64,000 nt of DNA. Source: Selaginella moellendorffii. Taxonomy: Eukaryota > Plantae > Lycopodiophyta. The first letter of the stretch is position 1. Each line of letters starts with the position of its first letter. The stretch is taken from positions 635,766-699,765 of the forward strand of contig NW_003314286.1 in the NCBI RefSeq assembly GCF_000143415.4, given 5' to 3'. The position numbers and the translations under genes were made by a program. Below, one piece after another: positions 1-64,000 of this stretch. The notes under the pieces are model-generated. The model was not told the DNA's origin. It made no database searches and was given only the letters and a program-made list of their open reading frames with translations.

Positions 1-870
1 TAGTTGCCTCACATGAAATAGCTAGTCTACACAATGGAGGTGTTGGTGCCAAGGGACACAATGGAAGAATTGGTAGATTTAGTGCGGAAATGGAGGTGTT
101 GGTTCCCCTTGGCTCAGTAGATTCAGTGCGGAAATGGAGGTCCACCGTGGGACTGCGGTACAGGTGGATGACTAGTTGCCTCACATGAAATAGCTGGTCT
201 ACACAATGGAGGTGTTGGTACCAAGGGACACAATGGAAGAATTGGTAGATTCAGTGCGGAAATGAAGGTGTTGGTTCCCCTTGGCTCAGTAGATTCAGTG
301 CGGAAATGGAGGTCCACCGTGGGACTACGGTACAGGTGGATGACTAGTTGCCTCACATGAAATAGTTGGTCTACACAATGGAGGTGTTGGTACCAAGGGA
401 CACAATGGAAGAATTGGTAGATTTAGTGCGGAAATGGAGGTGTTGGTTCCCCTTGGCTCAGTAGATTCAGTGCGGAAATGGAGGTCCACCGTGGGACTGC
501 GGTACAGGTGGATGACTAATTGCCTCACATGGAATAGCTGGTCTACACAATGGAAGGATTGGTAGATTCAGTGCGAAAATGGAGATGTTGGTTCCCTTTG
601 GCTCAGTAGGGTGGCTCACATGGAATAGCTGGTCTACACAATGGAAGGATTGGTAGATTCAGTGCGGAAATGGAGATGCTGGTTCCCTTTGGCTTAGTAG
701 GGTGGCTCACATGGAATAGCTGGTCTACACAATGGAAGGATTGGTAGATTCAGTGCGAAAATGGAGGTGTTGGTGCCAAGGGACACAATAGAAGAATTGG
801 TAGATTTAGTGTGGAAATGGAGGTGTTGGTTCCCCTTGGCTCAGTAGGGTGGCTTATATGGGATGAGATT
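1..870. repeat. Tandem array: 172-bp units followed by ~90-bp derivative units; continues past the left window edge
   Basis: TAGTTGCCTCACATG(A/G)AATAG recurs at 1, 173, 345 and 517 (one mismatch at 517). From ~540 a ~90-bp unit (GGTCTACACAATGGAAGGATTGGTAGATTCAGTGCG...) repeats. The period is not a multiple of 3. Confidence 0.95.
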
Positions 871-1899
871 TGGATATAGTAGGGTTGCTCACATGGGATG
901 AGATTTGGATATACTGTCACCGTAGATCCTTGGAACCTTGGGGATAAATGGGGATAAAATAACCACTAAGGGCTCTCTTATCAAGCAATTGCCACTTTTC
1001 TAGTTGACTTAAGAAGAGAGAGATAAGGTGCATTACAAGTATAGAGTGAGTGAAAGGAAAAGAGTGAAAGGGAAAAAGAAGTTCTCTATCCACTTCTAAA
1101 TTACCTAAGTCACCCTACTTTACTATGTTAGTCTTAAACTTTGTCCTTTTGCTTTTTTTTGCTTTTGTATACAAATGTATTGTGGAATTTTTTTTTCATT
1201 GTTAAGCTAGTAATCTCTACTCATTAATCTTCATGGTTTGTTGGCAAAATTTATAGAATGGGGCAAGAAAAATATAGATGTTACTCTTAGAGAATCTACC
1301 CTTTATTTTCTTTTCCTCTAAGTCTTGCATTACTTGGAAAAAAATTCTATATACCATACCAAACAAGATTTTGAGGAAGGTTTGCTGCAAAAAAAGAAAT
1401 ATCTATCCAATATATCCTTTGATTTCTTTTTATAGAACTTCCCCATCAATGAAAGCACTCAAATATATAAGGGTTTATCTAGTATAAAGATGAATATTTT
1501 TTTAAGGGACATGTATTTTCCCTCTGTTCTAAATGAATAAATCCTTGTTTGAGTTTTTCAGAAAAGACTACTCCTTCTATCCAATTCCATTGATGTAGCT
1601 TTATAGGAAGATAGAAAAGTTTGAAAATAAGATCGTAAGTGATCTTAATATCCCTTCTATCCATTTTGAAAGTTAGTTTTACAAAATCCCATAATTGAAG
1701 AACTAATTTGCCTTCATGTGGTTTTACAAAGTTTGATATTACTTTGTAAAAAATTTTTAAACCCTTATTCTTCATTTAATTGGCCACTTTATTTATGCAC
1801 TTAGGTAGTTCATCATAATGAATCCCTGCAAGGGCTTCATCCATGAGCTTATCCATAGTTTTATATCCTAAGATATAGATAATATTTATGCTTATATCT

Positions 1900-3000
1900 T
1901 CATGATACTTTTTGAAACAGTTTAAATTTATTATTGCAGTATTATCCTCATTTAAAGTGTGCACTTCAGCCATTTTTGGAGCTGATATCTTAGACAAAAT
2001 AAATGCATTAGTTTATTTTCTCTCAAATTTATTTCCAAAAATATTTATTTTGTCTTGATACCAAAGGACTTTATCTCTTGGTTTACGCTCGCAAGAGATC
2101 TTCAATTGTCAGTCATGTTTAACCTTTTTAGCTTTTTGAATTGCATGTAGAGTCTAGATTGCTCTAAGATTAAGCTTATTTAAATTTTCTATTTTGGCAA
2201 GTTTTTACTTAAGAGCTTCTTTTTTGTTTAAGCCATTTTTAATTATAATATGCAAAGAAGGAATTATAAATTCCATAAGTATTAAAGTTTCCTGGCCATA
2301 GATGAAACAAAATGGTATCATGCATGTGGATACTTTATATGCAATTTTATAAACCCACAAAGCATTTAAGATTTTCTCATCCTAATTTTTTTTATTATCG
2401 AATAATGTAAAATATTCTTTTCCTATATTCTTTAGCCTTGACAATATGCACTTCCAGTGCTATAAATATGAGTTAGTGGAATACAACTAATTCATCTTTG
2501 TCTTCTTGGTATAAATCAATAGCATATAAGTTAGAACTTTAGATGAACTTTAACTTTGCAATTTTTCCCATTTGTCGATTAGTGGTGTGTTCATATTGGT
2601 TCTATTAAGACTTTACACTCTTCAGATGTTCCATCCTCCAAATATTTGGTTTGATGTCAACAATTGTGTACCATCCAAATTTTGGAGAGTATGATTTAGA
2701 TTGTATTTTGTAGCATTACAATATACATATGTTGAATCTTTTGTAAAGACACAACAGTATTTAGATCTATTTTATGATTATCAAGTCATTTCAATTACAA
2801 ATTTTATCTTTCTGAATGATAATTATGCACATCTATATGCTAATGCTGGTATAGGGCTGAATTGCCCTTGCCAGACCACCACATTATCAACAAAGTGATC
2901 TAGTGCTAGTGAAATTTCTTGCTAATTTATTGACCTGATCAATGGATTGCACCATATTATTATTATATGTTTATAGGGTCATTAGCACCCGACCACAAAC
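1900..3000 (-). mobile_element. Decayed Ty3/gypsy (Athila/Tat-like) pol relic, integrase C-terminus and GPY/F module
   Basis: Minus strand ~2390-2250 reads KN*DEKILNALWVYKIAYKVSTCMIPFCFIYGQETLILMEFIIPSL (cf. DWDxKLxDALWAYRTAYKxxxGMTPFxLxYG). ~2085-1900 reads KPRDKVLWYQDKINIFGNKFERK*TNAF...INLNCFKKYHE (cf. KPGDKVLL...GKLxxRWxGPF...VNxxRLKxY). Many stops, AT-rich. Confidence 0.8.
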
Positions 3001-3415
3001 TTCAATAATGATAATCTGCCCTAACCTCACTCCCACTTTGAATGAGTTGGGTGGATGTGATTAACACATGTGGTATGTGTTTTCAGCCATTATACTTAGA
3101 AGAGGGTAAATATTAACTGTTAATCAGTTAAAATAACTATAAGTCTCAAGATTTCTTATAAATAATATTAAACAAGGTTAAAACTACTTAATTTATTTCT
3201 TCACTAAATATAATTAGGATTTAATCTTAACTTTGTATTGTTTTTATAATATGTAAGATATATATGTATTTTCAAATCTCTCATATTTATTTTTATTGTG
3301 CAGTTTCTTTATAGGATATAATATCAAGAAACAATTATTTTATTATGGACAATAAAAAACAAAACTATCATGGTTTAGAATCTTCAATTATTTTTGTCTT
3401 TAACCTCTTCTTTTT

Positions 3416-3901
3416 TTATCTACCACAAAATACCATGTTCCCATTGATATTAGAAAGGTAAGGATTAAGGTCCACTCTGTTATTGTTCCAAGAACCGTCT
3501 TCTCTCTTGCATGACACAATCAAAACTCCTAAAGGTGTTATATAAGTCCCAGAACAAGTTCTTAGAAAGAGTGCTCCTGGAACAATTGTCCCATCCTTGT
3601 TGCCAAGGTATGGGTTGAGTGAAATGCAGCCTGAAGAATCAAGGCCTGAGTCAGTCTTGCAAATATACTGAAGTTGCCTTGGTAGATTGTGCCACTCCAG
3701 CTTAGTACATGAAGTAGTAATGCCGCCACATTGTTCTTGAAGGATTCTCCCACTTGTTTTCTGATGGTGTAAGATCTCATTGTCTGCTGCTACGTAGATC
3801 ACACCAAGGAAAATGTAAAGATGTTTTGCAAAACATAAGAATTGCTGTCTTACTAAAAATTGTATGAAATTCAGGAGGATTATTGTTGTGATAATTGACA
3901 T
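3416..3901 (-). CDS. Cyanovirin-N homolog (CVNH) lectin with hydrophobic N-terminus, probably secreted
   Basis: Two CVN-type half repeats: ...TTSC...ICKTDSG...CISLNPYLGNKDG and FLRTC...LIVSCKREDGSW...VDLNPYLSNINGNMVF, matching the CV-N motifs IDLNSVIENVDG and INLDDHIANIDG. First ATG at 3901; a 5' intron is possible. Confidence 0.85.
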   Translation of the reverse strand: MSIITTIILLNFIQFLVRQQFLCFAKHLYIFLGVIYVAADNEILHHQKTSGRILQEQCGGITTSCTKLEWHNLPRQLQYICKTDSGLDSSGCISLNPYLGNKDGTIVPGALFLRTCSGTYITPLGVLIVSCKREDGSWNNNRVDLNPYLSNINGNMVFCGR

Positions 3902-4062
3902 GCTCAGATTTTTACAAGAGCAATAGCACAATACTTCTAATAGGAAAACTCGAAACTTCTTATGCGAAGCGAAAGATTGTATTAAACGTTAAAGACACGG
4001 CTTGATCATTCTTTTGTCAGGGTTCAAATCTCGTGCGCATTTGTTTTTTCGGGTTAGGGTTT

Positions 4063-7000
4063 ATGGCAGAGATGGAGGTCGCCGAGGCGCCCGAAGAGAA
4101 TGTAGATATAGCGTTCAGGGCGATCGGTGGAGGCGTGTCGCTCCTGCCGCCTGGCGCGAAGGCTAGCTCTGATTATCATCCAGCGCGAGCGCTTGCAGTG
4201 TCCAATCACTTCGGCTTGACGTTCTTCGCCGCACCAGCAGGTACGATCGATCATTCTCGCGAAATCTAAATACATCCACTGTAGGTTTTGGAGTCGTGAG
4301 GACGGCGGACGTTCTGGAGCTCTCAAGCGGACCCAAGCCTGCTTCTGTGAGTGAGAAATGCTTGGCGAGCGTGGAGCTGGAGAAAGTTTCGATTTTGGAG
4401 CTTTCAAAGGATGAGCTCACGCTTGCTGTGTGTGCCGGCTTCGCTGTTCGATTCTATCGAGTGCCTTCTCTGGCACTCAAGGTTCGGTTTACATTGTCAT
4501 TTTATTGTAGATTGTATGCTTTTTTCTAGGCCGACACTAGACCGTTCGAGATCCGCGACATCGGCAACGATGCGTTGATCAAGGATTTTCAGTGGTGTGG
4601 TTTGGACCAAGACAAAAACAAATATCTTGTCTTGACTTCCACAGGAAAGCTTCTCGTCGGAAAAATCGGAGAAGAGCCTACATCCATGAAGGACAATGTT
4701 TCTGCTGGTGCGTAGATTTATCTTCGTTCATGTTATTGCATTTCACTTATTCTTTCTGCAGCTTGTTGGAGTCAGTTTGGCAAACAGATCATGTGTGCTA
4801 CAAGCACGAAGCTAACGATTGCGTCGTCTGATTTTGCCAAGAGTTTTGTCATCAATCTCCCAGTTGAATTTCCTGGGTGCGAGGAAGGACTGGAAACTCA
4901 TGGTACGCGTCTTATCAAAAACTCGTCTGCTGCTGATGCTTTTATGCTCGTTCTAGTTGATGCTTTACGCTGGATTTCGCCACAAAGCATAGTAATTAGC
5001 TACGTCCAGTCGGAGGACGATGAAGAAATTGCCTGTCCGCTGCTTGTGCTTTCAGCGTCCCATGGACAACAACTAGATGAGGTTATTATTTCAATTAGCG
5101 AGCTTCGAATACTGACTTGTTTATGTGGACGATTTGCAGGCATGCACGGAGTGTTCTGCTTTAGCGGTTACTCGAAGATTTCCTGCGATTGAATCTACTA
5201 TTATCCCACCCATGAACAGTCCGTATATGCTTGTGCAGAACCTAGAACCATGGTATGATATACATATTCTCGGTGTTTTTATTAAGTCTTTTTTCCAGGA
5301 AAATCGTGTTGACAACTTGTAGAAGGTCCATCGATGCACATGTTGGCCTTCTAGGCTGGCGGTCCGAAGGTGTTTGCAGTCTTTATTTGTCAGATGATTT
5401 GTGGAGAGCTGACATCCCCATGTTTGGTAAGTAGACATGTTTAGTATAGACAGTTCTTATGGAGTATATCTTTGTAGATTCTTCGAGTGACAATGCCTTA
5501 ACTGGACTGGCGATTGATCGAACTTCATTGTTAAAACAGCCTGATCCAAGAAATCCAGAAAAACTTCTTCCCCCAAGTCCGGTAATGTTATGCACGTCAC
5601 TTGACTCTCGGCTTCTGCTATATTCGGTCCTGAGGTGATTGCCAATGATTATTGTTTATTTGTCATTTTTTATATGTTATTTTTCAGGTTGGATGGTGAG
5701 AGTTGGTATAGCCCTGGCCTAATCACGATTCCATCTAGCCTTGAGGAGTGGGCATCGAAGTCTCCCGATCCTAAGGTGTGTGGCTTTTTTTTGGAATGAA
5801 TGTGTATGGCCGATTTATGTTTTAGGTGGATGCCGAAAAAAATACTGTAACACCAGCTCCGGCAACAGTTGTACGTGTGGAGCCTAAGGTTACGAAAACT
5901 GTTACCACCATCAATGGCATTCAACCAAGGACGTTTTCTGCATCAAAAACTGTGAACGAGCAGTTGCGTAAAACTCAGCTGGATCTTAATCAAAAGGAGA
6001 AAGAACCGTCTTTACCTCAAGATGGAGCATCAAAAATTCCTGTCCAGAGTCAGCCATTATTGTTTAAAAGGGAAGACGCTCCTTCTCATGAGGTTGAGAA
6101 ACGTTCCTCACGATCACAAGGAGTTTCCGAAATAGAAGCAGGGTTTTTGGCAGAAATGGATAAGGTACTTGAACTTGTGCCTTTTATACTTTAATGTTTG
6201 TTTCTGCAGGTGAAGAAAATCGCTGATGATATTGATGGATTTATGCATATTATCGAGATAGATTCTCTTGGATCCGGTTTAACAAGGTCTGGAGTAGACA
6301 AGCTGGAAAGCGAAATTATAGCCGTTTCAGCGCGATGCCGTAGTTTTAAGGTAACCTTCCAGGATGTTCAGTGTGATGCTTACATTCTTTAAACTCCAGC
6401 AAAAACTGCAAGAGCATTGTGAGTTTGTTGAAGAGCTTCGGGATCAAAGCCTTGATGGTATTACTGTCCTTTATTACAAGTAACAATTTGAGCTGGAAAT
6501 TTTAGTTGACGCATGGAGAATTTACGTGGAAAGCCGAGTGGAACAAGCATCTGATAGCCGATATCAGGACCTCTGGGTTCACCGCAAGCTTCACCCGGAA
6601 ATGGACATCAAGCGAAAGCACGTTATCAATGCAGATGAGGTACATACTACTCGTTCCCATGCCTCTTCTTAACCATGGTTTGTTTAGACATTGAAAAGAC
6701 AAATTTCTGATCTCGAGTCTCATCTTCATACACTTGAAATAAGTCGACGCCAGAATATGTCTTCAAAACAGCGGTCTACTGCTGGGTATGAATGAATTTG
6801 TCAAGGAATTCGGGTCTAATTTTTTGTATGTGGCACAGAGACTTCCAATCCGTTCAAAATCTCTACAGCACAGTAAACTTTCAAATGGAAGCAGCTGATA
6901 AGCTATGTGTACATCTCGCGGACTTGATGGAATCGATGAATATATCGTCAAGCGTTACTTCCTTAAGGCCACGGAAAATGCAGCCGTCTTTATTGCAGAC

Positions 7001-9076
7001 AAAGCCACCGCAGACTAAAGCCGAGAGTGTTTTTTCTACGCCATCCAAGTCTATCTTGAGTGATGACTTCGCGCCGGCGGAAAGCACAAGAAGGCGAAGA
7101 GATTCCTTGGATAGCGTAAGCATTATTGCGTTTCTTTCGTTTCCTACTCTTTTGCTCCTTACACTTTACAGGGTATTGGAGCAACGAAAACCACGATCAA
7201 AAGGATGGTTGGGGTGGTCAATAACCGGAAGGCTAAACTGCTTGAATCAACCTCCAATGCTCTCCAAACGATGAAGCCGCAGTCAACTTTGAAGCAGCCA
7301 AGTGTTACAGAAGAGAAAACTCTCGTACTAGCACCTGCAGCGACATCTTTGGATACGACCAGGCCTTCGTTTTCTTCCAGGACGGATATCATTTCACAGA
7401 GTTCTTCGCCTCCTTTTGGTGACTGGGGTTTAACATCGCAGCCGTTACCGCCGTCCTCTAATGCTTCAGCACTCAAGGTTCCCGATATTTCAAGAGCTTC
7501 TACGAATGTTATTCGTCCCGCGTCAGCTTTTATCGCCCCGGCCTCAATCACGAAAACGTCAAGCATCACCACTCAAGCGACACCACCATCAGCGTGGCTG
7601 CCATCTTTGGAGTTGAAGGCTGCAGCGGCTGTTGTGTCCTCCGGACCTTTGGAAGTGAAAGCCACATCTTCCACAGTGCAGGCTACACCAGCAACTTCCA
7701 CATCTTTGGAGCTGAAGCGTACCGCATCTCCCACATTTTCAGATCTGAAAGCAACACCGATCACATCATCTCCCACGTTCAGTGTTTCTACAAGGTTAGG
7801 CGCTCCGTCACCGTCATTATTCCAGCCGTTGCAGTCGAAGCCATCGACCAGTGAACAAGCGCAGTCACAACCGAAGATTTCCGCTGCACCTATAGCAGCG
7901 ACATGTAGCGTCTCCAGCGGTTCCTCCCAGTTGGTTGTAAGCTCGTCGACCTCGGCTACTCTTCTACCTGCAGCTCCACGTACTACATCAGTAGTGAAGC
8001 CAGCAGCTTTCAGCTTCTCGGTATCATCGTCTCCCGCTACTGCATTATCGTTTGCATCGTCCTCAGCCGCTACGTCCACGCTGAGCATGATGTCGGCTAC
8101 AACAAAAGTCCCTTCCAGCGGTTACAGCAGCTCGCCGCCACAATCTACTAGTCAGCTGACTGTTTCCTCTAGTCCGCCATCTACGACTTCGAAGCCCGAT
8201 ATATTCGCGTCACCATTTCCAAACGTTCCGGCGGCCAGCGGCCCTTCTCCAGTTTCTTCGCCTTTTCCGGCTTTGCTTCAATCGCAGCAGCAGCAGACTA
8301 CTCAAGCCGTGCGACCACCACCGGATGAAGATGACATGGACGAAGAGGCCCCCTCGAGTGCATTCTCGGGCTTTGGTAATCTCGGCCTGGGCTCGGCGTT
8401 GCCTTCAGCGCCAACCGGGAATCCATTTGGCGTAACGCCGAGTCCGCAGGCCACCCCGTTCGGAGGACTGAGCGCACCACCACCTGGTCAGCTGTTCAGG
8501 CCGGCTGCATTTTCCTTGAGCTCTCCGGGAACAGGCTTTACGTCATCGCCAGAAGGCGGTGCGTTCTCCAACCGGCCTGCCGCGGCTCCTAGTGGATTTG
8601 GTCAGGCTGCTTCGAGCGGCTTCGGACAGCCTGCTGGGAGCGCGCTGGGCAGTGCACTGGGTGCATTCGGACAGACGAGACAAGTGGGATTTGGTGGTCC
8701 AGTGTCGGGTGCAGCTGGTTTCGCAAGTGCTTCGCCGGGTGGTGGTTTCGCTTCTGCGGCAACCGGTGGTGGTTTTGCCAGTGCTACGTCGGGTGCTGGT
8801 TTTGCGGCCGCGGCATCGGGTGGTGGCTTTGCCGGTGCAGCAACAGGTAAATGTCTTCTACTGTTTTTTTTTATTTTGGAAGCAATCGACTGAATGGGCA
8901 TTACAGGTAGTGGATTTCAATCGCTTGGTCAGAACATTAGCAGCGGAGGCTTTGGGGGCTTTGCTGGAAGTAATGCGGCGACACCTGGATTTGGCTCTGT
9001 ACAACCGCCTGGTGGATTTCTCCCGGGTGCTGCGCAACCGCCGAATAATCCACTTTTCACAGCGATGAGAAAGTGA
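4063..9076 (+). CDS. NUP214: Nucleoporin NUP214 (LNO1) ortholog, multi-exon
   Basis: N-terminal propeller-like start (ALAVSNHFGLTFFAAP), coiled-coil exons, long S/T/P-rich exon, FG/GGGFAS repeats, ALGSALGAFGQTRQVG, and C-terminus LFTAMRK (plant Nup214 ends LFTQMRK). Confidence 0.92.
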
Positions 9077-9383
9077 TGTCGTTAAGCAAGGTTTGGGTGT
9101 TAAGTTTTGTTTTTCGATCGGAAGTAAGAATCTTTGATCTTGACAGGGTTGTAGCTTTTGTTTTTACGAGCATTCGTTGGAGATTTTCCAGCTGATACAA
9201 GGTATATTCCTCTTTTTTCTTCCGTAACGCACACTAGCCAGTCGAAAGAGGTTCCTTTTGTTTGTTTTCTCCTCTAGTCGCTTGACGAAATGTGTTAGCG
9301 ATTTTTTTTAAACATGCAGGAAATGGTATTTGTGTGATCCACAAATTTTAGCTGCAAGTCGATCTGGTTTCGTGGCGTTCAAG

Positions 9384-9909
9384 ATGAGCTCGGAGCAGAG
9401 GGAGGAGCATGGTTCCCGTGCTGCTGCATCAGATTCACAGCCAGTGTCAGCTGAGTACATTCTTCAAGTAAGAATTCCGCAGCCCCGTGCGTGTGATTTG
9501 TCTCGGCTCTTCCTTCCTGCAGGTGCAAAGTTTGATAGAGCAGTGTCTATTGCTCAACATGAACTGCGACGAATGCGTAGACGCGCTGTCCACGCACTCC
9601 AACGTGAAGCCCGTTGTCACACTCACAGGCAAGCAAATCTTTTTTTTTTTTTTTAACTAGCAGTTGCCTCGAGCTGTTTGTCATTTTTCTTTAAATTCGT
9701 TTTCAGTCCCGACTTAAAGGAAGTTTGTGATCCCTGCAGTGTGGAACGAACTCAAGAAAGAGAACAAGAGCTTCTTCACGGCCTACGAGAAGCACCAAGA
9801 GACCGGCAAGCACTGCCGAGCGCTGATGGAGGAAATGAGAAAGCTGCTTGTGGTCGCAAAGCCAAATATGATGACGAGCAAGCGAACAAAAGAACAAAAG
9901 GGCTCTTGA
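9384..9909 (+). CDS. Plant-specific TIGR01589 / A_thal_3526 domain protein, 3 exons
   Basis: Spliced frame gives ILQVQSLIEQCLLLNMNCDECVDALSTHSNVKPVVTLTVWNELKKENKSFFTAY. Introns 9468-9522 (GT-AG) and 9629-9739 (GC-AG). Confidence 0.85.
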
Positions 9910-10771
9910 GGAAGAGAAGAAGAATGGCACGCTATATGTACTACAACGCTGGAGAGGAGCTCTTGTCCCTCTCATACAACGCACACACACAGAAGGTTTG
10001 TCGAAACTCTTGCCTTGTCTTGGCTTGGCCGTTCTACTTAACGGCGTGGATGTTTGAGTATTTCATTGTCTCGGCAAGGACGAAAGACCTATCTCTTCAT
10101 ACCTCGCCTCGCCTTTGCCACCACAAATATCTTACCACCACACGTTTCTCTCTGCTTTTTTTTTTTTTTGCCTCTTTCTCTTTTTCAGCTCGTCTTTCGC
10201 TGTGACGCTTGCTTGTACACAAAGTGTAAGAGGCTGGGTTCACTGAATTGTCCGCCAAGTCTTTTCGCAGCACTACGAAATAGAGCCAGAGAGTTCTTCT
10301 CGGATTGTGACTTGAAGTTTTATTTGCGTTTGAGTTTGTGGAGTTGATGATGTTACCTTAAGACAAAGCGTGGATTTTGAGAGAGAAAACTTGGCAGGTG
10401 TTTTTGAGCACTCGAAAACAAAAAGGATTTTGTTTTGTTTCATTTTTTGCGCTCAGCAGAAGATTGTCCTGTATAGATACAAAGGGGTGCGAATTATCAA
10501 AGACACTTTTGAGTGGTCAGGTTTGGAGCAACTGGTAGGCTCATACGAATGAGTTGATTGATTGGTACTCCACACCCAAATGAAAGGATGGGTATCTTTC
10601 ACATTTTTGCACGCCGACATAAACTGAAAACATGTACCGAGCTTATTTAACGTTAACCATTAGTTTAGTGCATCTAAAACGTGCTATTTCGAGTTAATCA
10701 TCAGTTTAGCGTATCTAAAAGGTTCCAGGCTATAAATAAGCTCCATCCCTTTAGGGTTATCCGAGCGACAT

Positions 10772-11476
10772 ATGGCGAAGAAAAGTGGCTCAGGTAATGG
10801 TGCGGTAGTGGTGAAGAAGCGGCGCGCGAGAAACGAGAGGGCTTGCCAGCTCACGGCACAGCAACTGAGGGAGCAAAACTTGGACAAGATGTGGGAGCCT
10901 CACGAGCTTCCGGACAACGTGCACCAGTGCCCACGCTGCCAATCTTACAACACGCGGTTTGATTACTACAACAACGAGAAGCGTGACCAGCCGCGCTTCG
11001 CTTGTAGGGCATGCAAGAAACAGTGGACCCAGGGCGGCAAGATAAGGGCGGCATCCAGTGGTGGACGTAAAAGGAAAGGCAAAGCTTCGAGCAGCAGCAG
11101 CGATGGAGGAGGCAGCATGGATAAGAAGAGAGCCGAGCAGAGTCTGGTGGGCAAATTCGCTGGAGAACCATCTCAAACTCCGTGGCAACTAGATGGTGAA
11201 GATATGCAAACGATTTGCTACTGGGGGCAACCTCAAGAGCTTGGTGGTAATACTAGTGCGCCAGTAGTTGGCGGAGACGAGCAAAACAACTTCTGGTTGC
11301 AACCTGGTGGTGGCGGAGACAACTTCTGGAGGCAACCTCAAGAGATTGGTGGTGCGCTGCAAGTTGGCGGAGATGTGCAAAAAAACTTGGAGCAGCTTGG
11401 TGGTGATTCGACTGTGCACGGATATGTGGAAGACAACTTCTGGGACAACTTCAAGAGTTTGATGACGTCGATATAG
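10772..11476 (+). CDS. Divergent Dof-type C2C2 zinc-finger transcription factor, intronless
   Basis: CPRCQSYNTRFDYYNNEKRDQPRFACRACKKQWTQGGKIR has Dof CX2CX21CX2C spacing. Basic NLS-like stretches; TATAAATA ~40 bp upstream of the ATG. Confidence 0.88.
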   Translation: MAKKSGSGNGAVVVKKRRARNERACQLTAQQLREQNLDKMWEPHELPDNVHQCPRCQSYNTRFDYYNNEKRDQPRFACRACKKQWTQGGKIRAASSGGRKRKGKASSSSSDGGGSMDKKRAEQSLVGKFAGEPSQTPWQLDGEDMQTICYWGQPQELGGNTSAPVVGGDEQNNFWLQPGGGGDNFWRQPQEIGGALQVGGDVQKNLEQLGGDSTVHGYVEDNFWDNFKSLMTSI

Positions 11477-11593
11477 ACATTGAGAGCTTTGGGAGATCCA
11501 TGCCAGGGATACTATCTTGCTAATTCATCGAAAAGGAGAAAATCCTTAGACCTTTTTGCCATGAAAAATGCTTGTACAAAACTAGTCATTGTA

Positions 11594-12943
11594 CTAAACT
11601 AAACATGACGAGTGGATTGGCAATGGAGGCTGTGGGATATAAGCGCCCTCAAACAGTTTAGCCAGGTTATATGGCTCCACAACGTTGTCATCCCCATACC
11701 ACATATACCGAAAGTAGAGCCAGTATGACTTCTCAGTTGGATGTATAGAATCCCAAAACATAGACTTGGAGGGCGTGGGGCACAAATAAGGTTGGAATTG
11801 CTTGGTTCTGGCATCGTTTTTTAAATAAGAATCCCCACAGAAAACAGCTGCATTGAAGGGTCCGGCTCCGCAACAAGCACTCTTCACATCTTCGTAGCCT
11901 ACAAGTGATACCACAAGTTATATTAGCAAACTGTACAAACGATTCTGATCCTCTTACCAAATGCCTGTGGGAATTTGATGGCGCTCATGGTCAGATCATA
12001 TGTTTTGGCAAGAACGATCTTCGTGTCCTTGAGTTCTTCGCTCAGTGACTTCACTGTTTGTGCAAGTCCCTCGTTAAAGGCCAAAGCAAGATCGTTAGCG
12101 GGTTTGAAACATCCATTAGTATCACCATTCCCATTCGTAGTTGCAACTAACAATCTGGCTCTTGGTATACATCCCAGTGGCGGCAGCCCAAGTGTTATAA
12201 TCCTCCTTGCTCCATCGCTATACAACACCTTTAAAATTTATCATGAAAAGCTTACCATGGTCTTACTAAAATATACTATCATAGTTACCTTGATCGCAGA
12301 GATATAAGCTCCCAACATTTTACCGATAAATTCTTGTGGGGTAACTTGCGTTTGCAAGGTAGAATCCGCGAGGTAATTCCCCATGATATCATTCGCCCCC
12401 ATAGAGAAGACAAACACCGATTCCTTGTAAAACTCTGGGTTTGGCCTGGCCAACGTGAGGTTATGGAACTGCGCTAGCTGAGTGTTCAAGCTCATCAATC
12501 CCTGGAAGTAAAAAAAAAATCACGTACAAATTGAAAGTTATAAACGAGACTCTCTACATTACCTCTCCAGCGTTTGTAGATTCCAGCAGCCCAGCTCCTC
12601 CTGAAGCAAAGTTTACCCCTTGGGCGATCCATTTATCGGGCTTGAGATAAGGATCTGGAAAACGCAATCCAAGTGAAGTAGCCAGGAAATCTGGGAGTGT
12701 TCTTCCATTAGTGTATCGCCCCGTGGGGTGGCCAAAGTAAGTGTCTCCATAGGGTGGCACCGAGACCTCGACGATGGGGTTTGAGATATATAAATTGTTG
12801 CCAGCGTCCACGGTAGAATCGCCTAGCACAAACAAGCCTGGGACTTTCCTGGTACTTAGATTTGGGAAGTATTGGAGAGCTGAGGCATATGCTACTAGAT
12901 TCGCCACGCAGAGAAGCAAGAGAGTAGAGGAGTGAGAGCCCAT
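11594..12943 (-). CDS. GDSL esterase/lipase, 4 exons
   Basis: Signal peptide; FVLGDSTVDAGNN, TGRYTNGR, GVNFASGGAG, GAND, LPPLGCIP, FWDSIHPTE. Confidence 0.95.
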
Positions 12944-13055
12944 GGTAAAATCTCTGCGTTAGGACGAGCAGAAATCCATTTTTATTATGGTTCTTTTCCT
13001 GTTATGGACGTTCTGTGTTTCCCATTTCGGGCTAGGGTTTAAATTAAAAACTAAA

Positions 13056-14906
13056 CTAATTTCCTAGTAAAATTTTATAGATGTCGGCAGCTCTCGCGGA
13101 TCTAGGGAGATCGTTCTGGAGATAACATGCACCAACACCTTCCATGCCGATAATGAATTGGGGATGAATCTCACTAGTAACTCCTCGGCTTCCTCCAGCC
13201 TCAGCAGTGGACTCGTAGTGATCCCGTGGCGGATCGATGCCGTAATCCGCTGTCAAGGAGTGGAAATGCTTGCGTCCCTCCTCCACCCGCCCGGCGTGCC
13301 TACAGGTCGAGAACAAGGCCTCGAAAGTGATCTCCCCCGGCTTGAGGCTCTGCTGCTGCATCTCCTGGAAGCGACGAGGCATCGCTCGAATCGAAGACTG
13401 GCGTGTTTAAAATTTCCCTCCCTAATCCTGACCGTCCACGTGGACGCATCGTGGCCGGGCATTTTGTGAAATAGGGCTTCTGCCCTATCCTCGGCGAGGT
13501 CGCGCGGTCGCAGTCGATCAAACAGGGCCTTGGCTTCGTCTGGAAATGATCATTGTCGTCACGGTGATGAGGTTGTCTTGGAGCAAGGGGAATCGCTGGA
13601 AAACTTCTCTGGCTTCTTGGAGGCCGTTATGGAGTGCATAGCCATGGTCCATGGATGCGGAGAATGTGTCTTTCATCGGCATCAAGGAGCACAGGTCGGA
13701 TGCTTCTTCCAGAAACCCATTCAGGGCGTAGGCCCTGATCATCTTGCTCCTTGTCACTTGGTTCTTTGCGCGGCGCTCTGTCGAACAGTGCTCTTGCCCC
13801 GATGGCCGAGTTCCAGGAGATCACATCCTGCTCCGGCATTTCATCGGCTACTGCCTCGGCATGGCCGCCGTTTGCGAATGCCTGGATCATCGCACATTTC
13901 TCCCGGGCATTCGAGCGAAAACATCGGCCGCGAAGCTTGTTCCGTCCGCCGCTGTGATCATGCTGTTCCAGGAGACGACGTTCCTGCCATCCATGGCCTC
14001 GAACAGATCTTTGGCCTCGGCGCAGTGGCCGGCTTGTCCATATGCAGCAATCATGGTATTGACCACGAATATGTCACGGTGTGGAAGTCCATCGAAGAAG
14101 ATCTTCATTTGTTCCAGATCTCCACACACGAACAGCTCCCATCTGGAAAAATCCTCGTTCAAGCCATCGAGCATCGTGTTCCAAGAGAAGATGTCTTTCT
14201 TGCCCATTGCGAAGAACAGAGCCTGGCATTGGGAGACGTTCCAATCCGCAGAGCATGGTGTTCCAGGACACGAGATTTTGCCCGGGATCTGCTGGAAGAG
14301 ATCGAGAGCTTCCCACATTCCACATAGCTCAAGAGCATCGCGTTCCAGGACAAGGTGTTGCGCTGCGCCATGCGATCAAACACGTCCCGGGCTTGCAGGG
14401 AACCGCCAGTCAGTGCCTTGATCATCGTCGTCCAGGTGATCACGTTTCTGCGAGCCATCTCGCTAAAGATCTTCCACGCTTCTTGGATCTCTCCATTGAC
14501 GACATTTGCATGGCGGCTGTCCTTGTGCGGCATATTGGAGAACAGAACCCTCGCCTCCGCCAGCCGTCCGATTTCGGAGTAGAGTCCAACCAGGGCCGTC
14601 GCCGTGACGCAATTGTGTTCCGGAATGCGCTCGAGCAGCATTGCCGCGCTCTGCAGGTGGTCGTTTCTGGAATATACCGACGCCATGATGCTCCATCTTC
14701 CGGCTATGGCGGACAAAGAAGTAGTCGTGTGCCTCCTCGACGCTGCCGAAGTTGCCATACCTGGAGGTGACGACATTTTGGAGCTGGGGGTAAGTGCTGT
14801 GATGATCGTCATGCACGAGTCGCTGGTGGATCCGGCGTACTTCGGACACATTCCTGGCGGCCTTGAGCTGCGCGGCGATTGCATTTTTCTCGGCCCAGCG
14901 GTGCAT
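13056..14906 (-). pseudogene. Degenerate copy of the PLS-E PPR gene at 15947-18472
   Basis: Collinear matches (HRWAEKNAIAAQLK / KRWAENDIVAQLK; VNGEIQEAWKIF; AEAKDLFEAMDGRNVVSWNSMITAADGTSFAAD; YGIDPPRDHYE) are spread over all frames by many deletions and frameshifts. Confidence 0.92.
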
Positions 14907-15419
14907 CGAATTGGCAGAGATTGGTCCGATCCATATAGTGGTCAGTGCCAAGGAAACGGATCGCTTCGTTTCTCGGCATGGAAACAACTCACGGGGCCTA
15001 GAGGGACTTTTGAGGAGCTGGATCGATAAAACTGGGACGTGAATCGAATCGGTCACAGTTAGGAAATCCATCATGCAAGGAGACGTGAATCACAGTTACA
15101 CGAGATCCTTCATGCAAGTAACGGAGAAGAAAGCCGCTCCATTGACAAGGCGTTTGGAAAGGTTCATCAAATGAAAGGATGTGAAAATGACAATGACCAA
15201 AGACATATTTCCAGTTTAAATTGCGTTAGGCAGACATAAGAACTTTTAAACATAATTTATAAATACGAAATGGTCGTTAACCATTAGTTTAGTGCATCTG
15301 AAAGGTTCATTATAACAAGAGCATCATCACAAAGGTACTTTGAAATGCCATTTTTGTTATAACTATACACTAAGCTTCTGCTGGCGAAACATTTTGACAC
15401 CAAAAGCTTGTAGCTCATG

Positions 15420-15545
15420 GATCACCATCTTCGTGCCCTTAAGTTTTCGCTAAGCGGGTGACGTTGAATTTGAGCAATAGGCTTGAAACATCCATTAGTA
15501 TCACCATTCTCATTCGTTATACATCCAAGCCCAAGTGTTACAGTC
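15420..15545 (-). pseudogene. Remnant of a duplicated GDSL exon
   Basis: TTGAAACATCCATTAGTATCACCATTC(T/C)CATTCGT...ATACATCC...GCCCAAGTGTTA matches 12104-12197 with deletions. ATCTTCGTGCCCTTAAG resembles ATCTTCGTGTCCTTGAG at ~12017. Confidence 0.8.
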
Positions 15546-15946
15546 TTTCTACCCCAGGAAATCTGCCAGTGCCCTTCTATCAGTGGGATGGCTATACTGT
15601 TACCAATGTAATCACCTTAAGTGGAGTATCTATAATAATAAGAACAAAAGGCCCAAACCCTGCAGCCGTCTGATCTTGGGCCCGAGGCAGCCTCGGAAGC
15701 CATGGTTCTTGGGAAGGAGAAGCCACCTTAGGCCTGGGCTAGAGTCAGTGGCCATGGTTAGTGGCTCAATGTTGTGGTGGCCGGGAAGAGAAGAAGGCAT
15801 AGTAACAGGTGTTCCACGATGCACTCCTAAGGCTCTATGGCTGCTTTGCTTGCTCGTGGTGCATGAGCAGAACCACAACATTTGCTGGGCAAATACTCAT
15901 AAGTATTATAAAGTTCACTTATCACCTTAGGTACATGGAGTATAAG

Positions 15947-18472
15947 TCACTTATAATTACTGAAAATTGCGCTAGAACAAATGTTGGCGAGCAGGATATA
16001 GGGACCGGATTTCCTGGCGTCAAGGGCAAACTCGGCAGCTCTCGCGGATCTAGCGCGATCGTTTTGGAGCCAGCATGCGCCAAGGATCTTCATCCACGCC
16101 GATGAATCGGGGATGGATCTCGCTAACTCCTCGGCCTCCTCCAGCCTCCCAGACCGCGCCAGCAGATCGACGATGCACTCGTAGTGATCCCTTCCCGGAT
16201 CGATGCCGTAATCCGCCGCCATGGACTGGAAATGCTCGCATCCCTCCTCCAGCCGCCCGCCGTGGCTACTGCTCGCGATCAAGGCCCCAAAAGTGATCTC
16301 CCCCGCCTTGACGCCCTGCTGCTGCATCTCCCGGAAGAGATCCACCGCTTCGTCGAAGAGCCCCTTCTTCCCCAGCGCCGCGATCATCGTGCTCCACGGC
16401 GAGGAATCCCTTGCCGCGGAGCTCTGGAACACAATTCGCGCCTCGTTGAGGTAGCCGCTGTGCGCGTAGCCTCCGATCATCGAATTCAAACCCGGCGCCG
16501 ACAGGGATTCGATCGAATCGAAGACGTGCTTCGCGTCGCCCAGCTGCCCTAGCCGGGAATACGCCGCGATTGCAATCGCTCTAGAGGCTTCGTTCTGGGA
16601 GGGCATCTTCTCGAACAAGGCAGTGGCATATTTTAGATTCCCTTGCTGGCAATAGGCCGCGAGCATTGCGTTGAGGGACACAACACTAACCTCCTTGGTG
16701 GTGTCAAAGAAGAGCTTGGCCTGTTTGAAATTGCCCGCCTGCGTGTAAGCCGTGATCATGGCCGTCCACGTGGCCGCATCGTGGCCGGGCATTTTGTGGA
16801 ACAAAGCTTCTGCCCTATCCATGCATTCGCCCTGGGCGAGGGCGCCGAGCATGGTGATCCAGCACAGGAGGTCGCGCTGCCGCAATCGATCGAACAGGGC
16901 CTTGGATTCGTCTAGAAATCCCGCGGCGCCATACGCGCGGATCATCGCGGTCACGGCGATGAGGTCGTCTTGGAGCACGGGGAATCGCTGGAAGACTTCT
17001 GTGGCTTCTTTGAGGCGGTTGTGGAGCGCATAGCCCTGGATGAGCGCCGTGAGGGAGGATGCTTCTTTCATAGGCATCAAGGAGCACAGGCCGGATGCTT
17101 CTTCCAGGAATCCATTCAGGGCGTAGGCGCTGATCATCGCGCTCCATGTCACTTCGTTCTTGCGCGGCAATCTGTCGAACAGCGTTCTTGCTTCGGTCAC
17201 TAGGCCGCTATCCTTGAATGCCGCGATGGCGGAGTTCCAGGAGATGAGATTTTGCTCCGGCATTTCATCCAGGATCGCTGTTGCCTTCTCGGCATGGCCA
17301 CCGCTGGCAAATGCCTGGATCATCGAGTTCCAAGACACCAGATTTCTTCCGGGCATTCGAGCGAAAGCATCGGCCGCAAAGCTTGTTCCCTCCGCCGCTG
17401 TGATCATGCTGTTCCAGGAGACGACGTTCTTGCGATCCATGGCATCGAACAGATCTTTGGCCTCGGCGTAGAGGCCGGCTTGGACATAGGCAGCAATCAA
17501 GGTATTTCTCGAGATTTCGTCGCGGTGTGGGAGTAGATCGAAGAAGAGCTTCGCTTGTTCCAGATTTCCAGACCCAAACGCTTTGATCATCGAGTTGAAG
17601 GAGATCTGGTTCCACACCGGCATCGTCGAGAAGAGCTCGTTCGATCTGGAAGAATCCCCCACCGTGGCAGCGAGCATCGTGTTCCAAGACACGATGTTTC
17701 TCTCGGGCATTTCGGTGAAGAACAGAGCTTGGCATTGGGAGACGTCGCCCGCCTGTGCCAATCCGGCGAGCATGGCGTTCCAAGACACGAGATCTCGCTC
17801 GGGAATTTGCTGGAAGAGATCGAGAGCTGGCTGGAGCTCCCCAGATTCGACATAGCCCGAGATCATCGCGTTCCAGGAGGTGGTGTTGTGCTGTGCCATG
17901 CGATCAAACACGGCCCGGGCTCGCAGGGAATCTCCATCCGCGGCAATTGCCGAGATCATCGTCGTCCAAGTGATCACGTTCCTGGCAGCCATCTCGTCGA
18001 AGATCTTCCAGGCTTCTTGGATCTCTCCATTCACGGCATTTGCTTGGAGCATCGCGTTCCAGGCCACGGGGTCTTTGGACGGCATACTCCAGAACAGACG
18101 CCGCGCCTCTTCCAGCCGTCCGATTTGGGAGTAGAGCGTGATCATGACCGTCACCGCGGGGGCATTGCGTTCCGGAATGCGGTCGAGCAGCATTGCCGCC
18201 TCCTGCGGATGCCCGTTTTGGGCATATGCTGCCGCCATGGTTTTCCAGGTGAAAAGATTCCTCTGGCTATGGTGGGCGAAGCACTCGTGGGCCTCCTCGA
18301 CGCTACCGCACTTGCCGTACATGTCGATGACGAGATTTTGGAGGAAAGTGCTGGAGTGCAGAAGATCGTCATGTATGAGTCGCTGGTGGATCCAGCGTCC
18401 TTGGGACAGATTCCTGGTGCTAGCGGTGGTCTTGAGCTGAGCGACGATATCATTCTCGGCCCATCTCTTCAT
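15947..18472 (-). CDS. PLS-class PPR protein with E domain and no DYW; candidate organellar RNA-editing specificity factor
   Basis: Intronless ORF with many ~31-aa motifs (RNLVSWNSMIQAFASGGHAEKATAILDEMPE). C-terminal YGIDPGRDHYECIVDLLARSGRLEEAEEL...W..ILGAC...PYILLANI. First ATG at 18472. Confidence 0.95.
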   Translation of the reverse strand: MKRWAENDIVAQLKTTASTRNLSQGRWIHQRLIHDDLLHSSTFLQNLVIDMYGKCGSVEEAHECFAHHSQRNLFTWKTMAAAYAQNGHPQEAAMLLDRIPERNAPAVTVMITLYSQIGRLEEARRLFWSMPSKDPVAWNAMLQANAVNGEIQEAWKIFDEMAARNVITWTTMISAIAADGDSLRARAVFDRMAQHNTTSWNAMISGYVESGELQPALDLFQQIPERDLVSWNAMLAGLAQAGDVSQCQALFFTEMPERNIVSWNTMLAATVGDSSRSNELFSTMPVWNQISFNSMIKAFGSGNLEQAKLFFDLLPHRDEISRNTLIAAYVQAGLYAEAKDLFDAMDRKNVVSWNSMITAAEGTSFAADAFARMPGRNLVSWNSMIQAFASGGHAEKATAILDEMPEQNLISWNSAIAAFKDSGLVTEARTLFDRLPRKNEVTWSAMISAYALNGFLEEASGLCSLMPMKEASSLTALIQGYALHNRLKEATEVFQRFPVLQDDLIAVTAMIRAYGAAGFLDESKALFDRLRQRDLLCWITMLGALAQGECMDRAEALFHKMPGHDAATWTAMITAYTQAGNFKQAKLFFDTTKEVSVVSLNAMLAAYCQQGNLKYATALFEKMPSQNEASRAIAIAAYSRLGQLGDAKHVFDSIESLSAPGLNSMIGGYAHSGYLNEARIVFQSSAARDSSPWSTMIAALGKKGLFDEAVDLFREMQQQGVKAGEITFGALIASSSHGGRLEEGCEHFQSMAADYGIDPGRDHYECIVDLLARSGRLEEAEELARSIPDSSAWMKILGACWLQNDRARSARAAEFALDARKSGPYILLANICSSAIFSNYK

Positions 18473-18680
18473 CCGAATTGGCAGTCGCACATCGTCGAAG
18501 CCAAGAGATCCATATCGTGGTCAGTGCCAAGAAAAAGGATCTCCTCGTTTCAATGATTCACGGGGGCAAAGGGACATTAAGAGTGACAAGCTGGATCGAT
18601 AAAACTGGGACGTGATCGCTCACAGGTAAGAGATCCTTGTGTTTTCTAGGTAGTAATGCCTTCGTTTTAGGGTCCCCGGA

Positions 18681-19768
18681 ATGCATTGGTGCTTGGTGGT
18701 AAGGCGCGGTTCCTCTTCGCCTTCTTCTTTGATTCATAGATTCACGTTTTTATCTCCGCGACGATCTAGCAGCAACAATGCTGGTTCTCGCAGCAGAAGA
18801 AAGCGCCGCAGGTACTACGCCGCAGATTTCTTCTTTTGATCTCTTGGGGCTCTTAGTGTTCAGCAATCTCGCGCTTGTGAGAATGTGGTTCCGGAAGAGC
18901 AGCCGCGCATCAATCCCTGGAAGGAGAGGCGCAAACTCCAGGATTTGCAAGTCGGACGCAAGTTCTTGTCTGAGGACGTGGCGACTGCCGAGAATTTGCG
19001 GGAGATGCTCAAGAAGGTAAGCTTTTTCTTTTCTTGAATCATTTTTTCAAACTAGCAAAAAACTTACAAAAAACTTTTCTCAGACTTACGAACGTATCGA
19101 GCTCAAGAAAAAGATCCTCCAGGAATACGACTTTCCAGAGGACAAGCCGGTCCACGACCCCGAGTACCTGAGCCCGGAGTTTATGACAGCCTTGAAGGAG
19201 AGAAACCGCTGCATCGACGATTTCCTCACCATCGGCAAGAGAGGCGTCTGGGAAGGTTTCATCAGAGACATATACTCTCACTGGATCAACCACGAGACGC
19301 TCCGGATCCACTGCGAAGGCTATCCGCTGCGAAAACTTCGGCCCATGGCCGAGAAAGTGGCGAGAATGAGTGGAGCTGTGGTTATCGCGGTGACCGAGGA
19401 GACCATGTCGTTTATACTCTACCGAGGCAGGAATTTCAGCCATGGTTACCAGCCACCCTCGCGGATTGAAAATATGCTCAACAAGGGAAAGGTGCGTCGT
19501 AGTTTTTTCTTTCTTGCAAGCTTTTCTTATCTTCCATGTTCTGATTTCTCCAAGCTTTGTACAGGCGCTAAAGAAGGCGCTCTTGCTCAAGTCCCTGCAG
19601 CACCTCTATCGCAATGTGCGCGAGCTCACAGAAAGGATTCACAAGCATCGGCTGCGAGCCGTGTACACTGAGAAGCAGCGAAAGGCGATTGTAGAGGCCG
19701 AAGAGAGAGGGGAGGATTTACAAGCAGACGCTTCCCAGTCGGACGATGACGAGGAATTCCAATGGTGA
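18681..19768 (+). CDS. Single CRM (CRS1/YhbY) domain organellar RNA-binding protein; start uncertain
   Basis: VHDPEYLSPE...LTIGKRGVWEGFIRDIYSHWINHETLRIHC...FILYRGRNF...ALKKALLLKSLQHL (CRM GxRG...HW...YRG signature); short GT-AG introns. Confidence 0.8.
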
Positions 19769-20411
19769 ATTCACCATGGAGTTTAATATCCTAATGCTTT
19801 ACCTGTGCAATGCATATATTATAGGAACAAAGAGAAAATATGTATGTCCTTACCCAGGCTCACACTCCATAGGTTGAAGCAAATTGGTAGTTATCATCAA
19901 GATTACTTGTCTTCATCACTTTTGCTTTGCAAAGTCTAGACTCCACCACCAATAAGGGAACCAAGAATGGAGATGGACCTTTGCAAGCAATCTCTCTGCT
20001 CGAAAGGACATCCAAGAGTGAAGGAAGCATAAATTTCAAATAGTCAGTTCGAGATATTCGGTAGTTAACATATCGGGGCACGTTTAGAATGTTACGATGA
20101 GAAATGTTAATTCTGTGTGTGACGTGGCTTTAGTTTGCTTGTTACTCACAATCGTTTATCACGTGTACATCTTTGTACTATGGTCACAAGAAGCTTGGAG
20201 ATGGACATTTTGGTGGGTGTGAGACCATGTAAGTAATACACGAATGAATGAAGTTGCTTTGGTCTCTTGTAAATTTTTTCTGCTGTACAAATTACTTCAA
20301 ATTACAGTGTTCAAAGAAATAAGAAAATACAAGAGGTATACAGCGTATTTATATGTCCCTCTTCCTGTGGGACGAATCACATTGTCCTTCTCGAATCTAA
20401 ATTCTTGTTTC

Positions 20412-21305
20412 ATGGCCATCACCGCCAGCATTGCCGCTCCTTACCCTTCCCGCCTCGGCGCGACGACGACGCGTTTGCCTGCGGAGGTGGATCCTTTGCG
20501 GCTCCCGAACCACGTTGCGATGATCATGGACGGGAATTCGCGGTGGGCGAAGGCGCGAGGGATCGCCAAGGAGCGCCAGCTGCGAGCAGCGGCGGAGGCG
20601 TGCTATTCCAACGCCCGGGAGATCGTGAGGTTGTCCAGCGACTGGGGGATCAAGGCGCTCACGCTCTTTGCCTTCTCCACCGAAAAATTTCTTGCGGCCC
20701 AGGGAAGAAGTGGATCAGTGGATGCAGCAATTTGACAGAGTTCTCAGCCTCGATGATCCTGCCACCATTTTGCTGTGCGTGGAATTTCTCAATATGCTTT
20801 TCATTCAGTGAATGGAAATGGATTGACTGAGTGATGATTTTTGGTCAGGGATGGGATCCAATTCCACTGCATTGGTGACACTGCCAGGCTCCCACGCCCG
20901 CTCCAGGCCAAGATCTCGGATGCCCAATCCATCACCAGCGGCAACACGGGCATGAAACTCGTCATGGCGATTGGCTACGGTGGGCACAGCGATCTGGTCC
21001 AGGCGTGCCAGGCGCTGGCGCGCGAGGTGGAGCAGGGGAAAATGGCTGTGGAGGAGATTGACCAGATCAACCTGGCAAAGAGATTGATGCTGGGCGAGCG
21101 GTGCGAGGATGTTGGCGCGCCGGAGCTGCTCGTTCGCACCAGCGGCGAGCAGCGGCTGAGCAATTTCATGCTGTGGCATCTCGCCTACTCGGAGCTCGTG
21201 TTTGAGAAGAAGCTATGGCCGGATTTTGGAGAAGAGGAGTACAAGAATGCCCTGGTGGAATTCCAGGGGCGTATGAGGACCTTCGGAGTAAGACACTACA
21301 GTTAA
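20412..21305 (+). CDS. cis-prenyltransferase (UPPS/CPT family) with an apparent +1 frameshift at 20683-20687
   Basis: PNHVAMIMDGNSRWA, FAFSTE, YGGHSD, RTSGEQRLSNFMLWHLAYSEL, WPDF, RxRTFG. Removing one A restores FSTENFLRPREEVD and the phase of intron 20775-20848. Confidence 0.85.
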
Positions 21306-21949
21306 TGGCATAAAGTAAGATAGAAAAACTGAGAGTAAAAGGAGCAATAGTAATCACAAAATCCTTTATAAAGATATCTTAGGTGGTTAGTCATATACTT
21401 TAAGAAAGAAAGCACAAAACTACATGTGTCAATAACACTAACAATGGGGATTTCATAGATAACTAGAGTGGAACATGGACATGATGCATACATCAACCAT
21501 TAGTCAAAAGGCAAAAGGCAAGAGACCCACACCCCAGGAGTGGTGACACCAAGCACACCAGAGATGGAGATAGCAGAAGATTCCTCGGTCTCATGTTTCT
21601 TGGTGGGCACCATGAGATTATGTAAACACAATGTGAATGAATGAATGAATATCTTTACTTGCTTAGAGCATTTACGAACCTGTGTGAGGTTACAGTTTGT
21701 TTATCAGGGTTTTATAGTTAGCTGTCCATGGTTGTTAGTAACTACTCTAGTGTTGTTGAAATTTAGAGTTCTTGTGGCAGTAGAAGCATAAATATATGGA
21801 CATATATACATGTATAATGTTACATGGTAACAATATTAATTGGACCTTCTGATTGAGATCCTGGTAAATTAATTCAGATATTATAGAAGTTATCTAAACT
21901 CGAATTTGCGATTATAATGAAGACACCACAGAGAATCAGAAGAGTGAAT

Positions 21950-23300
21950 CAAATTTCCCTTGCAAGGTTCCATTCACGCCACCAAAACTGGTGGACAGCA
22001 ACTCATCAGCTCCAACTCAAATGCTCTGGCCATGTTCATTTTGGGTGAGTACTTCAATCACTGCATTCGTTGATTGATTGCCAACGTCGGTGAGATCTTC
22101 TCCAGACCTCATTATGGCGCTGTAATCGAGTATGATAGCGTGCAGAACCACCATGGATGTAAGAACTTTCAATTCGAGAAGAACAATGGTGGACACAATC
22201 CTCCTCCATATCAATTGACTTGAAGACTTGCTCCTCCAGTTCGGTTGGATGTGCCTTGGAAGCAAACCTACTCTTGTCTATACACGTGACAGACAAGAGT
22301 TAGTACGCAGGTGATTCTTTGAGTGACCAGAGAAAAATGTAACATGGCTTTATGGAGCAAGAGTTTCGTATAGAGCCTGTACATGCGAGGCACACAAAGT
22401 GATTCTAAGCCTGGGCATAAGAATCAAGCAGTGAGTCCTAGATGCGAGAAACTGTTACCTGGAAGAATTTTGGAGGAACAACTGGTGGCTTGATTGGCAG
22501 TTCCTTACATAACGAAAAAAGTTGTAAACAAAGCCTTTCGAACTTTTCAACAAGAGGACTTAGAAAGTCACGGTTCTTGGTCTCAAACGTCAATACAGTG
22601 AGAGAGCTCGGCCCCTCTATCTACAACTCCCTGGGACACCTACTTGTTCGATATCACACCAGCATGCACCTCTTCTGCCAATATAAACATCAAATTTTCC
22701 TTTGATGCTATAAGATTCAGCCACTCCACCTCCATTTTCACCACAGACCGAAGTTCCATAGGCTTGCAAGTTCACACCAATTTTAAAGCTATCTGGAGAT
22801 CGTTGATAACCAGAAGGAAGTTACACTTATTCCACAGTTGTGTCAGCTTGTCCAGGGGGTGAAAACCTGAAAAGAGTGGTTGAGAGTTCAGATTGATCAT
22901 AGAGCGGAGATACTTGTTAATCACCACAACTTTCCTCTCACCTTTGTAAGAAGACAAAAGAACATGTCAATGCACAAACTCATGGCTCATGGCTAAATAC
23001 CTCTTAGGCTGGTGAGCTCCATGAGCAAGATAAAACTATAGACACCTCTTGTCAAGAAAGCCCGGACTGTGACGAGAATAAAGGAGAAGAAAGAATGTAA
23101 GCAGTTAACAGAATTTGGGATGACTTTTCTCGAGCTTTGTGAAGCCACATCCACAATTATTACATATTTTTGGGTGGTCATGGGTAGGCATAAGACCACA
23201 GGGAATCCATGCTAACCTCACAAGGCCTATCCCCATAAACCACCTTGGGTTTCAAAGCGTCATGGCTATATGTCAGCGGTGCGTGAATGAAGCGCCAGAT
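21950..23300 (-). pseudogene. Possible degraded multi-exon gene of unknown family
   Basis: Exon-like blocks with splice-like ends (e.g. ...TFETKNRDFLSPLVEKFERLCLQLFSLCKELPIKPPVVPPKFFQ|GTAAC near 22460), interrupted by stops. No recognisable domain. Confidence 0.3.
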
Positions 23301-23671
23301 TCGAATCTAAATTGGCCCAGTACTCATTTAAATATATAAGGATATTTTCTTGCACTTTATTTTATTAATGAATGCGAAAATGCAAGGCAGATTAGTGTTT
23401 GCCCATTGATTTTCTCCCACCGCCTCTGTTGGTGTCGCTGCTAGCTTGTTTCATGGTCTAAGATTTCCTGGAATGCTACCACAGCTACGATTTTGGGCAT
23501 GTAGCCGCAAAATGCCAAATGAAAAGGAGAGAGCTTGCTGAGTTAGTGGTTTGCTACCGCGAGTGGCACCTTGGCAGGAAGGTTTGGCCGCTTGGGTGTG
23601 ACATGGTTGCTCTGTTGTGTCTACCAAGAATAGAACTTAATAGGTGAAATACAAATCTTTTCTAGTCAATA

Positions 23672-25978
23672 TCATCGAATATTTACCAGATTTTGGTAAG
23701 TAATAGGATGTTTATAAGCTTGCAAGTTGAGAATTTCCAAGCTAGCCCTCTTGGCTCGTTCTTTGTCTCCAAAAAGCTTGGAAGCTCCTAGCAAAACCAT
23801 CCACGATGCTACATCTGGGAGAAATGGCATGCTATGTAAAAGCTCCTCCGCCCTCTTAAGGCGTTTGGACCTGGCCAGCATCTCAACCACAGCGTTGTAA
23901 TGACATAGCTCCGGAACAAGACCGAAACTCCCGACCATCCAATGAAACACATGCCACGTGTCACTCCACATGCCAGCGTGGCAGTAGCCCACCAGTAGCG
24001 CCAGGAATGTGATGCCATCCGGCACCGCCCCCTCAAGCACCATGGCACCAAAGCACTGCCCGAGGATATTCCCATGCCCGTGGTGGGCATATCCCGCCAG
24101 GAGGATATTCCACGGCACCGCGTCGCCACCGCGAGTCGCCGCGGCGACGAGCTCCTCCACCTGCGGCAGCCGCCCCGCGGCGGAATATGCCGCTGCGATG
24201 GCGTTGCGCGATGCCGCGCTCCACGCCGGCATCCGATCAAACGCGAGCCTGGCGTCGTGGAGGCGATCCGCGAGGAAGTAGGCGGTGATCATCGCGTTCC
24301 AGGAGATGCCGTCCCTCTCGGGCGCCTCGTCGTGGATCCTCCGCGCCTCTAGGGCATTGCCCACGGATCCCTCGGCGGCGATCATCGCGTTCCAGGCGAC
24401 CGTGTCCCACTGCGGCATCTTGTGGAAGGCGGCCCTGGCCTGGCGGAGGGAGAGCTGCGCGTGGGCGGCGATCAGGGTTGTCCAGGATACCACATTCTTG
24501 TGGATTTGGGGCAGGGAATCGAACGCGCGCAACGCCTCCGCTGCCCGCCCGGCGTGGATCAGCCCCAGCAAGAGAATGTTCCAAGATACCACGTCCCAGT
24601 GAGGGAATCTCCCAAACAGGGCGTTTGCTCCGTCCGTGAGGCCCCTCTCCGTGGCCAAGATTCCCAGCAGCGCGTTCCAGGCAATGGCGCTCCTTTGCGG
24701 CATATTCTCGAACACCGCGAGAGATTCCTCCAAATGCCCGCGCTGGGCATTTGCCTGGAGAAGAGCTGCCCAGGATGCCCCGTCCCAGGCGGGCATGGCG
24801 TGGAGCATATTCCACGCCCGCTCCAGATGCCCGGCCTGCGCATATCCCGTGACCATGGCTGTCCACGAGAGGGAATCCCTGTGGGACATTGCGTCGTGGA
24901 GCTGGCGCGCTTCTTCCACGAGCGATGCCTGCGCTAGGGCTTGGATCAGGGACGTGATCGCGATCACGCTTGTCAGCGGCATTCTGTCAAGGAATTCCTT
25001 GGCCAGATCGAAGCGATTGCTCTGGGCGCACGCCAGGATCATGGAGTTCCAGCTGATGGAGTTTCGCTCGGGCATTCCCAGGAATTCCGCGCTGGCGAGC
25101 TCGATCTCGCCGATCCGGCCATAGGCCGCCACCGCCGCCGTCGCAGACACCACGTCCCACTGTGGCATCCTGTTCTTCACCTCCATCGCCGCCTCGATCT
25201 GGGCGTGCTGCCCGAATCCCCCAAGCGCCGCGTTCCAGGAGAAGACGTCCCTCTCCGGCATCGCGGTGAACGTCTCCAGGAGCTCGTCCAGGAGCCCTTG
25301 CTGCGCGAGCGCCTGGATTGCAATGTTCCAGGCCACGGCATCGCGCATCGGCATCAACTGGAAGATCGCGGACGCCTCCTCGACGAATCCCAGCTGCGCG
25401 TAGGCAGTGAGGATGCTGTTCCAGCTCAAGCCATCCCGCTTCTCCATCCGATCATAGATCTCTTTGGCTTTCAGCAAATGCCCATTCGCGGCATTCACGC
25501 GAATTATCGCGTTCCAGGCCACAACATCGGGCTTTCTAATCTTCCAGAAAATCTCCATCGCTTCTTTGACAAGGCCGTGCTCTCCGTACGCAACCAACAC
25601 CGCCGTGTACGACACAACGTCCGGCCGAGGCATCTTCTCGAGCTTGGCCCGGGCATGGTGAATATGCCCATTGTGGGCATATGCCGCGATGAGGATATTC
25701 CACGAGTATGTATTGGGCGAGTGTATGGCATCAAACACTCTTTGCGCCTCGCCAACGCTGCCGCACTTCCCATACATTTCGAGCAGCGCATTGGCCAGGA
25801 ATCTGTCCGTGGAGAGTTGGTCGCTGGCGAGAATATCCGCGTGGATTTGCCGGCCCCTGGCGAGGTCGCGCAAGCTCCCACACGCCCGGACGATCCGGGC
25901 GAGCGCTAAAACCTCTTGCTGGTCGCCCAAAATTCGCGTTTGATCCTCTCTCGCCAGCCGCAATAGCGACACCCTCAT
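23672..25978 (-). CDS. PLS-class PPR protein with E domain and no DYW
   Basis: RACGSLRDLARGRQIH...NALLEMYGKCGS, tandem SWN/DVVSW motifs, FGLVPELCHYNAVVEMLARS...MPFLPDVASWMVLLGAS. Confidence 0.95.
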   Translation of the reverse strand: MRVSLLRLAREDQTRILGDQQEVLALARIVRACGSLRDLARGRQIHADILASDQLSTDRFLANALLEMYGKCGSVGEAQRVFDAIHSPNTYSWNILIAAYAHNGHIHHARAKLEKMPRPDVVSYTAVLVAYGEHGLVKEAMEIFWKIRKPDVVAWNAIIRVNAANGHLLKAKEIYDRMEKRDGLSWNSILTAYAQLGFVEEASAIFQLMPMRDAVAWNIAIQALAQQGLLDELLETFTAMPERDVFSWNAALGGFGQHAQIEAAMEVKNRMPQWDVVSATAAVAAYGRIGEIELASAEFLGMPERNSISWNSMILACAQSNRFDLAKEFLDRMPLTSVIAITSLIQALAQASLVEEARQLHDAMSHRDSLSWTAMVTGYAQAGHLERAWNMLHAMPAWDGASWAALLQANAQRGHLEESLAVFENMPQRSAIAWNALLGILATERGLTDGANALFGRFPHWDVVSWNILLLGLIHAGRAAEALRAFDSLPQIHKNVVSWTTLIAAHAQLSLRQARAAFHKMPQWDTVAWNAMIAAEGSVGNALEARRIHDEAPERDGISWNAMITAYFLADRLHDARLAFDRMPAWSAASRNAIAAAYSAAGRLPQVEELVAAATRGGDAVPWNILLAGYAHHGHGNILGQCFGAMVLEGAVPDGITFLALLVGYCHAGMWSDTWHVFHWMVGSFGLVPELCHYNAVVEMLARSKRLKRAEELLHSMPFLPDVASWMVLLGASKLFGDKERAKRASLEILNLQAYKHPITYQNLVNIR

Positions 25979-26141
25979 GAATCTGGCATTGTTCTAAGTT
26001 TTTGCGAAAGCGAGAGTTAGCGTGGAGAGGTCTTTCAAATGACTTGACTTTGAATGGAAGTTCTCGTTCTTTTCTCCCGCATTGAAAATCTTTGGCGTGT
26101 TGGAAGAAGTTTTCCATCGAAACTTCACTCCCTGTATGAAC

Positions 26142-26160
26142 CTCTCTCTCTCTCTCTCTC
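26142..26160. repeat. (CT)n microsatellite
   Basis: CTCTCTCTCTCTCTCTCTC between the PPR start and the MGAT2 3' end. Confidence 0.9.
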
Positions 26161-26234
26161 AAACGTTCTCTTTTCTAGCTAGCGTATGGAATGGAATTCC
26201 TTTCCTTCGTTTCTATATCTTCGTCTTCTTCTTC

Positions 26235-27524
26235 CTAGAGGCGATGGCGATGGCGGTACATGGACGCAAACTCCATGCACAGCTTCTGATCCCTGCGATC
26301 TCCCCATCCCCCCCACCCGGTGAACTTGTGGGGATAGTTATAAACATGCCGCGAGACCTCCCAGCTGGGATCGATGTTCATGATCCGGTCCTCCGGATCC
26401 ACTTGCGGGCGCTCCTGCGTGAAATCCTGGCACTCGGGTTTGCCATCCTGGTGCCCCTGGTGTAAACCACACCGCCCGAAGTGTAGCGCGCTCGTCCTCG
26501 GCCCCCGGAGAGTGTAAGCCTTCTCGTCCCAGGACGGATACACCGACGACCACAGCGTGATGTCCCAGTTGTAATCGTCGAAGTGGCAGAAGGTGGCGGC
26601 GCTCGAGTGGAGCTTGTTCCACATCGTCCGGTTGAATCCATATCCCATGTTTCCGATCTTCTCGGCGACGAGAAAGTCCCCCCGCTCGCCCCGGTTCTTG
26701 ACGTCCCAGGGGGCCAAGTTCACGGCCCAGCAATCCGGGCACTTCTCGCCGGTGATCCTGGCCAGCGTCTGGATGTTCCGGTACGCGTTTGGGAACAAGT
26801 AGTGATCCTCCTCTATGAAAACTATGTGCCTGTTGTAACCCCGAGTCTCCGGAAGCCCGTCCCAGATGGTGTTCATCATCCACCACCAGTGGTGTTTGAG
26901 CGAGACGATCCTCGGGCTGCGGTGGTTTCCATACTGATCCGCCTGCCCCTCGCACTTCTTGGCCACCGGATCGTCCTTGTTCTTGCAATCGCCGGGAGAG
27001 GTCCCCGGGAAGGACGAGGGGAAGAGGTGTGGCGAGTAGGCCGCGAAGAGCTGCTTTACCTGGCAGAAGTCGATCTTCTCGACGAGCTCCGCCATCTCGG
27101 GATAGAACCCATCGTGGCTGACGATGAGGAGCGTCTCGTTGATCCCCTCCACGCGCGAGAGGCCCTCGATCACCACCCGGAGGTACTGTGGCCGGTTGTG
27201 GACGTAGAGCACGACGATGATGTGATCCCTGGCGAGCGCTGGGAAGAGTTCACTGTTGCGCGGCGGCAGCGCGTTTCTTCCCTGGGCCCAGAGGGAGGAA
27301 TTGGTGCGCTCGCGGACAATGGTCGGGTCCTGGATCTCTACGCCCTCCTGGACGAGCGCCTCCTTGGGGACGATGATGGGACCTAAGGCTCGCCCGCCGC
27401 CGGGGGTGGTGTCGAATCTGGCGAAGCCCGAGCCGCTGAGCAAGATCCCCACCACGGAGATGAGAATCAAGAAGGCGAGCAGCAGATGCTGGAGATTGGG
27501 GCGCGCCCTGCCGCTGCTCACCAT
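26235..27524 (-). CDS. MGAT2: Alpha-1,6-mannosyl-glycoprotein beta-1,2-N-acetylglucosaminyltransferase II (GT16)
   Basis: Type II membrane anchor; VHNRPQYL, LIVSHDG, SLKHHWWW, FIEEDHY, FDDYNWD, GWGGWGDRRD. ATG at 27524. Confidence 0.95.
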   Translation of the reverse strand: MVSSGRARPNLQHLLLAFLILISVVGILLSGSGFARFDTTPGGGRALGPIIVPKEALVQEGVEIQDPTIVRERTNSSLWAQGRNALPPRNSELFPALARDHIIVVLYVHNRPQYLRVVIEGLSRVEGINETLLIVSHDGFYPEMAELVEKIDFCQVKQLFAAYSPHLFPSSFPGTSPGDCKNKDDPVAKKCEGQADQYGNHRSPRIVSLKHHWWWMMNTIWDGLPETRGYNRHIVFIEEDHYLFPNAYRNIQTLARITGEKCPDCWAVNLAPWDVKNRGERGDFLVAEKIGNMGYGFNRTMWNKLHSSAATFCHFDDYNWDITLWSSVYPSWDEKAYTLRGPRTSALHFGRCGLHQGHQDGKPECQDFTQERPQVDPEDRIMNIDPSWEVSRHVYNYPHKFTGWGGWGDRRDQKLCMEFASMYRHRHRL

Positions 27525-28177
27525 TTCCGCTGGATCATGCCAAGAGCTCAAGCGGATCTTTCTTTTAGGTTGAACTACCAAGAAAGCGTGGCGCCAACGG
27601 CAGCGCGGAGAATTTCGCCAATACCTGTCCCGATCGATCGACCCTGGCGATCTTGCTCCGAAATTCGCCGCTTGGCGCCGCCATTGTATCGTTCCTGGGG
27701 AGGAGGAAAGAAAATCCAGACAAAGCCCCCTTTAACGAACACAGTTTATCGAGCCTTATCCAACGGCCGTTGATGCCCATTTCCTATAAACCGTTGGATC
27801 TTTAAACCCTAAGCCCTTCGTGGATTAGGGTTCATGATCGGGTGCGCGAGGATAGACGAGAAATTGAGGGGCGAGGACAGGAAGCTGGGGCGGGAAGATC
27901 TCGTAAGGATTGCTTTTGATCGAGACGGCGCCACTGAGGAACTGGCGTCGCGAGGCGGCAGAAGCGGAAGAGATCGAGAGGCCGAGGAATGCGATGGACG
28001 ATGAAGCATGGCGCGAGCTGATCGCTACGATCAAGAGAATGCTCGTCGGGAGAGTTGGATTGCTTAAACCCTAGGCCCTAAGCTTTCCTCTTGGCGATGG
28101 AGCCGAGCAGGTTTGCTTTTCTTCTCTCTCGATTGATCCAGGGAAATGCGGCAGGAATCGGCGGATGATCGCTCGCG

Positions 28178-30049
28178 ATGAATCGGTATTTCCCGAGAGT
28201 GCTGCTCGCGCGGCAGCGGCGATTGTCCCTCCTCCAGCAGCACATTCACGCCGCGAGGGCTCCAGCGGTCAGGGATGCCTCCTCGGATAGCTCCTCGGAT
28301 GAGGAGGCGGAGGATCTTCCACCCAGGGGTAGCAACAGGAATATTACGAGCGCAAGGAGCGATCTTGCTGTTGTGAATCCCTCCGCGGCGGGCTCGTCGC
28401 TGGATCTCCCCGCAGCAGCGGCGGAATCCAGCCTCGCCGCCGCCGAGAGCTCCGAGAGCTCCAAATCCCTCTCGCTCGTCGCTCGCAACGTCCTCCTGAT
28501 CGCCAGCGACGAGGACCACGACTGGGCGAGCAAGGCCGAGTACTTGCAGCCGTGGAGCGGCATGGCCACCGAGGACGACGTGATCCACGTCCTGGAGAAC
28601 ATCAAATCTCCCAAGCTCGCCTCCCGCGTCTTCAAATGGGCAGCTCGCCAGGAGGATTTCCAGCACACGGTCTTCACCTACAACGCCTATCTCAACGCTC
28701 TCGTCAAGGGCGGCCATGGCTCCAAGGCACGCAAGATCTTCGACGACATGCTCTACAAGGAGTGCCTCCCAAACATCTACACTTATGGGATCGTTCTCCG
28801 CGGCCTCTGCGACGATGCCAAGACCGACGCGGCGCTGGAGCTCCTTCAGGACATGGAATCCAAGATGCTCACCCCGACCACCTTCATCGTCAACATGCTC
28901 GTCAGCTGCCTCTGCAAGAACGGGAAAGTTGACGCGGCCTACGAGCTCTACAAGCGGCTCAGCGACGAGTGCTCGCTGGACAGGATCTCCTACAACATGC
29001 TGACTTACGGGCTGTGCAAGGCGGACCAGATCGACCGTGCGCTGGCGGTGTTCGGAGAGATGGAGGAGAATGCCGTGGTTCCATCGCTGCTCACGTACAA
29101 CGGGCTGCTGTATGGGTACTGCAGAGCCGGCAGAATGGAGCAAGCGATGACTTTGCTGGAAGAGATGATCGAAGGGAAGAAAGGCAGCGACGTTGTCCCG
29201 GACATGTACTCGTACAACACGGTGATCAGCGGGTTTTGCAAGGCCAGGCAGCTGCCTACCGCGCGGTACGTGCTGCGGAGGATGATCAAGAGTGGATGCA
29301 GCCCGAATGTGGTGACCTTCAACACGCTGCTCGACGGGCTGTGCCTGACCGGGAAGCTGGACGAGGCCAACGCCATGTTTGAGTACATGGTGGAGAGGAA
29401 CTGCGAGCCGACGGCTGTGACTTACACCGTGCTCATAACCGGGCACGCCAGAGCTCTCCGCATCGACAAAGCCAACGATTACTTCGTGGACATGCTTCGC
29501 CGGGGAGTGGAGCCGAATGTTTACACGTACACCGCGCTGATCGGGGGGCTCTGCGACGCCAACAAAGTCGAGGACGCGCTGGAGATCCTGAAGCGGATGT
29601 CGAGCACCGGGAGGGAGCCGAATGTGGTTACGTACACGAGAGTGATCGGTGCTCTCTGCAAGGGCGGACAGATCGAGCGAGCGACGAAGCTGTTCAATGA
29701 CGCGATGGGGAGTAGGACGGCCAAGTGCAAGCCGGACTCGTACGCGTACAGCACGATCGTCTACTGGCTGTGCCGGCAGAGCAAGTTCCTGGAGGCGTAC
29801 GAGTATTTTCTCCGGATGGTGGAGTCCAAGCTCGTGGCCAAGCCGCACATATACAAAGCTATGGCGGACGGGCTGGAGCTGGTTCAGGAAACGGAGAAGG
29901 TGGAACGCGTCTGCCTGGAAGCAAGTGCTCACGGCATTGAGCTTCAGCAGAAGGACGCGCCGCAGCCGCTGAATCCACATTTACCACGAAGGAAGGCCAG
30001 GAAGGAGGTCTTTCTTCACAAGTGGGAGATAACCAAGAGAGCTATGTAG
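28178..30049 (+). CDS. P-class PPR protein with an organellar targeting-like N-terminus
   Basis: Intronless 623 aa with canonical 35-aa P motifs (PNVVTFNTLLDGLCLTGKLDEA, PNVYTYTALIGGLCDANKVEDA); Arg/Ser-rich N-terminus. Confidence 0.95.
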   Translation: MNRYFPRVLLARQRRLSLLQQHIHAARAPAVRDASSDSSSDEEAEDLPPRGSNRNITSARSDLAVVNPSAAGSSLDLPAAAAESSLAAAESSESSKSLSLVARNVLLIASDEDHDWASKAEYLQPWSGMATEDDVIHVLENIKSPKLASRVFKWAARQEDFQHTVFTYNAYLNALVKGGHGSKARKIFDDMLYKECLPNIYTYGIVLRGLCDDAKTDAALELLQDMESKMLTPTTFIVNMLVSCLCKNGKVDAAYELYKRLSDECSLDRISYNMLTYGLCKADQIDRALAVFGEMEENAVVPSLLTYNGLLYGYCRAGRMEQAMTLLEEMIEGKKGSDVVPDMYSYNTVISGFCKARQLPTARYVLRRMIKSGCSPNVVTFNTLLDGLCLTGKLDEANAMFEYMVERNCEPTAVTYTVLITGHARALRIDKANDYFVDMLRRGVEPNVYTYTALIGGLCDANKVEDALEILKRMSSTGREPNVVTYTRVIGALCKGGQIERATKLFNDAMGSRTAKCKPDSYAYSTIVYWLCRQSKFLEAYEYFLRMVESKLVAKPHIYKAMADGLELVQETEKVERVCLEASAHGIELQQKDAPQPLNPHLPRRKARKEVFLHKWEITKRAM

Positions 30050-30099
30050 CTCCTTTGGTCGAGGTAAGCTATCAATCATTCTCCAGGAGGGGCCATGGA

Positions 30100-30305
30100 G
30101 TGCCAGGGACCGGAGCTCAAATTCGCTCCAAGGGACTGTGCCATGAACAGAGCAGTCGTGAAGGCCTGAAGCCCGACCTCAAGAGGTACCTGTTTTGAGA
30201 TTTTCACCTCGCTGCTGCGGGACTTAGCGCATTGTGATTGCGGCACAGATGTGGGTGCGAGTTCTCTCCCGGAGAGAAAACGGTGGTGAAGATGCAACAA
30301 GTGCA
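30100..30305 (+). pseudogene. Remnant copy of DUO1 (exon1-intron-exon2)
   Basis: ATTCGCTCCAAGGGACTG, AAGCCCGACCTCAAGAGGTACCTGTTT..GAGATTTTCAC, GCATTGTGATTGCGGCA and GTGGTGAAGATGCAA match 31473-31681 including the intron; frame destroyed. Confidence 0.92.
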
Positions 30306-30439
30306 TAGAGGAAGAGACGTGGCCGATCGAAAAGAATTGAAGCGTTTGGGATTGTCATAGCTATAGTTGATACGGTTTATAAAAGATGACAAGAAGGTTT
30401 GATTGCGCGGGAATTTTAGTGTGGATTTCAAAAGCCCTC

Positions 30440-31140
30440 AAGCCCTAGGTCTATTTCCCGCGGTGGAGGATCTTGCGAGAGCTTCATTCATCTCCGGTGC
30501 CACCGTGCGCCGCCACGACTTCATGGTAGAGCATCTCCTCCGGCGTTCGTCTCTCTTGGAGATCCCTCTAGTCGCCAGGGCTGTCCGCGGATCACAAGGT
30601 CCACCTGCAAATGTACGCCCTCGCTCGACCGCCGGAGGAGAGAACATCGTTTTTCATTCGCACTGGTGGCAGCACTGGATCATTCACAGCGGAGGAGCGG
30701 CATGGCCTCCCGCGTCTTCAAATGAATTTCCAGGACGCGGCCTCGCCTTCCTCCTCCATCCAAGATGCTCGCCCCGGCCAACTTCATGCTCGTCGGTCCG
30801 CAAGAACGGGAAAGCCCACAAGGGACGAGTGCTCGCTCAAGTCTTCTACAACAGACTTCCGGGCTGTGCAACTGTAGAGCCCGGGAGAATGGAGCAAGCG
30901 GTGGTAGAGGTGATCGAAGGAAAGAAAGGCAGCGACGTTGTCCCGGACATGTACTCGTACAACACGGTGTTCAGGGGCATGGTACGTGCTGAGGAGGCCG
31001 GCGGACGGGGTTGGAGCTCGAGAAGGTGGAACGCGTCTGCCTCGCAGCGAATGCTCATGGCATTGAGCTATCGCTGCGCTCAATCCACATTTACCACGGA
31101 GAAGGTCTTCATGCTTGACGAGATAACGAAGAGAGCTTGA
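30440..31140 (+). pseudogene. Heavily deleted copy of the P-class PPR at 28178-30049
   Basis: GRMEQA...IEGKKGSDVVPDMYSYNTV and the terminal EITKRA are shared; ~1.9 kb has collapsed to ~0.7 kb with frameshifts. Confidence 0.9.
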
Positions 31141-31337
31141 GGTGCGTTTCGAATCACTCTCTCCATACTTGCGTGTTTCGATCGTCTATCCGGATTGACT
31201 CGCCCAGGTAACGGTCACTCAAAAAAGTTTTGGGCCACCTTGTACAAAAGAAGAAATGGCCGTACTGGGAAATCTTGGCAGATGCCCGGAGAGGACGCTG
31301 CTCGTTGTTGGTCACGCTTGACGAGCCAAGAGCAACG

Positions 31338-32788
31338 ATGGTGGTGACCAAAACAATGCAACACCGGCAGGGTGGCGACCAGGTGGTGCTACGGAAGGGC
31401 CCGTGGATGCCAGAAGAGGACGAGGTGCTGCTTGAGTACGTTCGTCAATACGGTCCCAGGGACTGGAGCTCCATTCGCTCCAAGGGACTGTTGCCACGAA
31501 CCGGGAAATCGTGCAGGCTTCGCTGGGTGAACAAGCTCAAGCCCGACCTCAAGAGGTACCTGTTTGAGATTTTCACTTCTTCTTTTCCCTCGCTTGTGCG
31601 GGACTAATCGCATTGTGATTGCGGCATAGAAGTGGGTGCAAGTTCTCTCCCGAGGAGGAGAAAATGGTGGTGAAGATGCAATCCAAGCTCGGCAACAAGT
31701 GGGCTAAGATCGCTTCGTATCTCCCTGGACGCACGGACAACGACGTGAAGAACTTTTGGAGCACCAGGCAAAAGCGTCTGCTGAGAGCCTTGCAGCGTCC
31801 GAAGCTGGGGTCCGGCGCGGCCCCTGGAAGCTGTGAGGCCTCCGCGGCTTCGTCCTCGGACGCGATTTACGAGACTACTGCTGCCAGTGAGCTGACAGCC
31901 TTCCAGGTGCGATGTTCAAAAGAAAACTCTCACAGTTCTTACGCTGATACGCTGAATCAACAGGTTCCTGGAGCAACAGTGCCAACCAACTTTGAGACGG
32001 CATTCTACTTTGGAGAAGACGAGCACCATGCAGGCTTCGAGGGCGGCAAGATGGAGCCATCGGAGCTTCCAAGTTTCGAGAATGGCGATCTCAGCATGGT
32101 GCCGAGGATGGAGCACATTGCAGCAGCTGGAGACCACCGCTTCTTTCCGGAGTCAGGTTTCTACTTGCCCGAACAACAACGAGACGACAGTGACGATGGT
32201 GCCATCGCGGCCCCCGCTTGCTACCAGAGCTTCCAGGGAGGCTCCGGCGGATCGTCGTCAAGGATCTCCTCCAAGGCTGGAAGCCGACGCTCAAAAGTGA
32301 TCAAGCGTGAGCAAGCGCGGTATGGTGTGGAAGAGAACGCGTCGGAAGAAGAGAGCTCCCATCACGATCATCGCCATCACGCCTTGCGCGGCAGCGGCGG
32401 TGGAGTTTTTGGCGTCAACTTCCTAGTGGAGCAGAGCAGCATCGGCGAGGCCAGCAGTGAGTTTGAGTTTCTTCTCCAGCAGGAAAGCCAGCAGCAGTGC
32501 TTGCTCGTCCACCACCACGACGAATTCCCGCTGCCAGGTTTGAGCGGCCATCACGGCCACTGGGACAAGCTTCCGAGCCTGGACTACTCCGCCGAGGTGA
32601 AAGGTAACGCCGCCACCGCGAGCATCGCCATTAGCAGCAGTAGCAGCTGTAGCAACTCCAAGACGGTGGAAGATTCATGCAGCCCCGACAGTGTTCTTGC
32701 CACTGCTCTTCCAGGGGACGTTTTCGACTGCTTGGAGCCGCTCTGCCCGGCATCGTCCTCCGAGTGGTGGATGACTAGAACAAGCTAG
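31338..32788 (+). CDS. DUO1: R2R3-MYB DUO POLLEN 1 ortholog (male germline / sperm differentiation regulator)
   Basis: KGPWMPEEDEVL...YGPRDWSSIRSKGLLPRTGKSCRLRWVNKLKPDLK, then RSGCKFS with the DUO1-diagnostic extra Lys, GRTDNDVKNFWSTRQKRL, and an acidic C-terminal DVFDCLEP. Intron 31556-31629. Confidence 0.93.
31464..31484 (+). promoter_or_regulatory. Candidate miR159/miR319-family complementary site in the DUO1 CDS
   Basis: TGGAGCTCCATTCGCTCCAAG, in the WSSIRSK codons where angiosperm DUO1 carries its miR159 site. Confidence 0.5.
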
Positions 32789-33690
32789 TTCCTTTGTGTT
32801 GTTCGTAAGAACTTATCACCATCTTTTTCTTTGTGAAAGTCATTATTTTCTAAAGATGTACGAGGTTTCTTCTTTAGTTTCTGCCATTCCAAATGTTAAG
32901 CATGTACCGTTCGACCTTGTCTCCCTGGGACACCAGCCATAAGATGGCGAGCCCCGGGGAGAAGTGCTGGCCTGGAGCCCTCTTCCGCTAAATTACCTTC
33001 CGAAAGAGCTCCTCCGGGTGTGAGCGGCAACTTCGACGGGCTTGTTCCTAGTGACCACGCAAGCCCAGCTGTTCATCACTTCTCACTTGCTGCTGGACTG
33101 CACGCCCTACACTGGAGCCCCAGATTGCGGGCTTCCATTGCCACTTTCCAGGCGTTCCCAGACTCGAGCTTCCGGGTGGTCTATGCCTCAGAGAATACGT
33201 CGATCGCCTTCAACAACTTGAAGCTCCATGTCTACGATCATCGCTGTGGTGCGGCAGTAGCGGCAGCCGGGGGAGTGGACACTGGAGCTGGCCCCAGATG
33301 GACTTCTACATGGGCCCTATACCCTTCAAGCTCGGCGAAGTGCCAGGTTTGTGCTCTTTTTTCTTGCCAGAAACCATTTTGTTTTTCTTTGCAGGTGCTG
33401 CGGATGTAAACTAGAGACGTTACGTAAGTTTCCATTCCTTGAAACGAAATAGTACCCCCATATCACTTTCTTCAGAGAGGAGTGTTCTGCCCGGCATCGT
33501 CCTCCGACTGCTAGATGCTAGATGCTAGAACAAAGCTAGTTTCTTTGTGTTGTTCGTCCATTCGAAGAACTTGTCAAAGTGATTATTCATACAAATAAAC
33601 ACGATAAGAGGTTTCTTCCTTAGTTATGACTTGCATTTGCGATTCCAACAAGGTTGAGCATGTTTCGCTCTTCCTTGAACCTCTCCAGAA
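32741..33690. repeat. ~190-bp imperfect direct repeat (32741-32925 and 33486-33690) covering the DUO1 and TLDc 3' ends
   Basis: Both copies contain TCTGCCCGGCATCGTCCTCCGA...CTAGAACA(A)AGCTAGTT..TTTGTGTTGTTCGT...GAGGTTTCTTC.TTAGTT...AGCATGT. Confidence 0.9.
32940..33410 (+). pseudogene. GC-rich gene fragment, weakly F-box-associated/kelch-like, lying between the direct repeats
   Basis: Coding-like blocks (AATSTGLFLV; PDSSFRVVYAS...KLHVYD) broken by a stop and frame changes. Family assignment is tentative. Confidence 0.3.
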
Positions 33691-35312
33691 TGGTGCCTTT
33701 AGGACCCACTGCCACGCCTTTGTCGCCCTCTTCGCCACCTTTCACCACAATGCCCCAGCACTCTATGACGTCGGGAGTTATGGCTGCTTGGCTCGACAGC
33801 GCTGGACTGTTGAATGTCACCGACGGATACGTGCTTCCCCGATCGAATGCCGAGTGGATGAACAGCCCAAAGTGGTGAATCTGGCCCCCAAAGCCGATTC
33901 CGTTTGGTATGTTGGGAGAAGTGTAGTTTATCGCGCACTGTACGTTGGAGAAGTTTGAGAAAAAGCAAAAGAAACGCGAAGAAAGTTTACCCATTGCAAG
34001 TTTGAGTTTGAGCCGGATGGCCGATGGATAGCCGCTTCTGGGTACAATGTGAACAAAAAGCACTTCATGTCGCCGTAGAATTCGCTGTGCTTTTCCCACG
34101 GCTGAGAAGCATAGCCACCGTAAATACAGCCCTCTTTGTCCTTGATCACCAAGATCGTGCATCCTTTCGAAACACTGGAGATGGATCGTTCACAGAAAAG
34201 AATCTCATTGAAGAAAAGGAAAAGAGAGGAACACTACCTCACACTCTTCAAGAAGGTGTTGAAACTCGCTCCATTCACTGAGCTGTGGTAGAGGAGCATC
34301 CAGTCCTCGCACTCTTGCGGTTGTAGCTTCCCGGCGATGTGCCAAGCGTGTTCTCTTCTCAAAATAATGTTTTGGTTGTCAAGCTTTGGTGGGATCAAGA
34401 ACTGAGGGACCTGGCGCCCACGGATCACTGCACTGTAGAAACAGATCTAGCTAGTTATACAGTACAGAAGAAGGAAAACTCAAGAACCTGTTCCTGGAGA
34501 ATGTAATATGTTCGTGAGAAACTTTTTTGCTGAGGGCACCAGCTTACACCACCGATGAAACTCTTGAGGGGTCATCAAGAGCTTTCCTTGATCCTCCGTC
34601 CATCTCACGGGTTTTAGAAACGCTTGGACGCTTGAGTCTGGCAAGCCATCGCCAGTGACGGCGTCCTTGGGGCCAAGAACAGTCTCTAGCATGGAAAGAA
34701 TCACAGCTTCGACCTCCTCTCTGACAATAACAACAAATACATGGTTTCGTTTCTTTGTAATTCCTCAAAACCGAACCTGTCAGCGAGATCGTCGCCATTC
34801 AGATCGAGCAGCTTAAACATGAACTCCTCCACTTCGTCAGGAAAGCCTTTCTCATATTTTGCCTGTGGAAAGGAAAGAAAGAACGAAACTGAGAGTTGAG
34901 ATGTCGCGAAGCAAACCTTAGCGGTGACGAAATCTCGATAAGTCATACGCTGGTCTTTCCGGAGCTGAGTAACCAGATCAAAGAGACGAGATCCAAGAGC
35001 GCCATGGATTCCGTAGTAAGCCTGCCAAAGAGAAAAGAGACTCAGTGGGGGAGAGAGAGAGAGAGGATCTTGTGTACCTGGAAGGCTGAAGCGATGATAT
35101 ACTCTCCATTGCTTCGGGACTGCGCAGCAAGCGAGAGGTAGAGCTTCTTGAGCTGATTCACCTCCGATTCCGAGAACCTCCTGATCAGATCAACGTAGCG
35201 CCGATCGCGAAAATGTGAGAGAGTAGCGCATCAATGCAGCGCCGATCGGGAAATGCGACACGCACCTGCAAACAAGCTCGAATTCCTCGTCGCGACTCTC
35301 ACTGTTCCCCAT
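33620..35312 (-). CDS. TLDc-domain protein with EF-hand-like region (MEAK7/TLDC1-like), N-terminal MG
   Basis: MGNSES start; FMFKLLDLNGDD; WMLLYHSSVNGASFNTF; IKDKEGCIYGGYASQPW; GIGFGG; GTILERFKEERNMLNLVGIA. Confidence 0.9.
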
Positions 35313-35518
35313 CGAAAACCCTAAAACAACGTGTCAAAAGAGAAATTGCCACTTCACCACGAAGAACGTTAAGACATTGGAGCAAATCTTTTATAAACAA
35401 TGGATATAAACTTGCGAGCGATCGATTTAATTACAAAAAGTACGTCCTCTTTCTCGATCACGATTTCACGACTTCTTCGTCATGCCTTCTTTCCTCGAGC
35501 TGGTCGACGATCGATCAC

Positions 35519-36681
<1,163 letters not shown>

Positions 36682-37039
36682 CTTTCTCACAGGCCAAAGT
36701 TCCTGCTGTGAGCCTCTTCTTCCTCCCTGCCTTGGAGCTCGAGCTGCTTTGTCCAGGAGTTTGTCAGCTCGGGATTTTTATACCTCCCAAGATGTTTCCA
36801 ATGCCTACGCGATTTGGTTGGAAGGTTGAGTAGCTTGTGAACAAGTACATTGTCAACCACCTCCTTATGAACAGCTTTAAGCCAAAGTTTACATTTCTTC
36901 AGAATAACTCTTGACGCTTGTCAAGATCACTAGTTTGCTGCGTTGGTTGAGAGTGGAGTATTGATAAATCCTAAAAACATTAAAGTAATATTTGTTGTCT
37001 ATGAACAGCGATAATAAAATTCGCATAAACAAAAAACTC

Positions 37040-40000
37040 TTATCTCTTGCGCTTAGTACCACTCCCCTTGCCTTTGCTTGCCGAGGCACTCGGAGTGGTA
37101 GCCTTTCCTCTGGTCTGCTTAGTTTTACTAGCACTACCATTACGCTTAGCTGCAGAAAGATTGTAATATAAGTACGCGTCCTAAGTTTTGGGTAGCTCAC
37201 CTCCACTGGAATTTTCGCCTACAACATTAACTTCATACCCCGCCTTTGCCATCTTCAGTGCATCTGGAGAAAGCCAATCAGAACCATTGAAACTGAAACT
37301 CAGAGACAAACCTAGGCCGCTTTCCTTGTTCTCAACTTCGTCCACTTCCTCGTCAGCTTCGTCTAAAAGCTCCATTAGCACAAACTACGATGTAAAACCT
37401 TCCAACGTACCTTCATCCTCTTCTTCTTTGAGTACTTCATCCCCCTCTGCATCGTCTTCCAGTGTGACAAGTCGAGCCTTCTTCTTCGAAACTTTCTTCT
37501 GGCCCGGAAATACAGAAGGCAAGAGGTCGGCGGTTTTCACACGCCGGGATTGAATACTTTGGGTAAATCCTCTTGTAAGTGCTGCTTTTACTGCTGGAAG
37601 AACTCCCTCCAACGGGTCAGGACGCCCCTGAAACGCCACACTTGAGCACACAGAGTAACTCTCAAGAACATACTACCTCAAACTTAGTGATATCCAGAAT
37701 CGTGTCCATGTCCCCTTGAGTCAGCGAGTATTCCTCCATGACATCAATCACAGCTCGTACTGCATCGCTCTGCAATCGAAACATATATGTTCAACATATA
37801 ACTCCTATAAGTCATAGCTTTGAACCTTGTCCATGGTACGTAATGGTTGAGTCAGTTGCGTACTTAAAACTGGGAAATAATCTAGCCGCAAGTCCCTCCT
37901 GAAAATCACATGGTTAGAGTCACGTTTTTTCAAGACAACTAAATACCGAGTAGGCTCGCCAATACGAGAGCAAAGCACGTGCGCGTGAACATCTTCTAGC
38001 AAACGGGTTTTCTTGCCAAACGTGGAGTTTTTACCAAGCCAGCCCCCAAATCTATTGAAGTTTCGTTCCCCCTACAAACAGGTGACTGAGAAACTCCGGT
38101 TCAAGTAGCAAAATTCTAATTATGAAATGACTGTACCTGAGTAAGCACTTCCCTTTTCCCATGCATAAGGGAAGCACTGCACGATAGAAACTCACATAAA
38201 AATCAAAGCAGACAATATTAACATCTACTTACGGAATGATAGAAGACATGAAAGCACTTGACCGAGAGAGTTGCCATTGCCGAAACCTTCGAATTTGAAC
38301 ATTTAGAATGTCAGCACTCGCTATACTTGTAGCCGCCTGAGCAAGAAGATCCATACGAGCTGTTCCATTGGCGTCTCGCCCAGCACCAGATGGTACAAAA
38401 TTTAGATAATTTTCCTGGTTGAACGCAAATAATCACAGTCGAGCTTCAGGCAAGAAGCAGTTAGTTACCTGTATAATAAGTGGAACCAAATCCATGTCCG
38501 ACATTGCCAGGTCTATTCTGTCGTCCATTTTCAGCCTGCCTCCCTCAAATCCCATTAATCTAACAAGAGAGTAAATGTCAGCCAATGCATAACGAAAACA
38601 CGACCTACTTGTCAACCGCAGAAAACGGGCTGATATCTTCGTCTTTCCCACTGGCCACTGCGTACTGTTTGATATCATCATACTTCAAAACACTTTTATG
38701 CAAGCTCATGTATTGAAGCTGATTCAGAGCGAGCCGCATATCCCCGTGGGTGCGTTCTGATAGTTCCTCGAGTGCTATCTGCAGAGGTGACAACCGGTAA
38801 GAACTGGAATTGATTTTCAATGGATTACCGTATCAATGTTTAGCTTTTCTGAACGTGCTATATCTTGGAGTCTTTTAGCCATCTGAAACATGAAGTCAAT
38901 CAACACTGAATAACAGCAATGCTTTCACAGTACCTGTTGTTTAGTGGGTTTCCTGTACGACAATAAAAGACAATAGTTGACGAGGCTTTTCAGCTTTTGA
39001 CTGTAGCGATCATTGCAGATACAGATGATCGGAACTTTGCTGGTCTTGATACTTGCAATAAGATCTGCTACTCCACCACGATCACCCGCCGACATGCCGT
39101 CAACTTCATCCATAATAAGTACCGATTGTTTTTGCTTGTTTCCTGCCCTGTAACACGTGCAGAGTTATAATCTTGTAAAGCCCTTTTGATATCGTACCAG
39201 CCTCCCAGAGATGCATTGCTAACCATTTCTTTCACGGCGTTGGACGTAGAGCCTCCTATTCCTCTTACTATTTTAGAATCTGCTTTACCACGACTATCAC
39301 TTGCATTTACCTGTAAAGAAGAGTAAGGTCATTGTTAGTTCTGAAGGTCATATCAGAACTATAACAAGACAGACCTCTACAGCTTCATATCCCAGCTCTT
39401 CGCATAGAAGCCTAGCAGTTGTAGTTTTTCCAATGCCAGGTGGCCCGCACAGAAGCACAGCCTTCTTTGCAGCACTGCTGCTGGCGGCCTTCTTACCTTT
39501 GGCACTTGCAGCCTGAGCGTTGTTGTTTTTATCCCAGTCTGAGAGCCAGTCTTTTAGTTGTTTTACCTGCGCCAAGCACGTGAATCAAACCATTGTTCCG
39601 AATAAAGAGTTGAGATACTTACAATGGACTGATTTGCGATAATATCAGCACTTGTTTTTGGTTTGTGCTTAAAGGGCCACGTTTCTTCTTCAGTCACTCC
39701 AGCTCGACTCGACTGCGGCGCTGATGCTAATCCTTTTGAAGGTGAGATCTTTGGAGGCGGCTGTTTCTCTTCCACTTTCGGCTTCTTGTCTACGTGCAGT
39801 TGCGCACTAGTTCCTGTGAAATACATAAGAAACGCAAAGAAAACTTATTGCGCACTATATGAAGCAAGTAATTACCTTCTGCTGGGCGCTTCGCAGGTAC
39901 TTTCGAAGGCGAATCAACCTTTGGTTTTGACGCACGAATTTTGTCAAAGAGGCCATCCTCGGTAATAAATGGAGTTCTGCAAAGACGTCTAGCGATGAGT

Positions 40001-40867
40001 AGCTCAGAAGAGAGATGAAACTCACCCCAAGTCATGAGCCTTCTTGGACTTTTGACCCCCTACATCTTCATCCGCAAGTAAGAAACTCTGCAATACCTCA
40101 GCTCTATTTCATTAATCTAAGACATCCTCAAAACGCACCGTTTTCTTGCTGACCGCAGACGTCACTCGACCACCATGTCTCTTGATCAGATCTTCAGCTT
40201 CTTCGCGCTCGAGACTGTCCAGTGTTCCACTGATAACAAACGTAAGACCAGCCAACGCATTCTCGGCTCCCTCTGGAACTTCCTACATTCTCAAAAGCAA
40301 TGAATGCCACCACCAAGAAGAAACTAGGCGAAAGAAGCATGCTTTACCTTCTCTCCTTTGTGTGGAGGCGCCTCTCGAGCACCAAAGTTGAAGTTTCCAC
40401 GACCACCTCCTCGGCCTCTACCGCCGGCTGGCTTCTCACCCGCAGCACCCCTCCCTCTCCCTCGTCCACGGCCTCCTTTTGGAGAAACTTCCGCCACGGA
40501 ATCATCCTTGGATACGTCAGCTTGCGCTGGCTTCTCACTCACGCTATCGCTCTTTGGTCTACCACGTCCACGGCCCTTGGGAGGGGAGTCCTTCTTCTCA
40601 TCCTTGGTAGATTGCGCTGGTTCCTCGCTCACAATCTCCTTTGCTTTACCTCTTCCTCTCTTGCCCTTTGGCGAGATTTCTTCCTTGGCAGCCTCTGCTG
40701 GCTTGTCGCTCTTGGCTGCTCTTCCCTTGGCCGGCACTTTCGCATCGCTCGATTGCTGCTGCTGCTCTTCCGCCTTCTTTTGATGCGGCTTCAAGAGCCA
40801 CTTCCGGAGATCGCCAGACTGCCAGCACACGACGAATCAGAGAGAAAGAGATCGCCTTTCTTACCAT
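37040..40867 (-). CDS. RFC1: Replication factor C subunit 1, many short introns; exon 1 contributes only the ATG
   Basis: M|SGDLRKW N-terminus; BRCT ([32 protein letters not shown]); Walker [10 protein letters not shown]; [14 protein letters not shown]; [13 protein letters not shown]; [11 protein letters not shown]; C-terminal KRKR. Confidence 0.96.
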
Positions 40868-41177
40868 CGCGATTCGCGACTACGCGCTCCGCATTTAGGG
40901 TTTAAGCTAGGGCTTAGATGTAGTATCTTTCGCGAATATCCCAAGCTCTGTCTCGTGGTTAAGTTGTGACTAAAAGCCTCACGTTTTCAAATGGGCGTTT
41001 AAGCGGGAGTTTGTCAACGCGGCGCGTGACTTGACGTCCGTCAAGTCTAAACGGCAGAAAGGCTATAGAGTAAATAACACACTCAGAACTTTAGGGTTCT
41101 TGAGAGCGCTCTCTCTTCTTCTTCCCGGCTTCCCAGATTTCCCTCTTGCGCGTAGCCTGGCGCTCTAGGCAGGCACA

Positions 41178-42367
41178 ATGATCGGATCGTTCGCGACGCG
41201 GGGGATAACGTGAGCTCGCTTTCTTTTGTTTTTATTTCCTTCCCGGACTGAGCGATCCGTGCAGGATGTTCGTGGGGTACCTCTATCCCGCCTACGAATG
41301 CTTCAAGGTCGTGGAGCAGCGGAGACCCAGCGTGGAGAGCCTCAGACTTTGGTGCCAGTACTGGTGAGAAGAATTCGAATTCCGGCACTGTGTGATTCTT
41401 GAGTCGGTTCCTCTTTCAGGATTCTCATCGCCTTGGTCACTGTGATGGAGAGATTTGCTGACACTTTCATTTCGTGGTAAGCACGGTTATTTGTTTTCTT
41501 CCGCGGTCAGTCAGAGTTTTTGTCCCGCTTTGCAGGATTCCGATGTACCAGGAAGCTAAGCTCGCATTCATCATCTACCTCTCGTTCTCAAGAACTCGGG
41601 TAAGCAAAATTTCTTCCAAAGGTTTCCTTAGATTCACAATTCTCCTCTTCCAGGGAACGGCATACATTTACACCACATTCTTGAGACCTTACGTTGCGAG
41701 CCACGAGTCCGAGATCGATCAGCACCTAAACGAGCTAAGAACCAGAGCTCTTGACTTTGTGGCTGCGTACTGGGAGAGGAGCTCAGCGTTTATGCAAACC
41801 AAGTTCTTCGAGATCCTCCAGTACGTTGTTGCTCAGGGCCATAGGCCAGCAGCTGCACAGCCCCCGCCACCACCGCCACCGCCACCTCCTGCTCAGGTAA
41901 TTCTCAAGGATTGTTGAGGAGTTTATCAGAAACTGATGACTTCAAACTTTTCTCTTTTTTAGGATCCTCCTCCTCCTCCTCCTCCCGGCAATTATCCGCC
42001 GCCTCCTCAAGTTCCTATCCGACCAACTGGAGCGTTTTATCCGCCTGCGCTGCCTCCCGGCTACGAGGCATCAGCTCCTCCAGCTCCAGCAGCTCCACCC
42101 GCAGCAAATTTCGGGCCAGTGGCAGCGGACGCTGGATACAATCCTGGCTTTTATCCTCGCTTTCCAATGGTTCAAAGTCCGCCTGTAGCTCCACAGAACC
42201 TGCATACGGTGATCCGCGAGCACATTGATCTGGAGGAAGAGGAAGAAGAGATTGTTATGAGGCCAAATGGCAATGCTGCTGGGGTGGTAGCATCATCTTC
42301 GTCAGCTGCCAGATACATGACAAGGAGCAGGCAGCGAGCGACTGCCAGCGGTAATCGAGCTCGGTAA
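41178..42367 (+). CDS. HVA22-like (TB2/DP1/REEP) protein with Pro-rich C-terminus
   Basis: GYLYPAYECFKVVE...LRLWCQYWIL...IPMYQEAKLAFIIYL...GTAYIYTTFLRPYVASHESEID. Confidence 0.92.
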
Positions 42368-42886
42368 GAAGCAGAAAGCATTTTTGGGAGCTGGCATGTA
42401 CAGGGATTGTTTTTTTTTTTGCTCGCCTTATAACTTTTTGCCTTCGCAAGCACGCAGGCAAGAAGATCTGTACACATTTAATCATTCCTGCAAATCAAAC
42501 TTAGTTTTCTCGCCCATCAGTTTGGTGGCAAGTCGAGGTCAGCCAGCCTTGTCTCTGTATCTCTGCTTGGTTTCCAGGTTCTTCTTTAATAATGGTGCTG
42601 GCAAAAGTATGACCGTGTCGATAGAACCTGGGAGCACTGTTGAAGCACGAGGAGAACTAAGTTGGAAGAAGACACAAGACTTTTTCGTCAAGGTTGGATT
42701 TCTAAGAAGCTACGACCCTTTTTTGATTAAGCTCAATGTGCTCACTCTTTTGGATTGTTCCATGCAGCAGCTTCCTCCACAGGCTCGTGGCAGCATTTAG
42801 CGGTGAGTCTATCTTTGCTAGTTTCTGACTTTCATTTTCTACAGCTTATTACAAAATAGTGATACCGTCACCCATAGACGAGCACG

Positions 42887-44145
42887 CTATAACTTTTGGC
42901 TAACTTCTTCTTGTAGAACATGAAGCAGCATTTGGTTCCACATATCGATTGGCCCTGGCAAGCACCAGTGCAGGCAGTCATGGACTACGAGATCCTCCTG
43001 ACCTCTGTATCTCCCAGGATGTCCATCTGGCCTCAAGAACATACTCCTGGTGATGTCGATGATCCTGAACTTGGCGCGGCTTTTTCTGGTAAGCACCTCC
43101 CTTGACGCTTCAAGTTGTAATCTCCTCATCTCGCTTGGCGTCCAAGTGACTTCACTGCTCTGGTTTGCTGTAGGCTTGGTCTTGTTACAGGTGCCACCCG
43201 AGTTCCACTGCCCGTGCTCATAGTGCGACATTGCTTCCGTCCGGAGGATCACTAGGCCACTGAAGCCGGCACTGTGAAGCACATATTCCAACGCACTTGC
43301 AAACGCCATCTTTAGTCCATATGTGAACTTCACGTCTGGTAAGCTGCTGTGTGGAAGCTGCTCATTGCGTCCAACTGTGGTGTTCTTGACGTAATAGATG
43401 CTTGGCCGGAAGAACCACTGTCCTGCGGAGATGACCACAATGTCGTACGAGGAAACCTCCGAGGCCCAAACCGCTTCTGGAGTGTCGAGGTGGATCTCAA
43501 AGGCCTGGGAGGTTCTCCGGTGCTGGACGAGCAGCGGCGACCAGAGGATCGCGAGAACGAAGCCGTGAGAGGGGAACTCGAGCTTGATATCCTTACGTCC
43601 TCGCGCGTAGAGCTTGCGGGGCGTCTCTACCTGGAACACTAGAAAGATCGAGAGGTTGTGTAGCAGAAACGAAAGTTTTACCTGTGATAGAGAGCACAAG
43701 AGCGACTGGTGGTGATTCCGGGCCAGCGAGTCTCCAAGGAACAGTAGCTTCTTACCTCTCACTAAACTCAAGTAGAGACTGGGATCGAAATGTGGCAGCT
43801 CGCAACTATCCGGTTTCCATCGCCACTTAAGGTACTCGTTATCTGGTCTTCCATTCTTCTCGCAATTTTGAGCTGGTTGGATGAACTCGCAGGTCCCGTT
43901 TGTGTACAGAGGACGTCCTGTTGGATCTCGTATCCACTTCCCATGGGAGAGATCACACTCTGTTCCTGCCACTTTTGAGCATTAAATTTTCGCTTTTGTC
44001 CATTGCTGTTTGTCTTCTTACCTTCATGTTTGGTTGTAGGATCCCAAAGTAGGCTCTTGTAGGTGATGAACCACGCTGGACAGATGAAAACGATTAGTCC
44101 TGTGAACCTGGAAAGTAGAGTTGGAACCGATCTTTTGGCTCTCAT
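42887..44145 (-). CDS. Trichome birefringence-like (TBL/PC-esterase) polysaccharide O-acetyltransferase
   Basis: N-terminal TM; CDLSHGKW; NCEKNGRPD.YLKWRWKP..C; FLGDSLARNH; RPDGHP; DCLHWCLPGPIDMWN. Confidence 0.95.
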
Positions 44146-44449
44146 TCGCTTGAGTGGAGTTTACGGGGGATTTTGAGAAAAAAGAGAAAAAAGAGAAGAC
44201 GAAGAATGTGGTCGTTTGGATGTTGTTATCCGTTTCAGGGGGCAAGTCATTCTCCTTCGTAGTGGGGCTTTCTCTTTCTTTGGAAATTCTCTTTGGAAAT
44301 TTCTAACCCTGCTGACAATAATAAAGCGATGCATTCAAAATTATAACTTTAATTTGCAGCACAATAATTTGGTTCGCTTTGTTTGTGTGAAAGTTCTGTT
44401 TGTAGGTGAACCCTAACTGGGAACTGCAGATCTGTCAAGTGGAGGGGTG

Positions 44450-47400
44450 ACAGCAAGTGTGTCCATGAATGTGAGACGATCCCTATTAGACTGCTACAAC
44501 GTTCTTCATTTTACTGATGAAGACAACATAAGTGGATAATTGTTCTGATTTCCATCACAGGATTGTAATATTAAACATACAATGAAAGGATTAGTATTTA
44601 TTGTGTCTAGCTTTTAAATTTGTCATTATTTTCAGTTTCAGTTTGGAAAAACAATTGGAACAAATCATTTGATAGCTGCATTTAAGGCATAAACTCCAAG
44701 GCAGCAGTTCCTATTATCTATATCATTAGGCCAATTGGACTGTATTCCATGCAAATAAATAGTCCAACTCATGCAAAATGCCTATTAGCCATGTCTTCTC
44801 ATTTTAATACACTTAAATTAAGCTTTTTAAAGATTATTATAAAATGCCTTACAAGATGGAGGAGGTTTTACAATCTGATGGAGCAACAAGGGCAAGTTTG
44901 AAGTTGTTTTTTTCGTAGTTAGAGCCTGGAAAGTAATGCTTAATGAAGAGTATGTAAGCAATTAAGTTCAAATATAGAGGGAAAGGGTATATGAACAAAA
45001 ATGCACCTTTTTTTTCCAATTAGTTAAATATTTTGGGATATTTAAGGTTAAATGTCCTCAGGTTTCTGTTAGTCAAAAATCTAAATCCAAGAGCAATATA
45101 AAATTACAGTGATTGAGCCAAAGAAGAATCAATTGTTATAGTGTATAAGAAGCAATCTATTGAGTAATGAAGCACCTCACAAGGAGTTACTAGGTAACTT
45201 ATGCTTCCATTGGTTCCTTGTTCTTACGTGCTAATTGAACATATACTTAAAGTAAATTGTAAAACACTAAATTGTATTATGCTTGGTCTGGTTTTATATG
45301 TGTCTAATTCAGGTATAGTTATACTAAAAGATATAATTACTGGAAAAATGTTTTCAATCTAAAACTAAATCTTAAATATAATTCTTATATATATATATCT
45401 TAGAAAAAGGTGTTATTTCATATTCTTGTAATGATGTTCTTGTTTATAACATTTTATTTGTAGATGATTGCAATAGATGATGACATTCTCAAGATCATTG
45501 TTCTAAAAAAAAATTATTCAAGTCTTTTTGTTATGTGGTTTTTAGAGGGATATAGTTTGCAAATTTTTTACAAGAAACACTTGCTGGAATTTATTCATGA
45601 AGAAGATGTTTAAGGGCTTCATTAAAACTATAGGGTGGATATTGAAAGTTATGCAACAAGGTTATGAGGTCACTTATCTAGTCAATGATTGCATAGCAAA
45701 AACCATTAGAACTAAATATACACCACCATAGCAATAGCTAATAAGATCTAGCTAAGACAATCCACTTTAAGATCATCTCACACCATTTATTCTACCTAAT
45801 TTGGAATTTTCTTGGGTGGGACTTAGGGGAGTCTAGTGTTATGAAGATCTATGTCATTTGAGGATGATGAAAAGAAACTAGTAAAATATTTAGTAAAACT
45901 TTAAATTATGTTTCTGTGGCAAAACAAAATTACTATCTACAACAATAAATCAATATGGGGTAAAGCCTCGCAACTATAATTGTGGGCCCAAGGATGGATA
46001 TGGTCAAGGGAATTTTTTTTTTATGTTAGTTTCGGCTAATTGCAAGTAGCACAGTTTTTGTGCTCATTTGTTGAGTAAGGTAAGACATAAATTTATATCC
46101 AATGACACTATATTAAGTTTAGAGAGAAAAAGATAACAAGTAATTCTCTAGCTCATGTCATCTCCATAATATTTAACTAAAAGCCAAATTACTCACCTCA
46201 AATCTCTCTCTCTTAGTCATACAAAATTGTGAGAAGGGTTTTTCAATTGTTTGCAAGTGCCAATTATGAAATTTTGGTATTGCTCCTTGAGTAGTTTAAT
46301 TTAAATTAGTTTTGAGTTTGATCAGAAAAAAATTGAGAGCTTATTTATGTTATGAATGATATTGTGTTTTCTAAACAACTAATCAGATACTCTAGTGAAT
46401 ATGTGATTGCACATACTTACACTATATATTTATACATGTTTGGATTTATATTATTATTTTGAGTTGCATGTTAAATTATTATGCATACAATCACTTTTTG
46501 ATTATTATATAAGCAATCGAAATGTGATTGTATATATAATATTTTTGTCATGAGATATGCCATAGGGCATAACACCTCAAATTGTCGTGCAAGACTAATG
46601 CCACATTAGCTCAAACATTATAACATAACCACAAATCTAGTGAGGGTTTTCTATTATGATTATCTCCTCTCATTTCATGTAGTTGTGGCTCATTTCTCAC
46701 ATTTGCAGCACGCCTTAATAAAAGTATAGTGCTTCAATCATTATCACAAGTGCCTCTCATTTCTATAAGTGTATTTACCCTAATCTACATTACAATTGAT
46801 TGGCATAGAGGAGAGTGCAATTGATTGGATTGCAAAGCCAATATTTTCACAAGTAAATAGATCTTATTTCAATTGTGTTAAGGTATTAATTCTATTAATT
46901 TCTCACATTTTTAATCATGTGCTAAATTTTTTGGCATTGTAATGATTTGTTGTACAAAATGCTTTTCATGACACTCATCAAAGAAAAAGCCTAAAACACA
47001 TAGCAGCAACCTTAGCTTATATGGCATCCAAAAGGTGCTCAAAATCTAATTTGCATGTTGAAAAATATTACACCCTTAAACCCTAAATGTAACCTTGCTA
47101 ACTTGTTGAAGTTGAAATTTACATAGTGCAAAAAATTGTATACATGCCACTAATATGAATTTTGCCATACATATATGGTGAGCACTAATACATGCAAATA
47201 CATAAAAAAAAATTGTATTAAAAAATATTATTTTATATATTACATATGTATGTTACAATAATTTAAGCATAGATGTGATTTTGTTTTATATATTTTGTAG
47301 CCTTACACAATTTTTTGCTAAGCCACTAACCCTAGGTACACCTCCCCCCAAAATTGTTATCACAAATTGCTTGCTATACGAATCACACAAAATGGATTTA

Positions 47401-48050
47401 AATAAAAAACACTTAATCAATACTAAAATATACTATAAATGAATACAAAACATATATATATATTCAGATATTTTGCAAAGATAACATTTAAATCAACAGA
47501 TCATAACACAAGAAGGTGCCAAGCACAAGAAAAAAGGAAAAAGAAAATAAAAGAGAATCCATAAAAATATTAGGGTATCAAACTCTGTCATTCTTAAGTA
47601 ATTTAGACAAAATAAGATATAATTATTAAGATGAAATATAACTATGTTCCATGTTTCCTCATAAAATTCACTGGAGTAAATTATATTATTAAACCAAACG
47701 AATAGCAGGCAATGAAGCCAAAGATGGAAATAGCCCTTATCCATGACAATTTCAAACTATTATACTCTGTATTCATCTTTCTACAAATTCAATCCTCAAA
47801 TATTTTTCAAGCACAAACATGCATCATTAACTTATAATATAATCATGTCCCATAGAAAGTAGAAAATGAGTAGTATCAGCAAATCATATCTTATATCACG
47901 TCCAAAACTTTGATCTATAGATAATATAACAATAAAGATTAAGTGAAAGAAAATCAATATATCTTTGAGTATAATATATAAACTTGGTTAAACACCAAGT
48001 AAATTTATCATAATATTTTAAGAAAATAAAAAAATAATATATAAAATAAA
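44450..48050. other. AT-rich 3.6-kb gene-free island, probably decayed repeat or transposon DNA
   Basis: Sharp AT enrichment relative to the flanking genes; no long ORF; exon-like shards at ~44830-45700. No termini identified. Confidence 0.4.
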
Positions 48051-48062
48051 AATGTAGAGTAT

Positions 48063-49550
48063 TTATTTATTCAAATGTGTTTCCCATGTCTTTACTCTTC
48101 CTTCCAAGCTATGTAAAGGTTCCAACAGCGTCACGACCTGGTCCATACCCGGTCTGAGATGTGATTCCTTCCTTAAGCACTTGAGTGCTACAGCGGCCAG
48201 CCTTCTCATCGAGTTTAGCAGCTCTGGCTCGCTCCTCAGTTCCGAGTCCACCATCTCTTGTAACTTACTCTCCTCGCGCAACAGCCTGGGAATCCATCTT
48301 GTGGAGCCATCATTCCTTGCAAGCAGCCTCTTCATATTCTTGCTTCCAACGAGCAGCTCTAGCAGCACCAAGCCGAAGTCGGCAACATCCCTTTTGATGC
48401 ACTCGTCCCATTTAGAAGAGTCCAAGGCCTGTCAAAATAAACAAGAACGAAAGCTATGGACAAAACTGACGGATTTCCTTACCTTTGGCCTATCCAAGCC
48501 CAGACCGTAGTCCGAAAGTTTGGCATTGAAATCCTTGTCAATCAACACACTCGCAGGAGTAAGGTCTGTGTAAACAACCTGCGAGATCAACGTTGAAATC
48601 TGAGACGTCAATATATACCTTGCTTGCCTGAAAGTAAGCTCTCTCGTGTAAATAAGCGAGACCTCTGGCCGCACCAAGAGCGATATTTACTCTCGTCGAC
48701 CAGTCAAGAGGACGTATATACTGGCTCTTCGAGAGCAGGACGTTCAGGCCTCCATAGTCACAGTGCTCGAACACCAAAAGCCTCTCCAGCTGCCGGTCTT
48801 TGTGCTGTGCAGACGCACAGAACCCGATCAGTTTGCAAACGTTGGGATTTTGCATCCGTGCAATCCATTTCACCTTGGTGATCCAAGTTTCGAGATCCTG
48901 CAAAAACTTCTGACACAAAAGCTTAAATAGGAACTTTCAAGTACCTGAATACTGTCACGGAGCCTAAACACTGCAACTTCGATCTTCCTCTTTCCAATGT
49001 GACGACCATCCCGAATGTGCATGAGGCACTTGTACACTTTCCCAAAGACGCCTTCCCTGATGCAGCACCCGGAAGAGAATTCCTGGCAGGCCGAATAGAG
49101 CTCCTCAAATCTGAAGTACTTCAACTTCACTCCCCATATGTCGGGTGAAACCGGCAGCGAAGAAACGTTCGTTCTTGGCACTAGAGGAGGCACCAGGCAA
49201 TCATCTTCCAACTCCTTTGGTGGGGGAGGAAGTGGCAGCGGCGTTCCTTTGAATGTCCCCTTCTCAACCAGCACATACAGCGGCTCCCACTTTGGAAGTG
49301 ATTCGCAGGATCTTCTCATCGTGTTCTTCCCACCACCTTCCCATGGATTTCTTCCTGCCAGCGGTATTGAAAGTGTGTGTCTGTGAAGCGGACGAGTTGA
49401 CGTTGGTGCGTGGATCCATCGGAGGCCTGGAAACACGGACACCTTTTGAGAACTTCTCATCAGTTCCAAGGATTTCAGGACCAACTCTGCTTCATCCTCA
49501 GTTTTCAATGAATGCCGATTCCTGTCCTTGTGAAACCAGAAGCAGCCCAT
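48063..49550 (-). CDS. Receptor-like cytoplasmic kinase (RLCK-VII/PBL-like), predicted pseudokinase with MGC acylation motif
   Basis: LKYFRFEELYSACQEFS, EGVFGKVYK, LDWSTRVNIALGAARGLAYLHE. Catalytic motifs are altered: VAVF, YTDLTPASV, DYG, no APE. Confidence 0.88.
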
Positions 49551-49852
49551 TCCTGCATCTAGGAGAATGAGGCACCATCAGAAACAGAAAGGTTGAGTAC
49601 CTCACTCGTAGGAGTTTGAGAACGTGGCACATAGCCTCGTGCACTGTGGTGGACCAGCGAGTTTACTAAAATTTCTTTCATGTTGCCTAACACGCTCTGA
49701 GAAAGAAAAAGAAAAAATCCCAAAAATCATGCCACAGTCCGGACGGTTTCAAAATAATAGTCCTGAAATATGTTCCCCATTATTTCATCAACAGAAAAGA
49801 AAAGAATAAAAGAATAAATTCCATGCACTGGTCATGAAAATAATAGAGCGAA

Positions 49853-51334
49853 TCATTCCTTCTTTCCCAGAATCAAGCGCTTCGTCTACACAACAAGATC
49901 AGCAAATCAGCAGTTGACCAAAGAGACATGTTGGACAGACCTGTTCTAGAGTCAAAAACATCACCACGTTCCATGAGCCCAGCCGGACAAAATTTGGAAC
50001 AAATCCTTTGTAAAACGCAGTCACACCCTACAAAACCACCACCACAGTCATGAGCTTGAAATCGAGATTGCGAGGAAACGTTACATCGTTTTGTAAAGTC
50101 TTTACAAAACAGTCGATAGTGCCCTTGTATTTGGAAGAATCTCCCATCATCCTCGATTTCACCTACAAAAGATAAAATGAATTTCTAGTTGGAATCACTG
50201 CTACATACCACATGCTACATACCACATCCACCGGAGATCCAACACAAACGGCAATAAATCCAGCTCCCAATCCGGACAATACGTGAGTTAAACTGTTGTC
50301 TGGAAGGCCAGCTTTTAAAAGTGACTGAAACGAACGTTATGGAGTTGGAAGCTCGTCGAAACTGACCGACACGAACCTGTTTTACTTGATCATAGCTAGC
50401 GAGCTCGGCCGCGTTGATGATAGCGTTACGGGCCACATTTGGACCCAGGCCAGTCCAAAGTTTTGCGAAACCTTCCTGTATGAGATGAAGAGTCCGACTT
50501 GGGATGAAAAGACAGTATGTTCGCCATACCTGTTTCACTATTTTACCATAAGCATCCATTGCTCCGGAGTACCGCCGAGGAACTCCGGGTGCCAGTTTTC
50601 CTTCGGCCTGTAGCCGAACCTTCACAAGATCAGTAGGATTCGCAACAGTTATGGCTAAAGCACCTGCCAAAAGAGATTAATCGTAAGCAAAGACACCAAA
50701 ACCAAGGAACGAAACAGGCCAAAGTAGCAGACCTGTCGTGAGTCCCGCGGCAATTTTCTTGACCAAAGGCACGTCACCGGTGTGATCTTTTCCAACGTAT
50801 AGCATTTTGACCTGCAGCAATCAGTCCATAGCTCATTAGAGATGAAAGAAAAAGAAGGAAAAAGAAAAAAAAAAGAGAGTAGAAGAGCCTCGATCAACTT
50901 ACAGGCTCATAAAGCCCAATTCGAAGACCTCCAAACAAAACCTGGCGGTGCAAGCCAGGAACGATTCCTTTCCACAGCGCTCCGGCGCCCTCTTCCTTGG
51001 CAATAGTCGTCACGGTACCCAACAATCCCCTATACTTCAATCGCGAGGCATCGGCTCCCTCGGCAGCCTTCCCCTGGAGCTGGAGCCTCACCTTAGCAGT
51101 ATCGATAGGAATGGTAGTGACCTACACAAGCAAGCTACTCGTCAATCCAGCCCAAATGCATCACTCCTATCACTAAATCCCGAAATAAACGCGACCCGAT
51201 CGGCAGGGAGGAAGAGGAAGGGGGGAACAAGCACTGACCTCGGCGAAGCAGGCGCTAAAGGCACTGCACGCAAAGTTCTTGGCGATGAGCGACACTGCCG
51301 ACGGCTGGTGCTGGAGCTTCTGATCTGCCGCCAT
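49853..51334 (-). CDS. UCP1: Mitochondrial uncoupling protein (PUMP/UCP, SLC25)
   Basis: [91 protein letters not shown]. Confidence 0.93.
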
Positions 51335-51611
51335 GCCTGGAGCTGGAGGCGCCACAGCCGGATCTTCGCTCCCGATCGATCCGATCGGCTATGGCGCAGC
51401 ACGCATTCAGCTGAAAAAGGCGAGAGGAGCCCTCACTCCCAAGGCAAAATATATATTCCCTAGCTTCCTTTTGTCACTTAAGCAAATCAAGCCAATTAGT
51501 TTAGATTAGCGCATTATGCTTAACACCACAAAGGAGAGAGCTTCTATACAAAATTTACATACAAAAGAAGGAGATCAACTCTTCTCCTTCCTCCTCCTTG
51601 GCTTGTTCTTG

Positions 51612-52812
51612 TCATTTCCAAAACGCGAGGCGAGAGATCTTCTGCGGCAAGCACATCAGCGGCGACGAGAAATTCGTGCTTGAGTCCATGGAGGGCGAGG
51701 AGGAGGAGGAACCCGCTGCCACCACGGACGAGGAAGACGAAGACGACGAACTCCCCTGTGAATTCCTCCTCCAAAACTTGAGGACGTGCAAGCTCTCCTC
51801 CTCGGTGTGGCGCTGCACCACGATCCGGGACGCGAACCCCTTGCTCTGCATTATCCGGCAGATCTCTCCCGGATTGTTGGCGGTGAGCGTGACCAGGTAG
51901 AAGCAGCCCCGGCTGGAGATGATCCCGTCCACCACGCCCAAGAGCCGGTCGATCACCACCCTGCCTCGATCACCCCCGGCCCAAGTCCCTGTGATCCCCG
52001 GAGCTCCAACTTCGTCCTCGGGTGTGGGGACGTATGGAGGATTGAAAACCAGCAGGTCTACGCTGCCGGCCAGCCGCCTCTCGAGGCCCGAGACGAGATC
52101 GGTGCGCACGACGTCCGCCGAGACGCCGTGCGCCTTGAGCGTCTCGAGCGTCGTCTCGGTGGCGGCCTGGTTGATATCTGTGGCAACGTATTGGGACGAC
52201 TCAACTTCGTCGCGCAGCATCAAAGCCAGGGAGGAAATCACGTACCCACTGCCACAGCCAATCTCCATGCACAGCTTGGGCTGGAGCTCCGCAAGGTGGG
52301 AGCGGTCGGCGAGGAGCGCGTCCACCAGCGCGAAGGAGTCGTCGCAGGGCTCGTAGACGTCGGCGTGGCGGGCGACGAGGCGGATGTCGGCAGATTTTCT
52401 TCGCGGCGAGAGGACCTGGAGGAACGAGCACGAATCCGGTGAGACAAAGCACGTAGAAAACTCGAGCCTGACTGAAAGAAAGAGAAGACAATGCAAGACT
52501 CTAGATGCTCGCTCGGGAAAATGCGAAGGAAAGAAATCGTTTGAGAAGGAGAAGGAATGCCAGAGATCCAAAGGGAAAGAGCTCACAAGAAAATGCGAAA
52601 AACAACCAAACTGGAGGGGAAAGAATTACGTTGTTAGCGCTGTAGGTGTGGCGGAGCTGCTCGCGTAGCGACGGCGCCACACTGTCCATGCTCAGGACGC
52701 AATCCATGCTCCGCTTGTGAAAGAGCTGCTTGCGCGAGGTCGAAACCTCAGCTGCTGCTGGCATCAATCAGAGATTCGTCAAACGCACGCGGCAGAGCCA
52801 AAATCTCACCCA
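51612..52812 (-). CDS. N6AMT1: eRF1 glutamine methyltransferase catalytic subunit (HemK2/N6AMT1/MTQ2). Start is either ATG 52812 with the 52757-52630 exon skipped, or ATG 52689/52707
   Basis: DVYEPCDDSFALVDALLAD, MEIGCGSG, NPPYVPTP, WAGGDRGRVVIDRLL. The main exon begins after the acceptor at 52416 and has no in-frame ATG before the conserved region. Confidence 0.92.
52692..52812 (-). promoter_or_regulatory. Candidate spliced uORF, MQQLRFRPRASSSFTSGAWIAS*
   Basis: ATG 52812-52810 is directly followed by GTGAGA; 52-nt intron to a CAGCAGCAG acceptor at 52758; TGA at 52694-52692, then GC, then ATG 52689 in the methyltransferase frame. Confidence 0.6.
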
Positions 52813-53058
52813 TGATTGATTTCTTCACGCGACGCGCCCGGGGAGAAAAGATCCACAAATCAATCGCTCGCTCGCTCTCGCTAGCTCTCGCTAAGACCTA
52901 AGAGCAGAGCCCTAAAATCGTAAAACCGGGGATAAGGAGGAATCGTGCTCCTCGTTGCGGCAGATGTTCGCCTGTGCCGAGGCGATCCGAGATCGTCTTT
53001 CAGGGAAGAAGCTTCCTCGAAAAAGACCTTTTGAAAAGGGCAAAACGAACAAAGGAAT

Positions 53059-55539
53059 CTAGGGCTCCTCAAAACATTTTTTAGGGTTCTTCGCTCGCAG
53101 AAGCTCCAAATTCGCGGGCTCTTCCAGCCACATTCCTCCGGCATCGCTTCTCAGGCACTCCGCCAGCAGCAGCTCATCGCCGTAGGCCATCCCGGGCAAG
53201 AGCAAGCAAGCGACGAGCCCAGATCTCACGGCCTGGTAGACTGCAAATTTGCTGCCGCCGCTCTCGCGCTGGATCATCGCCCACAGGCACTCGACGATCG
53301 CGCCTGCGAGATCATCCTCGCCCGGATCGCCACGATCCACACCCGCGCGCGCACTGCTCCTCCTCGCGAGCAGCCGCGTGAGCTGCTGGACGCCGTCGAC
53401 GAAAACGATCCTCTGGAGCAGCCCCGGCTCCATGGCCAGGTTCTGGATCAACTTCACGAGGTTGTACCGCGCGGCCTCTCCCTGATCTTCGCGCGACAGT
53501 AGCTCCACCACCACCTTTAGATTCCGGCTGTGAGGCCCCGCGACTAGCATCCTCCCCTCTCTCGAGCAGCAGGAGATTTGGACGAGACGATTACTCGCCC
53601 AGGCCGCGTCCTCCATCGCCCCGGCGGTGATAGTTTCCATCAGCTCCTGGATCGCGGCGATAAGATTTCCTCCCTCGTCCTGGCGCTCGAGCGCCACCTT
53701 CAAATTCTCGCTAGCTTCACTGTCGCTGCGATCGATGAGGCCGAAGCTATAGCATCGCCCGAGCTCCACAATCGCGCTCGTGTAGTCCTTGGCGGCCGAT
53801 TCTCGGTAGAGACACATCGCTTGCACGGCATTGGCTTGGATCCCTCCTGCTCCTCCACGCTCGTAGATCATTCCCAGCCGCCACAGCGCCTCTGGATCGC
53901 CCAACAACGCCGCCATCCTGTACCACGTCCGGGCCTCCAAGAACTTGTGCTCGCTTCCTCTCCAGTCCGCCATGAGATCGCCCATCCCGACCTGGATCTT
54001 GATCTTCGTGGCTTCGGAAAGAGCGCTAGAGTCTTGGATCCATTCCCTAAGAGCTCCGAGTGGAATCGTCCGCTGTTCCACCGCATTGCGCAGCAGCCAA
54101 TTCTCTCCCAAGTAGTAGACCAGCGCCTCTAGCTCGTCGGCAGAGAGATCGGCAAGGAAAGATCCGCCAGTGTTCTTGGTGATCCTGCTTCGCGTCTCGA
54201 GGCCCCGGATCATCCCCAGAAAGTCGCAAATCTCCGAGAACTCGGGGCGCATTCGATCCTCTTCATGGCGGCACCTAGAGAGAAATTCGGCAATGTAGTC
54301 TGGAATTCCGCCTAGTCCATCGTCGCCACCCAAGATCTCGTAGCATACCATTGCGAAGTCGCGAACGTCGGCTTCCCTGGAGTACAAACTTCCACCGTTC
54401 TGATCGAAAACCATCCTCTTTGCCGAGCCTGTTCTTGAGGAAGTTCTTGCGATCCTCGAGAGGATCTTCGCGAGCCCGAAATCCGAGAGCTTGACGATGA
54501 AATCTCCAGTGCTGGAGAAGCTCACGAGAGCGTTCCTCGTCTTGAGGTTCGTGTGAATGATCCTGAGATCGTGCAAGCACCTCATCCCCCGGGCGATCTG
54601 GAGCATAATATCCAGCGATTGATCCAGGGAGAAGGGCCCCGGCTGTGAATCCTCACCTCGAGCTCGACCCCTCGCCTTCCCCGCGATCACGGCCGAGAGA
54701 TTTGTGCTCATCAGCTCCATCACCAGCGAGCAGCCCTGGTCTCCCCGCGGCGCGATCCCCAGGACGCGCACCAGATTGGGATGGATTGCGTGGAAGAGCG
54801 GCGCAGCATTGCTTCCCAGATCGACCGGCAGCACCTTCTCCGCGAAGCTCTGCCGCAGCCATCGTGTTTGATAAACCCTAATGCCCTGACTATGGCCGAT
54901 GGTTTTCCCGCGCTGGAGCTCCGCGGAATTGATCCTGTATGCTCCGGCCATCTCGCGCGGATCGAGCCGAGGGATGAGCGTTAGCGCCATCTGATGGAGC
55001 TGCTTGTTCTTCTCTCGATCTATCGTCTTGCACAAGACCTTGGATTTCTGGAGGATTTCTAGCCGATCGCGCCGCGACAGCTCCTCCAGCGATGATGCTC
55101 GCAGGCTGCCCAGAGTCTCCTCCATGTAACCAAGAAGGACCCCCTCGTCGGGTAGGATGCGAGTGAGCGCCAGGGATTTGCACAGATCTTCCACCGCGAC
55201 TTCGAATTCCTGCTGGTTTTCTTCCTTGAGCAGGGCCTTCTCCAGCCACTGCGCCCTGGATCTGCCGCAGGAGGAGACGAGGTCGAGGCACTTGATCACG
55301 GCTGCCTTGACGATGCTTTGGAATCCTCCATAGCTCTGTTCTTCCACGAACCCTTCCACGAAACGAGCGAGGAATTTGCACTGCCATATCGCGATCTCCG
55401 AATTCTCGGCCGCAGACGCTATCCGCTCTACCAGATCCGCCAGCGGCCGCTGCTGATCGATTGAAAAATCTTGCGAATCCGCGGCATCGAAGCAGCTGCT
55501 ACTGCTAGAAGAGATATCTCTCCTGGAATCCAAAGACAT
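53059..55539 (-). CDS. Intronless MLKL-like protein: HeLo/DUF1221-like N-terminus + pseudokinase + SEL1-like repeats + ARM-like helical C-terminus
   Basis: N-terminus IWQCKFLA...CLDLVSSC...WLEKAL...NQQEF; kinase fold PFSLDQSLDIMLQIARGMRCLH..IIHTNLKTRNALV..VKLSDFGLAK..ADVRDFAMVCYEIL; SEL1-like EARTWYRMAALLGDPEALWRLGMIYERG and QAMCLYRESAAKDYTSAIVELGRCYSFG. Confidence 0.85.
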   Translation of the reverse strand: MSLDSRRDISSSSSSCFDAADSQDFSIDQQRPLADLVERIASAAENSEIAIWQCKFLARFVEGFVEEQSYGGFQSIVKAAVIKCLDLVSSCGRSRAQWLEKALLKEENQQEFEVAVEDLCKSLALTRILPDEGVLLGYMEETLGSLRASSLEELSRRDRLEILQKSKVLCKTIDREKNKQLHQMALTLIPRLDPREMAGAYRINSAELQRGKTIGHSQGIRVYQTRWLRQSFAEKVLPVDLGSNAAPLFHAIHPNLVRVLGIAPRGDQGCSLVMELMSTNLSAVIAGKARGRARGEDSQPGPFSLDQSLDIMLQIARGMRCLHDLRIIHTNLKTRNALVSFSSTGDFIVKLSDFGLAKILSRIARTSSRTGSAKRMVFDQNGGSLYSREADVRDFAMVCYEILGGDDGLGGIPDYIAEFLSRCRHEEDRMRPEFSEICDFLGMIRGLETRSRITKNTGGSFLADLSADELEALVYYLGENWLLRNAVEQRTIPLGALREWIQDSSALSEATKIKIQVGMGDLMADWRGSEHKFLEARTWYRMAALLGDPEALWRLGMIYERGGAGGIQANAVQAMCLYRESAAKDYTSAIVELGRCYSFGLIDRSDSEASENLKVALERQDEGGNLIAAIQELMETITAGAMEDAAWASNRLVQISCCSREGRMLVAGPHSRNLKVVVELLSREDQGEAARYNLVKLIQNLAMEPGLLQRIVFVDGVQQLTRLLARRSSARAGVDRGDPGEDDLAGAIVECLWAMIQRESGGSKFAVYQAVRSGLVACLLLPGMAYGDELLLAECLRSDAGGMWLEEPANLELLRAKNPKKCFEEP

Positions 55540-55639
55540 GGCGGAGAAAACTCCTCACCTTCGAAAGTCGCGATAGACCTCAAAGAATCCCTGTTGAGGC
55601 GGCGGACTGTGCCCCTCATCCATCGATCCGGCGCGTGGA

Positions 55640-57253
55640 ATGCCGGCGGTCTTGGAGCTTTCCCTGGACGCATCCGAGAGAGAGCTCGCCGATCGCCTCA
55701 GAAGCGCCAAGAACACCGCGCAATGTCAGCTCCTCCATGCCCAGATCCTCGCGAGCCGGCGCCACCGTGACAGCCTCTTCCTCGCGAATGCGCTCATCCA
55801 GATCTACGGCAGATGCAACGAGGCCGGAAAATCAAAGCGCGTCTTCGATGGAATGGAACGCCATTGCTTCCTCACCTGGAAGCTCCTCCTCCAGGCATAT
55901 GCCCTAAAGGGGCATCTGGACGATGCCAAGCGAACATTCGAAGCCATGCCCGAGAGAGATGCCGTGTGCCACAACATCATGATCACGGCCTATGGAAGAG
56001 CCGGCCAGCTGGAGCACGCCAAGCGTATGTTTGACACGTCGGTGGAGTGGAGCATCGTGACGTGGAATGCCCTGCTGGCAGCATATACCGAGAACCGGCA
56101 TTTTGACCAGGCGGTGGAAATATACCGGATTATGCCCGCCGTGAGCATCGTCTCCGCGAACACGATGATGCATGGCTATGCCCTAGAGGGCCGGATCGAG
56201 GACGCTGCCGCGATCTTTGATCGAATGCCGGAGATCAGCATGGTTTCGTGGACGGAGCTCCTCGCACTCCATGCCCAGAGGGGGAATTTGCCGCGGGCGA
56301 GGAAGATCTTTGCACAGGTGCCCGAGTTGAATGTAGTGATGGCCACTGCGATGATCCAGGCGTGCGCGCAAAGCGGGGAATTGCGGCGAGCAGTGGCGAT
56401 CTTTGAGAGGATGGGCGAGAGGAATCTTGTGGCGTGGACGGCGATGGTGTGCGCATTCGTCCAGGGCGGGGATTTGGCGTCGGCGAAAGCGCTGTTCGAT
56501 TCAATGCCGGAGCACGACACCGCCTCGTGCAATGCAATGCTCCAGGCGCTAGTTTCCTTGGGATTTCTCGAGGAATGCAAGGGAATGTTTGATTCCATGG
56601 TCGATCGAAACGAAATCTCGTGGGCAGTGATGCTCGAGGCGTATGCCCAGACAGGGGATCTCCAGCAGGCGAAGCAGCTCTTCGATTCCATGCCCGATCA
56701 AACGCTAGTGGCACGGACCGCGATAATGGGTCTCTTTGCAGAGAAGGGACACTTGCGTCTGGCGAAGAAGATCTTTGACACGATGTTCTTGCGGGACACG
56801 ATCGCTTGGAATGCTATGGTAGCTGCAAATGCCCGGAGCGGGCATGCTACCGCATCGCTGGATCTCTTCCACCGCATGGCCGTAGAGGGCTATAACCGCG
56901 AGGAGCTCGCGTTCGTCAGCGTTCTTGCGTCGTGCGCGCAAATGGGCGCGCTGGAGCGCGCGCGGGGCTACTTTGTGTCGATGGAATTCGACCACGGGCA
57001 AGCGCCTGAGCTGGAGCACTACTCGTGCATTGTGGATGTGCTCGCGAGGCTGGGCTACCTCCGCCAGGCGCGAGAGCTCCTCTCCACCATGCCCTTCGTG
57101 CCCAACGATTCGAGTTACAAGGCGGTGCTCAGCGCTTGCCGGATCCAACATAACGTCCGCCACGCGTCTGGGATCCTGCGCGAGTGCCACACCAACCACT
57201 GGGACACGGCGGCGCCGCTAGTCCTCTTCTCCAACGCCGCCAGGAGCCACTAA
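55640..57253 (+). CDS. PLS-class PPR protein with E domain and no DYW
   Basis: FLANALIQIYGRC, ~31-aa motifs (RNLVAWTAMVCAFVQGGDLASAKALFDSMPE), PELEHYSCIVDVLARLG...MPFVPN...VLSACRI. Confidence 0.94.
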   Translation: MPAVLELSLDASERELADRLRSAKNTAQCQLLHAQILASRRHRDSLFLANALIQIYGRCNEAGKSKRVFDGMERHCFLTWKLLLQAYALKGHLDDAKRTFEAMPERDAVCHNIMITAYGRAGQLEHAKRMFDTSVEWSIVTWNALLAAYTENRHFDQAVEIYRIMPAVSIVSANTMMHGYALEGRIEDAAAIFDRMPEISMVSWTELLALHAQRGNLPRARKIFAQVPELNVVMATAMIQACAQSGELRRAVAIFERMGERNLVAWTAMVCAFVQGGDLASAKALFDSMPEHDTASCNAMLQALVSLGFLEECKGMFDSMVDRNEISWAVMLEAYAQTGDLQQAKQLFDSMPDQTLVARTAIMGLFAEKGHLRLAKKIFDTMFLRDTIAWNAMVAANARSGHATASLDLFHRMAVEGYNREELAFVSVLASCAQMGALERARGYFVSMEFDHGQAPELEHYSCIVDVLARLGYLRQARELLSTMPFVPNDSSYKAVLSACRIQHNVRHASGILRECHTNHWDTAAPLVLFSNAARSH

Positions 57254-57277
57254 CCGATCCATTGCCAAGCTTCTTGT

Positions 57278-58949
57278 TTACTGCTTGACAACGGGAATGG
57301 AGGCCATCGCTGCCGCGGCTTTCTCGTCGGAATAGTCGAGATCTTCGATCTCTCCACTCAGAAACTTCTCGTACGAGGCGAGATCAAAGTGGCCGTGGCC
57401 GCACAGTGCCATGACAATCACTTTGGCCTCGCCACTCTCTCGGCATCGCTCCGCTTCACGGATGGTAGCAGCGATCGCGTGTGTTGGCTCAGGTGCTGGA
57501 ATTATTCCTTCGCTTCGAGCAAATTGTAGAGCTCCTGGACATACCAGTCTTTAGCCAGGAATACCAGTAAAAGAGCGATTTTCTACCTTGGAAGCATTCT
57601 TTCTGCGGTATAGCTATGGCCTCCATGAGCTTAAGATTGTAGAGGTGTGATATCAGCGGTGCCATTCCATGGTACCTCAATCCTCCTGAGAAACTGGAAA
57701 GTTACAAAAGTTGATAAACGCGAAACTTACCAGCGTGGATGGGATCTGGAATAAAGTCGTGCCCGAGCGTATGCATCTTCATCAGGGGCGTAAACCCGGC
57801 AGTGTCACCATAGTCGTAAGCGTACACTCCTCTTGTGAGTGATGGACAAGCCGCCGGCTCGACTGCTCGGATCACCGGATTCATCTTCCCTGCGAACTTC
57901 TCCCGAAGAAACGGGAAAGCCAAGCCTCCAAAGTTCGATCCGCCGCCAGTGCAACCGATGAGTATGTCCACGTCGGTCTCTCCGGCTTTGGCCAGCTGAA
58001 GCAAGCATTCCTCGCCGATCACCGTCTGGTGGAGAAGGACGTGATTGAGGACGCTCCCCAGTGCGTAGTGCGTGCTCGAGTCTTGGACAGCAACTTCCAC
58101 GGCTTCAGAGATGGCAAGGCCCAGGCTCCCCGGACAGTTCGGATCCTCGGCTAGCATTTTGCGGCCCGTGGCGGTAATAGCCGACGGGGAGGGGTAAACT
58201 TTCGCTCCCCACGTCTCCATCATCGTCTTCCTGTGTGGCTTCTGGTCGTAAGATGCACGAACCTGCCATACCTGCAACGCAACTATATAGCTTCTTTCTC
58301 ACTACGAACTTCAAGTGGCTATACCTCGCAGTCGAGATTGAAGATTGAGCAAGCAAAAGCCAGAGCGCTTCCCCACTGTCCAGCACCAGTTTCAGTGGTG
58401 AGACGCTTGATTCCTTCCTTGGCATTGTAAAACGCCTGTGGGACGGCCGTGTTCGGCTTGTGTGATCCCGCTGGACTCACACCCTCGTACTTGTAGTAAA
58501 TCCTTGCAGGAGTTTCTAGCAACCGTTCTAGTCGCTTGGCCCTGGCATGCATAACAGTACAACTAAGCGATGAAGGAAAGGCTTCGAAAAAACTCAAACC
58601 TGAAGAGAGGCGTTGGCCTCCACAGCTTGTACACCTCGAGGACCTCGTCTGGAATGCCAATGTAGCGATCGCTGGACATCTCCTGGCGAATAAGTTCTTG
58701 GGGAAATAAAGCCCCCATGCCCTCTGCTTTCAACGGCTCCAAGCTTCTAGGATCCAGAGGAGGCGGTGGCGGCTGCGGCAAATCTGCGGTAATGTTGTAC
58801 CATTTTGCTGGAAGATCCTTCTCATCCAGACTAACCTTTGTGTTGCTGCCACACCTTCTAACCGATAACAGCCTTCTCTTAGCAGCAAAATCATACAGCC
58901 GGAACTGGAGAACTCTATGGTGCATCGACGCAGCCGTGAGGTTAAACAT
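57278..58949 (-). CDS. Tryptophan synthase beta chain, type 2 (TrpB2-like); start approximate
   Basis: [84 protein letters not shown]. Confidence 0.94.
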
Positions 58950-59340
58950 CAGAAGGGCGCATTGCAACTGGTAAAAAAGCACCAAGACTTTCATAAAATG
59001 AAAACAAGAGTTTACCTGCGCTGTAATCTGAAAGAAATAAGAATATAATATGAGGTAAAATTGACACTATGGAGATCTTTAAGATTTCACTGTCGGCGAC
59101 CTTCGAGCGTGCCTCCTGTTAAAACTCGTTCTGATTTGCAGCGTGGAGGTGGCCGAGCAAAAAATTTTGAAACGAAGAATTCTTTGGGAGTTCTTCGGGA
59201 CGAGCCGGCCTTCAAAGAGAGAAAAATAAGAATTAAGGATCATAGCAATTTTAAAATTAACCATATGTTGAAAGAAAAACATCTATATACAAAAAGCCAT
59301 TCTTGCGTGAAGGAGGCTTCTGGTTCTGTGTCGCAAACAG

Positions 59341-60060
59341 TCACTTAAATCGGGAAGCAATCAATATAGCTGTCCAGATCCATGTGTTTATCGAGGATTG
59401 CATTATATAGAAGTCTTGGCATTCAAAGACTCCTTTCCCACAACATGCTGGGCCTCCTTCTAGAGCTGTGTGATGCCGACAAGTGTGAAGTCCATAATTG
59501 CAAGTGCCTTGTGAATTTCCCCTCCAAAGAGAAATTGAAATCTGGGTCTGCCACATTAACGAGTGGGTCTGTCCGTCCATATGGATAATGATACGTTGGC
59601 TAACGTAAGCTCTCAGCAATGCAGTGGTTATTTCCACGGGCCTCTTGTCTATGGCCTCGGAAACTGCTGGCACCTTCTTTTCTCCATCAGGGAGGAGAGG
59701 ATCCCCCCTGTCCATTTGCCGTTTCTTGGAGATGGGTGGCGGGTCTTGTGCCCATTCTTCAAACGAAAAGGGTGCGATACCTCCATGTAGTTGGAGAGTA
59801 GTGGTGTGGAAGCAGCTCAGAAAGTGGAGCTGAATAGACTGTTCCTCGGTCAAGAGCCTGTTCGTTAGCAAAGGTCCACATCTTGTGAGGTAGCTGTTGT
59901 AGTCCCACAGGAGGGTGTATGGGATATGAATGAGAGGGGCTGCAGCTGGCCCAAATGGTTCCTGCTGGGCATACCTTGTGTCTTGCCAGATTGCAAATCC
60001 TGCTGGTGCTGTGGGGGGTAGGGCAACGATCCATTTTAGTGCTTGTGTTGATATGGTCAT
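59341..60060 (-). other. 239-codon ORF of unknown function, possibly a degraded element-associated ORF
   Basis: Intronless ORF with no recognisable motif, lying between TrpB2 and AT-rich DNA downstream of the right-hand gypsy relic. Confidence 0.3.
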
Positions 60061-62152
60061 TAATAGAATATGAACTCCCAGAGATCACATATTATCTATT
60101 GAAGAGAAGATGATTTATGTGTTTAAACCTTTGTCTATTATAACCTTATTTTCATATTTAACGTGACTAAACCTTAATTTATGAAATTCCATAGAGGTTT
60201 ACTTTTATCTATAGTAATATGGTAACAACTAATAAAGTAATATTAATTTTGCTAACTCAAAGTGTAAATTTAAGTTGCTAATGTGTCTCACTCACAAGCC
60301 CAAATATAAATTTATGCAAATAATATATCTCCATTTAATGAGCCCAAGAAAAATATATACCTTATATTATAACTATAAAATACCAAATGTTATTATAACT
60401 ATAGAAAATTATATCTCAATCCACAAATATAAAAGTAGTTCATACAAATATAGTATATGCCAAAATCCAATATGCATGCAAAACCATAAAAACTAAACAT
60501 GTACCCATTCATATTATTGTATTCACCCTCTACATATACAATGAGACTAGTTGTTTAAACTTGATGGATAGTACTTGCTAAGATTAATCCTTTAATATCA
60601 AATATAACATACATGGTTTTTACCCTGAATTGGATTGTTCCACTAGTTAGTATATGAATGTAGAATAAAACATACACACTAATGGGGAAACAAAAAATGT
60701 CTCCAAGTTAGTCACTATACCCAATTTACCTATTATACATTTAAAGCCTTGCACTTTTGGCTTTACCCTAATCCCAAGAGTTAAGCAAAATATAAAAATG
60801 GTGCTATATTATCCCTAAAATTTTCATCTTTTACTACAATGTTTTGTCACAAATGTGTCTATGAGTATCAAAAGTTACCTATCAACAAATTCTTTCAGAT
60901 AATCTTCTATTATTGCAATGATAGTAATAAATCAATATTGTTAGTTCCCTTTGTTAGTTTGTTTTGTTTAGTAGCATTTAGATGAACATAAAAAAGAAGC
61001 TCTTAAATGTCTATTTAACTGAATATATTTAGTGTTTGTTAGTTCTTATATACTCTATTTTGCATAAGCTTAATAAAAACCTTTGCATAATAAACACTTA
61101 TTGCTATATGATAGTTTACTATATCTATTAAAACCTTTACTATCATGCCTTGTATGTTAATCACATTTCACTCTCATTAGCAATTTATAAAATGTGTCTA
61201 GATTTGTTATTTATGAAATATAAAAATTGTGTTAAACACAACTTTGAATCATTGAATATTTTTCAATATTAAGAAAACTAAATAAAAATAAAGAATAATA
61301 TTATTCTAAAATGTTATGAGTGCTTGGAATAAGGAAAGGGAATACAGAAAATGTGCATATCAATTAACCCAAAAACCATAGTTTATATACAAGAGCGAGT
61401 AATCTAGATTGAAAGCAATTAAATGGCTACCAAAATCCCACTATGCTAATATTAATATACAGCATTGTAGCCATACACTTGGACCTCACATCATCCCCTT
61501 CTCTCGGAATAATGGAAGACCATCAGAGTTCTCTTGTAGATGGGCCGGGATTGAAAGGAACATCAAGAGGAGGTATCAATGGATTTGTATGTGGTATTAA
61601 CTACTCTTAATCCTTTAGTATGAAGCATTTTAACCACTACATATGCACAATCTTTTGAGGATCGGCTTATTAGATGTCATGCCAAACCTCATAAACTTGC
61701 AGTCCAATTTGCTGCAACACCTGATACAATCCTTTCCACTGAGCAAGGAGCTCTTTAGATAAACCACATACCGTAAAGTGGGGAAAATGGACTAACACCA
61801 AATCATCCACTTTGTACTTTGCAGGTGGATGATAATAAGAGTTGTAGCGTTGTTGTTATCCCACATGTACGCGGCCTAAGTGTTCAATAGATTCTACTCG
61901 AACAAGTGGAAGAATGCTCGTCAGATAGTGATCCTATGACCTAGCATCGACAGTTCGTAGCAATCACAAAGGTAAACCCAACTCCGTTGGTAACATTGGA
62001 TCATGACTATATAAAAGATTATATAGTGAAGCATCAACAGAAAAAAAAATCCCTGTAACATATGCATACCGAAGAGACGGCAAATAACCATCGTAATCCA
62101 AATGCTGAAAGTTCACATACATCGCGATCATTCCTTTAAATGTCCAAACAAG

Positions 62153-63305
62153 TGTTTCCGATTTGCCAACTTACCTCATCTATCCGTCCAACACTGCCTT
62201 GGTTTTTGCTAAGTTCCCTCACCAAGGTTCCTGCGTATGGTACCAGCTCTTACTTGGTCCTACTTGGTTTCAGCTACTCACTGCACAAGCAACGGAGTGT
62301 TAGCCATCCATCCATGGATTCCCAAATCTCTCCCAATCTCCCTCCCTGGGTTAGACTGGACTTAAGGTTCGGCTACACTCCCCACAAGCACAAGCAACCA
62401 AGCACACCAAGCTTCCAGGTTCCTAACATCCCTTGGTACCACAAGACTTGATCATAGGACCCTCTAAATACCAAGTCTTGGGTGCAACACTTGCTTCAGA
62501 ACGCCGGGGCGAAACACTGTGGCCTAACGGCCCGAAATGGGTTTTTTTTTCCCCCCCCCCCCCCCCCCCCCCTTTTTTTTTCCGAAAGGGAGGGTCCAAC
62601 CCTTTGGGAGGGGGGGGGCTTAATGACCCCCTGGGTCCCAAAGGGGGGCCCCCCCCCATTGGGTTGGGGGCCCCCCCAGTCGTTTTCCTTTTTGGGGGGG
62701 GGGGTTTTTTTGGGCCCCTCCCTGGGAGGGCCCCCCGGGCCCCACCCCCTTTTTTGTTTTTTCCCCCCAAGGGCTTTTAATTCCCATTCCCACCTTAAAT
62801 TAATTTGGGAACCCCCCCGGGAGGGTTCCTTAAAAACGGGTTCCGGGCCCCCCCTATCCTTTTTATATTTTGGGAACCCACCCCCCCCCCCCCCCCCCCC
62901 CCCCTAGGAGACGCACGCTTTGGGCTTTCACCCCTTGACCCGTATTAGTACTCAGACTCAGTCTCTGGCTCGATCTCGGACTCAATCTCGGATCCGACTT
63001 CGGATTCGGTCTCGGACTCGGTCTCGGACCCGATCTCGGACCCGATCTTGGACCCGACCTTGGACTCAACCTCGGACTCGGTCTTGGACCCGATTTCGGA
63101 TCTCAGACTCTGTCTCAAACTCAGTCTCGAACTCGGTCTCCGAGTCGGCCTCGGACTCTATTTCGGAATCTATCTCGAACTCGGTCTCCGAGTCGGTCTT
63201 GGACTCGATCTCAGACTCGGTCCCATCCGATGAACTCTTTATCATTTTGGTCATGCTTTTGGGGATCCTTTAGCCTACGACACCTCAGGGAGTTGGTTCC
63301 TTACA
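62153..63305. mobile_element. Putative solo LTR (~1.15 kb) nested in the older integrase
   Basis: Starts TGT (62153) and ends ACA (63305), flanked by ACAAG (62148-62152) and ACAAA (63306-63310). Removing it plus one TSD copy restores the integrase frame. Confidence 0.8.
62950..63225. repeat. 6/12-bp minisatellite (CTCGGACTCGGT-like) inside the solo LTR
   Basis: Degenerate tandem CTCGGA/CTCGGT/CCCGAT units producing RSRT/SVSE pseudo-ORFs. Confidence 0.85.
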
Positions 63306-64000
63306 ACAAACCATTCCACCAAACCGTCTAATTATGGATGATTAACACTCATGAAAGTGTGGCATATCCCCAACCGAAATGTCAAAACATAGAATGCCTC
63401 AACCATAAATGTAGAACTATTATCTGAAAGAATCCGCTCCGGAGGAAGCATCCAATAGTAATTGCAAAGGCACTAGCCAGAGCACCAATTTCCACCCAAT
63501 GAGTCAAGTAGTCAAAAGTAACAATAACATACTCATTGCTAGCAGTTGATCGTGAAAAAGGTTCTATAAGATCAAATGTTACCAACTCAAATAGATGGGA
63601 AATTGTAATTAACTTTAATTATCCTTTTGAAGTACGAGAGGGAGTATTATGAACTTAATACCAAACGCAGTTACACACATACTAGATAACATCACGTCGC
63701 ATTTTTGGCCAATAAAAAGTCTTATTCAACTTCTCAGTCATATAATAATGTTTTATATGCCCACCTAGAATAAAAGAATTATGGTGCAAATGCAATGGTC
63801 ACAAAGATTAAAATACACATTTAAAATGCTCTTTGCCCAGCCTGCCGGAAGGTGTGCCCTTGTTGCGGCCGAGTTTTTCATGATTCTTCTCCACGCCGTC
63901 CTTTCTAAATTCTCTGTTTAATCTATTCTTAGATTAAGAGATAGAATGTCTTCTGCTAACGCAGCAGGAAATTCTTGGGACTCTGGGGGCTGGGAGAAAC

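Follow-up and report, generated by a model that had tools for sequence, protein, structure and literature searches.

The locus described here raises the question whether a lycophyte possesses an MLKL-type cell-death protein that carries a repeat-based sensor on the same chain. Plant MLKLs are described across the seed plants and are treated as proteins consisting of a HeLo domain, a brace and a pseudokinase with an unstructured tail. The cell-death activity of these HeLo–brace–pseudokinase proteins resides in the HeLo domain, and the region following the pseudokinase is serine-rich and unstructured (10.1101/681015). Tetramerisation, together with Ca2+ channel activity or cell death through the HeLo domain, belongs to the defining traits of plant MLKLs (Mahdi et al.). 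In wheat, the MLKLs Pm13 and R3AK kill the cell through their four-helix bundle (4HB) (PMC10951266; 10.64898/2026.08.07.743466). The way in which plant MLKLs become activated is under study. A preliminary description of the locus had read it as an open reading frame (ORF) encoding a HeLo/DUF1221-type N-terminus, a pseudokinase, SEL1 repeats and an ARM-like tail, and had taken the product for a sensor plus executioner, "NLR logic without an NB-ARC". The domain reading holds; the sensor-plus-executioner function is something that we infer.

The analysed window is a stretch of 64,000 nt from Selaginella moellendorffii (GCF_000143415.4, contig NW_003314286.1, 635,766–699,765 of the forward strand), in agreement with the lycophyte origin first proposed; all coordinates in Table 1 refer to it. 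The ORF is a real, intact S. moellendorffii gene which is uncalled in the GenBank assembly record. Its frame remains open throughout, and 826 stop-free codons have a chance of about 2e-14 at the local base composition. RNA-derived contigs span nearly the whole ORF at a depth of 2–13 (the intron of a neighbouring gene has depth 0) and contain no splice joint within it, so that the intronless frame of the preliminary description stands. In the record GCA_000143415.2:GL377590.1 no gene is called between a methyltransferase and a PPR gene, where the ORF sits, and the exact product is not on record. Furthermore, about 15 billion proteins were searched and contained no near-identical one, and tblastn detected no paralog within the 64-kb window.

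The missing gene call would suit a recently inactivated paralog, a decaying or functionless relic whose frame happens to be still open and whose sparse RNA from both strands is transcriptional noise. In the stranded RNA-seq very few reads fall on the ORF, they come from both strands, and the RNA support is weak. The length of the open frame speaks against such a relic, and so do the alleles found in the RNA assemblies: 8 synonymous and 9 non-synonymous changes, none of them a stop, give a pN/pS of about 0.35 (binomial p 0.03, from 17 SNPs only), and the sole indel, a 9-nt insertion polymorphism at 54169 within the linker (one RNA assembly), is in frame. A relic is therefore an unlikely explanation, to be weighed further with the state of the single domains.

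Table 1 Features of the ORF and its predicted product (window coordinates; all on the minus strand)
Feature	Position	Strand	Residues	Basis or remark
ORF	53059..55539	(-)	826 aa + stop codon	Complete, intronless; ATG start, no internal stop
Ser-rich N-terminal extension, probably disordered	55465..55539	(-)	1-25	
Candidate HeLo/four-helix bundle, DUF1221 type	55135..55464	(-)	~26-135	Four predicted helices
Brace-like long helices, predicted	54931..55134	(-)	~136-203	AF2 helices; family-invariant Asp
TKL-type pseudokinase	54199..54930	(-)	~204-447	Pfam PK_Tyr_Ser-Thr; motif alignment
Gly loop, degenerate (IGHSQGIRV)	54874-54900	(-)		
VAIK Lys, kept (in FAEK)	within 54829-54846	(-)		
HTN in place of HRD	54547-54555	(-)	329-331	
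DFG, kept	54475-54483	(-)	353-355	
Helical linker, family-conserved	54010..54198	(-)	~448-510	LGxxW motif
LGxxW motif (as YLGENWLL)	54091-54114	(-)		L477, G478 and other columns invariant in family
Two to three SEL1 (SLR) repeats	53710..54009	(-)	~511-610	Sequence and structure matches
Armadillo/HEAT-like alpha-solenoid tail	53062..53709	(-)	~611-826	All-helical, family-conserved

Nothing in the family alignment corresponds to the N-terminal extension, and the first 9 residues of the AF2 model, which starts at residue 20, have a pLDDT below 50. The predicted bundle helices comprise residues 33–43, 48–65, 71–90 and 95–128, with a conserved Trp in AQWLEKAL (residues 96–103). They are followed by predicted brace helices at residues 133–172, 179–192 and 194–209 (pLDDT 86–95 over 150–199), and the Asp of RRDRLEIL (D139) is invariant across the family alignment. 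Judged by profile comparison at the level of the family, this N-terminus is homologous to the DUF1221/HeLo-plus-brace domain of plant MLKLs (AtMLKL1-3; 6KA4, 6LBA): the N-termini of the SEL family and those of DUF1221/MLKL proteins match as profiles (hhalign 99%, E 8e-18), and AtMLKL3 (6lba) is the top PDB match for the N-terminal profiles (E 8e-10 and 6e-4). The MLKL reference in these comparisons, the angiosperm ortholog P0002, matches 6lba with E 1e-218 and Pfam DUF1221 with E 3e-92.

The Selaginella protein itself stands at the margin of this relationship. A profile built without it matches its residues 87–195 only (p 5e-7), with no detectable similarity of its first two predicted helices to that profile. 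Searched alone against Pfam, it has neither a DUF1221 nor an MLKL_N match (PF22215/cd21037). Its N-terminus is the most divergent of the family, with 15–22 % identity, a state which a decaying gene would also produce. The AF2 model of this part is of middling confidence (pLDDT 70, pTM 0.41). Foldseek of the model against the PDB gave nothing at E ≤ 0.001, and a wide VIA-align search reached a Z of at most 6.8, its best matches being generic helical bundles. The 4HB of human MLKL, ranked first in a second look, aligns over 122 of 140 residues at Z 6.2, which lies in the noise range of Z 5–7 for helical bundles in fold searches. A Pfam SapB_1 match at residues 97–123 (12–16 bits, cut-off 25) was dismissed as a chance match, since this stretch corresponds in the alignment to the DUF1221 helix that carries the conserved Trp.

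The central domain matches Pfam PK_Tyr_Ser-Thr with E 4.5e-20, covering only positions 52–199 of the 258 profile positions. As the preliminary description had stated, the HRD motif is replaced by HTN at exactly the position given for it, and the motif alignment likewise bears out the degenerate Gly loop, the loss of the alphaC Glu (an Asn stands at its position), the intact DFG and the absence of an APE motif. In addition, about 25 residues around alphaG are missing between FAMVCYEILGG and PDYIAEFLSRC. Judging from these residues, the kinase has lost its capacity for phosphate transfer, because the catalytic Asp, the alphaC Glu, a proper Gly loop, the APE and the alphaG region are missing. A kinase-like domain without phosphoryl-transfer residues is also what characterises plant MLKLs. 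The five motif losses and the deletion amount to heavy degradation and could again be read as decay. However, pseudokinases such as MLKL work despite comparable motif loss.

Among the single-kinase solved chains AtMLKL3 (6lba) attains the best full-sequence score with 63.4 bits, the next kinase reaching 47; a tandem EGFR construct totals 68.4 bits, summed from two copies of 33 bits each. The DIMLQIARGM and FAMVC motifs, which had been noted as typical of plant DUF1221/HeLo kinases, are present in AtMLKL3 as well when both sequences are aligned. This kinship is borne out by the kinase tree, in which the protein groups with the plant HeLo-kinases and not with ordinary kinases. It is placed in a plant HeLo-kinase clade of 56 rows (SH-aLRT 96) and therein in a subclade of 22 rows (SH-aLRT 92) together with the MLKL ortholog P0002, the branching order inside the subclade being unresolved. 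Its terminal branches are long in the kinase tree and in the C-terminal tree, a further trait that a relic would share.

The same tree bears on the origin of the kinase-SEL1 combination. A gene of the fungal type (Glomeromycotina/Mucoromycota) that arrived by horizontal transfer and was later joined to a plant N-terminus might be considered, given that the large kinase-plus-Sel1 clusters in the ESM Atlas belong mostly to Mucoromycota and Parabasalia and that many kinase-SEL1 proteins of this type are among the matches of the Selaginella protein. However, the Mucoromycota and Parabasalia kinase-SEL1 proteins (Dissophora, Tritrichomonas) and other non-plant ones fall outside its plant clade (SH-aLRT 96), as do RLKs and oomycete TKLs. 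Furthermore, profile searches found the post-kinase linker and tail in plant proteins only, and the C-terminal tree follows plant phylogeny. A fungal origin of the kinase-SEL1 part was rejected because the kinase tree sets the non-plant proteins apart and leaves this kinase in the plant HeLo-kinase clade; a transfer is thus highly improbable. Both groups have a TKL-like kinase followed by SEL1 repeats, whereas the proteins of Mucoromycota/Glomeromycotina and Parabasalia possess kinases that are not closely related to the plant one, lack the HeLo-like N-terminus, the plant linker and the ARM-like tail, and usually contain many more SEL1 repeats. The fusion of kinase and SEL1 repeats is convergent between plants and Mucoromycota/Parabasalia.

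The part behind the kinase is modelled with more confidence (pLDDT 82, pTM 0.77 for the C-terminal model overall), which speaks against a decaying gene. The linker reaches a pLDDT of 84–94 over residues 460–519 and 66 at about residues 450–459. Pfam Sel1 matches residues 549–585 with E 1e-4 and 23.1 bits, short of the curated cut-off (30.7). Despite this score the region has the character of SEL1 repeats, helix-turn-helix units of about 36–44 amino acids with the SLR consensus (PF08238). The solved SEL1 proteins 4bwr, 6ok3 and 8sxq match it with E 4e-15 to 1e-10 (phmmer), and HcpC superimposes on it with Z 13.1 (rmsd 1.5 Å, 105 residues, 23 % identity). It also matches Sel1 clusters of the ESM Atlas. 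The relatives P0082 and P0031 exceed the Pfam cut-off with 51.7 and 42.1 bits. The two repeats originally placed at about 53940–53740 lie inside this region.

The tail, originally called ARM-like, has a pLDDT of mostly 82–93 up to about residue 720 and lower values beyond. Its model aligns as an all-helical solenoid with armadillo proteins, namely the ARM-like part of HUWE1 (Z 13.6, 230 residues), beta-catenin (Z 12.6) and CTNNBL1 (Z 11.7–11.9), over model residues 131–387. Importin-alpha is also among these armadillo matches, whose Z values of 11–13.6 are reached by helical repeats without kinship. The short-long-long helix pattern of the model fits an armadillo repeat, a three-helix unit of about 42 amino acids that stacks into a right-handed superhelix. 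Pfam Arm has no match in the protein, and an HMM of the tail matches family members only. On the basis of the model, ARM/HEAT-like solenoid is the most fitting name for the tail. A feature search of the C-terminus in the ESM Atlas returned TPR-plus-ARM proteins (TTC12, UNC-45) with scores of only 0.76–0.78, below a meaningful level.

The preliminary description had not recognised this architecture from plants. It is not unique to the locus, since the same layout is predicted for an annotated S. moellendorffii paralog (XP_024526212.1), for Diphasiastrum (KAJ7516219.1), for Ginkgo (Gb_39729) and for several unnamed plant transcripts; a Sphagnum balticum model (CAM6015050.1), truncated at its N-terminus, comprises only the last part of the bundle, the kinase and one Sel1 repeat. 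In the data set analysed the architecture is seen in P0013, P0031, P0045, P0049, P0058, P0082 and P0324. No paper describing a HeLo-kinase-SEL1-ARM family was found, all predicted members are uncharacterised "hypothetical" proteins, and a family with bundle, kinase, SEL1 repeats and ARM-like tail seems undescribed. Its members were recovered by exhaustive search only. Word-index searches with the full protein, the family alignment or the Diphasiastrum C-terminus were flooded by kinases or generic SEL1 proteins and missed known family members; they are therefore uninformative on distribution.

The predicted members show only 23–30 % identity to the Selaginella protein. A post-kinase profile built without this protein nevertheless matches it with E 9e-50, and in the C-terminal tree it falls into a vascular-plant group that is set apart from a bryophyte group (support 97/96). 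These comparisons make it a divergent member of a small family that goes far back in land plants. It keeps the family-invariant residues of the SEL1 repeats and the linker, in conflict with the view of a relic.

Most relatives keep HRD, DFG and APE. The dead kinase is therefore a derived state of the protein and its Selaginella paralog, and the ancestral job of the family probably involved phosphorylation. The catalytic Asp is lost in both Selaginella copies, with HTN in the present protein and HRC in the paralog P0082, the only other dead one. These two facts would also fit a non-lethal signalling scaffold or decoy, in which the dead kinase and the SEL1/ARM solenoid serve as adaptor, as allosteric partner or as bait that imitates the active members of the family and other kinase-SEL1 proteins, the bundle merely oligomerising or localising the protein without permeabilising membranes. 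Many bryophyte and lycophyte HeLo-kinases are moreover tandem kinases, and the same arrangement occurs in kinase-fusion immune receptors of plants (10.64898/2026.08.07.743466). The homology of the N-terminal domain to the cell-death domain of the AtMLKLs (10.1101/681015) argues in the other direction. A scaffold or decoy is somewhat unlikely, and it is a stronger competitor than the relic.

Among known systems the plant MLKLs come closest. Bundle and brace, as far as the family level is concerned, the dead kinase, the two shared motifs and the position in one kinase subclade are common to both, and 6lba is the best solved match to the N-terminal profile as well as to the kinase. The C-terminus, however, is a folded SEL1 and armadillo-like solenoid in the predicted Selaginella protein, whereas the MLKLs have their serine-rich unstructured region there. 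AtMLKL3 carries HGD and GFG in place of HTN and the kept DFG. Plant MLKLs are known across seed plants, whereas the present family reaches mosses and lycophytes, and the Selaginella member falls short of Pfam DUF1221. The wheat/Aegilops proteins Pm13 and R3AK likewise combine a kinase with a 4HB/MLKL-like N-terminus. Unlike the present protein, with its dead kinase and without an MLKL_N match, they possess a bundle of the MLKL_NTD/Cbl-N type, active kinases and no C-terminal repeat domain.

The explanation that we tentatively prefer, as a joint reading, is that of a real, divergent member of an old land-plant family with a dead kinase, for which an MLKL-like switch would be the most likely action. 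The dead kinase and the C-terminal solenoid would hold the N-terminal bundle inactive and, in addition, provide binding surfaces. The bundle would be freed by a trigger, which might be a partner docking on the SEL1/ARM module or an active relative that phosphorylates the protein, and could then oligomerise and act at a membrane. Along these lines the protein may be inferred to act on membranes or in cell death, to serve in immunity and to use its repeats as a sensor.

An intact gene of 2.5 kb has thus had no gene call in the assembly record of the reference lycophyte genome. It belongs to a family extending from moss to Ginkgo with a folded repeat module at the position of the MLKL tail, which would date the HeLo-kinase cell-death toolkit to early land plants. 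More speculative, and on balance improbable, is the wider proposal that early land plants had a single-chain immune or cell-death device without NB-ARC, composed of an MLKL-type executioner, a kinase/pseudokinase switch and a SEL1/armadillo sensor. Such a device would survive overlooked in mosses, lycophytes and Ginkgo, and the Selaginella copy would be an MLKL-like pseudokinase version with its own receptor module. If the family is absent from flowering plants, it would have been lost there or reduced to the repeat-less MLKLs. The family offers natural pairs of active and dead kinases for studying the switch, and in it the logic of receptor plus executioner may be realised without an NLR.

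The open reading frame (ORF) lies on the minus strand exactly where the preliminary description had placed it, and the chance of 826 stop-free codons, computed from the local base composition, is about 2e-14. In assembly GCA_000143415.2 the neighbouring PPR ORF was placed on scaffold GL377590.1, on which the stretch between the methyltransferase and PPR genes that holds the ORF is without any called gene. Furthermore, no gene with exactly this product is on record, and relatives with more than 40% identity were found neither by a word-index search nor by an exhaustive search, which covered 1.84 billion cluster representatives. Therefore, the locus is without a gene model in the collections searched.

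More distant relatives form a plant family, here called the SEL family, which emerged from the exhaustive search as proteins similar to the query both in the kinase and in the region after it, members being recognised via naming, Pfam scans and local HMMs. The family alignment (A1) shows a common layout of a helical N-terminal domain, a kinase, a conserved LGxxW linker, SEL1 repeats and a conserved tail. Members are KAJ7516219.1 (1019 aa) and a second, fragmentary gene (362-478 aa) of Diphasiastrum complanatum, Gb_39729 of Ginkgo biloba (832 aa), the S. moellendorffii paralog XP_024526212.1 (923 aa, two alleles), CAM6015050.1 of Sphagnum balticum (764 aa) and the fetched relatives P0045 (842 aa; intronless, on an 844-kb contig, adjoining an auxin-binding-protein gene), P0049, P0058 and P0324 (the last three 920-1110 aa). 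A post-kinase profile made without the query matched its residues 460-707 at E 9e-50. The tree of the C-terminal region contains a moss group (Sphagnum and P0045), a group of P0049 and P0058, and a vascular plant group (support 97/96) with the query, the paralog, Ginkgo, P0324 and both Diphasiastrum genes, a branching pattern in keeping with vertical inheritance since an early land plant. No angiosperm member was seen in homolog searches, which cannot establish absence, and no published description of the family was found in the papers searched on MLKL or HeLo together with Sel1, DUF1221, lycophytes or bryophytes.

The kinase of the query is TKL-type by Pfam, with only profile positions 52-199 of 258 covered. 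Judged by its motifs, read from an alignment with relatives (A5; see table), it is a pseudokinase on several independent criteria. HRD, DFG and APE are intact in most family members (A5); the S. moellendorffii paralog has HRC, and therefore the catalytic Asp is missing there too. The top solved single-kinase chains for the query are AtMLKL3 (6lba, 63.4 bits) and AtMLKL2 (6ka4, 59.4 bits), followed by other single kinases at about 47 bits; a tandem EGFR construct reaches 68.4 bits in total as two 33-bit copies. The motifs DIMLQIARGM and FAMVC, named in the preliminary description as typical of plant DUF1221/HeLo kinases, are common to the query and AtMLKL3 in the printed alignment.

Features of the ORF and its neighbours (nucleotide positions refer to the window; kinase motifs after alignment A5)
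Feature	Position (nt)	Strand	Residues	State
ORF	53059..55539	-	826 aa	intronless, ATG start
Gly loop		-		IGHSQGIRV (family LGxGxxGxV)
VAIK Lys		-		retained
alphaC Glu position		-		Asn
HRD	54547-54555	-	329-331	HTN
Catalytic-loop Asn		-		retained
DFG		-	353-355	retained
GTxxWxAPE segment		-		missing
Helix alphaG region		-		~25 residues lost
Tandem duplication, run X1	54169	-	+3	9 nt, in frame, post-kinase linker
Interval between start codons	55540-55639			100 bp
PPR gene	55640-57253	+	537 aa	intronless, divergent from ORF
Methyltransferase intron	52413-52628	-		214 nt
Methyltransferase 5' joints	52754/52757-52810	-		two alternatives 3 nt apart, skipping 55 or 52 nt

In a tree of 85 kinase domains the query falls inside a plant HeLo-kinase clade of 56 rows (SH-aLRT 96) and there inside a 22-row subclade (support 92) comprising the SEL family, moss DUF1221 kinases and the angiosperm MLKL ortholog. 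Since RLKs and oomycete TKLs lie outside the clade, the placement among ordinary kinases that the preliminary description had named as speaking against it was not recovered. The query sits on a long branch, and the row closest to it, a Sphagnum kinase, carries HGN in place of HRD; the branching order inside the subclade is not settled. The kinase-SEL1 proteins from Dissophora, Tritrichomonas and other sources are placed outside the clade as well, so that the tree speaks against a fungal source for the kinase-SEL1 part.

The clade also includes a kinase of a charophyte alga (P0142, a Klebsormidium subtile transcript of 555 aa, with no match to the N-terminal HMM), and the kinase lineage may predate land plants. 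A Sphagnum jensenii protein joins a kinase belonging to the same subclade to dynamin/GTPase-type domains (P0181, 1463 aa; precomputed Pfam hits PF00350, PF01926, PF05879). Many moss, fern and other plant proteins (among them P0012, P0014, P0070, P0071, P0004), for example one of 1479 aa from Ceratodon purpureus, combine a DUF1221-like N-terminus with 2-4 tandem kinase domains; this 'HeLo plus tandem kinase' layout recalls the cereal tandem-kinase immune receptors.

The HeLo/DUF1221-type N-terminus of the preliminary description finds support for the family and for part of the query's domain. With a profile restricted to SEL-family N-termini, the top PDB match is AtMLKL3 (E 6e-4, across HeLo and brace), improving to E 8e-10 once bryophyte and fern DUF1221-type sequences are included. 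Profile-profile comparison with DUF1221/MLKL N-termini, a set including the angiosperm ortholog P0002 (6lba E 1e-218, Pfam DUF1221 E 3e-92), gave 99% probability and E 8e-18 over 145 columns. At the family level, sequence thus gives good support for homology to the N-terminal domain of plant MLKLs. This support extends to the second half of the domain in the query, of which residues 87-195, including a conserved Trp and the invariant brace Asp, were matched at p 5e-7 by a profile made without the query; to the same profile residues 26-86 have no detectable similarity, and the query on its own has no match to Pfam DUF1221 or MLKL_N. In the AF2 model (pLDDT 70, pTM 0.41), four helices precede long ones resembling a brace. 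Foldseek gave no significant match with it, and all other comparisons lie within the noise range for helical bundles: generic bundles in a wide structural search (top Z 6.8), mouse MLKL and NRG1.1 CC-R (Z 5.3-5.4) and the human MLKL executioner domain, first among the re-examined Foldseek candidates (Z 6.2, 122/140 residues aligned). The modelled structure is consistent with an MLKL-type bundle but not decisive.

Residues 440-826 are modelled with confidence as all-helical (AF2, pLDDT 82, pTM 0.77). Residues ~478-668 superpose on HcpC (Z 13.1, rmsd 1.5 A, 105 residues, 23% identity) as well as on Oxalobacter Sel1 proteins, SEL1L and LceB; the SEL1 repeats proposed earlier have support from sequence as well. 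Of the proposed ARM-like tail the solenoid shape was recovered: residues ~570-826 superpose on armadillo-type HUWE1 (Z 13.6 over 230 residues), beta-catenin (Z 12.6), CTNNBL1 and importin-alpha, but this is shape alone, and Z values of this size can occur between unrelated helical repeats. The modelled tail is most safely called an 'ARM/HEAT-like solenoid'.

Two RNA assemblies contain joint-free contigs over almost the whole ORF at a word depth of 2-13; neighbouring genes have 90-350, and the methyltransferase intron has depth 0, which argues against DNA contamination. A spliced contig demonstrates the RNA nature of one of the two runs. In the methyltransferase 5' region both alternative joints occur in stranded RNA reads. 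Two stranded raw-read libraries (12% read) gave few reads on the ORF, from both strands. The ORF and the PPR gene are arranged head-to-head. As a contig of run X1 (record 7) extends from the ORF interior (55257) across its 5' end into the PPR gene, transcription of the latter may begin within the ORF and antisense to it, and part of the RNA signal may be antisense read-through. The paralog (P0082) has a PPR gene directly upstream as well (L004 898-2583). Among the RNA runs, alleles differ by eight synonymous and nine non-synonymous changes in the ORF, with no stops and one indel, the duplication in run X1 ('organism A', a different organism code), which is otherwise nearly identical to the window. 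With pN/pS at 0.35, nine or fewer non-synonymous changes of 17 have p 0.03 under neutrality. A relic gene would be a reasonable alternative; probably the gene is functional but weakly expressed in the sampled conditions.

Plant MLKLs consist of HeLo, brace and pseudokinase with a serine-rich tail, are reported across seed plants, and cause cell death through the HeLo domain (10.1101/681015). In wheat, the MLKL-type proteins Pm13 and R3AK bring about cell death via the four-helix bundle (PMC10951266; 10.64898/2026.08.07.743466). Because the serine-rich tail, a defining feature of plant MLKLs as described, is missing, the query is a variant of the HeLo-kinase/MLKL kind and not itself an MLKL. 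Its pseudokinase and solenoid could reasonably serve as a scaffold or decoy. By analogy, its most likely mode of action would be a switch, in which the dead kinase and the solenoid would restrain the N-terminal bundle until partner binding or phosphorylation by a kinase releases it.
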